A DNA stretch of 64,000 bases from Syntrophales bacterium (GTDB lineage: Bacteria; Desulfobacterota; Syntrophia; Syntrophales; UBA2210): positions 640,001-704,000 of the forward strand of contig CAXXNF010000002.1 in NCBI GenBank assembly GCA_963666365.2, in the 5' to 3' direction. The first letter of the stretch is position 1. Every line of letters begins with the position of its first letter. Shown piece by piece: positions 1-64,000 of this stretch. The translations under genes and the position numbers were made by a program. Below the pieces are notes generated by a model. The model was not told the DNA's origin, did no database searches, and saw nothing but the letters and a program-made list of their open reading frames with translations.

Positions 1-43
1 CATGTTATGACCTTTGACAAATAGCTAAAGGAGAAATTTCTTC

Positions 44-1294
44 ATGATCCACGATGAACAGTTTCGTCGTATATGCGATAAAATCGACTCTTACCAGGAT
101 GACATGGTCGATTTGCAATTCGGACTTACGGCAATTCCGGCGCTGGCCCCGGAAAGCGGTGGCGACGGGGAACAGGAAAAGGCGGCCTTTTTGTCGAAGT
201 ATCTGAGGAAGGCGGGATTTGGAGAACTCACCTCCTACAATGCTCCAGATCCGAGAACATCATCGGGAATACGTCCAAATCTTGTTACGATAATTCCCGG
301 TCGACGCACCGAAAGAACGATATGGATTATTACCCATTTGGATATAGTGCCTCCCGGCGAGCTTTCATTTTGGACTACAAATCCCTATGAAGGCGTCCGG
401 GAAGGAAACAAGGTCTTTGGAAGGGGAACTGAAGACAATCAACAGGATATGGTAGCCTCTATCTTTACGGCGAAGGCGTTCATCGATGAAGGGATTACCC
501 CTGAATCGAACATTGGGCTGGCCTTTGTTGCCGATGAAGAAACGGGAAGTCAAAAGGGATTAGGCTTTCTTCTCGAAAACAAAGCCGACCTATTTAAAAA
601 AAGCGACAGTGTCGTTGTTCCCGACTTTGGAAACGAGGAAGGTTCGGCCATCGAGATTGCAGAAAAAAGTATCCTCTGGCTGCGCATCAAGACAAGAGGT
701 AAACAGTGTCACGCCAGCGTGCCGTCATTGGGAATAAATGCCTTTGCCGCAGCATCGCACCTTGTGGTGCGGCTGAGAGAGCTTTACCGACGTTTCAGTG
801 CTGTTGATGTCCTTTATGACCCGCCGATCAGCACGTTCGAACCGACGAAAAAAGAAGCAAATGTTCCCAATGTAAACACAATCCCCGGTGAAGATGTATT
901 CTATTTGGACTGCCGTGTGCTTCCTCGATACCCGCTTGCTGACATTATTTCAGCAATTAAAGAAATAAGGTGCGACGTTGAGACACAATTGAACGTTTCC
1001 ATTGAAATATCCACTGTTCAGGAAGTGCAGGCGCCTCCTCCTACACCTGAGGATGCACCGGTGATCATCTCGCTTCGTGAAGCGATACACGCGGTCCGTC
1101 ATATTGAGGCGATGCCTTTCGGCATAGGTGGCGGCACCGTAGCGGCACTTTTTCGTCAAAGGGGGATTCCTGCCGCTGTCTGGTCAAAAGTGAATCACAT
1201 GGCTCATCAGCCGAATGAGTACTGCCTCATTGAAGACATGATAATGAATGCCAAAGTATTCGCGCACTTATGTCTGCAGAAGCCTCCTGCATAG
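44..1294 (+). CDS. M20 family metallohydrolase (DapE/ArgE-like)
   Basis: M20 motifs HLDIVPPG, GRGTEDNQQ, ADEETGS and C-terminal AHQPNEY; SD AAGGAG upstream. Confidence 0.9.
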   Translation: MIHDEQFRRICDKIDSYQDDMVDLQFGLTAIPALAPESGGDGEQEKAAFLSKYLRKAGFGELTSYNAPDPRTSSGIRPNLVTIIPGRRTERTIWIITHLDIVPPGELSFWTTNPYEGVREGNKVFGRGTEDNQQDMVASIFTAKAFIDEGITPESNIGLAFVADEETGSQKGLGFLLENKADLFKKSDSVVVPDFGNEEGSAIEIAEKSILWLRIKTRGKQCHASVPSLGINAFAAASHLVVRLRELYRRFSAVDVLYDPPISTFEPTKKEANVPNVNTIPGEDVFYLDCRVLPRYPLADIISAIKEIRCDVETQLNVSIEISTVQEVQAPPPTPEDAPVIISLREAIHAVRHIEAMPFGIGGGTVAALFRQRGIPAAVWSKVNHMAHQPNEYCLIEDMIMNAKVFAHLCLQKPPA

Positions 1295-1435
1295 CGAAAG
1301 TGAAAAGAGTTGCAATCGGGTACGTGAAGTGGTAGCATTCTTTACCCTGCGAAAATACATGAACACCTGTTTGCTGGTATGAGGTATGTCGCGGGTATGT
1401 TTTTATGCGCCGTAAGATAAGGTAGAACTTATATT

Positions 1436-2428
1436 TTGAAGACGCAGCCGATAGACAATAGTTCAATCAAAAAAATAGAATTTCCTGACAATTCCGCCAT
1501 TAAAATGCTGCTGGGCGAGCATGGGAAAAATGTCAAACTTTTAGAAGAGCGGGAGCAGGTAAAAATAGCTACACGCGGCAATGTAATCTCTGTGTCAGGA
1601 GAAGCAAGGCGGGTTGATTTTGTAAGTAATTTGCTCAACCAGCTTTATGCCTTAGCGGAAAAGGGATACGCCATTTATGCCAGTGACATTGATCATGCGC
1701 AGAGGATACTGGCAGGCAATCATTCCGCAGAAATAGAGCAGATCTTTCTCGACAAGGTGTTTATTTCATCGAAAAAGAAGGTGATAACTCCCAAAAGCAT
1801 CAACCAGAAACACTATATTGATGCAATCCGGTCATATGACATTGTGTTTGGAATCGGACCGGCAGGTACGGGTAAAACCTACCTTGCCATGGCGATGGCG
1901 GTGGCCGCGCTTTTTGAAAAAAAAGTGAATCGCATCGTACTGACACGACCGGCAGTGGAGGCGGGGGAACGCCTTGGATTTCTTCCTGGCGATCTGGCGG
2001 AAAAAGTCAATCCCTATCTCAGGCCTGTCTATGATGCACTTTATGACATGATGGATTTCGAACGTGCTTCTGCAATGATTGCAAAAGGTATTATTGAAGT
2101 AGCGCCCCTGGCATTTATGAGGGGCAGGACACTGAACGATTCTTTTGTTATCCTCGACGAGGCGCAGAATACCACGCCCGAGCAGATGAAAATGTTTCTC
2201 ACGAGGCTTGGATTTGATTCTAAGGCAGTTATTACCGGAGATGTTACTCAGACAGATCTTCCTCCCGACAAGATGTCAGGCTTGATACATGCAGCACAGA
2301 TTCTCAGTGAGACGAAGGGTATTAAATTCGTTAATTTTTCCGATATTGATGTAGTACGCCATCCGTTGGTGCAAGATATTATTCGCGCCTACAACAATCT
2401 GAATCATACCGAAACACGAGATGAATGA
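1436..2428 (+). CDS. phoH: PhoH-like ATPase (YbeZ type, N-terminal KH-like region)
   Basis: GPAGTGKT Walker A, LTRPAVEAGERLGFLPGD, RGRTL, LDEAQN; TTG start. Confidence 0.95.
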   Translation: MKTQPIDNSSIKKIEFPDNSAIKMLLGEHGKNVKLLEEREQVKIATRGNVISVSGEARRVDFVSNLLNQLYALAEKGYAIYASDIDHAQRILAGNHSAEIEQIFLDKVFISSKKKVITPKSINQKHYIDAIRSYDIVFGIGPAGTGKTYLAMAMAVAALFEKKVNRIVLTRPAVEAGERLGFLPGDLAEKVNPYLRPVYDALYDMMDFERASAMIAKGIIEVAPLAFMRGRTLNDSFVILDEAQNTTPEQMKMFLTRLGFDSKAVITGDVTQTDLPPDKMSGLIHAAQILSETKGIKFVNFSDIDVVRHPLVQDIIRAYNNLNHTETRDE

Positions 2429-4824
2429 CACCGGAAGGTATTGCCATGTATAAGCGCACGGGAAAATCTAGAAGGGGGAAAAGCGTTGTTGTCGCAGCAT
2501 CCAAACTCATCCCTCCCCTCTTCAAAAATCTGATGTTTCAGCGATGGATCACTGCTGTGGGACTTTGTCTTGCGCTGACTTTTTTTCTCTCGCCGCAGCT
2601 CGATTTTGGTGTTCCTGAATATAAGGTGGGATCAATAGCTATCAACGACGTGAAGGCGGATCGTGATTTTCTGGTGGAAGACAGGGCATCTACGGAACAG
2701 AAAAAAACCGATGCCCTTAAAGAGGTTCCCCCGATTTACGATTATGACAGAAAGATGCCGGCAAAAATCGGTATAAGCCTTTCCAGTATCTTTTTGAAGG
2801 CTGAAAAAGATCTGCATGAAAAAAAGGGCGTTGAAGAAATTCAGCAGGAAGTTGTGGCGCGCTTCGAAAATGATTTGCGAGTATCGATTGCAGACAGCGA
2901 ACTCAAAGACCTTACCGATCGGAAATTTACATTTCAGATATGTCACAATATTGTTAAGCTCATATACTCTGCCTACGAACAACGCTTGATCGGAGATGAA
3001 TCTCTTTCCGGAAGCCCCAAAAGCACTCACATTATTGTGCACGACATTGACACAGAAAAGGAAATTCACCTCAAGGATCTTTCAAGCATTGTCTCAATGG
3101 AGGATATTTCTTCCCTTTTGAGAACCCGAGCGAACGCGCTGTTAGCGGATGAAGATAAAAAAGTCAGAAAACTGTCGTTGAGTATAGCTGAAAAACTCAT
3201 TCGACCGAACATTACTTTTGCAAAATATGCGACCGAACAAAGAAAAAATGAAACGCTCGCTACGGTTAAGCCGGTATTTTACAAGGTCCTGAAAAATGAG
3301 ATGATTGTGCGAGAAGGACAAAAAATGGCGGCAGTGGACTTGGAAAAACTGAACACGCTGTCGAAAAATGAACACGAAAGCTGCTTCATTCACACTTCCT
3401 TGCTCGTGGGCATGTTTATAATTTTTATGATTCTTTCCACTCTTCTTTTCAATATTTCCAAAAACTGGAGTGCGTCACTGAAGCGATCGAATATCGATCT
3501 TCTTTTTATGGCACTCATCGCATTGTTACAAATCATACTTGTGAAAGCCGGTATTTTCATCGCCGAGGCAACGGACAGTTCTTTACAATATTTTCCACTG
3601 GATGCGTATTTCTATGCAATTCCCTTTACTGCAGGCGCAATGCTTGTCGCAGTAATGCTGGGCAGTAAAGAGATGGGCCTTATATTCTCTGTCTTCACTT
3701 CTTTTCTCATAACATTTCTTTTTCAAGATAAGGCAGGAATGTTCATATACTCGCTCGGAGGCTCGATAGTCGCTTCCTACTACATAATTCACTGTAAACA
3801 ACGGTCCGCATTCTTTAAAGCCGGCCTCATTGTCGGTCTTGTGAACTGTCTTATCATGACTGCTCTCGCCCTTCTTACGGGAAAAATTCTGACTATGGAA
3901 CTTGTATTCAAGCTTCCCATGGCTATTATCGGTGGAATAGGCTCCGGAATTATCGTCTCAGGAACAGTTCCTCTTTTTGAAACGATCTTCGGGTATAAAA
4001 CGGACATTAAATTGCTGGAGCTGGCAAATTTAAATCAGCCGATTTTTCAGGAAATGATCATTTCCGCACCCGGCACGTACCATCACTCTATTATTGTCGC
4101 ATCAATGGTCGAAGCGGCAGCGGAAGAGATATCCGCGAATCCCCTTCTGGCAAAGGTCAGCGCCTACTATCACGATATAGGAAAGATGAAAAAGCCTCTT
4201 TATTTCGTAGAAAACCAGCAAACCTGGGAGAACAAACATGACAAGCTGACGCCGTCGATGAGCAGTCGCGTCATCATTTCACATGTGAAGGATGGCTGCG
4301 AAATGGCAAGAAAGCTGAAACTGGGGAGCCAGATCGAAGACATTATACGCCAGCACCATGGCACCCGTCTGGCGGTGTATTTTTACGAAAAAGCAAAAAA
4401 AGAACAGGACCGTTCCCGACATGTAATTCTGGAAAGCGACTTTCGATATCCCGGACCAAAACCACAGTCGAAAGAGGCAGGGCTGGTCCTTATTGCCGAC
4501 AGTGTGGAGGCTTCATCGAGAACCCTGAAAGATCCGACGCTTACAAGAATACGAGCACTTGTTGATGCGCGTATAAGGGAAATTGTCGAAGATAGTCAAT
4601 TGGCTGAATCGGAACTGACCTTTAGCGATCTGCACAAAATTGCCGGAAGCTTCACAAGAATCCTCAACGGTATTTTTCATCATCGCATAGAGTATATCGA
4701 TACGGATAAGGTATATAAAAATGGAGAAAAGAACGGACAATTTCGTAAAAAACCAACAATCAAAGATATCCGTAAATCCCTGCGAGTCACAACAGGCACT
4801 CATACGCATTATGGCACTACTTGA
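2425..4824 (+). CDS. 7TM-HD membrane phosphohydrolase (PgpH/YqfF-like)
   Basis: N-terminal TM, large extracytoplasmic region, about 7 TM helices, HD domain APGTYHHS...YYHDIGK...HHGT...ADSVEA; lies between phoH and ybeY. Confidence 0.9.
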   Translation: MTPEGIAMYKRTGKSRRGKSVVVAASKLIPPLFKNLMFQRWITAVGLCLALTFFLSPQLDFGVPEYKVGSIAINDVKADRDFLVEDRASTEQKKTDALKEVPPIYDYDRKMPAKIGISLSSIFLKAEKDLHEKKGVEEIQQEVVARFENDLRVSIADSELKDLTDRKFTFQICHNIVKLIYSAYEQRLIGDESLSGSPKSTHIIVHDIDTEKEIHLKDLSSIVSMEDISSLLRTRANALLADEDKKVRKLSLSIAEKLIRPNITFAKYATEQRKNETLATVKPVFYKVLKNEMIVREGQKMAAVDLEKLNTLSKNEHESCFIHTSLLVGMFIIFMILSTLLFNISKNWSASLKRSNIDLLFMALIALLQIILVKAGIFIAEATDSSLQYFPLDAYFYAIPFTAGAMLVAVMLGSKEMGLIFSVFTSFLITFLFQDKAGMFIYSLGGSIVASYYIIHCKQRSAFFKAGLIVGLVNCLIMTALALLTGKILTMELVFKLPMAIIGGIGSGIIVSGTVPLFETIFGYKTDIKLLELANLNQPIFQEMIISAPGTYHHSIIVASMVEAAAEEISANPLLAKVSAYYHDIGKMKKPLYFVENQQTWENKHDKLTPSMSSRVIISHVKDGCEMARKLKLGSQIEDIIRQHHGTRLAVYFYEKAKKEQDRSRHVILESDFRYPGPKPQSKEAGLVLIADSVEASSRTLKDPTLTRIRALVDARIREIVEDSQLAESELTFSDLHKIAGSFTRILNGIFHHRIEYIDTDKVYKNGEKNGQFRKKPTIKDIRKSLRVTTGTHTHYGTT

Positions 4825-5191
4825 ATGTGACGATAATGAAGTGTCTGTGGTGTTTCTCGACGACGACGGCATACAGAAAATAAATCAACAGTACTTAAAG
4901 AGAAACAGGCCGACAAACGTTATAGCCTTTTCCATGCAAGAGGGTGAATTTGGGGGTGTAAATCCCTCAATTCTGGGGGATATCATCATATCGGTAGAAA
5001 CGGCGCAAAGAGACGCCCTTGAAGGCGACATGCCGCTGGAACATATGATTGACTATCTTATGATCCATGGAATTCTTCATCTTATAGGTTACGATCATGA
5101 GGGAGATATAACCGAAGCGAAGAAAATGAAAGAAAAAGAAATAGAACTTTTTAATCGCATGCACGGCTATTCCATCGAAGAGAGAGAATAA
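4721..5191 (+). CDS. ybeY: rRNA maturation endoribonuclease YbeY
   Basis: PTNVIAF, LGDIIIS, HGILHLIGYDH metal-binding motif; exact start uncertain. Confidence 0.95.
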   Translation: MEKRTDNFVKNQQSKISVNPCESQQALIRIMALLECDDNEVSVVFLDDDGIQKINQQYLKRNRPTNVIAFSMQEGEFGGVNPSILGDIIISVETAQRDALEGDMPLEHMIDYLMIHGILHLIGYDHEGDITEAKKMKEKEIELFNRMHGYSIEERE

Positions 5192-5223
5192 ATCCTCGTA
5201 TTCAAGTAGTTACCATTCAAAAA

Positions 5224-7146
5224 TTATTCAACCAACAGCTTTTGCCCGGGATAAATGACATCGTTTTTGGAAAGATCATTAAGGGTAAGCAGCCTGTCGA
5301 GATCCATGTTGTTCGCTCGTGCAATTATGTATGGATTATCACCCTTTCTCACAACGTAGGTCTTCAGTGTGTCTTTCGTCCCCAACTGGGAAGGGGCGGC
5401 GGCATCAGATAATTTTACAATTTTCAGCCGCTGTCCGATACTCAGGCCGTTGCTGGAAAGATTGTTACTGCTGCGAATCTCCGATACTGTTGTACCAAAC
5501 CTTTTTGCCAGACCCCACAGAGAGTCACCTTTCATTACATGATAGGTGATTGCTGCCCCCGGGGCGCTACTGCCTGAGGATTTTGAGGGCGTCCTGTGCA
5601 ACACATAGCCGCGAACCGGAATTTTCAACCATTTTCCGGCGCGAATGCTGTGTTTATTGCGCAATCCGTTTGCTTGAACGATGACAGAAATCGAGCTTCC
5701 ATATTTTGACGCAATGCTGGAGAGAGATTCCCCTTTTCGTATTTTGTGACGAACCCACTCTCCGCCTCCCGGTTTTTTTGCACCGGGTATCGCATCGATT
5801 GCGGAGATCAGCATGCCGCTTTTTCCTTGTGGAATCTTGAGCGTGTATTCACTGTCAGGGGTAATTTTATACCGCAATTCGGAGTTGAGCTGTGCCAAGA
5901 CTTCCGTCGGTTCACCAATACGGGAAGCTATGTCCTCAAGCTTCATACTTTTCGATATGATAACGGTTTCGTAAGGAACAGCCTTTTCGCATATCTCCCT
6001 TTCAAGATCAAATCCATATTTTCCAGGTTCTTTGATGATGTTAAGAGTGGCGATGAAACGCGGGACGTATCGTGCCGTCTCCAGTGGCAGCTGAACGTAG
6101 AGATCCCAGAAATTATCGAGATAGTTCATATGCTGCCGTGAAATAACGCGAAGAACCCTTCCTTCACCACAGTTATAGGCGGCTAGGACGGTGAGCCAAT
6201 CCCCAAAGATTGAATGAAGCTCTTTAAGATAGGCGATCGCAGCCTCTGTCGATTTTTCGACGTCCATGCGTTCATCAACCCAGAGATCACGCTTCAGCCC
6301 GAATTTATAGCCCGTTGATGGTATAAATTGCCATAATCCAAGTGCGCGGGCCTGGGAAAGTGCCTTTATTTTAAAACCGCTTTCTACAAGTGGAAGCCAT
6401 TTAAGTTCTTCAGGGAGACCTGCTTTCTTGATGTGTGCGGCGATTATTGGAATATAGTTGCCCGCCCGTCGATATGAGTGAAGAAAAAAATTTCTTTCTT
6501 CTTTTTGAAAGCGCTTTATCTCCCGCTCCACCTGGCTGTTGACAGTGAGCGGAATTTCTCCCTGATGCCCCGCGGCCACATTGCTTCGCGATGCATATAT
6601 TTCAACAATTCTTTTCGCAATGAGCAAACGCAAATCATCCTTTTGCCAGGAAAGATCAGGATCTCCATTGACATTCATTACAAACGAATAGGCTTCGTCA
6701 AGGAGGCTCAGTGCATTATCGAGTTCTCCTCGTTCCCAAAGTCTTTGCGATTGACTGAGAAGAGCAAGAGCATCATCGACAGCTTCCTGCTCACTGTTTT
6801 TGCTCTGGCTGCTGTTTTGTGCTTTCTCTTTCGTTCCAGTAAATACTGCTGCAGCGTTATCGTCATCAATGCTTTTTTCTTCATCACTGTCTGATTCCTT
6901 CTTTACCCCGGTTTTTTCGGCAGTCCTTTTTATACATCCATCTTCCCCGGAACCGGGAGCGTCCTCATTTTTTAGACTCCCATTCTGGCGGTCTGCTCTA
7001 TCTCTATCAGAAATTACCCTGTTGTCGTTAAGCCGTCTTTCTTGTGTTTTACTATTCTGCACTTGCTGAATGGGAAAATGGGTGCAGGAGAAAGAAAACA
7101 AAGCACACAAAAGAAGAGTAAAAAGTGTCCATATAACGTGCCGCAT
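5224..7146 (-). CDS. mltD: MltD-like lytic murein transglycosylase with LysM repeats (probable lipoprotein)
   Basis: Lipobox-like FSFSC; SLT motifs VESGF, GLWQFIPSTG, AAYNCGEG; three C-terminal LysM repeats. Confidence 0.85.
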   Translation of the reverse strand: MRHVIWTLFTLLLCALFSFSCTHFPIQQVQNSKTQERRLNDNRVISDRDRADRQNGSLKNEDAPGSGEDGCIKRTAEKTGVKKESDSDEEKSIDDDNAAAVFTGTKEKAQNSSQSKNSEQEAVDDALALLSQSQRLWERGELDNALSLLDEAYSFVMNVNGDPDLSWQKDDLRLLIAKRIVEIYASRSNVAAGHQGEIPLTVNSQVEREIKRFQKEERNFFLHSYRRAGNYIPIIAAHIKKAGLPEELKWLPLVESGFKIKALSQARALGLWQFIPSTGYKFGLKRDLWVDERMDVEKSTEAAIAYLKELHSIFGDWLTVLAAYNCGEGRVLRVISRQHMNYLDNFWDLYVQLPLETARYVPRFIATLNIIKEPGKYGFDLEREICEKAVPYETVIISKSMKLEDIASRIGEPTEVLAQLNSELRYKITPDSEYTLKIPQGKSGMLISAIDAIPGAKKPGGGEWVRHKIRKGESLSSIASKYGSSISVIVQANGLRNKHSIRAGKWLKIPVRGYVLHRTPSKSSGSSAPGAAITYHVMKGDSLWGLAKRFGTTVSEIRSSNNLSSNGLSIGQRLKIVKLSDAAAPSQLGTKDTLKTYVVRKGDNPYIIARANNMDLDRLLTLNDLSKNDVIYPGQKLLVE

Positions 7147-7232
7147 AGCAACATTCCTTCACGGGTAGAGTTCCCGCATAACTGTTTTTAACTGAATTCC
7201 CTACTAAACCGTTTCATCTACAATTGCAATGA

Positions 7233-8349
7233 CTAATTTACTTTGCTGTTATCAGCCGCAAAGCTCACAAGATATGTTTCTATGAAACCGTCGATATCAC
7301 CATCGAGCACTCTGTCCACATTTCCCGTCTCCATATTTGTTCTGTGGTCCTTGATCATTTTGTAGGGATGCAGCACATAGGATCGAATCTGGCTGCCCCA
7401 GGCGATATCCTTTTTTGTTTTATTGATTTCATTAATTTTCTCATTTTTTTCTTCCAGATGCATTTCATAGAGCCTTGATTTTAATACCTTCATAGCCGTT
7501 GCACGATTTTTGTGTTGTGAACGCTCGTTCTGACACTGCACCACGATGCCTGTGGGCAAATGGGTAATTCTGACTGCAGAGTCGGTTTTGTTGACGTGCT
7601 GCCCACCAGCGCCGCTTGACCGGTAGGTGTCGATTCTTAAATCGGTTTCGTCGATTTCAATTGCAATATCGTCGTCGATTTCAGGATAGACAAACACTGA
7701 GGCGAAGGATGTGTGTCTCCTCTTCCCCGTATCAAAGGGGGATATGCGTACGAGACGGTGTATTCCAATTTCCGCTTTGGCATAGCCGTAGGCGTATTCG
7801 CCTTCCATCGTTATTGTTACGCTCTTGATTCCAGCTTCATCTCCCGGCTGATAATCAATTATATCGGTTGCAAACCCTCGGCGTTCGGCCCACCGCAGGT
7901 ACATGCGAAGCAGCATTTCCGCCCAATCCTGAGCTTCCGTACCTCCCGCGCCTGCGTGGATGGACATAATGGCGCTTTTGGGATCTTCCTCACTTCCCAA
8001 CATTAATTTAAATTCTTCTTTTTTAAGATATGCCTCCAGATGATAAAGTTCTTCCTTTATGTCCTTAAGAGTATGAATGTCGTTTTCCTCCCGGGCAAGA
8101 TCAAAGAGCGCCGTTATATCTTCAAGGGCGGATTTTTTTTCTTTCCACAGGCGGATGGGCTCTTCTAACCGGCTTTTTTCCTTGAGTACCCCCCGCGCAT
8201 GTTCGGGATCATTCCAGAAATCAGTCTTGAGAGATTTCTTCTCGAGTTCTGCAATACGTTCCGTCGCGTTTTCTATGTCAAAGACAGCCTCTGAGGTTTT
8301 CGATTCTGCCCTTTATTTCTTTCAAGCTTTCCGCAATGTGTTCAATCAT
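7233..8349 (-). CDS. prfB: Peptide chain release factor 2, made by programmed +1 frameshift (about 371 aa)
   Basis: GGQ and SPF motifs; 23-codon ORF from ATG 8349 (MIEHIAESLKEIKGRIENLRGCL) ends at CTT TGA C; the +1 frame from 8279 runs open into the 8003 ORF. Confidence 0.97.
8277..8292 (-). promoter_or_regulatory. RF2 autoregulatory +1 ribosomal frameshift site
   Basis: Minus strand AGAGGC TGT CTT TGA C: SD-like element followed by the canonical CTTTGAC. Confidence 0.93.
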
Positions 8350-9875
8350 GGTCTTCTCCTCTTTAACGATATTCCCAGCATTATTATGGTTACAATAATG
8401 CAGATCCTGGCAAATAAATCCCCATAGCGCGTGTATACTGTAACAATGTCAGCGAACCGGACATTTCCCTGTATCACTTCGCGGGTAAACAAGCGCGACT
8501 TCGTGACCACTTCCCCAACCGGGGTTACGATTGCACTGATGCCTGTATTTGCCGCTCGAACCAGGTAGGTGCGATTTTCGATTGCGCGGAATACAGCCAT
8601 ACTCATGTGCTGGTAGGGCGCTGACGTTGTACCGTACCAGGCGTCATTCGTTATATTCACAAGCAAGTCGGCGCCGCGTTTTTTATATTCCCTGCTGATA
8701 TCCGGAAAAATTCCTTCATAACAGATAAGAACGCCGACGGCAATGCCGTCAATTGACAGGGGGACCAACTCACTCCCGGCCATAAAATCACCCACACCCG
8801 CCACCATTTTGTCGATAAAAAAAAGAAGTCCCCTCAACGGCACATATTCTCCGAAGGGCACCAGGTGTGTCTTGTCATATTTGCCGGTCACTTCGCCTTC
8901 CTTCGATATCAGGTAGGCACTGTTCATGAGAGATCGCCCCCTTTGTTCGACGCGGTAACTTGGCGCGCCGAACAAAAGGTATCCCTTCGCCTCCCTGGCA
9001 ATTGCAACAATGGTTCTGTGCAGATCAGTAATATCCTGAAAAAAAAGAGGCGCCGCCGTCTCCGGCCAGACAATCAATTGGGGAGAAGTGTTTTCTGTGG
9101 CTGTTCCCAGGGATAATTCCCTGTACACAGCTATGGATTCCTTTTGATACTCGGGATTCCATTTCACCGCCTGATCAATGTTGCCCTGAATAAGAGACAC
9201 GCGAACAATCTCATCTGCATCTGCAAATGCCTTTTCAATCGTTGCCGTACGATAGCTGCCGTAGAACAGGACAAGCCCTATCAAAAAGATTCCTGCTGCG
9301 ACTTCAAAAAATACTCGTCTTTTGGAAGTGAGAGTCGCTATATCATAGATTAAGCAATTTATAAATATGATCAGGAAACTGAGCCCGTGCACTCCCGTCA
9401 CGTCAACTATCTGTATGAGCCACGAAACGTCGTGTTGAGAATATCCCATATTCTCCCATGGAAAGCCGCTCAGCAGGTTCGATTTTCCATATTCGAGCGC
9501 GGTCCATAAAAACGGCGCCGTAAGCAGATACGGCAAATTTCTCTTTTCAAAAAAGGAAATAAACAGTGCAAAAATACCGCAATAGAGGCTGAGATAGCAG
9601 GCAAATAAAACCATCACGGCGACAGCAAGGTAGACGGGAAGATTGCCGTAATGAACGGTGACAAATATTACCCAATAAATGATGCCTATGTGAAAAGTGA
9701 TGCCGGCAATCACTCCCAGACTGAAGGATTCACGGAGAGTTTTTCCTTGTATCGCAAAAAAAAGCGGAGTGAATGCTATCCAGGCGAGATACCAGAGATC
9801 ACATTTCGGAAATGAAAGAAAGAGCAGTAATCCTGACAGTATCGCAAGAAAAATACCTTTCCAGTCCATTTTCAT
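8346..9875 (-). CDS. lnt: Apolipoprotein N-acyltransferase
   Basis: Multi-TM N-terminus; nitrilase-fold motifs QGNI, WPETA, YDKTHLVPFGEY, ICYE, RAANTGIS; ATGA overlap with prfB. Confidence 0.96.
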   Translation of the reverse strand: MKMDWKGIFLAILSGLLLFLSFPKCDLWYLAWIAFTPLFFAIQGKTLRESFSLGVIAGITFHIGIIYWVIFVTVHYGNLPVYLAVAVMVLFACYLSLYCGIFALFISFFEKRNLPYLLTAPFLWTALEYGKSNLLSGFPWENMGYSQHDVSWLIQIVDVTGVHGLSFLIIFINCLIYDIATLTSKRRVFFEVAAGIFLIGLVLFYGSYRTATIEKAFADADEIVRVSLIQGNIDQAVKWNPEYQKESIAVYRELSLGTATENTSPQLIVWPETAAPLFFQDITDLHRTIVAIAREAKGYLLFGAPSYRVEQRGRSLMNSAYLISKEGEVTGKYDKTHLVPFGEYVPLRGLLFFIDKMVAGVGDFMAGSELVPLSIDGIAVGVLICYEGIFPDISREYKKRGADLLVNITNDAWYGTTSAPYQHMSMAVFRAIENRTYLVRAANTGISAIVTPVGEVVTKSRLFTREVIQGNVRFADIVTVYTRYGDLFARICIIVTIIMLGISLKRRRP

Positions 9876-10672
9876 TTGAAAGATATGTCCTTTTGAGTGC
9901 TCTGACGCTTGCGTCCCCTATTGATCTTTTGGTCCGACTCCTGCCCTGTTTTTCGAATTTTCACCTTCTTGATGCTTCGTTCGTCAGCAGATTCAATGGT
10001 CAATTCGAGGTCACCGTAATGAATCAACTCTCCGGTTATGGGTATCTTTTTTATCAGATGAAATATGAATCCTCCCAGCGTTTCAAATTGCCCATCCGGC
10101 ACTTCGAGATCAAAATACTTCTCAAATTCTTCTATTTCAGCTCTCCCGTCGACCATTACATCCCCGTTCGAAAGTCTTACGAAGGCCTCTTCTTCCACAT
10201 CATGTTCATCGTGAATTTCGCCCACAATTTCCTCGATGAGGTCTTCAAGCGTCACAAGACCGGAAGTTCCTCCATATTCGTCAATTACTATGGCCATGTG
10301 AGATTTCATTTCCTTCAGTTCATGAAGAAGAAAGTGAATACTTTTTGTTTCCGGAATAAAATAAACCTTTCTCAATATCGACACGATATCCTTTACTGCT
10401 ATTGATTTTGACCAGAAACGGAGGAGGTCTTTTACATTCAGCACCCCGACTATATTGTCGATATTGTCAGTATATACGGGCATTCTTGTATGGCCGTGCT
10501 TCATGACCATGTCCAGTATTTCATCGATCGTGGAATCGCTGCTTATCGCAACCATTTCGGTGCGGGGGACCATTACCTCACGGGCAACTGTTTCGCTTAG
10601 TTCGAGGATGCTCTGAATCATCTCAACGGACTGCTGATCGATCAAACCTTCATCCCCGCCGATGTCGACCAA
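9872..10672 (-). CDS. corC: CorC/YbeX (HlyC-family CBS + CorC domain) protein; true start may be ATT at 10768
   Basis: REVMVPRTEM, HTRMPVY, IVIDEYGGTSGLVTLEDLIEEIVGEI, FETLGGF; directly upstream of lnt. Confidence 0.88.
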   Translation of the reverse strand: MVDIGGDEGLIDQQSVEMIQSILELSETVAREVMVPRTEMVAISSDSTIDEILDMVMKHGHTRMPVYTDNIDNIVGVLNVKDLLRFWSKSIAVKDIVSILRKVYFIPETKSIHFLLHELKEMKSHMAIVIDEYGGTSGLVTLEDLIEEIVGEIHDEHDVEEEAFVRLSNGDVMVDGRAEIEEFEKYFDLEVPDGQFETLGGFIFHLIKKIPITGELIHYGDLELTIESADERSIKKVKIRKTGQESDQKINRGRKRQSTQKDISFK

Positions 10673-10816
10673 CGACCTGATTTCTTCTTCAAGAAAGGAT
10701 TGTCCTCGTTTTTTTTCACCTTTGAGAAAAAGGACTGTGATCAGTAATTTAAATTTCTTTAAAAAAATACCATACTCCTTTGCAGTGTCGGTTTTTGATC
10801 AGGGTATGTGGAACGC

Positions 10817-11689
10817 TCAAAGCCCCCTGAGAAATTCAGGGCGCAGCACCTTTTTGTTCTGAGACTCAATTACATTGTAAATAAGATCAATTGCTTCTTC
10901 TTTTTGTTCGGGAAGATTGATTCGCAAGGGCAGGTAGTTTGATGCATGATTCGACGTAAAAAAACAATTTGAAAAATTTGACCGGGCAATCATTATGCCC
11001 AGTTCCTCTAAAAATCCAAAGGTATCGGGAAGCACGAAACGACCCTCACGATACTCATGGTGCAGCGGTGTCCCGGGCACAATCATAACGGTCAGGGCGC
11101 CCGCGTAATCCGGATCAATGTCGGTTAATATGCGCGCGGTGTCCAGGGCATGTTCCTTACTTTTTTCTATCCCGCCGATTCCTAAAAGGACCGTCACGGA
11201 TAAAAGAATGCCGGCATCTTTAATCATTCGGCCCGCCTTGACCATCTGATTGTAGGCGGCGCCCTTATTTATTTTCCGGAGTAGTTCCTCATTTCCCGTC
11301 TCTACACCCAGATAGACGATCCCCAGGCCTAATTCTTTAAGTCGGGCCAGCTCTTCCGGAGTTTTTCGCAATATGCTTTTTGTGTTTGCATACGTGCCGA
11401 TCCTCTTCACTCCCCTGATATGGCTGTTGATTGACTCCATAATAGGAATCAGCTTTCTCTGGGGAATAATAAGCGCATCGCCATCGCAGAGAAAAACCTT
11501 TTCAATAGGGCTGTAGGTACGTGCCTCAAGAATATCTTCTTCTATCTCTTCGAAGGACTTGATACGGAATTTTTCTCCGCTGTAGGTGCCGCAGAAAGTG
11601 CATTTATTATGGGAACAACCCACCGTTACTTGAAGCAGCAAACTTCTCGCCTCACTTGGGGGTCGAATAATCATCCCTTCATATTTCAT
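10817..11689 (-). CDS. Radical SAM protein, function unknown
   Basis: CxxxCxxC (CSHNKCTFC), N-terminal RPPSEA, C-terminal NHASNY; start placed at MKYEG (ORF track starts at 11761). Confidence 0.85.
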   Translation of the reverse strand: MKYEGMIIRPPSEARSLLLQVTVGCSHNKCTFCGTYSGEKFRIKSFEEIEEDILEARTYSPIEKVFLCDGDALIIPQRKLIPIMESINSHIRGVKRIGTYANTKSILRKTPEELARLKELGLGIVYLGVETGNEELLRKINKGAAYNQMVKAGRMIKDAGILLSVTVLLGIGGIEKSKEHALDTARILTDIDPDYAGALTVMIVPGTPLHHEYREGRFVLPDTFGFLEELGIMIARSNFSNCFFTSNHASNYLPLRINLPEQKEEAIDLIYNVIESQNKKVLRPEFLRGL

Positions 11690-11924
11690 TGTTTCTGAAT
11701 TGTTCCTTTTCGCCTTACTGAATTTTTTTGTCTTCTGTTTCTTTTCATAAAAGTCGCGCATACTTTATATCAGGACCTTAAAAAAGGCAAGATACAATGC
11801 AATGGCCTATCATTACTTTTTCCTTGACGTCTCGACACAGGGTGTATAACAGAATAGTTGTTTCGCCTGCGTAGTAACAGCGTGTGGTGAAAATGGTTTT
11901 ATTTCTTTAAAGGAGAGGAACTGC

Positions 11925-13355
11925 ATGGGAGACAGTCGAGAACTGACATTTTTAGATGCGACAGCTCAGGCCGAATTGATACAAAAGAAGGAAATCAAAC
12001 CAATCGAACTAATCGATGCAGCGATCGAACGAATTGAGTCACTCAACCCCCGGCTGAACGCCGTAATTACACCAATCTTTGAGGAAGCACGGAATTGTGT
12101 CTCGAAGGGACCTTTGAGTGGGCCTTTCGCCGGCGTTCCCTTTCTGCTCAAAGACCTTATTGCATCATACAAAGGGGTGCGGATGGCCTTTGGAACAAAG
12201 ATCATGGAACCCTTCGTGGCGGATCATGACAGTGAACTCGTATCGCGATACAAACGTGCGGGGCTGATCATACTTGGAAAGACCAATACTCCCGAACTGG
12301 GGCTCATGCCCACTACCGAGCCGCAGCTTTTCGGGGCCAGCAGGAATCCCTGGGATATCACAAAAACAACGGGGGGGTCGAGCGGCGGGTCCGCGGCTGC
12401 CGTTGCATCGGGAATGGTTGCCGTTGCACATGGTAATGATGGAGGGGGATCACTACGTATCCCGGCATCCTGCTGCGGTCTTTTCGGACTAAAACCAACC
12501 CGCGGAAGAAATCCACTTGGTCCCGATTTCGGAGATTTGTTGAGCGGTTTTGTAGCCGAGCATGTCCTCACCCGATCCGTCAGAGACAGTGCGGCCCTTC
12601 TCGATGCGACAAAGGGTTATGAAGTGGGAGATCCCTATTGCGCCCCCTGTCCGGAGCATGAATATTTGAAAGAAACTATGATACCCCCGGGCAGATTGCG
12701 CATTGCCGTTCTTGCCGACGCCGGCGACGGCGCTACAATTTCTCAGGATTGTCTCGCTGCGGTGAATGAATCGGCGAAACTGCTTGCCGAAATTGGGCAT
12801 GACGTGATTGAGGCTTCACCCTCCTTCAATAAAGATCTTCTCACATGGGCTTTTACCGTAATATGGGCATCCGGATGTGCCTCGACTATACAGGGTCTCT
12901 CTCATCTCACCGGAAGAAAGCCTTCACCTGAAGACTACGAACCGGTGACGTGGGGACTCTTTGAAATGGGTAACGGGTTTAAAGCCTCCGACTACCTTCT
13001 TGCAGTGCAAATAATTCAGCGTATCTCACGAGATATCAGCAGATTTTTTCTGGACTTCGATGTACTCATGACGCCGGTTCTTGCCGAAGCCCCGGTTCCT
13101 CTCGGAACCTTTGATTCGCCTTCTGATGATCCTCTCAGAGGCTGGAGAAGGGCCGCGCGTTTCGTGCCCTTTACTCCTTTGTGCAATGCAACGGGACAGC
13201 CGGCTATGTCCGTACCGCTCTACTGGAATAAAGATGGCCTTCCGATCGGCACGCATTTTGTGGGACGATTCGGCGATGAGGCGACCCTCTTTCGTCTTGC
13301 CTCACAGCTTGAGAAAGCGCGCCCATGGAGCGACAGGAAACCCCCGATATCGTAA
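11925..13355 (+). CDS. Amidase-signature family amidase (NylA-like)
   Basis: [44 protein letters not shown]. Confidence 0.92.
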
Positions 13356-13378
13356 TACACTATTTTTCGGGATTGACA

Positions 13379-13413
13379 GGGGCGCCGTCTCGGGGACGGC
13401 GCCCCCTTCTATT
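13379..13413 (+). terminator. Probable intrinsic terminator after the amidase
   Basis: 11-bp stem GGGGCGCCGTC / GACGGCGCCCC, 5-nt loop, followed by CTTCTATT. Confidence 0.7.
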
Positions 13414-13601
13414 CACAGTCACATGATAAAATTCGGTTGCATAATCGTGAACAGTGATTACATTAAAAACGTATTTTAACATATGTTTTTCTCGCTGTAC
13501 ATTTACTTCTTATGGAGGTAGTTTGCAAAATCCTACTATCTACGTGCATATATAATAACTTGAAATAAGGCCGTTAAAGCTTCACAGGAAGAAGGAACAT
13601 T

Positions 13602-13838
13602 GTGGTTATATCTCTCAATGATTTAAAGTCTCAGGAAATCGGTGTTGTTGCACAAATTGAAGGCGGGAGAGAACTCGTCAATCGCCTTGAGGCGCTTGGC
13701 ATACGACCTGGAAAAAAAATTAAGAAAATCAGTTCAATGTTTATGAAGGGACCCGTCACCGTTCAGGTGGATAGAACTCAGGTTGCCATCGGTTTTGGAA
13801 TGGCCCGTAAGATACTGATTGATACGGAACGGAAATAA
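13602..13838 (+). CDS. feoA: Ferrous iron transport protein A
   Basis: RLEALGIRPG...GPVTV...VAIGFGMARKI; directly upstream of feoB. Confidence 0.93.
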   Translation: MVISLNDLKSQEIGVVAQIEGGRELVNRLEALGIRPGKKIKKISSMFMKGPVTVQVDRTQVAIGFGMARKILIDTERK

Positions 13839-13841
13839 GCA

Positions 13842-15548
13842 ATGAATGTTTTGCTGATGGGGAACCCCAATGTCGGTAAAAGCGTTATATTTTCTCGACT
13901 TACCGGTGTGCGCGTCATCTCCTCAAACTACCCCGGAACGACGGTCAGCTTCACAAGCGGCTTTATGAAAGTCGGCGATACAATGGCAAAAGTCATTGAC
14001 GTGCCCGGCACATATACACTTGAACCCACCTGCGAAGCAGAAGAAATCGCCGCCAGGATGCTCGAAAACGGGGATGTGGTTATCAATGTAGTGAACGCCA
14101 CCAACCTCGAAAGAAATCTCTACTTAACGCTTCAGCTGATAGAAAAAAAGGTGCCGCTTATAGTGGCACTCAATATGTGGGATGACACCAAACATCGAGG
14201 CATTGAAATCGATGTGGAAAAGCTCGAAGCACTTTTGAAGGTTCCCGTGATACCGACATCGGGATTGAGCGGTCAAGGCATTAAAGATCTTGTGAGAGCA
14301 ATTCCGAGCGCCACCTCCCCAGCCCCGGTTAATCGTGACAGAAGTGAACGCTGGGCGCTGGTGGGCAACATAGTAGAGCAAGTCCAGCAAATCACCCATC
14401 GTCACCATCGGTGGTTCGAACGACTTGAAGATGCGAGCGTGAAACCGGTGACGGGTTCTCTGATGGCTGTTCTTGTGCTGGCTACGGCATTCTATGTGAT
14501 ACGTTTTATTGGAGAATCTCTCATACAGTATATTCTCGATCCTCTATTTGAACGACTGTGGCTGCCTGTTCTCAGTTCCTTGAGCGTATGGATGGGAAAG
14601 GGAGGGTTTTTTCACAATATCATCGTGGGAAAGCTCATGGAGGGAACAATCAGCTTTACGGAATCCTTCGGATTATTGAGCAGCGGATTGTATGTGCCGC
14701 TGGCCATGGTGCTGCCCTATATCATTGCCTTCTACCTTATTCTGGGAATTCTTGAAGACACGGGATATCTGCCTCGACTGGCCATACTGCTTGACACCTC
14801 AATGCACAAGCTTGGGCTGCATGGGTTTGCCATCATACCCACTCTTCTTGGTCTGGGGTGCAATGTTCCTGCAGTCATGGCAACACGCGTTCTCGAAAGT
14901 GAGCGAGAACGCTTTATTGCGGCAACGCTTGTTGCGATCGCGATACCCTGCGCATCGGCACAGGCGATGATATTCGGCCTCGTGGGAAAACACGGGGCTC
15001 AATATGTGGCACTCGTGTATGTATCGCTTTTCATGGTCTGGGTGATTCTCGGGGTTATTCTCAACAAGATTTTGCGAGGATTAAGCCCCGAATTGTTGAT
15101 TGAAGTTCCTCCCTATCGCATCCCCCCCTGGAACACAATACTTCAAAAGCTGATGATGCGCGTAAAGGGGTTTCTGATAGAGGCGATCCCCATCATTCTC
15201 GGGGCTGTGCTGGTAATAAATATTCTTTTCTTTTTCGGCATATTCGATTTCATTGCAACTTTTACCGAACCTCTGATTACGGGTGTACTCGGACTTCCGA
15301 AAGAATCAGTAACCGCAATAGTTATCGGTTTTTTAAGAAAAGACGCCGCCCTGGGAATGTTGTCTCTTTCTGCAATGACGGCGAAGCAAATGGTCATAGG
15401 CAGCGTCGTTCTGACGATGTTTTTCCCCTGTATCGCTACCTTTGTGGTGCTTCTCAGGGAATTGGGAATATACAATTTTTGTAAATCGGCATGTATAATG
15501 CTTACAGCAGCCATTGCGGCAGGGGGAATTTTAAATTTGATTCTCTGA
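13842..15548 (+). CDS. feoB: Ferrous iron transporter B
   Basis: GNPNVGKS, NYPGTTV, DVPGTY, ALNMWD G-domain plus multi-TM Gate region (GLGCNVPA). Confidence 0.95.
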   Translation: MNVLLMGNPNVGKSVIFSRLTGVRVISSNYPGTTVSFTSGFMKVGDTMAKVIDVPGTYTLEPTCEAEEIAARMLENGDVVINVVNATNLERNLYLTLQLIEKKVPLIVALNMWDDTKHRGIEIDVEKLEALLKVPVIPTSGLSGQGIKDLVRAIPSATSPAPVNRDRSERWALVGNIVEQVQQITHRHHRWFERLEDASVKPVTGSLMAVLVLATAFYVIRFIGESLIQYILDPLFERLWLPVLSSLSVWMGKGGFFHNIIVGKLMEGTISFTESFGLLSSGLYVPLAMVLPYIIAFYLILGILEDTGYLPRLAILLDTSMHKLGLHGFAIIPTLLGLGCNVPAVMATRVLESERERFIAATLVAIAIPCASAQAMIFGLVGKHGAQYVALVYVSLFMVWVILGVILNKILRGLSPELLIEVPPYRIPPWNTILQKLMMRVKGFLIEAIPIILGAVLVINILFFFGIFDFIATFTEPLITGVLGLPKESVTAIVIGFLRKDAALGMLSLSAMTAKQMVIGSVVLTMFFPCIATFVVLLRELGIYNFCKSACIMLTAAIAAGGILNLIL

Positions 15549-15624
15549 GAGTATTCAAAAATAGAGGGGTGCAGGAAGGCAGGAAAATCTGAAGACACCC
15601 TGGACCCGTTGCACCCCCGTTTAT

Positions 15625-16341
15625 TTATGTCGTAAATGATGTTGCCTCAATATAGGGAGGATCCTCTTTTTCCAGAATGTCAATCATTTCTTTGTGAAGC
15701 CTTTTTTTCATTTCACCAAAGATCACCCTGCCTTTATTAAAGGATCCGGCTAAGGTCATCGCTTCTTCCCAAAGAGCCTCTTCATTCTTGCAGGCCTTGT
15801 AAATAATGTGATGTGTTTCCAGATCTGTTGCGTTATAGCGTGTTCCCGTGAAAATCATTTCCTCCAGTTTATATGGAGGAACGGCCTTGCGCATGAATGC
15901 AAGCATCCCCGGGAGAAAGGGAATGTTAATGTCAATTTCGGGAAAAAAGAAAAATCCCCTGTCCGACCGCATGAGTCGAAAATCACATGCAAGTGACAGT
16001 ATGGCCCCATTCGCCACTGCATGACCGTTAATTGCGGCAATCACGGGTACGGGATAGAGAAGAATCCTCTTGAAGATATCGTTCATGCCATAGATGAAGG
16101 CCTTCACCGACTCTAAATCTTTTGCTTGAAGACATTCAAACATCCACGGAAGGTCAATTCCCTGTGACCAGTTTTTCTGATCGCTCGATGTAACCACCAG
16201 AGCAGTTACTTCCTTGTCCGTCTCGATTTCATCAAGGATCGACTGCATTGTGCGGGCAAAGGTAAGATTGTGACGGTTTTCGCCGTTATTCAAGGTCATG
16301 ATGGCGACCGTTCCGTCCTTTTTCCACTCGATTATTGCCAT
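15625..16341 (-). CDS. Enoyl-CoA hydratase/isomerase (crotonase) family protein
   Basis: WSQGIDL, PVIAAINGHAVANG, ACDFRLM, FFFPEIDI. Confidence 0.88.
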   Translation of the reverse strand: MAIIEWKKDGTVAIMTLNNGENRHNLTFARTMQSILDEIETDKEVTALVVTSSDQKNWSQGIDLPWMFECLQAKDLESVKAFIYGMNDIFKRILLYPVPVIAAINGHAVANGAILSLACDFRLMRSDRGFFFFPEIDINIPFLPGMLAFMRKAVPPYKLEEMIFTGTRYNATDLETHHIIYKACKNEEALWEEAMTLAGSFNKGRVIFGEMKKRLHKEMIDILEKEDPPYIEATSFTT

Positions 16342-16366
16342 ATCCCATCTCCTTTACTTTTGGCAG

Positions 16367-17587
16367 TTATAGTGAATCCGTTGTATCCTCAGCACCATTC
16401 CCATCGGACGCTGCCACTGCAACGTCCCCGTGCTGTCGTTTTATGTCTTCTATCTTTCGCAATTGCCGTTCCAGTTGGTATCGTCGCGTCGATGTCAGAT
16501 TATTATATTCTCTCTGTGTTTCTTCGATCCTTTTTCCCAGTTTATCAAAGGAGGAGACGAACGCAATCCATTGTTTTTTAAAGCTCTCCAAAAGTGTCAT
16601 TATCTCTGACGCCTTTTGCTCGAGGTTGAAATTTTCAGTCGCCTGCCTGATAACGGCAAGAATAGCATAGAGCGTAATGGGAGAAGAAAGGATTACCTTC
16701 TGCTTCAGCGCATCGTCGATCAATGATGCGTCCTGTTCACACAAAAAGGTATAGACATGTTCATTCGGAATAAACACGATTACATAATCGACCGTATGTT
16801 CTTCCGGGTTGATATATTCCCTGGAGGTAACCTCCCGGATACGATTGCGGGCATCTTTCAAAAATTGATGTTTCCTTCTCTCTCTTTCCATATCATTCTG
16901 GGCCTCAAGAATACGCAGATAATTATCCAGGGGAAACTTTACATCCATGTTGATGCGGAGACGCTGAGGAAGCAGGAATGTGTAGTCAGGCCGGCTTCCG
17001 TCGGAATCCAGTCGTTTCTGCTTGACATAATTGATCCCCTCAATAAACCCCGCTATTCTCAGCACGTCCTCCGCCATGCGTTCTCCCCACTGACCGCGAA
17101 TCTTTGTATTCGAGAGCGCCTGCTGCAATTTGAACGTTACATCCTGCAATCGAGCGGTTCCTTCAGTTGCCGTTTTCAACTGCTGGGCAAGCTCAGCAAA
17201 TTTCTGTTCTCTATCCTTTTCAAGGGTGTGCACCATATCGTGAACCCTGTTCAAATCGCCTCGCATTACCTGAAGTGTATGATCTATGAGATGTTTCCTT
17301 TCATCAAGATCTCTTTGTCCCGATTGCGTTTGCTTTTGCAGTAGTTCATTCGCAATTTTAAGAAATTCACCACTGTTCCGCGCAAGCGCCCTATAGGATA
17401 ATTCCCCGAAAGAATCCTTTACCGCATTCATGAAAAGTTCCAAGTTCCGGTTTTTCTCGTAGTCACTCTGAAAGAGCAGGTTTTTAAGAACGGTGTCTGC
17501 ATCCTTTTGCTTCAGTCGGGTTATGAGAAGGGTCAAAAGAATTCCGAAGGCGATGCCGGCTGCAAATTGATAAAGCGGTTCCATCAT
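16367..17587 (-). CDS. rmuC: DNA recombination protein RmuC
   Basis: N-terminal TM and coiled coil, RGQWGE, RPD, MDVKFPL, VFIPNE. Confidence 0.92.
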   Translation of the reverse strand: MMEPLYQFAAGIAFGILLTLLITRLKQKDADTVLKNLLFQSDYEKNRNLELFMNAVKDSFGELSYRALARNSGEFLKIANELLQKQTQSGQRDLDERKHLIDHTLQVMRGDLNRVHDMVHTLEKDREQKFAELAQQLKTATEGTARLQDVTFKLQQALSNTKIRGQWGERMAEDVLRIAGFIEGINYVKQKRLDSDGSRPDYTFLLPQRLRINMDVKFPLDNYLRILEAQNDMERERRKHQFLKDARNRIREVTSREYINPEEHTVDYVIVFIPNEHVYTFLCEQDASLIDDALKQKVILSSPITLYAILAVIRQATENFNLEQKASEIMTLLESFKKQWIAFVSSFDKLGKRIEETQREYNNLTSTRRYQLERQLRKIEDIKRQHGDVAVAASDGNGAEDTTDSL

Positions 17588-17630
17588 AGAGTTGAGTTCT
17601 CCTCGTTTTCAGCCGCCACGCGGTGCGCGT

Positions 17631-18386
17631 CTATTCGCCTTCCTTTACACCGCCTGATAGTTCAGCAGTAGTTCCTAATAGAGGCATTCTTTTCATGTCG
17701 CACAGAATCTTTTCTTTCCTTGAAAAGACCCAGTCGTTCAAATCCACTGGAGACCAGCGGTAAGGACTTGGGAGGATTGCCGCCAGTGCGGCCGATTCTT
17801 CAGCAGAAAGGAATTTGGCCTGGGTGCGAAAATATTTTTTTGCCGCTGCTTCGGCCCCAATTACCCCACTGCCCCAGTCAACGGTATTCAGGTACACTTC
17901 AAGAATTCGCTCTTTGTCCCAAAACAGTTCAATAAGAATAGTGTAATAGGCCTCTAATAGTTTTCGCAGAAGCGTTCTCTCAGACCAGAGAAAGAGCGAT
18001 CGCGCTGCCTGCATGGAAATGGTGCTGGCTCCCCGAATCCTTTTTGTTTCCATGAGATTCTTTATCGCCTCTCTGAATTCAATCAAATCAAACCCGCGAT
18101 GACGTAAAAACCGCTGATCTTCTCCGGCAAGCACTGCTTGACGAAGATGGGGGGAAATATCATCGAGATCACGCCATTGATATGAAGGAGAGCGATAGTA
18201 TCGTGTGCCCGTTTTTTGATGTACCCAGCCCCTTAACATGCTGAAGGTGAAGGGCGGATTGACGTATTTGACAAGTACTACTTCACCTACTGAAACAAAA
18301 AATATCACTACAAAGAAAAGGGAAAGAACTGTCAGCACTCCCCCTATTATCCGCCTTCCCCTTTTGTTTCGTGAGGTACTGGCCAT
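17631..18386 (-). CDS. mtgA: Monofunctional peptidoglycan transglycosylase
   Basis: GT51 motifs EDQRFLRHRGFD, GASTISMQ, RKLLE, KERILEVYLN, LPSP. Confidence 0.93.
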   Translation of the reverse strand: MASTSRNKRGRRIIGGVLTVLSLFFVVIFFVSVGEVVLVKYVNPPFTFSMLRGWVHQKTGTRYYRSPSYQWRDLDDISPHLRQAVLAGEDQRFLRHRGFDLIEFREAIKNLMETKRIRGASTISMQAARSLFLWSERTLLRKLLEAYYTILIELFWDKERILEVYLNTVDWGSGVIGAEAAAKKYFRTQAKFLSAEESAALAAILPSPYRWSPVDLNDWVFSRKEKILCDMKRMPLLGTTAELSGGVKEGE

Positions 18387-18456
18387 ATTCAGCCTTTACT
18401 TATTATAAAAAAGCACGCTGATCATTATGGGATGTCGGCTATGCAGTCCCTGCGGT

Positions 18457-19659
18457 CTACTTTTTCGACAACTTGCTTTTGAGGATGTCACCCAGTGTGC
18501 CCATCGAAGTCGTGGTGTTGTCCCTATAGGTACTGAACTGTTCTTTTAATTCCTCTTCAGTCGTAGTTGTCGTATGCTGATCGGAAAAGCGCAACGATAT
18601 CCGCTTATGTTCCCTATCGACCCGTTCCACCACAACGGAAACAGCCTGTTTTAATTCAAGGACATCCGACGGGTGTTTAATTTTTTTCCCCTTCCCTATC
18701 TGAGATATGTGCACGAGACCATCAATTCCCGGTTCCAGCGTTACAAAGGCGCCAAATTTTGTTAATCTGACTATCTCTCCTGAATGCACTGAACCTTCAG
18801 GATATTTTTTCTCAACCTCTTCCCACGGATCGGGCATGGTTGCTTTCAGACTTAACGATATTCTCTCACGTTCCCAGTCGATGGCAATAATTTTGACGGC
18901 AATTTGTTCACCGACAGAGAGAATTTCATTGATGTCATCTACCCTCCCCCAGCCTATTTCGGACACAGGAAGTAATCCCTGCAGTGCCCCTAAATCGATA
19001 AAGGCGCCGAAATTTCTGATGGACGCCACATTCCCCTTTACCATCATATCCTCGTAAAGAATCTCTTTCAGGGCTTCCTTTTCCTTCTTTTTTTCTGCTT
19101 CAATGATCGGACGCCTGGACAGAACGACGTTGCGTCCTTTATCGCCAAATTCTATTATCGCAAACTGGAGACGTCGTCCCACATAGTCAGCCCCGGTTTC
19201 GTTTTTGTCAATACAGGTCTGTGAATAGGGGCAAAATGCGCGGAAAGAACCGGCAATCTTCACTTCAAAACCACCCTTGACTTCTTTCTCAATGGTACCC
19301 TCGACGGGGATTTCATTTTTGAATGCCTCTTCAAGATGATCACCTGCCATGGGTGTATTGCCCAATTTTGTAGTAAAAAGCTTTTCACTATTTTTCGACG
19401 ACAGGAAGTAGACCGTAATGGTGTCCCCTTCCATCACGGAGAGGTTTCCCTCTTCATCGGTTAATTCAGTTCTATCGATATATCCCTCGCTTTTTTCGGA
19501 GAGATCTATGAAGATCCATTCATCCGTTATTTTAACTATCTTCGCGTCGATCTTCTCGCCCGGTCTCAACCGTCGTGCATCAAATTCGTAGGCATCCATC
19601 ATTTCCTGAAAGGTAATACCGTCTTCTTCTACATCACCCCTGTAGTTCTTATCCGTCAT
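18457..19659 (-). CDS. rpsA: 30S ribosomal protein S1-like protein (four S1 domains)
   Basis: Repeated S1 domains (AFCPYSQ, FGAFIDLG, FGAFVTLEPGIDGLVHISQI); C-terminal MGTLGDILK. Confidence 0.82.
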   Translation of the reverse strand: MTDKNYRGDVEEDGITFQEMMDAYEFDARRLRPGEKIDAKIVKITDEWIFIDLSEKSEGYIDRTELTDEEGNLSVMEGDTITVYFLSSKNSEKLFTTKLGNTPMAGDHLEEAFKNEIPVEGTIEKEVKGGFEVKIAGSFRAFCPYSQTCIDKNETGADYVGRRLQFAIIEFGDKGRNVVLSRRPIIEAEKKKEKEALKEILYEDMMVKGNVASIRNFGAFIDLGALQGLLPVSEIGWGRVDDINEILSVGEQIAVKIIAIDWERERISLSLKATMPDPWEEVEKKYPEGSVHSGEIVRLTKFGAFVTLEPGIDGLVHISQIGKGKKIKHPSDVLELKQAVSVVVERVDREHKRISLRFSDQHTTTTTEEELKEQFSTYRDNTTTSMGTLGDILKSKLSKK

Positions 19660-19924
19660 AGTTACCCCGCAAATTATTCAATGTTTCCTTGAACAGGTGG
19701 GCTCTATTTACCGTCTTCAAGGAATAAGCACAAGCACAATTATTTTACTTTCTTCTTCCCCGTCCATATTTATAATGCATAAAAGAGTGAATCTCGTTAT
19801 AATGCCTGGAGAAAATAAGCAAATGGTTCAAAGGGGAGGCATTGAGTGAATTCGTTTCAATGTTCTGCATCAGCCTTCTCCCCACATATGCCCTCAGCCT
19901 GAATATTTTTGCAAAGGAACCTAC

Positions 19925-21262
19925 ATGTCCGACCGGGAAACACTGTATTCGAAAATCGTCATGTTTTTTACACATGGAATATGGCATATCCGTCTGGACG
20001 AACTTTCTCTCAGTAAATCCTTTTTGATCAGAACTTTGCGAATATTATTTCTCACGGTTAAGGGTTTCGATGAAAATAGTTGTTTTTTAAGGGCTTCGGC
20101 ACTCACTTTTTTTACTTTAATATCGATTGTGCCTCTTGCTGCCATGTTTTTCGGTATCGCCAAAGGGTTTGGTCTTGAGAAAATTCTTCAAGAACGACTC
20201 ATGGAGCAGTTTACGGCACATGAAAATGTAGTGATTGCAGTTATAAATTTTTCCGATTCGCTTCTCAAGAACACTCGTGGAGGAATACTTGCCGGAATAG
20301 GCGTGATTGTTCTCTTCTGGGCTGCGCTTAAAGTGTTGGGCCACATTGAACAATCCTTTAACGCTGTATGGGGAATCAAAAACTCACGGACGCTTGCGAG
20401 AAAACTCAGCGACTATCTCTCGATTATGGTCCTCTGCCCGATTCTTATCATTCTTTCCAGCAGCCTCAATGTATTTTTAACGGCTCAAGTCGCGGTAATT
20501 GCGGAAAAGATAGCGCTGGTTTCTCTTGTCAGTCCCATCCTGCTCTCTTTACTGAAACTCTTTCCCTATTTTATCATCTGGATTCTTTTTACGTTTGTGT
20601 ACATGTTCGCCCCTAATACGAAGGTTAATTTTGTTTCTGCGCTTACCGCAGGAATCATCGGGGGCACAATGTATCAATTCGCCCAGCTGGCATTCATTGC
20701 CTTTCAAATAGGTACGGCAAATTACAATGCAATTTATGGAAGTTTCGCGGCGCTTCCGCTTTTTCTGACGTGGATGCAGTTGAGTTGGATCATTGTTCTT
20801 TTCGGCGCCGAGCTGTCATTCGCGCATCAAAATGTCCATACTTACGAATTCGAGGCGGAAGCAGCAGGTATTAGTGATGAATTAAAAAAAATAATTTCAC
20901 TGCGAGTATGTCAATATATTATCAAGCGTTTTGCAGAGGGAGAACAGCCGGCAACAGCCCCCATTGTGTCTAACGATCTGGAGATCCCCTCCCGTCTGGT
21001 CCAGACTGTCCTATATGACTTAGTGGAAAGTTCCGTTCTTTCAAAGGTATACACAAACTCCGACAACGAACCGGCGTATCAGCCGGCAAGGGACCTCAAT
21101 CAGATAACCGTGCAATTTGTGATGGATGCATTGGATCGAAAAGGCGCCGACAACATCCACATCGTAAAAACGGAAGAACTGGAGCACATTTTTGCGTCAG
21201 TAAGAAAGCTCAAAGAAGCGGCTGCGCAATCTCCTGCAAATGAACGCCTTGTGGACATATGA
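19925..21262 (+). CDS. YihY/BrkB family inner membrane protein with probable C-terminal winged helix
   Basis: RASALTFFTLISIVP, IEQSFNAVW, YNAIYGSFAALPLFLTW. Confidence 0.9.
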   Translation: MSDRETLYSKIVMFFTHGIWHIRLDELSLSKSFLIRTLRILFLTVKGFDENSCFLRASALTFFTLISIVPLAAMFFGIAKGFGLEKILQERLMEQFTAHENVVIAVINFSDSLLKNTRGGILAGIGVIVLFWAALKVLGHIEQSFNAVWGIKNSRTLARKLSDYLSIMVLCPILIILSSSLNVFLTAQVAVIAEKIALVSLVSPILLSLLKLFPYFIIWILFTFVYMFAPNTKVNFVSALTAGIIGGTMYQFAQLAFIAFQIGTANYNAIYGSFAALPLFLTWMQLSWIIVLFGAELSFAHQNVHTYEFEAEAAGISDELKKIISLRVCQYIIKRFAEGEQPATAPIVSNDLEIPSRLVQTVLYDLVESSVLSKVYTNSDNEPAYQPARDLNQITVQFVMDALDRKGADNIHIVKTEELEHIFASVRKLKEAAAQSPANERLVDI

Positions 21263-21312
21263 AGGTAAAGATTTATGGCGCAACCGAAGAGCCCACGATG
21301 ATACTATTTTAC

Positions 21313-21606
21313 TTACATCTCTTTCAATTCGCCTATCAGTTTGTCAAACTCATCCACATTTACAACCGGCGATGTGGTAAAATTGATGCCCGTTAATTGG
21401 TGAAGGGCAACAGAAACTTTCATTGCACTTTGTACATCAGGCAAATCTACTATAAAAATAAGGTCATGTTCGCCAAGCAGCGAATACATCGACTTTATTT
21501 CTCCCCCATACTTTTCAATAATTTTGACAGCTTTTTTTGTTCTCTCCTTGCTTATTTCCCTTGCCGATTCTTTTGTATACTTTCCAAACATAAAAAATAC
21601 TGACAT
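21313..21606 (-). CDS. GYD domain protein
   Basis: FMFGKYT...GGEIKSMYSLLGEHDL; SD AGGAGG before ATG 21606. Confidence 0.8.
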   Translation of the reverse strand: MSVFFMFGKYTKESAREISKERTKKAVKIIEKYGGEIKSMYSLLGEHDLIFIVDLPDVQSAMKVSVALHQLTGINFTTSPVVNVDEFDKLIGELKEM

Positions 21607-21639
21607 GACTGACCGCCTCCTTTCTGCCCTATGCACCCT

Positions 21640-21960
21640 TCAACCGGATCCGGAGACCAGCAAGTGCCATTCGGAATCGGGGTCGCGAATTTCCGCATTT
21701 ATATATTTTCTTTTTTCCCAGATGTGATTCGCTATTTCTATGCCGGATTTTATTTCCGCATCGTCAAGGCCGGGGATTAATGAGTTGATCGAGCATATAT
21801 TGGATCGGTTGTTGCAGGTGATGGTGTTGAAACTGCCTTCCATGCCACCCACAAGGGGGACAAAATAATAAAATACTTTTTCCGACTTTTTTATTCTGGA
21901 TGCAAGAAAGCGGGCATCTCTTTTTGTCCTTATTTGAAATAATTTATGTTTGCCTTTCAT
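21640..21960 (-). CDS. Hypothetical protein
   Basis: 106-aa ORF with G-rich SD (AAAGGGGGG), co-oriented just upstream of the GYD gene. Confidence 0.55.
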   Translation of the reverse strand: MKGKHKLFQIRTKRDARFLASRIKKSEKVFYYFVPLVGGMEGSFNTITCNNRSNICSINSLIPGLDDAEIKSGIEIANHIWEKRKYINAEIRDPDSEWHLLVSGSG

Positions 21961-22380
21961 TGCAGCCCCCCTTTATGCGCTGATGGCGCCTTCTATCACT
22001 GCACGTTTCGGCTCAGGCGTGTTAAATACTTTTAGCGTCTCACGACTTATATGGGCGACGCCGGTAAAAGACGGCATCTATTGATTGTAGACATTTTCTG
22101 GAATCCGCTTCACACCCCCAGACAGAAAGGAAAATACCGCAGGTCCTGGCTGTGCTTTGCCATGCCGCCGATATGAGCAGGGTCCGAATCAACTATTGTA
22201 GGGATGAGAGCTGTTTTTTATGTATTCAACTAATAACGCAGCCCAAACACGCATTCATCGAGAACAGAATGATGTTGTTTTGAGATTTGAAGTATGACAG
22301 CATAAAATCGAACCGTCAAGAACTTTTGTTTAACGGCTTCATGAAAGCATGCATCATCTTTTTCAGTGCCTGATATTCAT

Positions 22381-22421
22381 AATAAAGAACGGTACCCGCA
22401 CACTCCACGGGTACCGCTCTT
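22381..22421 (-). terminator. Intrinsic terminator after the substrate-binding protein gene
   Basis: CGGTACCCG / CGGGTACCG stem followed on the minus strand by TTCTTTATT. Confidence 0.7.
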
Positions 22422-22451
22422 GTCTGACAGTTTGTAATGTATGCTTCTCTC

Positions 22452-23807
22452 TTACTTTTTACACCGCTCAAGATCAGCCGGAGGCGCCGGAATGGCATAT
22501 TCGGCCGGAATCACGACAGGCTTCCCGGGAGCTGCACCATCCTCATAATATTTGTTGGGAAATACATATTCCGCAACATAGACATCGCGAACCATCTGAT
22601 GGTCGCAGGCACGCATATGGACCATGCCGTTCAGTGCCTTATAGGTGTCCCCTTCCCAGGTCTGGATAATCTTTTCCGGATCAGTGCTGCCGGCGCGCTC
22701 CAACACATCCCACATCCAGTAACCCATCACCAGTGTTTTGGCACCGGCCCCGATAGGCCATGCCCACATAATGGTGTCGTAGGGCGCTTTCCAGTTTTTC
22801 CAGGTGTTGTGCCAAATCTCAATGAACTTTTCCATCTCCGGTGTGCCGATAGTGGCATGATGATCATTGAGGTTGACCATCCCCTTCGAACCTTCACCTC
22901 CGACCGCACAAAGGGTGGCCGGCGCGTCCATGTAAATATTGGCGAAGGGAAGTTTGCAACCCATCTGCCGAGACTGTATCAGCAGATTCTGCGCATCGGG
23001 CGACCAGTCTCCCGTGAAGATCACTTCAGCACCGGAAGCCTGGATTTTCGTGATGTAGGGAGCGAAATCCTTGATGAAGAGAGGGTGAAAATCCTCTCCC
23101 ACAAGCTCAGCTCCCGGCTTATATTTTTTCAATGCCTCTCTGAAGGCATCGGCCATGATGTGACCATAGGAATAATCCTGATTCAGAATATAAAATTTAT
23201 TTTCCGGCCGCTTTGAATAATAATAGGCCATGCCCATGCCGATAGATTTTGTAGTGATGGTGGTTCTGAAAACGTAGCGATTGAAATTTTTCGCATCCAT
23301 CAATGCATCGGAAAGCGACATGGGGTTCATGAAAATTGTTTTATATTTTTCCGCCACCTGCTGCACAATCAATGTCAGGTGACTTCCCGCAGTGCCGAAG
23401 AGAAGATCCACTTTGTCCTCGAGACAGAGCTTCTCCGTAATTTTCTTACAGACTGCCGGTTTGGCCTGGCTGTCGCCTTTTATAACGGCGATCAGTTTCT
23501 TCTTGCCGTCCACCATGATGCCGCCCCGCTTATTGTAATCATAGGCGAGCCAGGCATTGACCAACCAGTAAATCTGTCCATTGAATGCCCCGGGGCCTGA
23601 AAACGCTTCAACGACTCCTATTTTGATGACATCGCCTTTGGGATTCTCAAAGGTGGTAGGATCATACCCCGACATGTTGGACATTTTATTTATGTCAAAC
23701 GCCGGCATGGCCGCATATGCGCTCTGCATTCCGATGAGGGCCACACAGATGGCGCACGCACAGATCAAACTAACTACCTTGACACTTCCTTTCAACAACA
23801 CACCCAT
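22452..23807 (-). CDS. Liv/HAAT-family ABC transporter substrate-binding protein
   Basis: Signal peptide; IKIGVVEAFSGP, QDYSYG, KDFAPYITKI, MRACDHQ. Confidence 0.9.
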   Translation of the reverse strand: MGVLLKGSVKVVSLICACAICVALIGMQSAYAAMPAFDINKMSNMSGYDPTTFENPKGDVIKIGVVEAFSGPGAFNGQIYWLVNAWLAYDYNKRGGIMVDGKKKLIAVIKGDSQAKPAVCKKITEKLCLEDKVDLLFGTAGSHLTLIVQQVAEKYKTIFMNPMSLSDALMDAKNFNRYVFRTTITTKSIGMGMAYYYSKRPENKFYILNQDYSYGHIMADAFREALKKYKPGAELVGEDFHPLFIKDFAPYITKIQASGAEVIFTGDWSPDAQNLLIQSRQMGCKLPFANIYMDAPATLCAVGGEGSKGMVNLNDHHATIGTPEMEKFIEIWHNTWKNWKAPYDTIMWAWPIGAGAKTLVMGYWMWDVLERAGSTDPEKIIQTWEGDTYKALNGMVHMRACDHQMVRDVYVAEYVFPNKYYEDGAAPGKPVVIPAEYAIPAPPADLERCKK

Positions 23808-24185
23808 TCCTTTCTCCTTTCACGCAATTTGGATTTATAGTACTGCAATTTTTTTTAAATTGCAAAATACTCGTTTCGGCATATGTCACTCAATTCACAT
23901 AATACTTCTCATTCCTAAGTAAAATCCTCTCCGTCAATGAGAATGAAACTGATATTGCCATCCATCAGCGTACAAGTGTATGAGGGAATTTTTGTAGAAT
24001 GATAATAGGGCAAAAGCGTATTTTGATGATTCGAAAAACCCTAGGACGTCTAAGTAATATATGAGAACGGCTAAAGTGTAGCGCTGACGATGTAGGTCAG
24101 CCCAAATGCACGCCCTTTTTTGAGTTGTGTGTACCTGCTGTGTGTTGTATACATGATTTCCAGGCACATATGATTGGGAGGAATA

Positions 24186-24536
24186 ATGTCAGATAAGGTA
24201 GAATTAGGGAAAAGCGGATACCGCGATTTTCAGAGCGCCCTGGACTCAGTTGGCGCCGATGCGATGGAACAGGCCATAGACACGGCATTTAAACAGCTTA
24301 TGGCAGAAGGAGGAGAAGAATCCTCGGGCACGAAGCCTGAAGCAGAGGAGAGTATTTCTTCGATTCCCGGCAGTATGCTGAAGCAACTATCAATAGAAGC
24401 GATGGAACAGGTCGTTGCCGAAGCTTTCAGCGGTGCAACCGGCGAGTGTTATCGTTGCGCAATAAAAGGCATCTATTTTGATGCAGCGGAGAACGTACAG
24501 TTCAATCTCACACTTACCGTCGCCAGTAAGCAATAG
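24186..24536 (+). CDS. Hypothetical acidic protein with an internal repeat
   Basis: SD GGGAGG before ATG 24186; AMEQ-x4-AF occurs twice. Confidence 0.6.
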   Translation: MSDKVELGKSGYRDFQSALDSVGADAMEQAIDTAFKQLMAEGGEESSGTKPEAEESISSIPGSMLKQLSIEAMEQVVAEAFSGATGECYRCAIKGIYFDAAENVQFNLTLTVASKQ

Positions 24537-24568
24537 ATATGCCATAAACGGGGTCACTGTGGAAAGGG

Positions 24569-24620
24569 GCACATCAGCTCATGAATAAGCGCTGATTCTT
24601 ACCTACATGAGCTGATGTGC
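24569..24620. repeat. Perfect 15-bp inverted repeat between convergent genes (possible bidirectional terminator)
   Basis: GCACATCAGCTCATG (24569-24583) / CATGAGCTGATGTGC (24606-24620), 22-nt spacer. Confidence 0.8.
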
Positions 24621-24719
24621 ACACAGACAGATGGGATTCATTGTGGAGATGACTATTCAAACCTTCTGTCGCAATTGCAATAATACACCATAAAAAGCAT
24701 GATATGATCGATCTATTGT

Positions 24720-25538
24720 CTATCCGAGCTGGGCCATTTTTTTAGTAATATTCGCAATGGTGAGTTCGAACATCAATTGTTTTCCCACGGATTCCGTTGG
24801 AGCGAACCGGCGAACGAAATCAATTTCCTCATCCGATGGATGCTCGGTTTCTTCCAGATCCGATGCTACCTTGAGTTCCCAGGGAATATCTTTCTTCACC
24901 GCCTCTACAGACACGCCGGGGTGAATTTTTGCCAGGTACATCTCTTTTGTTTCAGGATCGAACTCAAAAATGCCTTTTGTGCTGATTAATTTGCTTGGTC
25001 CCGATCCCTGGGGAAAATGACCGCTTTTGTCCCGGGCATCTCCACCTTCCAGATAGCCTGGCGAGGTCCTGTAGAGCAATGTATCGACAAACTGCCCTCC
25101 CCTCATCGTAAGCACCGTTTTTTTTGCATAGGATATAAAATCGGCGGCGCCTCCCGAACCGGGCAGGCGGAGTTGAGGCTTATAATAATCGCCAATCACC
25201 GTGGTGTTCAGGTTGCCGAATTTATCAACCTGAGCAACGCCGAGAAAGCACACGTCTACATAGCCCTTGTAGGTCATGGTAAAAGCCGAAAACAGATCGG
25301 TGGAACAGGAAAATCCTCGGCAGGACAAACAATCCGCAATATGGTTCAAAGGAACCGTCGGTTCGAAATCAATGATCCCCGATTCCATCATTAGATTTGC
25401 GTGTGGTGCATAGAGGGCCTTGGCCAGGGCGCCGGATGTCATAGGAAGCCCCACACCTAAAATAATATTTTCAAAATCATGTATTTCCTTCGCAATCGTA
25501 ATGATCAGCAGTTCATTGAGCGTATAGGGCTTACTCAT
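24720..25538 (-). CDS. Family I CoA-transferase beta subunit (GctB-like)
   Basis: LGVGLP, MMESG (catalytic Glu position), AQVDKFGNLNTT, RLPGSGGA. Confidence 0.88.
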   Translation of the reverse strand: MSKPYTLNELLIITIAKEIHDFENIILGVGLPMTSGALAKALYAPHANLMMESGIIDFEPTVPLNHIADCLSCRGFSCSTDLFSAFTMTYKGYVDVCFLGVAQVDKFGNLNTTVIGDYYKPQLRLPGSGGAADFISYAKKTVLTMRGGQFVDTLLYRTSPGYLEGGDARDKSGHFPQGSGPSKLISTKGIFEFDPETKEMYLAKIHPGVSVEAVKKDIPWELKVASDLEETEHPSDEEIDFVRRFAPTESVGKQLMFELTIANITKKMAQLG

Positions 25539-26577
25539 AAAGCACCCCCTTCTCTTTCATTATTGTTTCCATTTCTTCCAATGTTACACCCATGGTGCGT
25601 TCCCGTCCACGCTCATCCCATGCTGATGTAAAGGCCGCGCCGTAATTGGCCGGTGCTGAATAAAAAGCGCGCGCCTTAATGGAATTCAAGGGATCGAGGC
25701 CAAATTTATCGATGTAATGTCTGATGTACGCGTTATGATCCTTGCACCCGTACACCCATTCATCCATCCATGCTTTGGTGCCTGCATCAGTTTTCAGGGC
25801 TGTCATGAATACGGCAAGCATCAGGCGGTCCCAGTTATAATATCCGACTACATCTGAAGGATGGGCCCCCCAGGGCATTTCCACCACGGCATCGACCCTG
25901 TAGGCCGGAATAATTGTAAAGTGCGGCGATGCCTGAATTACGTCGTGTTCCACAATTTCTTCACAGGAAACGACAATACGTTTGCTGCAAAGCGCTGCCG
26001 CCTGAACACTGCCCATGGCGCCCCAGTATTGGGCATTGCCGTATTTATCGGCGCGCGGGACATGAATGACGCACACATCCGGGTTCGCTGCCGGCACAAG
26101 CACAATATCCTTGCCTGTGAAAGGGCATTCGATCACCTTGTACTTGTTTTCACCCATAAAACCTCGTTTTTCAAAGAGATCAGTATGCATGATACCCTCG
26201 AATACGGGCATAAAGGTGAATCCGTGCATCCCCGCCATAAGGCGGGCATTGTAATTGTAGTTTGTGTAATCTTCAAGTTCCAACGTCCCGTTTTTCCAGG
26301 CACGCCCCACGGCGGAACCGCCCTCATCACCTCCGGCATTGAGGACATAGGCGGTGACCAGGCGATCTACACAGCCTCCGGCGACCAGAACCTCATCAAT
26401 CAGATGACCCGATTGTGAGTTGTGAGTGAGCCCCTTTTTCTTCTGCCGCACAATCTCATTCATGAGACCGCAGGCCATGCAGAGCGTATAGTTGCCGATT
26501 ATCAGCTCATCACCATCATGCACAAACTCGCTGATGGCTTCCTGAGCATTCATTCTCTTGTCCACTCGTTTTTCCAT
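25531..26577 (-). CDS. Family I CoA-transferase alpha subunit (GctA-like)
   Basis: EAISEFVHDGD, ECPFTG, PDVCVIHVPRADKYGNA, PWGAHPS; overlaps the beta gene. Confidence 0.88.
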   Translation of the reverse strand: MEKRVDKRMNAQEAISEFVHDGDELIIGNYTLCMACGLMNEIVRQKKKGLTHNSQSGHLIDEVLVAGGCVDRLVTAYVLNAGGDEGGSAVGRAWKNGTLELEDYTNYNYNARLMAGMHGFTFMPVFEGIMHTDLFEKRGFMGENKYKVIECPFTGKDIVLVPAANPDVCVIHVPRADKYGNAQYWGAMGSVQAAALCSKRIVVSCEEIVEHDVIQASPHFTIIPAYRVDAVVEMPWGAHPSDVVGYYNWDRLMLAVFMTALKTDAGTKAWMDEWVYGCKDHNAYIRHYIDKFGLDPLNSIKARAFYSAPANYGAAFTSAWDERGRERTMGVTLEEMETIMKEKGVLYE

Positions 26578-26697
26578 CTGTAGTATCTCCTTCGAATTGA
26601 CACCCTTTATAGCGTTTAACGAGTACGTATACTTAATAATTCATATTCGGGCAATCAGTTTCTTTCTTATTTTTGACGTCTAAAAAACTGATTTTCA

Positions 26698-27414
26698 CTA
26701 GACTTCCAGATATTTTTTCTGTATGTCTTTGTTCTCCAATACTTCCTGACTTGATCCCGAGTATACCACCTCGCCTTTTGTCATGATATAGGCACGATGA
26801 CAAATGGGAAGCACGAATTTCAGGTTTTGTTCGACAACCAGGACTGAGACGCCGCTTTCATTTATTTGGCGCAGGGTATCCGCAACGGTCCTGCGAATCA
26901 ACGGCGCCAGTCCTTCCGTTGGTTCATCGACAAGAATAAGCTCCGGATTGCCCATGAGCGTTCGTGCCATTGTCAGCATTTGCTGCTCGCCTCCCGACAA
27001 CTGGGATCCTTTATTTCCTTCCCGCGCTTTCAGTGATGGGAATGTTTCATAGACTCGATCAAGAGTCCACCCTCCATCAGCTGAGGTTTTAACTCCACGT
27101 CCATGTTTTATTCCCATAAGAAGATTCTGTCGCACAGTAAGGCTGTTGAATATTGCCCGCTCTTCCGGCACATATCCTATTCCATGTTTTACAATGGTAT
27201 GTGTAGGTTGACCGGCAAGTTCGGTTCCTTTAAACGTGATTGATCCTTCAGACGGTTTCACCAGCCCTACAACACTCTTCAGAGTTGTTGATTTGCCTAC
27301 GCCGTTCCTGCCGAGCAGGGCCACCATTTCACCTTCGTTTATCTCAATATTGACTCCGTGAAGGATGTGACTCTTTCCATAATATCCGTGAATGTTTGCC
27401 ATCGAAAAAAACAC
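26698..27414 (-). CDS. livF: Liv-type ABC ATP-binding protein
   Basis: GRNGVGKST, LSGGEQQML, DEPTEGLAP. Confidence 0.9.
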   Translation of the reverse strand: MFFSMANIHGYYGKSHILHGVNIEINEGEMVALLGRNGVGKSTTLKSVVGLVKPSEGSITFKGTELAGQPTHTIVKHGIGYVPEERAIFNSLTVRQNLLMGIKHGRGVKTSADGGWTLDRVYETFPSLKAREGNKGSQLSGGEQQMLTMARTLMGNPELILVDEPTEGLAPLIRRTVADTLRQINESGVSVLVVEQNLKFVLPICHRAYIMTKGEVVYSGSSQEVLENKDIQKKYLEV

Positions 27415-27416
27415 GT

Positions 27417-28169
27417 TTATACCTCCTCGTCTTCGCCAAGATATGCTTCTCGGACCTTCGAGTTATTCCGCACTTCCGATGGGACATCGGAACAGATGAC
27501 CTCGCCGTATTGAAGCACCGTAATGCGATCGGCCAGATCGAAAATTACATCCATATCGTGTTCAATGATAACCATTGAAATCCCTTCCGTAAGTGACCGT
27601 ATGAGTCTTACGGCATGATGGGTTTCCTCTTTCGACATACCTGCCGTCGGTTCATCAAGCAGAATCAAATCCGGTTTCATTGACACGGTCAACCCTATTT
27701 CAAGCGCCCGTTGCTGGCCGTATGAAAGAAGGCCTGCAGGAGTATCGGCTTCTCCCGACAGATTAAGAAGTCCAAGTGTTCCGGTAACTTCCTCTTCTAC
27801 GTCGACCATGCCCGATATCCATTTCCAGAAGTTAAACCGTCTGTGAAGTCGTGAAAGAATGGCGCTCTGAATGTTTTCACGCACAGTCAGATTCCAGAAT
27901 ATATTGGTAATCTGGAAAGACCTGGCCATACCGTCCCTTGCATTTTGAAAAGGATGCTTTCCCACTACGTTGCTTCCCTTATAGATAACCTTACCTTTTC
28001 GGGGATGAAGTTCTCCCGTGATGCAGTTAAAGACCGTGGTCTTTCCTGCACCGTTGGGTCCTATGAGGGCATGACGTTCACCATCAAGCACATGGAAATT
28101 AACACCGAAGAGTACCTTCAGCCCTGAAAAGTCATGTTCAACACCATCTAGTTTTAGTATTTCACTCAT
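27417..28169 (-). CDS. livG: Liv-type ABC ATP-binding protein
   Basis: GPNGAGKTT, LSYGQQRALE, DEPTAGM, VREAYLG. Confidence 0.9.
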   Translation of the reverse strand: MSEILKLDGVEHDFSGLKVLFGVNFHVLDGERHALIGPNGAGKTTVFNCITGELHPRKGKVIYKGSNVVGKHPFQNARDGMARSFQITNIFWNLTVRENIQSAILSRLHRRFNFWKWISGMVDVEEEVTGTLGLLNLSGEADTPAGLLSYGQQRALEIGLTVSMKPDLILLDEPTAGMSKEETHHAVRLIRSLTEGISMVIIEHDMDVIFDLADRITVLQYGEVICSDVPSEVRNNSKVREAYLGEDEEV

Positions 28170-28170
28170 A

Positions 28171-29163
28171 TTAATTCTCCTCGGCCTCTTTGAGTTGATT
28201 CTTACCTAAAATACGAAGCCTTAGCGATGTAACAATCCCCATAATCCCTCCCCGGTACCACATGACGAGGGCAATGAAGAGGAGTCCGACAAATAATTGC
28301 CAGCGCTCGGTAATATCGGAGAGCCAGTCGGCCAGGAATATATAGACCACTGCACCTAGAATCGGACCTACAAAAGTTCCCACTCCCCCGATGACCGTCA
28401 TGAGAATCGCATCAGTGGAGCGGAAGATATCGATGGCGCCTGTGGATACGAATTCCTGGAATATTGCAAAGAGTCCTCCGGCAACACCGGCAACCAGGGA
28501 CGTATACATAAAGAGAAAGAATTTCGTCATTGAATTCTGATAGCCGAGAAACCCTGCCCGTGACATGCTTTCTCTCAAGAGAATAATCGATCTTCCCATG
28601 GGGGTTTTCATCAGATACCAGGTGACGAAAAGCATAATCAACACAACAGCAAGAACGAACCAATACACGTTTGCCGTCTCGAGCATGTCAATTTTTCCTA
28701 TCAAAGGAATGTACAGATCAGGAATCTCATAGCCGCCCAAACCGTCATCACCGCCGGTCATACTTCGCCACTTCAGCGCAATAGAAAAACATATTTGCAT
28801 GAAAGCCATGGTCAGCATGGCAAAGGCCGTTCCGCTTACACGATTCAGAAAAATTGAAAAGAACACACCAGCAACCAGAGCTGCCAGGCTTCCCAAAATG
28901 AGCGCGCTCAAAAGACTAATACCTTCAATATGGAGAAGCGCAAGTGCCGTTGCGTAGGCGCCCACACCAAAATAGGCGCTATGGCCGAAACTGAGCATCC
29001 CGCCATAACCGAGCAACACATTGAGACTCACGGCAAACAGCGCCATGTAACACATTTCCGTAAGCAGGCGCAGCGGCACATCATTGAGAAAGAAGGGCGC
29101 CGCAATCAATATGCCCAGTATAACAATCGCTACGATCAGATTAATTATTTTATGTTTCATCAT
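28171..29163 (-). CDS. livM: Liv-type ABC permease
   Basis: GYGGMLSFGHSAY, TGGDDG, IGGVGTFVGP. Confidence 0.88.
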   Translation of the reverse strand: MMKHKIINLIVAIVILGILIAAPFFLNDVPLRLLTEMCYMALFAVSLNVLLGYGGMLSFGHSAYFGVGAYATALALLHIEGISLLSALILGSLAALVAGVFFSIFLNRVSGTAFAMLTMAFMQICFSIALKWRSMTGGDDGLGGYEIPDLYIPLIGKIDMLETANVYWFVLAVVLIMLFVTWYLMKTPMGRSIILLRESMSRAGFLGYQNSMTKFFLFMYTSLVAGVAGGLFAIFQEFVSTGAIDIFRSTDAILMTVIGGVGTFVGPILGAVVYIFLADWLSDITERWQLFVGLLFIALVMWYRGGIMGIVTSLRLRILGKNQLKEAEEN

Positions 29164-30032
29164 TCTCTATCTCCAAATAAACCTTGTGGCCGAATACTGA
29201 GAACAACAGCCATCACGATAAACATCAGCACGAGACAGAAGCGCGGGAAAAACATGACGCCGAAGGCCTGCAATTCCCCGATTAAAAGGGATGCAACCAC
29301 GGCGCCTAGGAGACTTCCCAATCCGCCGGTCACCACAACCACAAAGGCATCAAATCCCACCGCATCGGCCATGCCCGGAGAGATTCCAAGCAATGGACCC
29401 GCAATAACGCCTGCCACAGCCGCCAAGGCGGTACCGAGGGCAAACACGCCGGCGAAAACCAAGGGTGTATTGATGCCGAGCGCGCTGACCATGTTGGGAT
29501 TATCAACGGCGGCCCGCACCACCATTCCCAGTCTTGTTTTGAACATCACCCAGGCCAGTGCCACCATCAGAGCCACACTGAACAGCAGAATAAAAATTCG
29601 GTATAGAGGATAGGGTGCACCCAGTATGCTGATCGAACCTTCCAGAATAGATGGGGGCGGCGCCGTCAGCGGTTCTGTCCCCCAATACCATTTCACACCC
29701 TCGAGAATCACCAGTTGCAACCCAACGGTGAGCAGCAATTCGTAAATATGCCCGAAGGGGTGAAGATACCGCAGCATGTACCGCTCCACCAGGGCGCCGA
29801 GCACTCCGGTTACAATTGGTGCGAGAATAAGGGCGAGCCAGAAGCTTCCCGTATGCTGAAAAAAGGAATATCCGATATAGGCGCCCAGCATGTAAAAGAA
29901 GGCATGGGCCAGGTTTAACACCCCCATCATTCCGAAGACGAGTGTCAACCCGGACGCAACCAGATAAAGAAGCATGGCATAGACCAGGCCATGAAATATT
30001 GTAATCAGTATAGTCACAAAAGATATTTCCAT
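29160..30032 (-). CDS. livH: Liv-type ABC permease
   Basis: GLTLVFGMMGVLNLAH, GGLGSLLG, RPQGLFG. Confidence 0.88.
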   Translation of the reverse strand: MEISFVTILITIFHGLVYAMLLYLVASGLTLVFGMMGVLNLAHAFFYMLGAYIGYSFFQHTGSFWLALILAPIVTGVLGALVERYMLRYLHPFGHIYELLLTVGLQLVILEGVKWYWGTEPLTAPPPSILEGSISILGAPYPLYRIFILLFSVALMVALAWVMFKTRLGMVVRAAVDNPNMVSALGINTPLVFAGVFALGTALAAVAGVIAGPLLGISPGMADAVGFDAFVVVVTGGLGSLLGAVVASLLIGELQAFGVMFFPRFCLVLMFIVMAVVLSIRPQGLFGDRE

Positions 30033-30234
30033 AGATACAACCTCTTTCCTTAGTTACGTTTTTGATACTGCTATAGTTCATTTGATCGAAGCCCACCATA
30101 GAGGAATCATTCGATTTTTTTGGTGTAAATATCTTATATGTCTGTCAGAGAATAGGTCGTCAAGAAGGTACAATTACCTCATGGATCCACCGTTATTGGA
30201 CCACAGTCTGCTTCTTTGAGATACATGCACTCCA

Positions 30235-30276
30235 GCTATAAAGGGGGTCCGCCTCCTTGCGAAGTTCAGACCCCCT
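30235..30276 (-). terminator. Hairpin between the binding-protein and permease genes (partial terminator or stability element)
   Basis: AGGGGGTC / GACCCCCT 8-bp stem, 19-nt loop, short T run on the minus strand. Confidence 0.4.
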
Positions 30277-30341
30277 GTCTCTGTTGTGAAATTGCGCACA
30301 ATTACCAATGTGTACATGCGAGGGAGAAAATCAGACTAGAA

Positions 30342-31616
30342 TTAGAATTCTCCCGCTTTCCTTGTACATCCTGTCTTGTCAAGCGGAATCGTGGTTTCCT
30401 CAATAGGAATGGTCCTAAGGAGCGTGCCGCCGGGACAAATGTCGTTGAACAGCGGATTTTCTTTCACGATCTGCATTACCGGAATGGGCATGAGGAGCTG
30501 ATGATCTTCCGGTCTCATCAGTACGGTACCGTAAAATCCTTCATACTCCATCCCCTCCAGCGTCGTTATTATTTCTTTCACGTCCCACTTGCCGACCTTC
30601 TGGATGGCAGTGAAAAGCATATTCAGATAGGTACTTTGCTGCGTTCCCGTTCCGGGATATTGCCAGATTTCATCGGCGTCTTTGCCACAATACTTTTTAT
30701 AGCGCGATTTCCACAACGTATTATAATTTTTTTGTTTTTCAGAAGGATACCAGACACTGTTACAATCCGCCCAGATATGTCCGATAGCGGCATCCTGCAC
30801 ATCCCGAAGCATGAACAAATCTTCGAGATAATAACCTGCCACTTGGCCCGTAAGGCCAAGTCCCTTCCCCTGCTTGAGAAGCAGTGACAGATCGGAACCC
30901 CAGTTTGCAGTAAAAATTGCCTGAGCGCCGGAAGCATTTAATTTGGTAATATAGGGAGCAAAGTCTTTTGTCATGAGAGGATGATAGACTTCCACCGCGA
31001 TTTCCGCATCCGGTCTGAATTCTTTCAAGGCCTTTTTGAACCCCTCAGCGGCTTCGTACCCAAAATTGTAATCCTGGCAGATGATACCGAATTTTTTGAA
31101 TTCCGGCTTATCCTTATAATATGAGGCAATTGCCCGTGAATGCATCGCCGTATTTAACGCAACACGGAAATGATAGGCATCAGCTTCCTCTCCGGTCAGA
31201 CTTTCCGCTTCAACTGATCCCATAATATAAATAACCTTATGTTTTTTCGCAACTCTCGCCAAGGCTTTTGCTATATGAGACCCTGTTCCCTGCCACAATA
31301 CATTACAACCATCTTCCAGAATCGCTTTTGTTGCCATCTTTACGGCCACATCCGGTTTCATCTGGTCGTCATACACCTTGACCTCGATCTTTTTCCCCAA
31401 CAATCCTCCGTTCTTTTCATTCCAGAGATCCGTGACGAACTGCACTCCCCACACCTTTGAATCTCCCACATATTTAAATGTGCCCGATATCGGTTCAAGA
31501 ACGCCGATTCGAATTACATCACTCTGTTTTTTTGCAAAACAGGTACCCGCGACGCCACTGACGATAAAAACAACAGCAAGCGCCATTACCAACCATCTTA
31601 ATCCCGTGGTCCTCAT
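30342..31616 (-). CDS. Liv/HAAT-family ABC transporter substrate-binding protein
   Basis: Signal peptide; IRIGVLEPISG, QDYNFG, KDFAPYITKL, MRPEDHQ; SD GAGGAGG before ATG 31616. Confidence 0.9.
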   Translation of the reverse strand: MRTTGLRWLVMALAVVFIVSGVAGTCFAKKQSDVIRIGVLEPISGTFKYVGDSKVWGVQFVTDLWNEKNGGLLGKKIEVKVYDDQMKPDVAVKMATKAILEDGCNVLWQGTGSHIAKALARVAKKHKVIYIMGSVEAESLTGEEADAYHFRVALNTAMHSRAIASYYKDKPEFKKFGIICQDYNFGYEAAEGFKKALKEFRPDAEIAVEVYHPLMTKDFAPYITKLNASGAQAIFTANWGSDLSLLLKQGKGLGLTGQVAGYYLEDLFMLRDVQDAAIGHIWADCNSVWYPSEKQKNYNTLWKSRYKKYCGKDADEIWQYPGTGTQQSTYLNMLFTAIQKVGKWDVKEIITTLEGMEYEGFYGTVLMRPEDHQLLMPIPVMQIVKENPLFNDICPGGTLLRTIPIEETTIPLDKTGCTRKAGEF

Positions 31617-31883
31617 AATACTCACAACCTCCTCAGTTATTGCGATCATCAATTATTCCGTGCATCGCAATTGCTATCTATCAAAGGAACGCATCCCCGG
31701 CCATCGGATCATGTATGAAATAAATGCCCATAAAACCCCAGGTGATCATACGTTAAAAGATGATGTGTCCAATCTTTCATGTGCGGTGACTCATGCTTTT
31801 TACGTAGACGGCGCATTGCTGTGCAGCGATTTTCCTGACTTTGGGAATGGGGGTAGAAATCTTCTTGAATGGAAATATTTACT

Positions 31884-33265
31884 TTATAATATCAACTCTT
31901 CAACAAATGATATCAACTGATTGAGACTGCGGCACGGTCGCAGCTCATGGCAGAGAGGTCTGTAGGAGAACATTTCACTGTCGCCGCTGTACCACAATGC
32001 TTCAGGTTCAGGATTCAACCAGATCACCCTTCGGCATTTATCCCTCATTTCCCCGAGGATTCTATCCTCGGGATTGTAATAATTGGTCCTTCCATCGCCG
32101 ATTATGATCAGTGTCGTTTTTTTGTTCAGCACATCCATGTGTTCTGCTTTAAACTGCCGGAAGGTCTCGCCATAATCCGTGGAGGCATGGTACTCTATGT
32201 CGGCTTCACGCAACACCCTTTCAATCGCATCGTTGATTTCATGATTGTCAAATATATCGGTTACTTCTGACAGACCGGCGACGAACACAAAACTGTTCAC
32301 CCGCGTAAAACACTCCTGAAGTGAGTAGAGCACGTTCAGCATAAACCTTGCTGCGGACCACACGGAACTTGAAACATCGCACAGCGTGACGATCTTGCCT
32401 TTTCGAGGAGGCTTTTTCCTGAAGAAAAGCTCAACGGGAATCCCCTGATAGCGCTGGGCACGGCGAATCGTTTTTTTCACGTCAAGCATACCACGATTAT
32501 GGGAGGCATAGCGTCGAGCATGGATATCTTTCAACTTTCTTACCAGCTGTTCGATGATCTCCCGCACTTCTTCCAGTTCTTGCTGTGAAAGAAGCGAAAA
32601 AGGATGCTCTTTAAGATGATCAAGCCGCTTTTCATAGACCCTTTTCGGTTCGGGACCGTCTTCGTAGCCTCTCGGCTCGCGCAGGATCAATGTCTGCGCA
32701 CTCTCGAGCCGTTCATCGAAATGTCTTCGCAGTTCCTCCCGCAATCCCTCTCCATACCTGAATGAACCATTAGCGAGAATTGCGGCGATGGCATTTCTTG
32801 TGGCATTAATCTGAATCATAATCTGCAGCCGCGCGGCAAGCGGCGCCAGGTTCATCTTCAATCCCCAGGGTTGATTTTCCACCTCCGTTTGTAACCGCTT
32901 TATTTCAGAAAGAAGGTCGAGAGGATTGCCGGAGAGAAAGGAAAGAAGGGCTTTTTCCAGCGCATCTTCCCCTGCCTGCACTTCGAGTTCGCCAAGTATG
33001 CGGTCTATCGGCTCTGAAAGTCGCGATGACTGTGAAATATCCGCTTCCTGTCTGAGTTCATGAAAAACAGGTGGTACAGTTGGTCGAACTTACCCTGCTC
33101 CCGCCTGCTCTTTGCGAAATTACTGCGCAAAACAGCCTTGAACTGCGATTCGTCGACTATGTCGACAATTTGCAGTTGCGCCATGCAATCAAGTATCTCA
33201 GAAGTGGAAATACGCTGGCCCGCTGCACGGCAACAGGAAACAAATTTCATGACCGGATCAAACAT
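31884..33265 (-). pseudogene. CoxE-like vWA protein split by a 1-nt frameshift at about 33063-33067 (pseudogene or sequencing error)
   Basis: N part MFDPVMKFVSCCRAAGQRISTSE from 33265; C part has CDVSSSV (MIDAS), TDYG, IGDGRTNY, WLNPE; adding one T to the T5 run gives LYHLFFHELRQEAD... in frame with the 32981 ORF. Confidence 0.8.
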
Positions 33266-34181
33266 GATAAGGGTTGCTGAATATTTTGTGTACCTTCGAT
33301 CTGACCGCATCCGTATCCGCACGGTATTTACAGATCATGTTCATGGTATCCAACACTATTTCCGGAGTGAGATGCTCGATTTGCAGTGCCATAAGTGAGC
33401 GCGCCCAATCAAGCGTTTCTGAAATACAGGGCTTTTTCTTGAGATCCATTTCTCTGATTCTTCGAATCGCATCAACCACTTGACACACAAGCTGCTCCCG
33501 AATTCCTTCTATTTTGAGCCTGAGTATACGCATCTCCAATTCCCGGTCCGGGTAGTCTATATAGGCAAAAATGCAACGGCGCTTCAGGGCATCGCTCATG
33601 TCCCTGTAGTTGTTTGAGGTAAGTACTACAAAGGGTATATTGGACGCCTTTCGTGTGCCGATTTCGGGGATGGACACTTGAAAATCGCTGAGCAGTTCCA
33701 AAAGAAAGGCCTCAAATTCCGGATCAGATTTGTCTACTTCGTCTATCAGGAGCACTACGGGCTCTTCCGAACTAATTGCCTGAAGCAATGGTCGAGGTTG
33801 TATAAACCTTTCCGAAAAGAATGCGTCATCCTGAGAAGCTATTCTTTCGACCGCTTCTTTAAGAGTGCCGGCGCCGGAAATTGTATCGCCTATTTTTTCT
33901 CGCACCATCTGCGTGTAAAGTAGTTGCTTCGCATATTCCCATTCGTAAAGTGCTTTTGCCTCGTCGAGCCCTTCGTAACACTGCAGACGAATGAGCTGTC
34001 TTTCAAGACTCCGCGCCACCGCCTTTGCCAGCTCCGTCTTTCCCACGCCGGCGGGTCCCTCTACAAGTACGGGCTTATGGGTGGCCTCGGCCAGAAAAAC
34101 CACGGTTGCGAGTTCTTTTGAGGAAATATAATCGGCAGATTCGAGTTTTTTCTGCACATCTTCGACATTACTAAAATTCAT
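33258..34181 (-). CDS. MoxR/CoxD-like AAA+ ATPase
   Basis: EGPAGVGKT, RLQCYEGLD, LLIDEVDK, SDALKRRC. Confidence 0.93.
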   Translation of the reverse strand: MNFSNVEDVQKKLESADYISSKELATVVFLAEATHKPVLVEGPAGVGKTELAKAVARSLERQLIRLQCYEGLDEAKALYEWEYAKQLLYTQMVREKIGDTISGAGTLKEAVERIASQDDAFFSERFIQPRPLLQAISSEEPVVLLIDEVDKSDPEFEAFLLELLSDFQVSIPEIGTRKASNIPFVVLTSNNYRDMSDALKRRCIFAYIDYPDRELEMRILRLKIEGIREQLVCQVVDAIRRIREMDLKKKPCISETLDWARSLMALQIEHLTPEIVLDTMNMICKYRADTDAVRSKVHKIFSNPYHV

Positions 34182-34192
34182 GTGTCTATTCT

Positions 34193-34861
34193 TTACGTAG
34201 TTTCATCTGCCAGGGATGCGATGAATTTATTCGCTTCGTCAATGGATGCTTCCATTTCTTTGATCAAGTGTCCAATGTCAGTTTGTACCGAAGCGACCTC
34301 CCCCTGAATTGATGCAACGGCTTTTGCATTGAGGTTGTGCTTCAAAAACAGCACCTGGTCTTTAAACGCGGCAAGGACGGGATCGATGCTTGCCGCCGCT
34401 TTCTTCATTACGCCGATCATTTTACTGTAGCGCCGTTTTGTATCTGCAAGCTTCCGCTTGCTTGCCTGGCGCAGCCGCTCGTTATTATATTGTGCAAGCT
34501 CCGCTTCCCATTCGTCAAAGAGCGCCTCCGCCACGTCTTCCACATCGGCCACCCGGGTATGTACCGCCTCTGCCTTTGATTCGCTTCGCTTCAATTCTGC
34601 GCTCAGATCGTCATAGACCTCTTGAATTTTGCCGCCCTGAAAGTTCAGGACGCTGCTGAATTTTTCAAGGGCGGAACTGAACTGTTCCTTTGCCTCTTCC
34701 TGCGCATTACGGGCATTTTCCACGCGATTTACCATGATATCCCGTTTCTGGAATCCTATTTTCTCCATGGTGGTGTAATAGAGTGTTTGACAGCCCGACA
34801 GGCTGAATGCGCACAGCAGGGAGCTGCAACATACTAAACGGAAAAGAGTGCCATACTTCAT
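34193..34861 (-). CDS. DUF2959-like coiled-coil lipoprotein
   Basis: Lipobox LSGC; YYTTMEKIGFQKRDIMV, QVLFLKHNLNA. Confidence 0.8.
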   Translation of the reverse strand: MKYGTLFRLVCCSSLLCAFSLSGCQTLYYTTMEKIGFQKRDIMVNRVENARNAQEEAKEQFSSALEKFSSVLNFQGGKIQEVYDDLSAELKRSESKAEAVHTRVADVEDVAEALFDEWEAELAQYNNERLRQASKRKLADTKRRYSKMIGVMKKAAASIDPVLAAFKDQVLFLKHNLNAKAVASIQGEVASVQTDIGHLIKEMEASIDEANKFIASLADETT

Positions 34862-34968
34862 GTCAATCCCTCGCATATACTACAGAGACAGGTATTGCCC
34901 CTCGAATGGACACCGGAGGCAATTGTTTTCGCGGACAAAAAAGCCGTGCTTCCTCGTCCTGCTACAGT

Positions 34969-35244
34969 TCAATCACGGCTTTGGAAGAAACCAATCAGAG
35001 CCAGTATGATGATGAGAAAGCCGAATCCAAAATAAATGAAGGCGTTTTTTAAATCCACATCATTAATTCCGTTAATAATATTGATATGTTCACTGAGTAT
35101 ATAGCCCCAGAACAGCGCGAAAATATAATTAATCATTAGCGCGAGCTTTATTCTTCGAAAGAGAAGCGCCAGTGTACTGAGAATCAGAAGCATTGCAATT
35201 TGAATGAGTGGCACCGATACGTTGAGCGATAAGAAAAATTTCAT
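34969..35244 (-). CDS. Small hypothetical membrane protein (about 3 TM)
   Basis: Strong SD GGAGAAGGAGGG before ATG 35244; hydrophobic helices. Confidence 0.7.
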   Translation of the reverse strand: MKFFLSLNVSVPLIQIAMLLILSTLALLFRRIKLALMINYIFALFWGYILSEHINIINGINDVDLKNAFIYFGFGFLIIILALIGFFQSRD

Positions 35245-35583
35245 GTTTCCCTCCTTCTCCGATTCATGGCACGTGCCCGCTGTGGCGCTCTTTTCTTGCG
35301 GGAATATTTTCCACCACGCAGCGGCAGGTTGCATTCGGTTTTTCTTTGTAAATGATAACTATGGTTTGAGTCAAGAGATTATGAGGTATGTCTTCACTAA
35401 GGAGCTTTTTACAAATACGACATCTTTTGCTCAATATTTGCTTAAATAACTTGACAAATCCAAATCAGAGTCATAAGCACAACATGACGCCAGCATGAAT
35501 TCCATTGTGTGGTGATCTTGTACCGTTCGTCATAGATGAAGGTGCAGTTTCACGCATTGAAGGCAAAGGAGCTTGAGCACACA

Positions 35584-35826
35584 ATGCCCAAAAAAACACG
35601 CCGGGGACATATAGTGATCGACAGAGATCTGTGCAAGGGATGCTGTCTCTGCATATCGGTGTGCCCCCATCATATGATTAAGATATCGGATACGTTGAAC
35701 GAAAAAGGATATTACCCCGCCGAGTTTACCGGTGCGGTAACCGAATCCGATGATTCCAGATGCACCGGTTGCGCGACCTGTGCCCTAATATGTCCGGATG
35801 TGGCGATTGAGGTCTATCGTGAATGA
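35584..35826 (+). CDS. 2-oxoacid:ferredoxin oxidoreductase delta subunit (2x[4Fe-4S])
   Basis: CKGCCLCISVCP and CTGCATCALICP; first gene of the operon. Confidence 0.9.
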   Translation: MPKKTRRGHIVIDRDLCKGCCLCISVCPHHMIKISDTLNEKGYYPAEFTGAVTESDDSRCTGCATCALICPDVAIEVYRE

Positions 35827-36898
35827 CAAGGTATTGATGAGAGGAACACACATTATCGGCGAAGCGGCGGTTCGTGCAGGATGCCGTTTCTATGCCGGGT
35901 ACCCCATCACCCCCCAGAACGAATTGACGGAATACATGTCAAGCGCAATGGACCAGCTTGAAGACGGCACGTTTATTCAAGCTGAAAGCGAAATTGCTGC
36001 AGTCAACATGGTAATCGGCGCCGCCATGACCGGCGCCAGGGCTATGACAAGTTCATCAAGTCCGGGAATAAGCTTGAAACAGGAGGGCATTTCGTTTCTC
36101 GCCGCTCAGGAGCTTCCCGCGGTAATCGTAAACTCAATGCGCGGCGGCCCCGGTCTGGGAAATATTGCACCAACGCAGGGAGACTATTTTCAAGCGACCA
36201 GAGGAGGCGGCCATGGCGATTATCGATCAATTGTACTGGCGCCGGCCTATGGACAGGAACTGGGCGATATAACCGGCCGCGCCTTCGAATATGCCGATCG
36301 TTACCGCTCGCCTGTAATGATTCTTATAGACGGAATGATGGGACAGATGATGGAACCGGTCGTGTTCCCCGAGCCGATCATTCCATCCGAGCTGCCTTCC
36401 AAATCCTGGGTGCTTGATGGGGCCAGAGGGCGCCCCAGCAGAATAATCAAATCACTCATTCTGGATGCAACGAAAGAAGAAGAGCACAATTGGAAACTTT
36501 ACAGAAAATACGAAAACATTAAGAAGGAAATTCAAACCGCTGAAACATATCTTACGGAAGATGCGAAACTGGTGGTTATCGCCTATGGTACGGCAGCCAG
36601 GATTGCCAAAGGGGCAATCAAACGCGTGCGGGGCATAGGTCTGAAAGTAGGCCTTCTCCGCCCTATTACACTGTGGCCGTTTCCTGTAAGAGCGTTGGAT
36701 GAAACAAGCCGCTTCGTCAAGGAATTTTTGGTCTATGAAATGAATACCGGACAGATGGTAGAAGATGTCGAACTTGCACTGAAACGAAGCAGTGAAGTTC
36801 ACTTCTACGGCCGACCTGGCGGGATAATCTCCACACCCGATGAAATTGCCAAGGTAATTACCAGTCTCTATTACCGGCGCCATCTTGAAGAGGACTAA
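35819..36898 (+). CDS. 2-oxoacid:ferredoxin oxidoreductase alpha subunit (2-oxoisovalerate Vor-like)
   Basis: YAGYPITPQNE, QAESEIAA, TSSSSPGISLKQE, RGGGHGDY; GTG start overlaps delta. Confidence 0.92.
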   Translation: MNDKVLMRGTHIIGEAAVRAGCRFYAGYPITPQNELTEYMSSAMDQLEDGTFIQAESEIAAVNMVIGAAMTGARAMTSSSSPGISLKQEGISFLAAQELPAVIVNSMRGGPGLGNIAPTQGDYFQATRGGGHGDYRSIVLAPAYGQELGDITGRAFEYADRYRSPVMILIDGMMGQMMEPVVFPEPIIPSELPSKSWVLDGARGRPSRIIKSLILDATKEEEHNWKLYRKYENIKKEIQTAETYLTEDAKLVVIAYGTAARIAKGAIKRVRGIGLKVGLLRPITLWPFPVRALDETSRFVKEFLVYEMNTGQMVEDVELALKRSSEVHFYGRPGGIISTPDEIAKVITSLYYRRHLEED

Positions 36899-36899
36899 C

Positions 36900-37658
36900 A
36901 TGACAGATACATTGGTGTTTAAGCGCCCCCGCTATCTCAAACAGGCAGTCTATCATTACTGCCCCGGTTGCGGACACAGTATTATTCACCGGCTGATTGC
37001 AGAAGTGCTTGAGGAACTTGAAATCGGCGATATCGCCATCGGCGTGCCTCCGGCAGGCTGCGCGGTTCTTGCCTATGATTACTTTGATGTTGATATGGGC
37101 GAGGCGCCACATGGAAGAGGACCGGCGGTTGCCACCGGCATCAAGCGGATGCTTCCCGATCGAATAGTCTTTTCCTATCAGGGTGACGGGGATATCGCGG
37201 CAATCGGCACTGCGGAAACGATCCATGCAGCAAACCGGGGCGAAAACATCACCGTTGTGTTTGTCAACAACAGCTGTTACGGCATGACCGGGGGGCAGAT
37301 GGCGCCGACGACCATTCTCGGTCAGGAAGCAACAACCACGCCTGGTGGGCGGGACTCGAAACGAGACGGCGCGCCGATAGATTTGAGTGAAATGCTGGCG
37401 CTCACACGAGGAAGTGTGTACATTGAGCGCACGGCGGTAAATTCAATCAAGAACATTGTAAAAACAAAACGGGCGCTTACCAAGGCCTTTAAAATTCAAA
37501 TGGCCGGTCTTGGATTCTCTTTGGTGGAGGTACTTTCCCCCTGCCCTACAAATTGGAAGCTTTCTCCCGTCGATGCCTGTAAGTGGATTGATGAGACTAT
37601 CATTCAAACCTATCCACTCAAGGTAATCAAAGACGAAAGGGGAACAAACGATGTGTAA
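36900..37658 (+). CDS. 2-oxoacid:ferredoxin oxidoreductase beta (TPP-binding) subunit
   Basis: HYCPGCGH, YQGDGD, NNSCYGMTGGQ, SPCPTNW. Confidence 0.92.
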   Translation: MTDTLVFKRPRYLKQAVYHYCPGCGHSIIHRLIAEVLEELEIGDIAIGVPPAGCAVLAYDYFDVDMGEAPHGRGPAVATGIKRMLPDRIVFSYQGDGDIAAIGTAETIHAANRGENITVVFVNNSCYGMTGGQMAPTTILGQEATTTPGGRDSKRDGAPIDLSEMLALTRGSVYIERTAVNSIKNIVKTKRALTKAFKIQMAGLGFSLVEVLSPCPTNWKLSPVDACKWIDETIIQTYPLKVIKDERGTNDV

Positions 37659-37673
37659 GGACTTCGCGCTACT

Positions 37674-38222
37674 ATGAAAAAAACTGTGTTTGCAGGATTT
37701 GGCGGTCAGGGCGTTCTCATGATGGGCTATGTGCTGGCCGTGGCAGCGATGAGAGACGGCAAGGAAGTCACCTACCTTCCTTCTTATGGCGCCGAAATGC
37801 GAGGTGGAACCGCAAACTGCACTGTCGCCATCTCGGATGAAGAAATTTTTTCGCCCGTTGCATCATCGCCCGATTTTGCGGTTATTATGAATAAACCCTC
37901 TCTCACGAAATACGAAAATCTGATCAAAAGCGGAGGCACGATATTTCTGAACTCAAGTTTCATCGAGTATCGCTTTACGAGAGACGACATAACGGTTCAA
38001 GAAATTCCCGCAAATGATATTGCGAAACAACTGGGCAGCGAAAGAGCCATAAATATGATTATGCTGGGGGGCTTTGTGGCAAAGACAAAGCTTACTTCGC
38101 TGGAATCAATCATGAACGGACTTCAGGAAATTGTAAAAGGGAAGAAAGCCAGCGTTATGAAACTCAACCGGCAGGGTCTCGATTTGGGGGCTGAGTTTGT
38201 ATTGAAAGGAGCTTCATTGTGA
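37674..38222 (+). CDS. 2-oxoacid:ferredoxin oxidoreductase gamma subunit
   Basis: AGFGGQG, PSYGAEMRGGTANC, NMIMLG. Confidence 0.92.
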   Translation: MKKTVFAGFGGQGVLMMGYVLAVAAMRDGKEVTYLPSYGAEMRGGTANCTVAISDEEIFSPVASSPDFAVIMNKPSLTKYENLIKSGGTIFLNSSFIEYRFTRDDITVQEIPANDIAKQLGSERAINMIMLGGFVAKTKLTSLESIMNGLQEIVKGKKASVMKLNRQGLDLGAEFVLKGASL

Positions 38223-38647
38223 AAACAATTAAAGAGATCAGCCATTCTTTAAAAAACGAACCGGGCGCACTTTCCGAGGTAAGCGACATTCTCGGTGCAA
38301 ACGGTATTAACATATTGGCACTGTATTTTACCGCACAGGGAAAAGAAGGCAGACTTCAGTTTGTCTGTAACGATCCGGACCGGGCCTTCAAAGTTATGAA
38401 ATCCATTGGCTATGATATCGATACCCGTGAAGTAATCGCCTGCGTGGTGCCGAATCACCCCGGGGGACTCAACGCCGTGCTTAAGCCTCTGAAAGCCGGA
38501 GACATCAATGTTGACTATATATATTCCTGTCTCGGGACAGGCGATATCACCGTCGTCATTCTCGGCGTCGATGCAGTTGACAAGGCATGTAAAATCCTTT
38601 CTGCCAATTGGATACGGCTCATGGGAGACGAGCTGTACCATCTATGA
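38219..38647 (+). CDS. Tandem ACT domain protein
   Basis: LKNEPGAL...GINI and VPNHPGGL...INVDYIY. Confidence 0.85.
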   Translation: MKTIKEISHSLKNEPGALSEVSDILGANGINILALYFTAQGKEGRLQFVCNDPDRAFKVMKSIGYDIDTREVIACVVPNHPGGLNAVLKPLKAGDINVDYIYSCLGTGDITVVILGVDAVDKACKILSANWIRLMGDELYHL

Positions 38648-38658
38648 AAGGTAAGAGA

Positions 38659-40239
38659 TCAGATTGCATGCGTGCCGACTACCTCGGTTACGGGAAGCGC
38701 TGCGATGTCCATCAGCTTCGAATATTTCGGATCTGAAGCATTTACCAGGTCTATAACGCGAGAATAAGTATTTTCCACAAACACCTCCCTGTCCTTCATC
38801 ATCTTACGCACTCCGATGCGAAAGCGCTTTCGTTCATCCTCTTTCAATTTTCCGATGAGATGTTTCGTCGTAAATATTGCCCCACATCTTGCCAGATCCG
38901 ATATACGGGCAGCATAGTTTATTGTTTCACCCAGCGCGGTAAATTCGATACTCGTCGACGCGTGAATTGCGCTGAAATATTCCTCCCCCTGGTTGAGACC
39001 GATGTTTAGGTATAACTCATTGAACCATTTCTTCCTCATCTTCCACTCCGCTGAGAAATGTTCCATTTTCTCTTTGATTTCCAGTGCGCAGGAAAGGGCG
39101 TTCTCAATATAATTTGAATCACGCTCCTTGAGAAAATAATAGACCATGCCATCCCCCACATGCTTTCCGTACAGTCCATAGTATTTTTTAAAGCACTCCT
39201 CAAGGGTATTCCACATTTGGTTAATGAGTTCAAAGTATTCTTCAGGTGGCAGTTCTGCACATATTCTGCAGGATTCCTGAAGATCGGCAACCATGACACA
39301 GAAAGGGATCAACGTCGGCATTCTCCGCTGCAGGAGGTCGTTTATTACCTTCCCCCTGTTCTGCAGCAGTTCCGATATTCCCTGAATCATGGTATCTCGC
39401 GGTTCCAAAATGAATAAAATGCCTTCTCTGAAAAATGACGTATAGACACGATAGGTATCTTTGTTGCCATCCGCTTTTATCATGGTGATCGAATTTTGGT
39501 TGATCAAGTGGCTTTGCGACACTTCAGCGTCGTCGTAAAGCCCCTGCAAAAATTCGATTTCTCCTTGGGATATGCCTTCATAGAGTTCCGGAATGGCCTG
39601 TCTTTTATTTTTTTCTTTAAAAAAGGCCATGTGAAGCATTGCCATTTCCACCCAATTTTTAAAATGGTTCTGAAATTCCCAGTTAAAAAACAGCCTGAAA
39701 ATATTTCGTGCATCTGCGTGACTGATGTCGCTGATCGCTTTTTTTAAAATCACTTCCTCTGCCGCGCTATTGATCCAGTCTATTTCGAACTTATAATTTA
39801 TCAAATAGGCAGGGGCTGTAATACCGTCAATATCGAGTCGTATATCCTTGTTTGCAGTAAGCGCATCGATTTTTTGCCGACTATCCGGATGTTCGCCCTC
39901 ATGCGCGTCCACCGAACAAGAACTGTGATCCTGCCTTTCCTCGTTAGTGCGCACAGCGTTTGCATCAGGTGTTGACTCTTCACGCTTCATTATGTCCAGA
40001 ATCTCGGCCATGGTGAAACCCTCTTTTTTTAAACTGTGCACCTCGTTGATACGCGTGAGCGATGATTCAGGGAAATACCCTACCCTTTTGGTGCCGCCCA
40101 TGTCGGCAAAAGGTTTTTTAACTACAGGTCTCGGGATAATCCCCATTTTTATGTAATTATTAAGCGTTGCCCTTGATATATTTGTTATTTTCATTAGTTC
40201 CTTGCTGCTGATAAACAGGGAATCTTCACTTTGCCTCAT
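38659..40239 (-). CDS. Class III adenylate cyclase with N-terminal MerR-like HTH
   Basis: N-terminal SSKELMKITNISRATLNNYIKMGIIPRP; cyclase motifs VADLQES, GKHVGDG, FTALGETINYAARI; SD AAAGGGGGG. Confidence 0.85.
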   Translation of the reverse strand: MRQSEDSLFISSKELMKITNISRATLNNYIKMGIIPRPVVKKPFADMGGTKRVGYFPESSLTRINEVHSLKKEGFTMAEILDIMKREESTPDANAVRTNEERQDHSSCSVDAHEGEHPDSRQKIDALTANKDIRLDIDGITAPAYLINYKFEIDWINSAAEEVILKKAISDISHADARNIFRLFFNWEFQNHFKNWVEMAMLHMAFFKEKNKRQAIPELYEGISQGEIEFLQGLYDDAEVSQSHLINQNSITMIKADGNKDTYRVYTSFFREGILFILEPRDTMIQGISELLQNRGKVINDLLQRRMPTLIPFCVMVADLQESCRICAELPPEEYFELINQMWNTLEECFKKYYGLYGKHVGDGMVYYFLKERDSNYIENALSCALEIKEKMEHFSAEWKMRKKWFNELYLNIGLNQGEEYFSAIHASTSIEFTALGETINYAARISDLARCGAIFTTKHLIGKLKEDERKRFRIGVRKMMKDREVFVENTYSRVIDLVNASDPKYSKLMDIAALPVTEVVGTHAI

Positions 40240-40306
40240 AAAAATGCCCCCCTTTCACCGCGGCAGCAGTCTGATGTTACGTGTAGTATACCGCTCGCAC
40301 CTACCA

Positions 40307-40353
40307 CATATACTGTATAATACTATTTGTCAAGAATAATTATACAGTATATG
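40307..40353. promoter_or_regulatory. Operator-like inverted repeat around a minus-strand -35 TTGACA
   Basis: CATATACTGTATAAT (40307-21) / ATTATACAGTATATG (40339-53), 17-nt spacer containing TGTCAA (40328-33). Confidence 0.7.
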
Positions 40354-40592
40354 GGCTGCCGTTTTTTGCTGTGCATGAACACACATAATTAGTCGAACAA
40401 ACCGCATAATTATACAGCATCATCGTCCGTGTTTATACACTATGTGCCCGTTTCAGGCGCCGTCATGGATGCCGTTCGCTTTCTATACTGAGCTCACTGA
40501 AAAATCTTTTTCCCCATTAAGAAAAAACTTGCGAGAAACGGGCACAGAGGCGACACTGTTGACGACCGAAATTACACCGAGGAGCGTCGCAC

Positions 40593-41426
40593 GTGATGGA
40601 TCCTTTTTTCTCTAAAACAGTGCTGGTAACCGGGGGCGGATCGGGCATCGGCAGGGCGCTTGGCGAAGAGCTTGCTAAACGAGGCGCCCTTCTCGTACTT
40701 ACAGATATCAACCAAAAAAGGCTTGACGAGGTGTCAAGATCGATAGCGCACTGCGGAGGCAATGTGACGGCATTGCAACTTGATGTCTCTGACGGAATCG
40801 CCGTCACAGCCCTCATTAATGATCTTGTTCGAGAAATGGGCCGACTTGATTATCTCTTCAATAATGCCGGAATTGCCGTCGGCGGCGAAGCATGTGATTG
40901 TTCCCTGGCAGATTGGACATCGGTAGTGGGTGTCAACCTATACGGGGTCATACACGGCGTGTCGGCTGCCTACCCTCTTATGGTGAGGCAGGGTTTCGGA
41001 CATATTATAAACACCGCTTCTATCGAGGGACTTGTGCCGTTTCCCTGTACCGTCGGCTATGTGACAAGCAAGTATGCTGTGGTAGGTCTCTCTAACGCTC
41101 TTCGCATAGAAGGCAAAGATCTCGGAGTAAAGGTCAGTGTCGTGTGTCCGGGATTCGTCGATACCTCCATTTTTCATGATTCAAAAATGATCAATATCGA
41201 TCGCCGAAAGGTAATTGAATCCCTCTCTTCTTTTGGGGGATTGACACCACAGCAATGTGCATCGGTGATTCTCCGGGGCGTTCTGAAAAACAAGGCCATC
41301 ATCACCGTCACCTTTCACGCAAGACTGCTGTGGATGCTGCACCGCCTCAGCCCGAGTCTGACAATGCGCCTGCAGGAAAGAAGAATGAAGAAATTCCGTG
41401 AAGAATTTCGAACACTCTCATGTTGA
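40593..41426 (+). CDS. Short-chain dehydrogenase/reductase
   Basis: TGGGSGIG, NNAG, YVTSK (YxxxK), CPGFVDT. Confidence 0.93.
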   Translation: MMDPFFSKTVLVTGGGSGIGRALGEELAKRGALLVLTDINQKRLDEVSRSIAHCGGNVTALQLDVSDGIAVTALINDLVREMGRLDYLFNNAGIAVGGEACDCSLADWTSVVGVNLYGVIHGVSAAYPLMVRQGFGHIINTASIEGLVPFPCTVGYVTSKYAVVGLSNALRIEGKDLGVKVSVVCPGFVDTSIFHDSKMINIDRRKVIESLSSFGGLTPQQCASVILRGVLKNKAIITVTFHARLLWMLHRLSPSLTMRLQERRMKKFREEFRTLSC

Positions 41427-41432
41427 CAGCGC

Positions 41433-42593
41433 TTATTTGTCGGGGCGTTGACGTCCTGAATACTCGACGATCGACACGATTATGGTGATCAAAAATGCCT
41501 GACCCACAAGAAGTATTGCATCTGAAGGGCGTGCATACCGCAGCACGATAGCGCTGATCCCGAGCGTCGCGCATAGAAAATAGATAAAGAGCACCGCTTT
41601 TCTCTTATCGCCGAGGAGTGCATACAGCCGATGATGAATATGATCCGTTCCCACATAATCGATCCATTCCTTTATTGATTTCACTTTGCCTGTGGCGATT
41701 CGCTCAACGGTGATATAGGCCATATCGAATATCAATATCCAGAAAATCAACACAGGCGCAGAGAACGACACAATTCTGCTGTTATCCGCCCAATACCCCT
41801 GAAGCGCCAGCGTCGCGAGAGTGAACCCTATAAACGTACTGCCAGTATCACCGAGATATATCGACGCCGGTCTGGTAATGCAGAAATTAAAGGGTAAAAA
41901 CCCGAGACAGCTTCCCATCAGTGCCAGAGCAATCCATCCCATTAAGGGCTGATTGGTCTGATATGCCACAATTGCCAGAAAGGCGGACATTATTGCACCG
42001 ACGCCGGCGGCCAGCCCATCCATTCCGTCTATGAAATTCATGGCGTTAGTGATTCCTATGATCCATAGTATGGTAAAAATACCATTCAATACCTGTCCCC
42101 ACCAGCGGTGTTCAGGAAAGAGATTGACAATGATGCCGCAGTACATCAATAGAAGGACCACCCCTAACTGCACCATTAACTTTATCCACGCAGGCACCTC
42201 CTTCCAGTCATCGACAAGGCTGACGGAGGCGACCACAATGCCTCCGAGCAGTGATGCAGTCATGGAGCGATCCAGTATCATGTTAGAGAGCAGGGCGCCT
42301 GCAAATGATGCAACGATCGCAATCCCCCCCAAAAGAGGAGTGCGTTCGATATGTATCTTCCTCCCGCCCGGATTGTCCACTACATCAAATTTGAGTGCAA
42401 TAAGGCGCATTATAGGTGTCAAAACGGCCGACAGAGAAAAAGAAAAAAGTAGTATGTAACCCCACCGCATACCGCAGTTACAAAAGAACTCCCTGACGAA
42501 AGGAATGAGAAGAAAGCAGAAAATAACCACAGCGCTGTACCATATGTAGCGCCGCAATTCGGTGGCATGAGATATGTCGAGTATACTCTTCAT
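41433..42593 (-). CDS. WecA/TagO-like polyprenyl-phosphate N-acetylhexosamine-1-phosphate transferase (MraY family)
   Basis: RKIH, PLLGG, VDD, NAMNFIDGMDGL, YLGDTGS, HIHHRL. Confidence 0.9.
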   Translation of the reverse strand: MKSILDISHATELRRYIWYSAVVIFCFLLIPFVREFFCNCGMRWGYILLFSFSLSAVLTPIMRLIALKFDVVDNPGGRKIHIERTPLLGGIAIVASFAGALLSNMILDRSMTASLLGGIVVASVSLVDDWKEVPAWIKLMVQLGVVLLLMYCGIIVNLFPEHRWWGQVLNGIFTILWIIGITNAMNFIDGMDGLAAGVGAIMSAFLAIVAYQTNQPLMGWIALALMGSCLGFLPFNFCITRPASIYLGDTGSTFIGFTLATLALQGYWADNSRIVSFSAPVLIFWILIFDMAYITVERIATGKVKSIKEWIDYVGTDHIHHRLYALLGDKRKAVLFIYFLCATLGISAIVLRYARPSDAILLVGQAFLITIIVSIVEYSGRQRPDK

Positions 42594-42671
42594 TCAAAAA
42601 ACCTTCAGGGCGAAAGAAAAATGCCGCATTTAAAAATTACGTGGGCAATTCTCAATAAAACGGCAGAGTAA

Positions 42672-43727
42672 TTAATCAGGCAATGCATCTTCAAGAGCCA
42701 TGGCGATTCTTTCAACATCTTCATCATCAAGCGATGGATACAGGGGAATGGATACGGCACGTGAAAACACGTCATCAGTGACCGGACAGGCAGGAAATCC
42801 AAGCTGAGCATGCAGCGGTTTGTACACGGGGCGTCTGCATTCTATGTGATGCGATTTCATCTTGTCGGTGAAATCCCGGTTGTCATCCAGTGTAATGACG
42901 TATCTGTAGTATATATGGCGCCGCTCTTCAGGAACCGCCGGAGGAGCTATGCCTCGATTGCGCAGAATCTTTTCATATATATGCGCAATGTCGCTTCTCC
43001 TGTCGAGTGCCCCGGGAAGCTTATTCAACTGACTGATGCCGAGGGCCGCCTGTATATCGGTCATTTTATAATTGTACCGCACTTCATAGAAATCCCGCTC
43101 GTCATAGTCGCGTAAGTTTTTTATTCTGTTGCGCAGTTCTTCGTTATCTGAAGCCACCATCCCCCCTTCCCCGGTGGCAATCACTTTGGTCGCATAAAAA
43201 GAAAAGACAGAGCAGATACCGAAAGACCCTGTCATTCGTCCCCTGAAACGGGCGCCGAGCGATTGGGCGCAATCCTCGATGACCGGAATTCCCAAATCGC
43301 AAATGGCTTCAATTTCCGCCGGCAATCCGAACATGTGGGGCACTATAATCGCTTTTGTCTTGTCTGTAATGTGGCCCTTGATGGACACCACATCGACGTT
43401 GAATGTGTCGTTTTCTATATCGACAATAACGGCACGGGCCTTTACATAACATACGGCATTGAGGAGGGCCGTGCATACATAACTTGGTAGAATCACTTCA
43501 TCGCCCTCGTCAACACCGAGGGCGCGCAGCGCAAGATGAAGTCCTGCGGTACCGGAACTCACGGCAACAGCGCCCTTCACCCCAAGGAATGACGACAGTT
43601 GATCCTCGAACCTGATCACCTGCGGTCCCTGGGCCAGCCATCCTGATTTCAATACCCCGGCGACGGCAGCGTAATCGTCGTCGCCAATCATCGTCCCTGA
43701 ATGGGATATAACCACCTTACGAGACAT
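42672..43727 (-). CDS. DegT/DnrJ/EryC1/StrS PLP-dependent sugar aminotransferase
   Basis: SSGTAGLHLAL, IEDCAQS, SFYATK (PLP Lys), GEGG. Confidence 0.93.
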   Translation of the reverse strand: MSRKVVISHSGTMIGDDDYAAVAGVLKSGWLAQGPQVIRFEDQLSSFLGVKGAVAVSSGTAGLHLALRALGVDEGDEVILPSYVCTALLNAVCYVKARAVIVDIENDTFNVDVVSIKGHITDKTKAIIVPHMFGLPAEIEAICDLGIPVIEDCAQSLGARFRGRMTGSFGICSVFSFYATKVIATGEGGMVASDNEELRNRIKNLRDYDERDFYEVRYNYKMTDIQAALGISQLNKLPGALDRRSDIAHIYEKILRNRGIAPPAVPEERRHIYYRYVITLDDNRDFTDKMKSHHIECRRPVYKPLHAQLGFPACPVTDDVFSRAVSIPLYPSLDDEDVERIAMALEDALPD

Positions 43728-43759
43728 GCCTTTTCTCCAAAACTACCTGCCTGCCCGAC

Positions 43760-44377
43760 CTAAGCCTTTAGGAAGAGTCTAAGCGGCACGAATCCTTCCG
43801 CCAGTTCCACCCGTCCCTGTATGCCCCTGAAGACGGCGGCGGCCTTTGCAATATCGACTATGGACAGTCCCTCGATGTTTGTTTTCTCCGCCTGCGATGT
43901 ATGCGCCAGAAGGGCCTCGATCTTCCCGCTCATCGTGTTTTTGATGTTCATAAATACCGACGGTGAAAAGTTCTGTGTTGTGGGCACTTCATAAAACAGT
44001 ACGTTTTTTGTGTAGCGCGATGCAGACACTGCAGCCCTGTTCAACGCCCTGTGATCCTGATGGCTGTCGTCGTAATAATTGACGAAGCAGATATCAGGGG
44101 ATATTCCTTTGAGAACCGCTTCGATGTCATGGATCATCGAAGTCATCCTATTATTTAATTCTGTGTCTTTGTAGGTTCCCCAGATCACATCGCGACACCC
44201 GAGAATTTCTGCAGACTCGTTCTGTTCATGTCTTCGCGTGTCTGCCCTCCCTCCCCCCTCGCCTTGCGTCATTACCATCAGGTACAGATCATGCCCTTCA
44301 TTTTTATAATTCAAGAGGCTTCCGGCACACCCGATTTCAATGTCATCGGGGTGGGCACCTATGGCGAGAATATTCAT
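43760..44377 (-). CDS. PIG-L/LmbE family deacetylase
   Basis: GAHPDDIE, HQDH, AHTSQ; ATGA overlap with wbqC. Confidence 0.9.
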   Translation of the reverse strand: MNILAIGAHPDDIEIGCAGSLLNYKNEGHDLYLMVMTQGEGGGRADTRRHEQNESAEILGCRDVIWGTYKDTELNNRMTSMIHDIEAVLKGISPDICFVNYYDDSHQDHRALNRAAVSASRYTKNVLFYEVPTTQNFSPSVFMNIKNTMSGKIEALLAHTSQAEKTNIEGLSIVDIAKAAAVFRGIQGRVELAEGFVPLRLFLKA

Positions 44378-45054
44378 GTGTTCCTCCGTAGAATTCGAAG
44401 ACTTTCTCTTCCGCAATTAAAAAGTAAATCAATTGTCGACATAAAGGGTTCAAACTCCCCAAAAAGCTGCGTATAGACAGGATGGGCGTACTCTTGAAAT
44501 ATTACCTTAATGCCACTGTGTTTATACGCATCCATCTGCATGTAATTTCTGCCTCCACTTCCCGCAAGATAGGTGTCACCGCCGAAATGGCGCACAAGTG
44601 AAATCAGCCTGTCGTCAGGATCATCGGGAAAATCGCCGAGTTCCGACGCAACATAGAGAGGCGTGGCAATGCCGAGAATTTCCGCGAGCTTCCTCACTGT
44701 ATAACTGTTTAACTTCGCAAGAGAATCCCATTCCTCTGCAAACAATTCTTCGAAAGACTCCTCCATACGCTTCCAATAGGGCGCCTTGCGATAATTTGTC
44801 AGTAACGCCTGTTTGTGCCTCCGCTGCCATCCGTTATTTTTAATGCACACATCCCTGATAAGTTCAGGAAACCGGTAGGTTACTGGTACGGTGATCCATT
44901 GCCACCCTGCAGCCGTTTTGATTTTGTTCCTGTTTTGCCACTCGTTTTTTTTATACTGTACCGTATCGAGCAGTACGAAGACATCCGACCGGTCTATCTT
45001 GTCAAAATATCCAAGCCAGGGGAGATACTGTGGTTGATGGGCGGAAACAATCAC
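44374..45054 (-). CDS. WbqC-like protein
   Basis: HQPQYLPWLGYFDK, WQNRNKIK, YLAGSGG, HPVYTQ, STIDLLFN. Confidence 0.92.
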   Translation of the reverse strand: MIVSAHQPQYLPWLGYFDKIDRSDVFVLLDTVQYKKNEWQNRNKIKTAAGWQWITVPVTYRFPELIRDVCIKNNGWQRRHKQALLTNYRKAPYWKRMEESFEELFAEEWDSLAKLNSYTVRKLAEILGIATPLYVASELGDFPDDPDDRLISLVRHFGGDTYLAGSGGRNYMQMDAYKHSGIKVIFQEYAHPVYTQLFGEFEPFMSTIDLLFNCGRESLRILRRNT

Positions 45055-45082
45055 TGGGTGCCTTTCTCACATCAGTGTGCGC

Positions 45083-46546
45083 TTATGAATCGGTGGTTTT
45101 TCCTGTATCAACGAATATGGGATTCGAAACAAGCGTTCCCTCACCTATCATGTCAAATCTGTAGTAACTTCTATTATTGCGATCGACTGCCGTGTCTTCA
45201 TATTCAACAGACAAGGGCAACGCGCTCTCAAATGTCGCAATTACCTCTCCCCGGCGTATCAGTCTGACTTTTACCTGGCTGCTTCTGCCTTTCTCGTTAT
45301 TACTTTTCAGGTCAATTTTTATCCTTGGGTGCCCTTCCAATTGAATACATTCACCGGAGTATCCTTTGGCAGCAGCGTTGAGGGAAGAACCGACGGAAAA
45401 TTCCTCCATTACCACCGATTGAGGATACCGGCCTTGATAGGCATAACATCTGCCCTGTTTCAACGCATTCATTACCTCAGCGTGCGTGCGTTTTTTTACA
45501 AGCAATACGGTGGCGTAATTGCCCAGTGTTTCCGCTGAGCCGCCCTCTTCATGAAAATCCGCTGTGGCGATTCCCCATACAGGGCGTGTTCGCAATCCCG
45601 CGCAATACTCTCCCAGCACCTTGTCCCACAGGTTCCCCGGTTCCGTAATGGTAATTCTATCTCCGTAAAGAGCGGCAAAGCCTGTATAATTGCGGGATTC
45701 TTCCAGCACTTGAGGATAGGGGGGAGTATCGACATAAATATAACCAAGTTTTCGCACCCCCGTCTGTGTTTCCGGATAATTCCAGTAGGTAAGTCCTCCA
45801 CTTTTCTCGACATAATCAATGAACAGCTGGTAGGGGGCGATGCCCTGATCTCCTTGATACTGGTCAAAGGGAGAGCTTTTCAATTGACTTCTGTCAGCGA
45901 TGGAAAGCACCACCCAAAGGATGATCAGTATTCCGGCAACTCGACACAATCCCTTCCATCGCACCAGTATGATACTTACTATGAAAAGAATCGCCATGAG
46001 AATGATCTCGGGAAAAGCGATCCTGAGATATTTTTTAGCATATTTGTTATGAATGACGGGAAGTTGTTCATAAGTCTCAGGCTGTTCCATTCCCATGGTC
46101 AATATGCGGCGTTCGTGATTGTGAGCGGTCAGATTCTTTTTCAGGGGTGATCCCGTCCAGTAGTAAAAAGGGACCGATTCTGTCCCTGGAATTATGATCA
46201 TATCAGGATATTTTTCCCTTGCGGCCCTGATTGCCTGTAAATAGTCGCGGATACCGCTGACATGAATTGAGGGTAATGAAACTCTTTTTTTTATCAGGTT
46301 TCTAAAAGGGGGGGGGGCATATTCCATAGCCAGTATATCATGATCGTTGATGACCACTGCTCCATATCCCCTATCACGGGCAGTGGAAACAAGCGATTCA
46401 ATCGTATGGGCGCCATCGCTCATCGTTGATCGTAGATCAATAAGTCCCCTCACCTGCCTATATTCGCCTTCGTTTCCAATCGAAGGGGACGGCAGGCATA
46501 TCATCAGCGTGATGAGAAAAATGATTCCCGCCCGGATTTTATCCAT
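45083..46546 (-). CDS. Membrane-anchored PHP-domain-like protein
   Basis: Signal peptide; SDG, NDHD, IPGTE, ADFH motifs; two internal TM helices. Confidence 0.6.
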   Translation of the reverse strand: MDKIRAGIIFLITLMICLPSPSIGNEGEYRQVRGLIDLRSTMSDGAHTIESLVSTARDRGYGAVVINDHDILAMEYAPPPFRNLIKKRVSLPSIHVSGIRDYLQAIRAAREKYPDMIIIPGTESVPFYYWTGSPLKKNLTAHNHERRILTMGMEQPETYEQLPVIHNKYAKKYLRIAFPEIILMAILFIVSIILVRWKGLCRVAGILIILWVVLSIADRSQLKSSPFDQYQGDQGIAPYQLFIDYVEKSGGLTYWNYPETQTGVRKLGYIYVDTPPYPQVLEESRNYTGFAALYGDRITITEPGNLWDKVLGEYCAGLRTRPVWGIATADFHEEGGSAETLGNYATVLLVKKRTHAEVMNALKQGRCYAYQGRYPQSVVMEEFSVGSSLNAAAKGYSGECIQLEGHPRIKIDLKSNNEKGRSSQVKVRLIRRGEVIATFESALPLSVEYEDTAVDRNNRSYYRFDMIGEGTLVSNPIFVDTGKTTDS

Positions 46547-46564
46547 TACCCGTTCCTCTCAGTC

Positions 46565-47761
46565 TCATATGTCACGATGCCAATTCCTTTGCTGAAGGTG
46601 TCTCTGGTACAACTGATCGATTTTTTCCACCATGGACGCTGCACTGTAGCGAGATGCCAAAGTCTTTCCACATTTTCCCATTTGCAGCCTTTTTGGTTCA
46701 TCGGCAAGCAGTTCAATGATTTTTTCCGCCAATAGAGGTGCGTTGCCGGGAGGAACACGATAGCCATTCACACCGTTTACAACGAGATCGGGAATGCCCC
46801 CCACATCGCTTGCCACGACCGGCTTTTCCATAACCATGGCCTCAACAAGCACCCGTCCCATGCCTTCATTGAGAGAAGGGAGTACGAACACATCGAAGGC
46901 AGACATTATCTCGGCCACATCATTTCTCCATCCCAGAAATATGATGTGATCAGCAAGGCCCCTTTCATTCGCCATCGCCTGAAGAAATGGCCGGTCATCC
47001 CCATCGCCAAGAATCACAAAAGTGCACGTCGGAAAGTGTTCCCTTACCTTCGCGGCGGCTTTTACAAAATATTCCTGTCCTTTAATTGCAGTACAACGGC
47101 CCACTGTTCCCACAACAGGGATGTTTTTCTTGATCTTCAATAGCTTTTTCCTGTGTGATGACTTTTTTGGACCATCCTGAAAGCGTTTTACATCAATTCC
47201 GCTGTGTATCACATCATATTTATCCGGTGGCGCAATGTGATATGCGATGTGATCATTCTTTTCTCTGTCTGTAAGCATTACCAGCGAGTCCGTGATACGC
47301 GCAGTTATCCTCTCCACAACAATAAATACTCCAGTTTTTAATTTCCCGAAGTATCCCCAGAACACATGACCATGGGGCGTATGAATGATGATGGGAACCC
47401 GGCAGAGAAAGGCGGCCCAGCGCCCCAGAATCCCGGCCTTGGATGTGTGGGTATGCACAATATGGGGCCGCGTTTTTCTAAAAAGCGCGACCATTGACAC
47501 AAATGCCCGCAGATCAGAAACGGGCTTCAGGGCGCGCACAAGTGCCGGTATCTCCACAATCTTCACCCCCGCATGTGTGAGTTCTGAAAAATTGCAGGCA
47601 ACAGATTTCTGCTCTTCAATGCCCATTTGCGATTCCGTGGCAAGACCCGTGACAAGAGATATATCATAGCCAAGCTGCGCAAGTCCTCTTGAAGACAGAA
47701 AGGTATTCTCGGCCGAACCGCCCTTGTCAAATCGCGTGATAATATGGACTACTTTGAACAT
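46565..47761 (-). CDS. Glycosyltransferase family 4
   Basis: HTHTSKAG, HTPHGH, PSLNEGMGRVLVEAM (EX7E); start uncertain. Confidence 0.92.
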   Translation of the reverse strand: MFKVVHIITRFDKGGSAENTFLSSRGLAQLGYDISLVTGLATESQMGIEEQKSVACNFSELTHAGVKIVEIPALVRALKPVSDLRAFVSMVALFRKTRPHIVHTHTSKAGILGRWAAFLCRVPIIIHTPHGHVFWGYFGKLKTGVFIVVERITARITDSLVMLTDREKNDHIAYHIAPPDKYDVIHSGIDVKRFQDGPKKSSHRKKLLKIKKNIPVVGTVGRCTAIKGQEYFVKAAAKVREHFPTCTFVILGDGDDRPFLQAMANERGLADHIIFLGWRNDVAEIMSAFDVFVLPSLNEGMGRVLVEAMVMEKPVVASDVGGIPDLVVNGVNGYRVPPGNAPLLAEKIIELLADEPKRLQMGKCGKTLASRYSAASMVEKIDQLYQRHLQQRNWHRDI

Positions 47762-47831
47762 TCCTTGAACTCGCAATTTAATATGCTTCTGCTGTTTCAG
47801 TCAGTACATGGAGATCCCTCAAGGTGTCAGA

Positions 47832-49751
47832 TCAGCTATTGCAGCAATAGCGTTCGTACCAGTATTGAAATACTATCAGGTTCCACATATGCCATGAAAG
47901 GTCAGTAGTGCCGTCCATAAATGAACGTTTCAGCGATGAAACCACTTCCGGTTGAAACAGGCCTTGTGAGGCAAGGCGCCCTTCATCGAGATACTCGTCA
48001 ACCAGATGCCGCAATTCCCTTTTCAGCCATTGTCCGATGGGAACCTCGAATCCCCATTTGGGACGATGATAAAGAGACTTCGGGATTATATCCCGAAAGG
48101 TCTCGATTAATATGTATTTACCCTGGCCATGGCGCAATTTTAGCGCACCTTCAAGTGAGAACGCAAGTTCACAGAACCGATGGTCGAGCATGGGAACGCG
48201 TGCTTCGAGAGAATGGGACATGGACGTTGCATCCACTTTTCTCAACATATCTCCCGGAAGAGATACCTTGAAATCCGCATAGAGCATGCGATTCACCTTG
48301 TCGAAGTTCTTTTCTTTAAGAGCATCAGCAAAAATATTTTCTGCTGAATCATGGTCATCAACTTGATGCTCCAGAAGACTCATTCTAATATCTCGTGAAA
48401 ATATTTCGTTCCAGGCAAAAAATCTCTCCTCGAAATTATCCTTCCCCGCGCCTTGCAAAAACTTCTTCACTCTCCGCAGATATTCCAGGTATAACCTGTA
48501 CCGGGAGTCGGGAAGCATCCGGCCTAAGGGCTCTAAAATATTTTTTCTTATCACTAAGGGAATTTTCCTGTACCGTTCATAGATTGATTCACCCTGATAC
48601 ATCCGGTAGCCGGCAAATAGTTCGTCGCCGCCGTCTCCCGTCAATGCGACCTTGACATTCCTCGCTGTTTCCCGTGACACAATAAAAGCTGGAATTACTG
48701 AAGAATCAGCAAAAGGCTCATCAAGCACATCAAGTATGTCAGGTATTGAATTGATCATACTCTGTGCACTCAGTTTGATCTCATGATGATCGGTACGGTT
48801 AAAAACCGCAACATCCCTCGCGTAGTGTGTCTCATCAAACAGGGGCATGTCGGTGTATCCTATAGAATATGTTTTAACAGGTTTCGCCGAGTTCCTCGCC
48901 ATAAGTCCCACAATTATGCTTGAATCAATGCCTCCACTTAAAAATGCTCCAACGGGCACATCGGCAACCATGCGTATCTTCACCGCTTCTTCCAATGTGG
49001 AATAGAGACGGGTTTTGATTTCGGGAACGTACTGGCTATTCACGTTATTTTCCAGGGTTATCCCTTCTTCAAGGTTCCAGTAGCGATAGGTTTCGGTTTT
49101 CCCGTTGCAGTAGGTGAGTGTATGACCGGGTTCGAGTTTTTTAAGCCCCTTAAAGATAGTATGGGGGTGCGGAATATAGTTGAGTGAAAAATACAGATCG
49201 ACTGAATTCCAGTCTATAACTTTGGTGAAATCAGGATCTTGTAAAATACTTTTTATCTCAGATGAAAAAATCAGAGAAGAAGAATCCTCAAAGTAGAGGA
49301 TTGGTTTTATACCCACGCGATCTCTGCAAAGCACCAGTAGTGACTTTCTTTCGTCCCAGATCGCAAAGGCATACATGCCGATGAGATTTCTGAAACCGTC
49401 GACACCTTCCTCTTCATAGAGATGAATGACCGTTTCGCAATCGGTATTTGAAAAAAACCGATGTCCCCGGGATTCCAATTCCGATCTCAGGTTCTGAAAA
49501 TTGAAAATTTCGCCGTTGAACACCATGCATATGGTGTGATCCTCATTCCATAAAGGCTGACGACCCCGTTTCGAAAGATCGATGATACGCAATCTTCTGT
49601 GTCCCAAGCCGACGTGTGCATAAGATGCATTATTCACGTATATGCCTTCATCATCCGGTCCCCGATGACGGAGGGCGGCAGTCATTCGCGTGATGATCTT
49701 TCTGTTGATCGGCACATTGCCCTGAGTTATCTTTCCGCAGATTCCGCACAT
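47832..49751 (-). CDS. asnB: Asparagine synthase (glutamine-hydrolysing)-like amidotransferase
   Basis: N-terminal MCGICG, HRGPD, FNGEIFN, LSGGIDSS, TGDGGDELFAGY. Confidence 0.93.
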   Translation of the reverse strand: MCGICGKITQGNVPINRKIITRMTAALRHRGPDDEGIYVNNASYAHVGLGHRRLRIIDLSKRGRQPLWNEDHTICMVFNGEIFNFQNLRSELESRGHRFFSNTDCETVIHLYEEEGVDGFRNLIGMYAFAIWDERKSLLVLCRDRVGIKPILYFEDSSSLIFSSEIKSILQDPDFTKVIDWNSVDLYFSLNYIPHPHTIFKGLKKLEPGHTLTYCNGKTETYRYWNLEEGITLENNVNSQYVPEIKTRLYSTLEEAVKIRMVADVPVGAFLSGGIDSSIIVGLMARNSAKPVKTYSIGYTDMPLFDETHYARDVAVFNRTDHHEIKLSAQSMINSIPDILDVLDEPFADSSVIPAFIVSRETARNVKVALTGDGGDELFAGYRMYQGESIYERYRKIPLVIRKNILEPLGRMLPDSRYRLYLEYLRRVKKFLQGAGKDNFEERFFAWNEIFSRDIRMSLLEHQVDDHDSAENIFADALKEKNFDKVNRMLYADFKVSLPGDMLRKVDATSMSHSLEARVPMLDHRFCELAFSLEGALKLRHGQGKYILIETFRDIIPKSLYHRPKWGFEVPIGQWLKRELRHLVDEYLDEGRLASQGLFQPEVVSSLKRSFMDGTTDLSWHMWNLIVFQYWYERYCCNS

Positions 49752-49755
49752 ATTT

Positions 49756-50970
49756 TCAAAAAAGGGCCTCCAGGCGCTCAATGTTGAGATCCCATGAGTA
49801 GTGATCTTCTACGAATTTCCTGCACAGAGGGGATATTTCCGTCCATTCTTCCGGTTTTTCCCGAATTAAACGGCAGTAATGAATAATGAGATCTGCCATC
49901 GCTTCAGGGCTTGTATCATGGAAGAGATATTTTGAATCAAATCGATTCAATATTTCAAGCGTGCCTCCTATGGGTGTTCCCAGTACTGGAATTCCTGATG
50001 CAAGTGCTTCAAGGGTAATGAGGCCGAACCCTTCAAGCTCAATTGTCGGCAGAATAAAAAAATCAGATGCCCCATAATAACAGGGAAGTTGTGCTTCAGG
50101 GATAAAACCGGCAAATATGACGTCTCTTGAAATATGAAGATCTTCAGAAAGAATTTTCAGCTTCCCTAGAAGCGATCCCTGCCCGCCTATCACAAGACAT
50201 ACCCTGGGCTCTGAATCTCGTACGTTCTTGAATGCCCTCAAAAGATTTTCCAGTCCCATTCGGGGAACAAGATTCCTTACTGTCAAGAGAAGGATTCTAT
50301 CCTGCGGAAGCCCCAGACATTTCCTGTCTGCGTTTTTATCCGTGGTCGGTCGAAATTTATCGAGATCAACGCCTCCCGGAATAACACGTATCATTTCAGG
50401 AGAAAGGCTATGGGTTTCAATCAATTTCTTTCGTGTGTAGTCACTTAAAACGGTTACTGTATCTGAAACCTGCAGTGCTCTTCGCTCAATATATTTTCTT
50501 ATTGTCACATTCAGCCAGTGTGAAAGATATTGCCTCACACCGACGGGCTTGCCCCGCCTTGATATGAATTCTTCAAAAGAAAGAGAATGACATGTATACA
50601 TCTTCTTTACGGGCAGGCATAATTCAGATCGTGATATCGCATAGGCGGAAAATGGCTGGTGAAAGTTGATTACATCAAATGAATGCGTCAGGTGAAGTGT
50701 TTCAAAGAGCCGCCGACACCCCTGTAGCGTTTGTCGAATAAATTGAAACTGACGCGCCGGACAGGCCTCATATCTCCACTCAATTACACCATCTGCTTCC
50801 CCGCGGCATGATTGATGGACAGGCATCTTTCTGGTAATGATATGGACGTTGTGACCCTTGGCCGCCAGCCTTTTGGTCTGTTCATAAAGTACCCGTTCCG
50901 CACCGCCGATCACATTACTGATCGACACATCGGCGACAAAAAGAATATTTCTCCCTTTTCGCATGGGCAC
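49756..50970 (-). CDS. Glycosyltransferase family 4
   Basis: GGAER, PTIELEGFGLITLEALASG. Confidence 0.92.
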   Translation of the reverse strand: MPMRKGRNILFVADVSISNVIGGAERVLYEQTKRLAAKGHNVHIITRKMPVHQSCRGEADGVIEWRYEACPARQFQFIRQTLQGCRRLFETLHLTHSFDVINFHQPFSAYAISRSELCLPVKKMYTCHSLSFEEFISRRGKPVGVRQYLSHWLNVTIRKYIERRALQVSDTVTVLSDYTRKKLIETHSLSPEMIRVIPGGVDLDKFRPTTDKNADRKCLGLPQDRILLLTVRNLVPRMGLENLLRAFKNVRDSEPRVCLVIGGQGSLLGKLKILSEDLHISRDVIFAGFIPEAQLPCYYGASDFFILPTIELEGFGLITLEALASGIPVLGTPIGGTLEILNRFDSKYLFHDTSPEAMADLIIHYCRLIREKPEEWTEISPLCRKFVEDHYSWDLNIERLEALF

Positions 50971-51100
50971 ACACTAGCATAAATATAATCATCAGTTCAG
51001 TAAAAAGATAAAAGAAACAAAATATTCTCTTTTACTCAAGTAATTTGCGGTTAGAAAATTGCATATGCAGTACGGTGTACACTATGGAGTGGTCCGATTA

Positions 51101-52525
51101 TCAGTGCAGTTCTATAATTTCCATGCGGTTGTTGGCATCAGGATGTCTAGATGAAGGTCCTTCGGTAAGGATCGCGATGTCCCCTTTTTCGCCGTTATTG
51201 AAAAGCCATTCGCGGGCGAATGCTTTCCAGTCCGCAGGGTATTCATGAGCGTAAACAGGCTGAACCCCGTATGAGAACTGAAGGCTCTGACAGGTGGAAA
51301 CAGAGGAACTTACCGCCGTTACCCACATTGGGAGTCTGAAACGGGCGATGCTCCTCGCGGTAGCGCCGCTTTGTGTGGGAACGATCACCACTGTCGGCGA
51401 GGCGTGACGGGCAGTGGTCTCAACACTCAAGGCAATAAGGTCACGCAGGTGCGTATCAGCATTCCTTCTTGCAGAGTACAGCGCATCCCGCACGGGTTGA
51501 GCAGAATTAAGGGGCTCGATAGCGGCGGCGATTCCGGCCAGCATTGACACCGCATCCACAGGGTAATTACCAATGGCGGATTCTCCTGAAAGCATGACGC
51601 AATCTGTGCCATCCAATATTGCATTGGCCACATCGGTTGCTTCGGCGCGCGTAGGGCGGCGGTTCCTGATCATCGACTCGAGCATCTGTGTTGCCGTAAT
51701 CACCGGTTTCCCCGCAAGATTCGCCTTTTTCATCAATTCTTTTTGAATCACCGGCAAATCCACAATAGGCATTTCCACACCCAGATCCCCCCTGGCGATC
51801 ATGATCCCATCGGAGGCCTCAAGAATTTCATCTATATGCCGCATTACTCCCGCACGTTCTATTTTGGCGATGATGAAAGGGTGATGACCTATAGTTTCTG
51901 CGGCTTCACGGACCTCATGAACGTCAGCCGCCTTCTCTACAAATGACTGGCTTATTGCATCCACTCCGTTCTGCAGGGCAAATTCGAGGCACCGGCGATC
52001 ATTACCGGTAAACGCTCCTATTCCCAAGTCGATGCCTGGCAAGTTCACGCCCTGTCGGGACCGAAGTTCACCCCCCACCACCACTCTGCAGACCACTTCC
52101 TTATCTTCAATCCTGCACACCTCAAGCTGAATGTATCCATCATTTAAAAAAATCAGGTTTCCCCGACTCACTACCTGGGGCAATCGGGAAAAACTTAATG
52201 AAAGCCTTTCGGCGTCCCCGACGAAGTCATCTGTACTCAGAACAATTTTCTCCTCTGCCTTCAACACGACAGGAGAGTGAACGAGGTCTCCAATCCGTAT
52301 TTTAGGCCCCGAGAGATCAGCCAAAATTGCCACCGGCCTGCCCACGGATTGGGCCGCTTCTCTCAGATTTCGGATTATTGTTTTGTGACTCGAAAAGCTG
52401 CCGTGGGAAAAATTCAGACGAGCAACGTTCATGCCTTTTATGATCATTTCCTTCATGATATCGGGAGCTTCACTGGCAGGCCCGATTGTACATATGATCT
52501 TTGTCTTATTTGGGAAAAGGGTCAT
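51101..52525 (-). CDS. pyk: Pyruvate kinase
   Basis: TKIICTIGPAS, ARLNFSHG, AKIE, MIARGDLGVE, ATQMLESM, MLSGESA. Confidence 0.96.
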   Translation of the reverse strand: MTLFPNKTKIICTIGPASEAPDIMKEMIIKGMNVARLNFSHGSFSSHKTIIRNLREAAQSVGRPVAILADLSGPKIRIGDLVHSPVVLKAEEKIVLSTDDFVGDAERLSLSFSRLPQVVSRGNLIFLNDGYIQLEVCRIEDKEVVCRVVVGGELRSRQGVNLPGIDLGIGAFTGNDRRCLEFALQNGVDAISQSFVEKAADVHEVREAAETIGHHPFIIAKIERAGVMRHIDEILEASDGIMIARGDLGVEMPIVDLPVIQKELMKKANLAGKPVITATQMLESMIRNRRPTRAEATDVANAILDGTDCVMLSGESAIGNYPVDAVSMLAGIAAAIEPLNSAQPVRDALYSARRNADTHLRDLIALSVETTARHASPTVVIVPTQSGATARSIARFRLPMWVTAVSSSVSTCQSLQFSYGVQPVYAHEYPADWKAFAREWLFNNGEKGDIAILTEGPSSRHPDANNRMEIIELH

Positions 52526-52537
52526 TGATTATACCGT

Positions 52538-52990
52538 CTAACCCGGCGATAGCGGCTTCAGCCAGATTACCGCATAGGGTCCGATTCCCAGCGTCAATGT
52601 GCCTGAGTCAAGGTGATGTTTGCGATCGGTAAAGAGATCAAGCCAGATCCTCCCCCCCCTTCCAACAGCGAGGCGGCGATATCCACCGTCAGTGTTTCCG
52701 CCCTGACCGTAGGTAATCAGAATGATGTGCTCGTTGGAAAAACGCTCTAGGGGATCGTAATATTTCTCTTTTTCGATCATTTCAGGCGGTTTGTGGGCAT
52801 GATGAGCTGCAAGTATACGTTCCCGTTCAGCTATCCATAGGACGCCTTTTCCCCCGTAAAGATAATGAAGACGCTCCTGCATCCGGACCTTCCTGTGAGA
52901 GGGAATTTTAAGGACAGGCCGACTGTAGTCCGGGTATGCGTGGTAATAGGTTCGATGACGGTCGTAGCTCTCACTGATATTCATTTCCAT
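52538..52990 (-). pseudogene. Internally deleted GH13_18-like sugar (sucrose/glucosylglycerate) phosphorylase remnant; ORF still open
   Basis: DPLERFSNEHIILITYG resembles the start of the GH13_18 barrel; WLDLF...LGIGPYAVIWLK resembles the GH13 C-terminal beta-sandwich; no catalytic core between them. Confidence 0.65.
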
Positions 52991-53012
52991 TGGAAAATCT
53001 GTTTAAGCCTGC

Positions 53013-55412
53013 TCATCTCGCTGATTTTTCCGACATATGCGATAGTTTCGCTTTTTTGTTCTTCCCCGACAATGCCAGTTTCAGCACATCTGACATTTCA
53101 TCGACAAGGTGAAACACGATGTCATTTGTGACCTTCTCCGGTATATCCTCAAGATCTTTGTCATTCCATTTGGGCAGAATAATGGTTTTGATGCCCGCTC
53201 TATGGGCCGCAAGAACTTTTTCTTTGATGCCCCCCACAGGAAGCACTGCCCCGCGAAGGGTAATTTCGCCGGTCATGGCCAGGTCTTCTTTGATGTTTCG
53301 GTTGGTAAGAAGCGATGCAAGAGCTGTAAGTATAGTTACACCTGCCGAGGGGCCGTCTTTTTGGATGGCGCCTGCGGGAATATGAATATGGATGTCTCTA
53401 TTGTCGAAAAAATCATTAGGAATTCCTAGTGCTTCCGCATTCGATCGTATGAAGCTGAGTGCCGCCGATGCCGATTCCTTCATAATTTCACCGAGCTGAC
53501 CCGTGAGCATCAGTCCTTTGTTCCCTTTCATGGCGGTGGCTTCGATATAGAGAATTTCCCCTCCCACGGGGGTCCAGGCAAGACCTACGGCCACTCCCGG
53601 TTTGGATATCCTGGTTTTCCCCTCCGGGGTTACTTTCAGGGGTCCGATATATTTGTGCAGATCACTAATCTTGACAGTGGCTGATTTAATTTCCTCTTGC
53701 GCGATCTCGCTCGCTACTCCCCGGCAGATGTTCGCTATTTCTCTCTCAAGATTCCTTACACCCGCTTCACGGGTATACCCGGAAATAATTTGTTTTTTTG
53801 CCGCTGCGGTGAAATTGATCTGTTTCGACGTAAGTCCGTTGGCCTCTATCTGACGGGGAATCAGGTATCGTTCCGCAATTTTGATCTTCTCATCAAGGGT
53901 ATAGCCGAGAAGCTCGATCACCTCAAGTCTGTCTCTCAGTGCCGGCGGTATTGTTTCCAGAATGTTGGCGGTTGTAATGAACATGACATGAGAAAGGTCA
54001 AAGGCAACGTCGAGATAGTGATCGACAAAGGAGTAATTCTGTTCAGGATCAAGCACTTCCAGCAGAGCCGATGAGGGATCTCCTCTGAAGTCGCTTCCAA
54101 GCTTGTCGATTTCATCGAGCATAAACACGGGGTTGTTTGACTCCGACCTTCTAATGCCTTGAATAATTCTCCCCGGCAGCGCCCCCACGTAGGTACGCCG
54201 GTGTCCTCGAATCTCCGCTTCATCGTGTACTCCACCCAGGGAAATCCTGACAAACTTCCGCTCAAGCGCCCTCGCAATGGATGTGCCGAGCGATGTCTTC
54301 CCCGTTCCGGGAGGGCCAGCGAAGCAGAGAATAGGACCCTTCGTATCCGGTTTGAGCTTTCTCACCGCCAAGTACTCGATAATGCGCTTTTTGGCCTTTT
54401 CCAGCCCGTAGTGATCTTCATCGAGTATTTTCCGCGCCTTTTTGATGTCAAGGTTGTCCTCCGTGCGCTCATGCCATGGAAGGGCGGTGATCCAATCAAG
54501 ATAGGTCGATGCCACCGTGTATTCCGCCGATGATGGATGCATGCGGGCAAGCCTTGTCAGTTCACGTTCCGCTTCTCCTTTGGCTTCTTCGGGAAGGTTT
54601 TTCTCTTCAACCTTCTTTCGATACTCTTCTACCTCAACCTTTGATTCATCATCGGCCTCGCCCAACTCCTCCCTGATGGCTTTCAGTTGTTGGCGAAGAT
54701 AATACTCTCTCTGGCTCTTATCCATATCGGTTTTGACCTGCGTCTGGATCTTGTTGCCCAGTTCCAGGATTTCGAGCTGGTGGTTGACAAGGCGAGTGAC
54801 CATTTCAAGACGTTTTTTCACATCCGCTGTTTCAAGAACTTTTTGCTTCTCCCCCGCTTCTGCGTTGATAATCGAGGCGATCATATCCGCAAGCTGTCCC
54901 GGTTCCCTTATTGACTTTGCCAACACTCCGAACTCCTGGGGAAGAAAAGGGGATAGCTTTACAATGCGATCAAAGAGACCGGTGAGATTGGCCATAAGCG
55001 CTTCTATTTTTATCCCTTTGGCCTCCGTATCTTCCATCAGCTCAACGGTAGCCTGAAGATAGGACTTTCCCTCCAAGAAATCCTTGATGACGAAGCGCCC
55101 AATCCCCTGCATAAGGAGTTGGGCCTTCTCTTCACCAGACTTTGCCATTTTCAGTATCGCCACGACCGTCCCGGTGTGGTGTATATCGTCCGGTTTCGGA
55201 AGCTCTTCGGTAAAGGGTTGTCGCGCCATGACAAGTCCGATCAGACGATCTCCCGCCATCGCTTCATCGACAAGATTGATCGCCCGTTCTCCCATCACTT
55301 CCATCGGAAAGGTCATGTGGGGAAACACTACGGTATTGTAAAGCGAAAGTACGGGAAGCACGTCCGGCACTTTCACGTTTTTGAGATCTCCAGGAAGTTG
55401 CTGATCAATCAT
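53013..55412 (-). CDS. lon: ATP-dependent protease La
   Basis: LON N domain, [30 protein letters not shown]. Confidence 0.96.
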
Positions 55413-55498
55413 ATGACCCTCCGCAAAAACATGTCATCCCGCATAGCAAGTGGGTAAAGGTAAGAGTCTCCAATGTGTGTCACTGTATCATCCCTGCA

Positions 55499-55960
55499 TT
55501 ATGGAAATTCCTGACGATTCTGGATCGGAATTTTTCGAATCCGCTTTTCCAGAGGAAGTTTGGGTATGCGTATTTCCAGCAATCCGTCTGCATGACGGGC
55601 CGTCACACCCTCTGTGTCGATGGTGGCGCCAAGCGACAGCGTTCGTTCAAAATACCCATAGGGTATCTCTGCCAGGTGGTAGCGTGATCGTTCACCGTGC
55701 ACCCGCTCCGCTCGTTTCCCCGATATCTTGACTGTCTGCCTGCTGATTTCAAGATAAATATCGTCACGGTTTACGCCGGCCAGCTCCGCCGTAATCACGA
55801 TTTCGGCGGCAGTTTCGTAGATATCAACCAGGGGATGCCACACACGAGTATAAAGCGTCAATGCCGGATCAAAGAGACGGAGAGCGCCTCCGATCATGCC
55901 TTGCAATCCCGTATCGACCATGCCACGGTCGTCCTCAAATCTTATTTTGATAAAGTCCAT
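55499..55960 (-). CDS. Hsp20/alpha-crystallin small heat shock protein
   Basis: WHPLVDIYET, AELAGV, EIPYGYFER, DGLLEIRIPK; SD AGGAG. Confidence 0.9.
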   Translation of the reverse strand: MDFIKIRFEDDRGMVDTGLQGMIGGALRLFDPALTLYTRVWHPLVDIYETAAEIVITAELAGVNRDDIYLEISRQTVKISGKRAERVHGERSRYHLAEIPYGYFERTLSLGATIDTEGVTARHADGLLEIRIPKLPLEKRIRKIPIQNRQEFP

Positions 55961-56126
55961 CTTCATCTCCTGTGGATTGAGACTTATTAGCGGAATGCTC
56001 CGGTTCGCATTTTTATCTTTAACATCGCACTCGTCCACAATGCAACCACTTTTAACCATTCTTTTGACTTGATTACACGAAAGATCACGGGTAGAGTAGA
56101 GCTCTTCCGGTTCACTAAGGGGTCAC

Positions 56127-58820
56127 ATGAACATTCACACAGACAGTCGCCTCATTCTGACTGCGACAGAACGGCTTGCCCGCAGTCTTCACCGTCATGC
56201 GCGCATTCATGCAATCGTATCGGGAATGAAAGGATGGGAGCGACCGGACATCACCAGTCTCAATAGCTGGATGGATCGTCTCTGGAGCGAGTCCTTTCAG
56301 GAACAGCTTCCTGCATCGAAGCTTGCGCGAACACGACTATGGAAAGAGCTCGTCGAAACATCAACGGCCCCCCTCCCTCTCGCCGCAGGCTTTTCTCTTT
56401 ACGCACTTCTCGACGAAACCTATGAAATTTTGGTGAGGCATAAGGTTGACCCGGAGGCAGGTCCTCCATCGACACCGCTTGTCCAGTGGCGAAGAGATCT
56501 TACACGATCATTTCGACGCCGTCTCGAGTGCGAAGGCCTTTTTCATCCGGGCGAATGGCCGGTCTATCTGATGAACGGGTTGAAAGAGCGGCGCATATCC
56601 TTGCCACGAAAGGTCTTGCTGCAGGGCTTCGAATTTCCCGCACCCCTTGAAAGGGATTTATTTCGACTTATGGAGACGATCACTGAAGTGGAATACGACG
56701 TGAACCGCCGGGCGGAGGGGGGGGTCATTCATGCTCTGGCACTGCCCTCGCCCGAACAGGAACTCACCTATCTGGGCCGCAGTCTCATAGAAGATGCGGG
56801 CGTCATGCCTCTTCACCGGATCGGCGTCATCGCTCCCGATCTCACGCGCTATGCACAAGCTTTTGCCAGGACTCTGACTGATCTGATGGGGCATACACCC
56901 GCAGGAGATGCCCACTGGTTTAATATTACCCTTGGCAGCTCCTTGTCGAAACTTCCCCTGTTCGCCTCGGCACTGTTGCCCTTTCGTTTTATTCAGGAAG
57001 GAGAACGTCGAGAACTTCTTCTGGCCCTTATCCTTTCCCCCTATTACGGGCTCTGGCAGGGGAAGCGCCACAGGATCGCCCGAGCCGATCATATATGGAG
57101 ATCCAAAGGCATTATATCGGGGCTTGATTCTTTGAAAAGCGCCCTCATGGGGGCCGACGAAGAAACCCATTCACTCATATTCAATGAGCGGACGAAACCG
57201 GTGTTCGCTCCAACGCCACCGAAGATGAACTGCACACAACGGATGAAGGCCTGGATTGAAACACTTTCACATATGTGGGAGGCGCTGGATTTCCCCTTAA
57301 TTTCAGGAGAGGAGGATCGACTTGCCTGGAGACATGTCAAGGAGATACTGAATGGCTTTTCCACGCATCTGGCCGATATTTCGATCACAGGATATGAATT
57401 CGTCAGCTGGTTCATCCATGAAGCCGACAGAAAAACAACACAGAGAGAGGCCGCAGAAGATGCGGGAGTGCAGATTATGGGGCTTATTGAATCGCGGGGG
57501 CTTGACTTCGATAAAATCTATCTTCTGGACGTAAACGACCGCTCGCTGCCTCAGCCGGCACGTCCCCTCCCCCTGCTGGACAGAGAAGAGCGGCGCCGCA
57601 TCCAGGGAGGAACACCCCAAAGTCAATACGATTTTGCCCGAGTGGTGTTCGAGCGCATTGTGCACTCTGCTCCCCGTATCGTTCTTTTACGTGCCGAGCA
57701 GGAAGATTCAAAGCCGTTGACCCCTTCTCCCTTCTGGCCGGACGAGTCAGTGCAGGAATCACTTGATATCTGGACGGATCCCGATCCAGCCTGGTTGAGG
57801 GCGTCCTGGTTGCGATCCGCCTATGAAGGTAGGGGGATTTCAAAAACCGACACACCTATTTGCTCCATAGGAATTGACCCCGCGTCAATTGCCCCTTTGC
57901 CGATGCTCTCATCCATGAGCCTTTCTCCCCACCTACTCAAGATCGCACTCACCTGCCCTTTCAGATTCCTCATGGAGATTCTCCTGAAAGTCACCCCTCT
58001 CGAAGCGGTAGCAGCGGCCCCTTCGCCGCGTGACAGAGGCACGCTGCTCCACCGTATTTTTGCCGCTTTTACGGAACAAATGCGAGGGAGGGGAATGGGA
58101 GAAGATGTGGCGCCCGATGAGGAGGAACGCTGTCTTGTTAAAATCGTTGATGACGCGTTCTCCCCTTTCGCAGGCAATCCCCGCTGGCAAGTAGAAAAGA
58201 TTCGTCTCATCGGCTCTCCACGCTCCTCTGTTCCCGGTGTTCTGAACCTTTGGCTTCAGAGGGAACGGCAGCGTCGTCAAGAGGGATGGAGTTGTATCGC
58301 CGAAGAAAGAACATATTCAGGACTCAGCATTAAGGGGTGTCCGATGCCCCTTTCCGGTAGAATCGACCGCATCGATTTCAGCGCCGTCGACGGACTTGCC
58401 TGTTACGACTATAAGACGGGAAAAGTTCCCGCCATCTCCGATATCCTTAATCGTTTTACTGAACCACAGCTACCCGTGTATCTTCTGGCACTTCGCGCAG
58501 GAAAAATTCCCGGCCTGAAGGGTCACGTGCCTACTGCGGAGATGATTTCCACCGCAGGCTATCTGCAGATTAAATCGGTAAATGCCCTGCGCGACATTCC
58601 GATCCGGGGGATTGAGACCTCCCTGGAAAAATGGTGTTCCGTAATCGCCGACATAGCTGTACGCATTGCCGGTGGGAACTTCGAGCCTTCGCCTTACCCG
58701 GCGTCGTTCGTGGAAAACAGGAATAAAGTGTGTCAAGATTGTGCGTTTCGCACGTTGTGCAGACGCGGTCTCTTTCCTGAATGGTCTATTGAGGAGGAAG
58801 AGTACGACGATGCCGATTGA
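56127..58820 (+). CDS. addB: AddB-like DNA repair protein with PD-(D/E)XK nuclease
   Basis: CPFRF, RGTLLH, GRIDRID, YDYKTG, PQLPVY, CQDCAFRTLC (Fe-S staple Cys pattern). Confidence 0.8.
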   Translation: MNIHTDSRLILTATERLARSLHRHARIHAIVSGMKGWERPDITSLNSWMDRLWSESFQEQLPASKLARTRLWKELVETSTAPLPLAAGFSLYALLDETYEILVRHKVDPEAGPPSTPLVQWRRDLTRSFRRRLECEGLFHPGEWPVYLMNGLKERRISLPRKVLLQGFEFPAPLERDLFRLMETITEVEYDVNRRAEGGVIHALALPSPEQELTYLGRSLIEDAGVMPLHRIGVIAPDLTRYAQAFARTLTDLMGHTPAGDAHWFNITLGSSLSKLPLFASALLPFRFIQEGERRELLLALILSPYYGLWQGKRHRIARADHIWRSKGIISGLDSLKSALMGADEETHSLIFNERTKPVFAPTPPKMNCTQRMKAWIETLSHMWEALDFPLISGEEDRLAWRHVKEILNGFSTHLADISITGYEFVSWFIHEADRKTTQREAAEDAGVQIMGLIESRGLDFDKIYLLDVNDRSLPQPARPLPLLDREERRRIQGGTPQSQYDFARVVFERIVHSAPRIVLLRAEQEDSKPLTPSPFWPDESVQESLDIWTDPDPAWLRASWLRSAYEGRGISKTDTPICSIGIDPASIAPLPMLSSMSLSPHLLKIALTCPFRFLMEILLKVTPLEAVAAAPSPRDRGTLLHRIFAAFTEQMRGRGMGEDVAPDEEERCLVKIVDDAFSPFAGNPRWQVEKIRLIGSPRSSVPGVLNLWLQRERQRRQEGWSCIAEERTYSGLSIKGCPMPLSGRIDRIDFSAVDGLACYDYKTGKVPAISDILNRFTEPQLPVYLLALRAGKIPGLKGHVPTAEMISTAGYLQIKSVNALRDIPIRGIETSLEKWCSVIADIAVRIAGGNFEPSPYPASFVENRNKVCQDCAFRTLCRRGLFPEWSIEEEEYDDAD

Positions 58821-61800
58821 CCTTGCCGACAATCGGGCGCGAGAGGCGGCGCTCGACACTCGCTGCTCCCATCACGTGGAATCACCGGCCGGCGCCGGTA
58901 AAACCATGCTTTTGACCATGCGTTTTGTCAAGCTTCTAAGTAGCGTGAATCACCCAGCAGAAATTCTTGCCCTGACCTTTACCGAAAAAGCGGCCCAGGA
59001 AATGCAGGCGCGTATCATTGATTCACTGAAAAGGGCGGAAAGGAAAGAACACCCGAAACACCCTTCCGATAAAATATTGCTCAGACATGCCGAAGATGCA
59101 TTAATGAGGCACAAAAAACACATGCACCTGATATCGTCCGGCGGCCTCAATATAATGACCTTTCACGGGTTCTGCTACCATCTGGCAGCGAGGGCGCCCC
59201 TCGAGGCAGGAGTAAGTCCCGATTTCGCGATTATGGAAGAGAGAGAGGCACCACTCCTCATCCGAGAGTCGGTTGCCGCTACGATTGAACGGCTTCTGGC
59301 TGCGCCCACGGAGGATTCAAGGCGCCGGGCCCTGGAACGTCGAGCGCTTTTCCACGATAACAACTGGGGGAGTCTGACGGCAGAGCTCATCGAAATGATA
59401 AAAAACAGAAGCCGCTTTGCCGATCTTGTGGGTGTAATACGCAGTGCCGGCGGTAAGAAATTGTCCCGTCTCGAGGGCGTGTTTAAAGAAAGACTGCGGC
59501 CTTTTGTAGAAAAAAAACTGACTGCACTGGAAAGGCAGTTCGTTGAATCATCGCTGGGAGACCGATGGAACGAATTCTTAAACCATCTTCAGGAAAAGAA
59601 AACAGACGCTGCCCTGGTATTGCCCCTGGCGATTCCGTCATCGCAATGGGAAGATCTTCCATGCTGGCGAAAAATAGCCGATTGTCTCCTCACCAAGACG
59701 GGAACTCCGCGAAAAATGATGGGGGCGAAAAGCGGATTTTATGCGGGCTTTCAGAAAAGCGAATGGGGCGCGCTTATGGGCGAAATTCCCACTCTTCTGG
59801 CAAAGGGACTTCACGAGGCGCGTGAATATGCTGCACCAGACCAACCCGTCGCCGACATGGAGGTACTTTCCGATCTGATCATCGTGGCCTCGGAAATACT
59901 CAGCGATTATGAAACCGCCTGCAGCAGACGGAATATGCTGGATTTCGACGGTCTCGAACAGTGCGCCCTCAAGGTACTCGACACAACGGCCCCTACCGAT
60001 CTCCAGCTTTTTCTTGATCATCATGTAGGACACATTCTGATCGATGAATTTCAGGACACCAACAGGACGCAATGGGAGTTGCTGCGCCGCCTTGTCAACG
60101 GCTGGCTACCCGATGATGGAAAAACAGTGTTTATTGTAGGAGACCCGAAGCAATCGATTTATGCCTTCCGTAATGCAGAGGTGAGCCTCTTTTTGGATGC
60201 CGCGAAGGGAATACCCCAGGATGGCGGCGCTGCTCTGCCACTCAGATCTCACCGGCTGTCGACAAACTTTCGATCCTGTGGCGACCTGATTGCCTGGGTA
60301 AATGAGCTTTTCGGCGAAACCATCATGGCCTCTCCTGACCGTGAAGCCGACGAAGTCCCTTACAGCCCTTCATCTCCCTTCGAGGAGCGGGACGTTTCCG
60401 GTGTCATTTCCCTCAATCTTTTTGCCGATGAGGATGGGGAAAAGGCAAAAGACAAAGAAGCACTGTGGCTTGCCGCTGCCGTGAAGGATCAGGTGGATCG
60501 TACTGAAGGCCGCCAATCCATCGCCGTGCTGCTCTTTACACGAAACAGAATCGCTCGATACCTAAAGGCCTTTCAAGACATCTCTCTTTCCATTCAAGTC
60601 AAAGAAGGCCTTCGACTTGTCGATCGCCCCGAAGCGGCCCATCTGCTGCAAACAGCCCGCCTGCTTGTGTATCCCCATGACGATCTTGCCTGGGCGTCGC
60701 TTTTCCGCGCCCCCTGGTCGTGGTGCAGCCTTGACGTTCTCTGCGAAACGGCATTGCAGGAACCGCCGAGCTGGTATGATAAGCTTCGTCTCACTGCGTC
60801 TCAGCGCGTCGATCTGGAGAAGCTGCTCAGGACGGTGGATCGCGGCCTTGCACGAATAGGAAGAGATCCCCTGGGAACCGTGGTGAGAACGTTCTGGGAA
60901 GATATGGATGGCCCGCGCATCACGGCATCCCTTTACGGCATGAGAGGTGTGGCAAATTGTATGCGTTTTTGTGAAATGCTTGACGGCATCGACCGGGGCA
61001 TTCCACAAGAAACCCTCGAAAGATTCGAATCGCTGAAAGAGGATCTGTACGAACCGACCGATCCTTCCGCATCCCGCTCCCCCGTTGAGATGATGACCAT
61101 ACACCGCGCCAAGGGGCTCGAATTCGATATCGTCTATATCCCTTTCATGGACTGGAATCCCCTTTCGAGCAGTTACAGGAACGCTCTTCCCTATCTTCTT
61201 GAACGCATTCCGGGAACGGAAGGCGAATACCTGATTGCGACGGGGAAAGACAGGCGTGAAGAAACCACTTCCCCCCTCTATCGCATGCTGTTGAAACTTA
61301 ACAGAGAAAAACGCCTGGGCGAGTCGAAACGCTGGTTTTATGTGGCCGCCACACGAGCGAAAGGGGAGCTGCACATGAGCGGCATCGCCACTGTCAACGG
61401 GGGTGGAGTACATGTGCCCCCGCGGACTCCGCTGTTCTGGATCATGGAACATGAAGGTCTGAACGGTATCTCATTGGGCGCCGTTACAGAACAACCCACT
61501 GAAGATCGCCTCTCCCTTGCCATCAACCCGACTGTGGAGTCCGGTTCACGATACGTTGCCGAGAGTGGCGCCCCTTATAGGCATATGCCTAAAATTCTTG
61601 ACATTGTTCCCGAGAAGTCCGGTTTTTCAGTAATCACGCCTTCATCTCTCTCCAGTGTGCACAAGACACCCTCCACCGATCTGCCGCTGCCGGAAGACGC
61701 CATCGGGTCCGACTCCATAGATCGCATTCGAGGTGTCATCATCCACAGGGCATTGAACGTAACGATAGGGCAGAACCACCTTCCTTCGACGCGCTCGATT

Positions 61801-62220
61801 ACAGGGGCCCTTCATCGAGAAGGGCTTTCGCCGGACAAGGCAGCCGAAACGGCAGTGGAAATAGAAAGGGAAGTGACGGCAACGCTGGCTGACCCCTTTT
61901 TTAAAAGACTGCTGTGTTCGGATCGTAATCTCATAAAAACCGAGTGGGCCCTTGAAGACAGAATTTCAGAAGAAAAAATTCGATCAGGAAGAATCGATTT
62001 TGCCTGCTTCGACGGCAATGCCTGGTGGATCGTAGACTTTAAAACATCACGTCCCGTCAATGGTCAGATACAGGAAGATTTTATCTCGGAAGAACGCAGG
62101 CGATACCAGCCACAGATCATGCACTACAAGTCGATGGTATCAAAGTTGGATGTCGGTGCGGGAAAGCCGATTCATGCCGGCATTTTTCTTACCGCACTGG
62201 GAGTGTGGATCGAAATATAA
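58810..62220 (+). CDS. addA: AddA-like UvrD helicase with C-terminal nuclease
   Basis: PAGAGKT, LTFTEKAA, IDEFQDT, VGDPKQSIYAFR, TIHRAKGLEF, YVAATRA, GRID, VDFKT; start placed at MPIDLAD. Confidence 0.87.
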   Translation: MPIDLADNRAREAALDTRCSHHVESPAGAGKTMLLTMRFVKLLSSVNHPAEILALTFTEKAAQEMQARIIDSLKRAERKEHPKHPSDKILLRHAEDALMRHKKHMHLISSGGLNIMTFHGFCYHLAARAPLEAGVSPDFAIMEEREAPLLIRESVAATIERLLAAPTEDSRRRALERRALFHDNNWGSLTAELIEMIKNRSRFADLVGVIRSAGGKKLSRLEGVFKERLRPFVEKKLTALERQFVESSLGDRWNEFLNHLQEKKTDAALVLPLAIPSSQWEDLPCWRKIADCLLTKTGTPRKMMGAKSGFYAGFQKSEWGALMGEIPTLLAKGLHEAREYAAPDQPVADMEVLSDLIIVASEILSDYETACSRRNMLDFDGLEQCALKVLDTTAPTDLQLFLDHHVGHILIDEFQDTNRTQWELLRRLVNGWLPDDGKTVFIVGDPKQSIYAFRNAEVSLFLDAAKGIPQDGGAALPLRSHRLSTNFRSCGDLIAWVNELFGETIMASPDREADEVPYSPSSPFEERDVSGVISLNLFADEDGEKAKDKEALWLAAAVKDQVDRTEGRQSIAVLLFTRNRIARYLKAFQDISLSIQVKEGLRLVDRPEAAHLLQTARLLVYPHDDLAWASLFRAPWSWCSLDVLCETALQEPPSWYDKLRLTASQRVDLEKLLRTVDRGLARIGRDPLGTVVRTFWEDMDGPRITASLYGMRGVANCMRFCEMLDGIDRGIPQETLERFESLKEDLYEPTDPSASRSPVEMMTIHRAKGLEFDIVYIPFMDWNPLSSSYRNALPYLLERIPGTEGEYLIATGKDRREETTSPLYRMLLKLNREKRLGESKRWFYVAATRAKGELHMSGIATVNGGGVHVPPRTPLFWIMEHEGLNGISLGAVTEQPTEDRLSLAINPTVESGSRYVAESGAPYRHMPKILDIVPEKSGFSVITPSSLSSVHKTPSTDLPLPEDAIGSDSIDRIRGVIIHRALNVTIGQNHLPSTRSITGALHREGLSPDKAAETAVEIEREVTATLADPFFKRLLCSDRNLIKTEWALEDRISEEKIRSGRIDFACFDGNAWWIVDFKTSRPVNGQIQEDFISEERRRYQPQIMHYKSMVSKLDVGAGKPIHAGIFLTALGVWIEI

Positions 62221-62266
62221 AGGAGTTATTTTATTGCGAATAAACATGCGTGAGCAAATATTATAT

Positions 62267-62294
62267 TTGACAATGATATATTGTCTATTATATT
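62267..62294 (+). promoter_or_regulatory. Sigma70-type promoter overlapped by a palindrome
   Basis: TTGACA (62267-72), 16 nt, TATATT (62289-94); GACAAT-N5-ATTGTC. Confidence 0.6.
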
Positions 62295-62398
62295 AATCAA
62301 AAGTTTAAGTACGCATGTTAATCGTCGTCACCGAAAGGCCCTTCCCGCTGAGGGACCCGTCACTGCGACTGAACATCAAAGGAAAGGATACCCACTCC

Positions 62399-62677
62399 GT
62401 GACCACTTTATACCGTTGTAAAAAAACATCCCTTTTTATTACAGAGCCCTGTGATGACAAAACATGCGAATGGTGGCTGAAAAGCGACACATTCTGCAAC
62501 TGCACCTGGGTCGCGTGCAATTATGGTCCCTTTACCCTTGAAGAAGTGGGAGAAATGATGGGCGTAACCCGGGAGCGCATACGCCAGATAGAAGCGAAGG
62601 CCCTGAAAAAACTTCAGCACAAAAAACGTAAAGACCAGCTGCTTGATTTTGCAAACCACTATTACGAAGAGAAATAG
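62399..62677 (+). CDS. Small Cys-rich protein with a stand-alone sigma70 region 4 HTH
   Basis: Six Cys, then [31 protein letters not shown] at 62399 after AAAGGAAAGGA (ORF track starts at 62315). Confidence 0.8.
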
Positions 62678-62678
62678 T

Positions 62679-63458
62679 CTAGCGCTCCTTCTCTTTTCGC
62701 GATCTCAATTCATTAAGAAAAGTCTCCATATATTCCCTTCTCTCGCTCCGTGAGAAGAGGATCGACGTCACTTCAAATTCATATTCCAGCGCGGTATTCT
62801 TGTCGAGACGCGGAACAATATCGGAGAGTCTCTTCACGGCTTCCACCGTTCGGGCCGGCCTGAGCGACAATTCCCGGGCAAAGGATTTCGCCTCATCCAT
62901 AAAGGCATCGGGAGGCAGCACCTTGTTGACAAGTCCGATGCGCAACGCTTCCTTTGCCCCGATCGGCTCACCGAGCATGGTGATTTCTTTTGCCTTTGCC
63001 GTCCCTACAATGCGCCGAAGCGGATCAAAAAGAGGATTTAACCCGAATTTCAATTCGGGATGACCGAAAATGGCCGTTTCAGAGGCAACAATGAGATCGC
63101 ACACAACGGCAAGATTAAAACCTCCTCCCAGGGCTATTCCACCCACGGCGGCAACAACCGGTTTCTTGAACGTATAAATCTTCTGGAGATATTTGATCAT
63201 CGAAGTGATGTAGTCGTCCAATAGACTGCCTGAAAGATTTGCCAGTTCCTTCAGATCGATGCCTGCCGAAAATACGTATTCTCCCCCGGTCAGCACCACC
63301 GCACGGATGTCGTCGTCATCCTCCATCGCATTGAAACAATCAATAAGTTCTCTTTGCATGTCCATGCAAAGAGCGTTCATTTCTTTCGGCCTGTTCAGCG
63401 TGACTACGCAGAAATTATTTTCCCTTTCGACCTGCAGCATTGTATAGGTGTGTTGCAT
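62679..63458 (-). CDS. Enoyl-CoA hydratase/isomerase family protein
   Basis: LNRPKEMNAL, FSAGIDL, KPVVAAVGGIALGGG, FGHPE. Confidence 0.9.
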   Translation of the reverse strand: MQHTYTMLQVERENNFCVVTLNRPKEMNALCMDMQRELIDCFNAMEDDDDIRAVVLTGGEYVFSAGIDLKELANLSGSLLDDYITSMIKYLQKIYTFKKPVVAAVGGIALGGGFNLAVVCDLIVASETAIFGHPELKFGLNPLFDPLRRIVGTAKAKEITMLGEPIGAKEALRIGLVNKVLPPDAFMDEAKSFARELSLRPARTVEAVKRLSDIVPRLDKNTALEYEFEVTSILFSRSERREYMETFLNELRSRKEKER

Positions 63459-63518
63459 CGTATGAGTTATCCACCATCTTCTTTATGTTTTTGCATTACT
63501 GAAACTTCTTTTTCATGA

Positions 63519-64000
63519 TTACAGTCTGTCTCCCATCCCAACGGGATAGAGATACTGTATCCCCGTATCGTGGTTCAACAGGGTCTCTGAAATCTCCGAC
63601 AGGCTTTCACTGATAAGATAACGCAGGAGGCTTATTCTCTTCTTCGGGTATACCACTACGGGTTTCCCTGTGATGCCGGCAATACGCGCCGCCACTTCAA
63701 TTGAGTCATCAAAACTGCCCAGTTCATCTACAAGACCATAATCAAGAGCCTGTCGGCCGGTAAAAATCCTGGCATCCGCAAGGGCACTGACCTTTTCTGC
63801 GGGTATTCTGCGACTCGTTGCTATCGCGTCGACGAATTGAGCGTGAATGTCGTCGGTAACTGACTGTATAATCTTTTTTTCTTCATCCGTCATGTCCCTG
63901 AATGGGGATCCGACATCCTTGTATTTTCCGCTTTTGATCACCGTTGCCTTCAGCCCGATTTTTTCAAGAAGTTGATCAATCTGCGAGAACTGAATGATGA
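63519..64000 (-). CDS. sppA: Signal peptide peptidase SppA (5' end lies outside the window)
   Basis: LLEKIGL...IKSGKYKD, ADARIFTGRQA, GLVDELG; frame open to the window edge. Confidence 0.9.
   Translation of the reverse strand, partial: IIQFSQIDQLLEKIGLKATVIKSGKYKDVGSPFRDMTDEEKKIIQSVTDDIHAQFVDAIATSRRIPAEKVSALADARIFTGRQALDYGLVDELGSFDDSIEVAARIAGITGKPVVVYPKKRISLLRYLISESLSEISETLLNHDTGIQYLYPVGMGDRL

Follow-up and report, generated by a model that had tools for sequence, protein, structure and literature searches.

Whether one polypeptide can both bind DNA and synthesise cAMP is the question raised by an open reading frame in the 64,000 nucleotides of Syntrophales DNA analysed here (the window), which joins a helix-turn-helix (HTH) to a class III cyclase. 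The original prediction had called its product a DNA-binding adenylate cyclase, a one-component system in which ligand sensing, DNA binding and cAMP synthesis are coupled. The observation behind it, an HTH together with an intact-looking class III cyclase, is confirmed, and the interpretation is partly supported, with the weight moving from the cyclase toward the transcription factor. The reading that we favour, at a little better than an even chance, is that the protein is an autoregulated transcription factor of the one-component kind and probably makes cAMP as well.

The open reading frame, which has an ACT-pair gene and an SDR gene as neighbours, was borne out at its exact coordinates on the minus strand, and the gene and its product divide as follows (all positions refer to the window).

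38659..40239, minus strand: open reading frame of 526 aa (stop included) with an ATG start, encoding HTH, linker, PAS-like and cyclase domains
40247..40256, minus strand: Shine-Dalgarno-like purine-rich stretch GAAAGGGGGG, 7 nt 5' of the ATG, read from the sequence
39973..40215, minus strand: MerR-type winged HTH, residues 9-89 (Pfam MerR_1, Z scores, family conservation)
39847..39972, minus strand: disordered acidic linker, residues 90-131 (pLDDT 32-38 in both models)
39388..39834, minus strand: PAS-like sensor domain with an enlarged helical insert, residues 136-284 (conservation and fold match)
39328..39378, minus strand: helical connector between the PAS-like and cyclase domains, residues 288-304 (DSSP on the models)
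38671..39315, minus strand: class III cyclase homology domain (CHD), residues 309-523 (Pfam, sequence matches, Foldseek, residue table)

Profile and structure-prediction checks (Pfam, AlphaFold, fold searches) uphold this three-domain anatomy, and the acidic linker and the lack of transmembrane segments that had been predicted are both found: residues 90-131 are disordered in the AlphaFold model, whose mean pLDDT over the 526-aa protein is 88, and the highest Kyte-Doolittle mean over 19 residues is 1.23, the profile of a soluble protein. The linker falls in gappy, unconserved alignment columns and varies in length and sequence among relatives. Profile searches against PDB sequences returned designed helical repeats at the top, spurious matches arising from a K/E-rich helix, and the best real match was the MerR protein 4ua1 (E 0.0035); in NCBIfam, neither the query nor the short form nor the HTH-CHD form gave a match above cut-off.

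At the N-terminus, residues 9-89 adopt a b-a-a-b-b-a-a topology in the AlphaFold model, and Pfam MerR_1 matches residues 11-86 at 26.8 bits (cut-off 21.6). Structural comparison by VIA-align matches residues 8-91 to SoxR (Z 10.2, rmsd 2.0, 70 aligned) and also to PbrR, TnrA, TipAL, GlnR, BmrR, MerR and CueR, with Z of 8-10 for at least 15 further MerR-family DNA-binding domains. The fold had been described as MerR/excisionase-type; the first half of that description stands, and excisionase-type is the less apt term, the top structural matches all belonging to the MerR family. Within the family, conservation peaks in the HTH, whose recognition-helix region reads ISRATLNNYI: all of the 29 N-terminal domains compared, which come from loci picked by the same motif, share S22-I30 without change, and SRATLNNYI is near-invariant among 64 independently found representatives. 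The 80 loci were collected by searching for the peptide [IL]SR[AV]TLNNY, so their helix is invariant by construction and carries no information on covariation between helix and operator.

The middle domain (residues 144-280) consists in the AlphaFold model of two strands, helices and three strands, the first two strands and first helix being PAYLINYKFEIDWINSAAE, the string in which a PAS-like region had originally been recognised. By fold that assignment is plausible: the best structural match of residues 126-284 is 3pxp, an MmyB-like regulator (Z 9.7, 155 aligned), with Z 6-8 for ordinary PAS domains. Foldseek returned 3pxp at E 1.3e-3 and nothing at E <= 1e-3 for this domain, Pfam MLTR_LBD stayed below threshold (14.3 bits, cut-off 26.3), and the ESM Atlas gave weak leads to the MmyB LBD (0.80) and to PAS (0.78). 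Conserved positions in the domain are P143, Y145, W155, N157, A160, H203 and G273, H203 varying hardly at all.

For the C-terminal domain, Pfam Guanylate_cyc (PF00211) covers residues 313-478 at 40.5 bits (cut-off 21.9), Foldseek finds CyaC of S. platensis (E 3e-10, target TM 0.78-0.81), and sequence matches to bPAC, CyaB and CyaC align the catalytic residues; the model confidently predicts a canonical CHD fold, and the last 45 residues of the protein are family-specific. The intact catalytic set that had been claimed is present, all six canonical residues (D319, K359, D363, T434, N441, R445) aligning with identical residues of bPAC. They comprise the two metal-binding Asp (D319 and D363), a class IIIb-like specifier pair (K359 and T434), as had also been anticipated, and the transition-state Asn/Arg (N441 and R445), which lie in GETINYAAR, the counterpart of GDAVNVAAR in bPAC. 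In class IIIb as described by Linder and Schultz, the ATP-specifying Lys reportedly pairs with Thr, not Asp, and the nearest solved relatives, CyaC, CyaB, bPAC and OaPAC, are all class IIIb.

The HTH-cyclase architecture is not rare, with at least 545 relatives in species-representative genomes, mostly of Desulfobacterota and belonging to sulfate-reducing and syntrophic bacteria. Some of these relatives already carry the automatic annotation 'class 3 adenylate cyclase/DNA-binding transcriptional MerR regulator'. The family comprises three architectures, HTH-PAS, HTH-CHD and HTH-PAS-CHD, and HTH-PAS forms without a cyclase account for 22 of 77 tabulated loci. The full catalytic set is kept by 13 of 64 diverse representatives and, within the query clade, by 111 of 119 close relatives, the query included; on a tree of 85, catalytic status changes at least 9-13 times, and the query sits in a well-supported subtree of 11 rows, all catalytically intact. 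Because the HTH is near-invariant and so few of the diverse representatives retain the catalytic set, DNA binding would be the constant of the family and catalysis optional, and on the same count a non-catalytic role for the cyclase domain within the family is regarded as established. Since the active site has been lost repeatedly and HTH-PAS forms exist, the family is likely to be one of transcription factors foremost, with cAMP synthesis an extra in the query clade, where the retention of catalytic residues argues for selection on catalysis.

The same distribution feeds the most serious alternative, namely that the query is a transcription factor only, its cyclase domain acting as a dimerisation or nucleotide-sensing (e.g. 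ATP-binding) module that makes no second messenger despite an intact-looking site. The scarcity of the six residues beside an invariant HTH, the repeated changes in catalytic status and the cyclase-free forms all favour this alternative, as does the divergence of the query domain, the weakest Pfam match among the seven Guanylate_cyc domains of its genome (42.8 bits against 71-171). The persistence of the six residues throughout the supported subtree and in nearly all of the clade, on what is confidently a canonical CHD, speaks against it, and we regard it as unlikely while still a real contender.

DNA binding by the HTH gains indirect support from a 13-bp palindrome, TTATACNGTATAA, which flanks a TTGACA box and overlaps a -10-like box upstream of family genes. 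The copies before the query gene are listed below, with bit scores from a position weight matrix that was built from the same regions later scanned with it.

40306..40322, no strand assigned: palindromic element O2, a 17-mer around TATACAGTATA; 19.6 bits; 5 nt downstream of TTGACA, covering the -10-like position
40328..40333, minus strand: TTGACA, a -35-like hexamer between O1 and O2
40338..40354, no strand assigned: palindromic element O1; 17.5 bits; centre 32 bp from that of O2
40408..40424, no strand assigned: O3, a weaker third copy; 13.1 bits
40432..40446, no strand assigned: O4, a weak and uncertain fourth copy; 2 mismatches to the 12-mer

O1 and O2 pair up as a perfect inverted repeat of 15 nt. 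The consensus of the palindrome is TTA(T/G)AC-N-GT(A/C)TAA, with half-site centres about 7 bp apart, a distance that is short for a MerR-type dimer when set beside MerR-family structures. The inspected loci follow one layout, in which a palindrome is followed after about 8 nt by TTGACA and, after another 14-17 nt, by TATAA within a second palindrome; of 78 family loci, 74 have a TTGACA no more than 300 bp upstream, and the commonest site-to-site spacing is 33 bp (n=21). With up to one mismatch allowed, 51 of 77 upstream windows carry the palindrome, compared with 4 of 1693 control windows; with up to two, the counts become 67 of 77 and 22 of 1693, a contrast that reflects in part AT-rich intergenic composition, since the control windows are mostly coding DNA. 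Many of the control matches lie in the same intergenic region, further upstream. An independent sample chosen with HMMER carries the palindrome (up to two mismatches) at 18 of 20 loci, or 14 of 16 among those previously unseen. Its position before the gene itself suggests that the protein controls its own expression.

Over the whole 4.0-Mb genome the element is sparse: the exact 12-mer has four occurrences, as two inverted pairs, and a genome scan found site clusters only at the HTH-cyclase promoter and at the promoter of one nitroreductase gene about 57 kb from the HTH-cyclase gene, at 622700-622900 in the coordinates of the contig. Other high-scoring single sites are mostly within open reading frames or isolated. 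The nitroreductase link is not conserved: in four regulator-bearing genomes of the same family, none of the seven homologous loci has a site cluster, and just one has a single weak site. A same-genus genome (G153) has no HTH-family gene and no site at its nitroreductase locus, a comparison that does not discriminate because the four regulator-bearing genomes lack nitroreductase site clusters too. In 201 genomes of the class the palindrome, with up to one mismatch allowed, was no more frequent than a reversed-pattern control, and the informative places in that comparison are only those adjoining the gene (G018, G199, G145, G134).

Control of these genes by some other conserved regulator would also produce the association of palindrome and family. 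The corresponding alternative is an active cyclase whose HTH binds other DNA or a protein partner, the palindromes being another regulator's operators, and both the associative nature of the motif-protein link and the unremarkable genome-wide counts of single sites are in its favour. We consider it very unlikely, however, as the motif accompanies the family through many lineages and all three of its architectures, no neighbouring regulator gene is conserved at the family loci, site clusters in the query genome are confined to two promoters, and an invariant recognition helix predicts an invariant target.

Still less probable is a canonical MerR-type activator that twists a promoter with an over-long spacer and uses the cyclase as its effector-binding domain. 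The DNA-binding fold is indeed of MerR type, but a search for the MerR-type coiled-coil dimerisation helix after the HTH found none, residues 90-131 being disordered (pLDDT 32-38) and unconserved. MerR-family operators lie inside an over-long -35/-10 spacer of 19-20 bp, whereas the palindromes here lie upstream of TTGACA and over TATAA, and in the loci inspected these two boxes are 14-17 nt apart. It is scarcely credible that the protein is a Pycsar-type anti-phage pyrimidine cyclase, in spite of PADLOC PycC models that match the cyclase domain (best E 3.2e-11, 41.1 bits), a score no better than that of the generic Pfam cyclase model, given neighbours (the ACT-pair and SDR genes) that include no transmembrane or TIR effector gene and Lys/Thr specifiers that point to ATP, or that the palindrome is an SOS (LexA) box, the E. 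coli version of which the half-site CTGTATA resembles, given that no LexA DNA-binding domain was found in the 94%-complete genome and no site of at least 12 bits near recA.

For the autoregulated factor that we favour, the parts may work together as follows. The MerR-type HTH would be tethered by a flexible linker of about 40 residues to the PAS-like sensor, from which a short helix would lead to the class IIIb-type cyclase; the PAS and cyclase domains would dimerise, and the two HTH heads would bind the 13-bp palindromes, of which an estimated two to four lie around the promoter of the gene itself, with one immediately before TTGACA and another over the -10-like box. Because the palindromes adjoin TTGACA and cover the -10-like box, their occupancy would most likely repress transcription of the gene, and the distant nitroreductase gene is probably also under the control of the protein. 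Because the six catalytic residues are kept in the query clade, the cyclase most likely converts ATP into cAMP, presumably as directed by the PAS-like domain and a putative ligand, and the product would feed the seven cNMP-binding proteins that Pfam identifies in the genome. A tighter version, in which the protein would be a promoter-tethered cAMP source with DNA occupancy coupled to catalysis, seems quite unlikely; operator DNA would then allosterically switch cAMP synthesis, or substrate or product at the cyclase dimer would set the spacing of the HTH heads and hence repression. Were such coupling true, a single PAS-driven conformational switch would be read out both as gene control and as cAMP output.

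What appears to be new is an uncharacterised large family with three architectures and a conserved candidate operator palindrome. Class III cyclases are known with many sensors, and a DNA-binding cyclase with an identifiable operator is undescribed in the open-access and bioRxiv literature; in line with the initial claim, a characterised MerR-type HTH-cyclase was found neither in open-access papers nor in bioRxiv, a description in a subscription journal being possible. The family provides a ready-made candidate operator sequence and natural variants with or without the sensor and with or without an intact active site, and it lets one ask whether a transcription factor can double as a local cAMP source. 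For Desulfobacterota, in which binding sites are known for few transcription factors, it adds a candidate regulator-operator pair, and it is also an example of repeated decay from enzyme to pseudo-enzyme inside a regulator.

Among known systems, the class IIIb soluble cyclases (CyaC of Spirulina platensis, CyaB of P. aeruginosa, bPAC, OaPAC) share with the query the fold, the six residues and a sensor domain linked to the cyclase via a helix, but they have no DNA-binding domain, and their sensors are BLUF or GAF domains in place of the MmyB-type PAS-like domain. MmyB-like regulators (3pxp, Caur_2278) likewise combine a DNA-binding head, which in MmyB-like proteins is an Xre-type HTH, with a PAS-like ligand-binding domain, although they lack a cyclase and their sequence similarity to the query is under the Pfam cut-off. 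TnrA and GlnR, minimal members of the MerR family, have the same N-terminal winged-HTH fold (Z 9.5 for TnrA-DNA and 9.2 for GlnR-DNA) and, like the query, no long coiled coil. From the MerR family the query differs in having neither a MerR-type effector domain nor a dimerisation helix, in the placement of its palindromes outside a long -35/-10 spacer and in the palindrome itself.

In the mycobacterial CHD+LuxR proteins a large ATPase/TPR region lies between cyclase and HTH, and we know of no operator for them. These proteins (Rv0386, Rv1358, Rv2488c) are restricted to Mycobacterium, and cyclase activity is reported for Rv0386 (PMC3466318). They resemble the query in that one polypeptide carries both an HTH and a class III cyclase domain; the order is opposite, with the cyclase N-terminal and a LuxR-type HTH C-terminal, whereas the query begins with its MerR-type HTH.

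The open reading frame of the original prediction was recovered on the minus strand at exactly 38659-40239. It opens with ATG, with GAAAGGGGGG ahead of it, and encodes a protein of 526 amino acids (the query). Its proposed helix-turn-helix (HTH) and cyclase domains were both found by Pfam, as MerR_1 at residues 11-86 (26.8 bits against a curated cut-off of 21.6) and Guanylate_cyc at residues 313-478 (40.5 bits against 21.9); an MmyB-like ligand-binding domain matched below threshold at residues 141-214 (E 0.045), and no NCBIfam model reached its cut-off for the protein. The proposed lack of transmembrane segments holds as well, since the highest 19-residue hydropathy mean is only 1.23. AlphaFold, given an alignment of 50 sequences, modelled the whole protein with confidence (mean pLDDT 88, pTM 0.69), and the model divides the query as follows.

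Domains of the query in the AlphaFold model
Residues 9-89: MerR-type head (strand, two helices, two-stranded wing, two helices)
Residues 90-131: the acidic linker noted earlier, disordered
Residues 144-280: PAS-like middle domain (two strands, helical insert, three strands)
Residues 288-304: connecting helix
Residues 309-523: cyclase domain

Residues 1-305 were also modelled alone (pLDDT 81) and compared against 48,161 representative chains; there, residues 8-91 matched SoxR best (Z 10.2, rmsd 2.0, 70 aligned), followed by the MerR-family proteins PbrR (Z 9.9), TnrA-DNA (9.5), TipAL (9.3), GlnR-DNA (9.2), BmrR (8.6), MerR (8.4) and CueR (8.2). The middle region appears PAS-like, as had been suggested: the best match for residues 126-284 is the PAS-like domain in 3pxp, an MmyB-like regulator (Z 9.7, rmsd 3.9, 155 aligned), with ordinary PAS domains next at Z 6-8, and by Foldseek this model reached 3pxp at E 1.3e-3, with several heme-PAS domains slightly weaker and no match at E <= 1e-3. 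For the cyclase domain, the nearest structure by Foldseek is CyaC of S. platensis (E 3e-10, target TM 0.78-0.81), and then CyaB, Cya2, bPAC/OaPAC and Rv1900c; soluble guanylate cyclase and a phytochrome-cyclase also align with the PAS-helix-cyclase part, an arrangement that may act as the usual sensor-to-cyclase relay.

Across the 50-sequence alignment the N-terminal HTH is the best-conserved part, and the PAS-like domain keeps P143, Y145, W155, N157, A160, H203 and G273. The nearly invariant His203 (codon 39631-39633) sits in the long helix of that domain, whose weak Foldseek matches include the heme-binding 10jx, DosP/EcDOS, FixL and Aer2; together these offer a lead, and nothing more, toward a heme, gas or redox sensor.

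Relatives of the query are numerous. Of 7271 candidates in a word-indexed search, 2605 proteins passed E <= 1e-3. Among the best 120 of these, 118 align over 97% or more of the query, and their identities run from 43 to 57%, save one at 96%; the sources named there are Desulfobacterales, Syntrophales, Syntrophorhabdus and 'delta proteobacterium', and two JGI names read 'class 3 adenylate cyclase/DNA-binding transcriptional MerR regulator' or '.../AlpA'. At E <= 1e-30, 188 clusters emerged from an exhaustive search over 1.84 billion representatives, and a scan of one genome per species gave at least 595 pattern matches, at least 545 of which encode a relative. The HTH domain occurs in 45 of 201 genomes of the organism's class, nearly always once per genome, and was not found in the only other genome of the genus examined (G153). 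Three architectures were seen: HTH-PAS-cyclase (long form; 49 of 77 tabulated loci), HTH-PAS alone (short form, about 275 residues; 22 of 77), and an HTH joined directly to the cyclase domain with no PAS-like domain between them (about 350 residues; P0154 and P0157).

Six positions define the class III active site, and a Lys/Thr pair marks class IIIb. The catalytic set was predicted to be intact, and a phmmer alignment agrees: the two metal-binding Asp and the Lys, Thr, Asn and Arg (D319, D363, K359, T434, N441 and R445) are identical in bPAC, with K359 and T434 pointing to the predicted class IIIb. Among the 183 full-length members whose HTH is aligned, 124 keep the pattern D-K-D-[T/D/S]-N-R, divided into 111 of 119 close relatives (query included) but only 13 of 64 diverse representatives at 50% identity, in which SRATLNNYI is almost always unchanged. 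A FastTree phylogeny of 85 rows took in the query, every representative with an aligned HTH and one close relative in six. The five strictly catalytic residues are all present in 43 of these rows and incomplete in the other 42; this distribution needs 13 changes, at least nine of them imposed by well-supported branches, where shuffled labels need 28.8 on average, and the query falls within a supported set of 11 rows, all intact. Judged from the residue table and the tree, predicted DNA binding is thus the constant of the family, catalysis has been lost repeatedly, and the query's lineage has kept the catalytic set. Amid such losses, the main rival reading is that the cyclase domain is non-catalytic in the query too, serving for dimerisation or nucleotide sensing; given the intact residues of the query and its lineage, we consider this the less likely of the two.

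Upstream of the query gene lies a perfect 15-nt inverted repeat, each arm of which is a 13-bp palindrome of about TTATAC-N-GTATAA, with two weaker copies farther upstream. Its 12-mer search word occurs 11 times in the window at up to 2 mismatches, against 3.1 expected and more often than in any of 100 shuffles, and exactly only four times in the 4.0-Mb genome, as two inverted pairs, at the query promoter and at C2:622747-622776 on the same contig.

Features around the query gene (window coordinates)
35536-38647: four-subunit 2-oxoacid:ferredoxin oxidoreductase cluster (Fer4, POR_N, TPP_enzyme_C, POR) and ACT-pair gene, convergent with the query gene
40307-40321 and 40339-40353: arms of the perfect inverted repeat, with TTGACA in the 17-nt spacer
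40440-40454 and 40535-40549: second, unrelated inverted repeat in the same intergenic region, nearer the SDR gene (15 nt, 93% complementary, 80 nt apart)
40593-41426: SDR gene, divergent from the query gene
41433-44416: sugar-modification genes (family-4 glycosyltransferase, DegT-type aminotransferase, PIG-L deacetylase)

The palindrome accompanies the family. Of 78 upstream regions of 300 bp, from 77 related loci and the window's gene, 56 contain CTGTATA and 74 contain TTGACA; commonly, the first palindrome ends about 8 nt upstream of TTGACA, and the right half of the second forms a TATAA(A/T) box at 14-17 nt on its downstream side. Upstream windows contained the palindrome in 51, 67 and 74 of 77 cases at up to 1, 2 and 3 mismatches, against 4, 22 and 207 of 1693 other 310-bp windows of the same loci, which are mostly coding DNA and many of whose matches sit farther upstream in the same intergenic region. 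A position weight matrix (PWM), derived from the same upstream regions that it then scored, found at least one site in 73 of 75 loci and at least two in 68, most often spaced by 33 bp (21 times) or 13 bp (17 times). As the 80 family loci had been retrieved with the peptide pattern [IL]SR[AV]TLNNY, that bias was checked on 20 loci that HMMER had picked out in the organism's class: within 600 bp upstream, 18 of 20 carry the palindrome at up to 2 mismatches and 14 at up to 1, and with four duplicates of earlier loci removed, 14 and 10 of the 16 new ones do. Reading the palindrome as an SOS box was rejected, there being no LexA DNA-binding domain in the 94%-complete genome and no site near recA.

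Seven orthologues also carry a copy inside the gene, about 156-180 nt after the match start (position 4176 in L062, L075 and L082, 4178 in L058, 4157 in L047, 684 in L057 and 662 in L056), which may serve as a roadblock or as a downstream operator in looping; the query gene itself has none at 12 bits or more.

From the modelled folds, the residue conservation and the association of motif with family, which the analysis shows, we lean towards a one-component transcription factor that regulates its own gene and probably makes cAMP as well. The query protein would repress its own gene, since a palindrome copy covers the -10-like box, and its DNA affinity would be set by dimer avidity rather than rigid allostery, since the tether consists of 40 disordered residues. 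A cAMP network exists in the genome, given seven cNMP-binding and seven cyclase-domain matches; among the latter seven, the query's own domain diverges most.

A whole-genome PWM scan gave 66 matches of at least 12 bits, of which ranks 1, 2, 3 and 5 and two weaker ones are confined to two clusters, the query promoter (19.6, 17.5 and 13.1 bits) and the promoter of a nitroreductase-family gene (21.9, 20.6 and 12.8 bits), the only other cluster in the genome.

Nitroreductase locus (L007)
3744-3826 (G000:C2:622743-622825 in the query's genome): three palindrome copies, two of which abut, their 15-nt arms 6 nt apart; the cluster is some 17 kb ahead of the window
3885-4550: nitroreductase gene (221 residues, Pfam 104.8 bits), 60-140 nt downstream of the cluster and divergent from a Kinase-PPPase gene (PEP synthase regulator type)

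This link is not conserved: four same-family genomes with the regulator have seven loci of nitroreductase homologues, none with a cluster and one with a lone site of 11.5 bits. The regulator-less G153 has no sites at its nitroreductase locus either, which is uninformative because the regulator-bearing genomes also lack clusters there. The remaining high single matches lie mostly within open reading frames; a lone 15.9-bit site at 19768-19784, between divergent frames of about 400 and 445 residues, may be a chance match because it is isolated.

None of the query's neighbouring genes is conserved with the family across the loci compared, and G153 keeps the oxidoreductase-ACT block with another gene in the cyclase gene's place. 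Elsewhere, a gene for a PilZ-containing protein of about 700 residues follows the short form in 15 loci (L017, L024, L025, L027, L031, L032, L037, L038, L041, L044, L048, L053, L059, L063 and L071), and a PAS-HD-GYP gene follows the long form within 132 nt in about 10 loci of Desulfobulbales type (L065, L068, L069, L073, L076, L077, L078, L083 and L086); some of these downstream genes have their own palindrome. Such PilZ and HD-GYP neighbours suggest that the family is linked to cyclic-dinucleotide signalling.

Despite its MerR-type head, the query is not a canonical MerR regulator, because two defining features of those regulators are missing: the coiled-coil dimerisation helix and, judged from the promoter-like boxes, an operator placed inside a long promoter spacer. 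The original prediction knew of no characterised example, and none of a MerR-type HTH-cyclase was found in the accessible text of open-access papers and bioRxiv preprints. The nearest architecture there is the mycobacterial group joining a cyclase domain to LuxR (PMC3466318), which has the opposite domain order and a different HTH type. Class III cyclases coupled to sensors are familiar, and so are one-component regulators, but the fusion of the two, with an identifiable and conserved candidate operator, is not.
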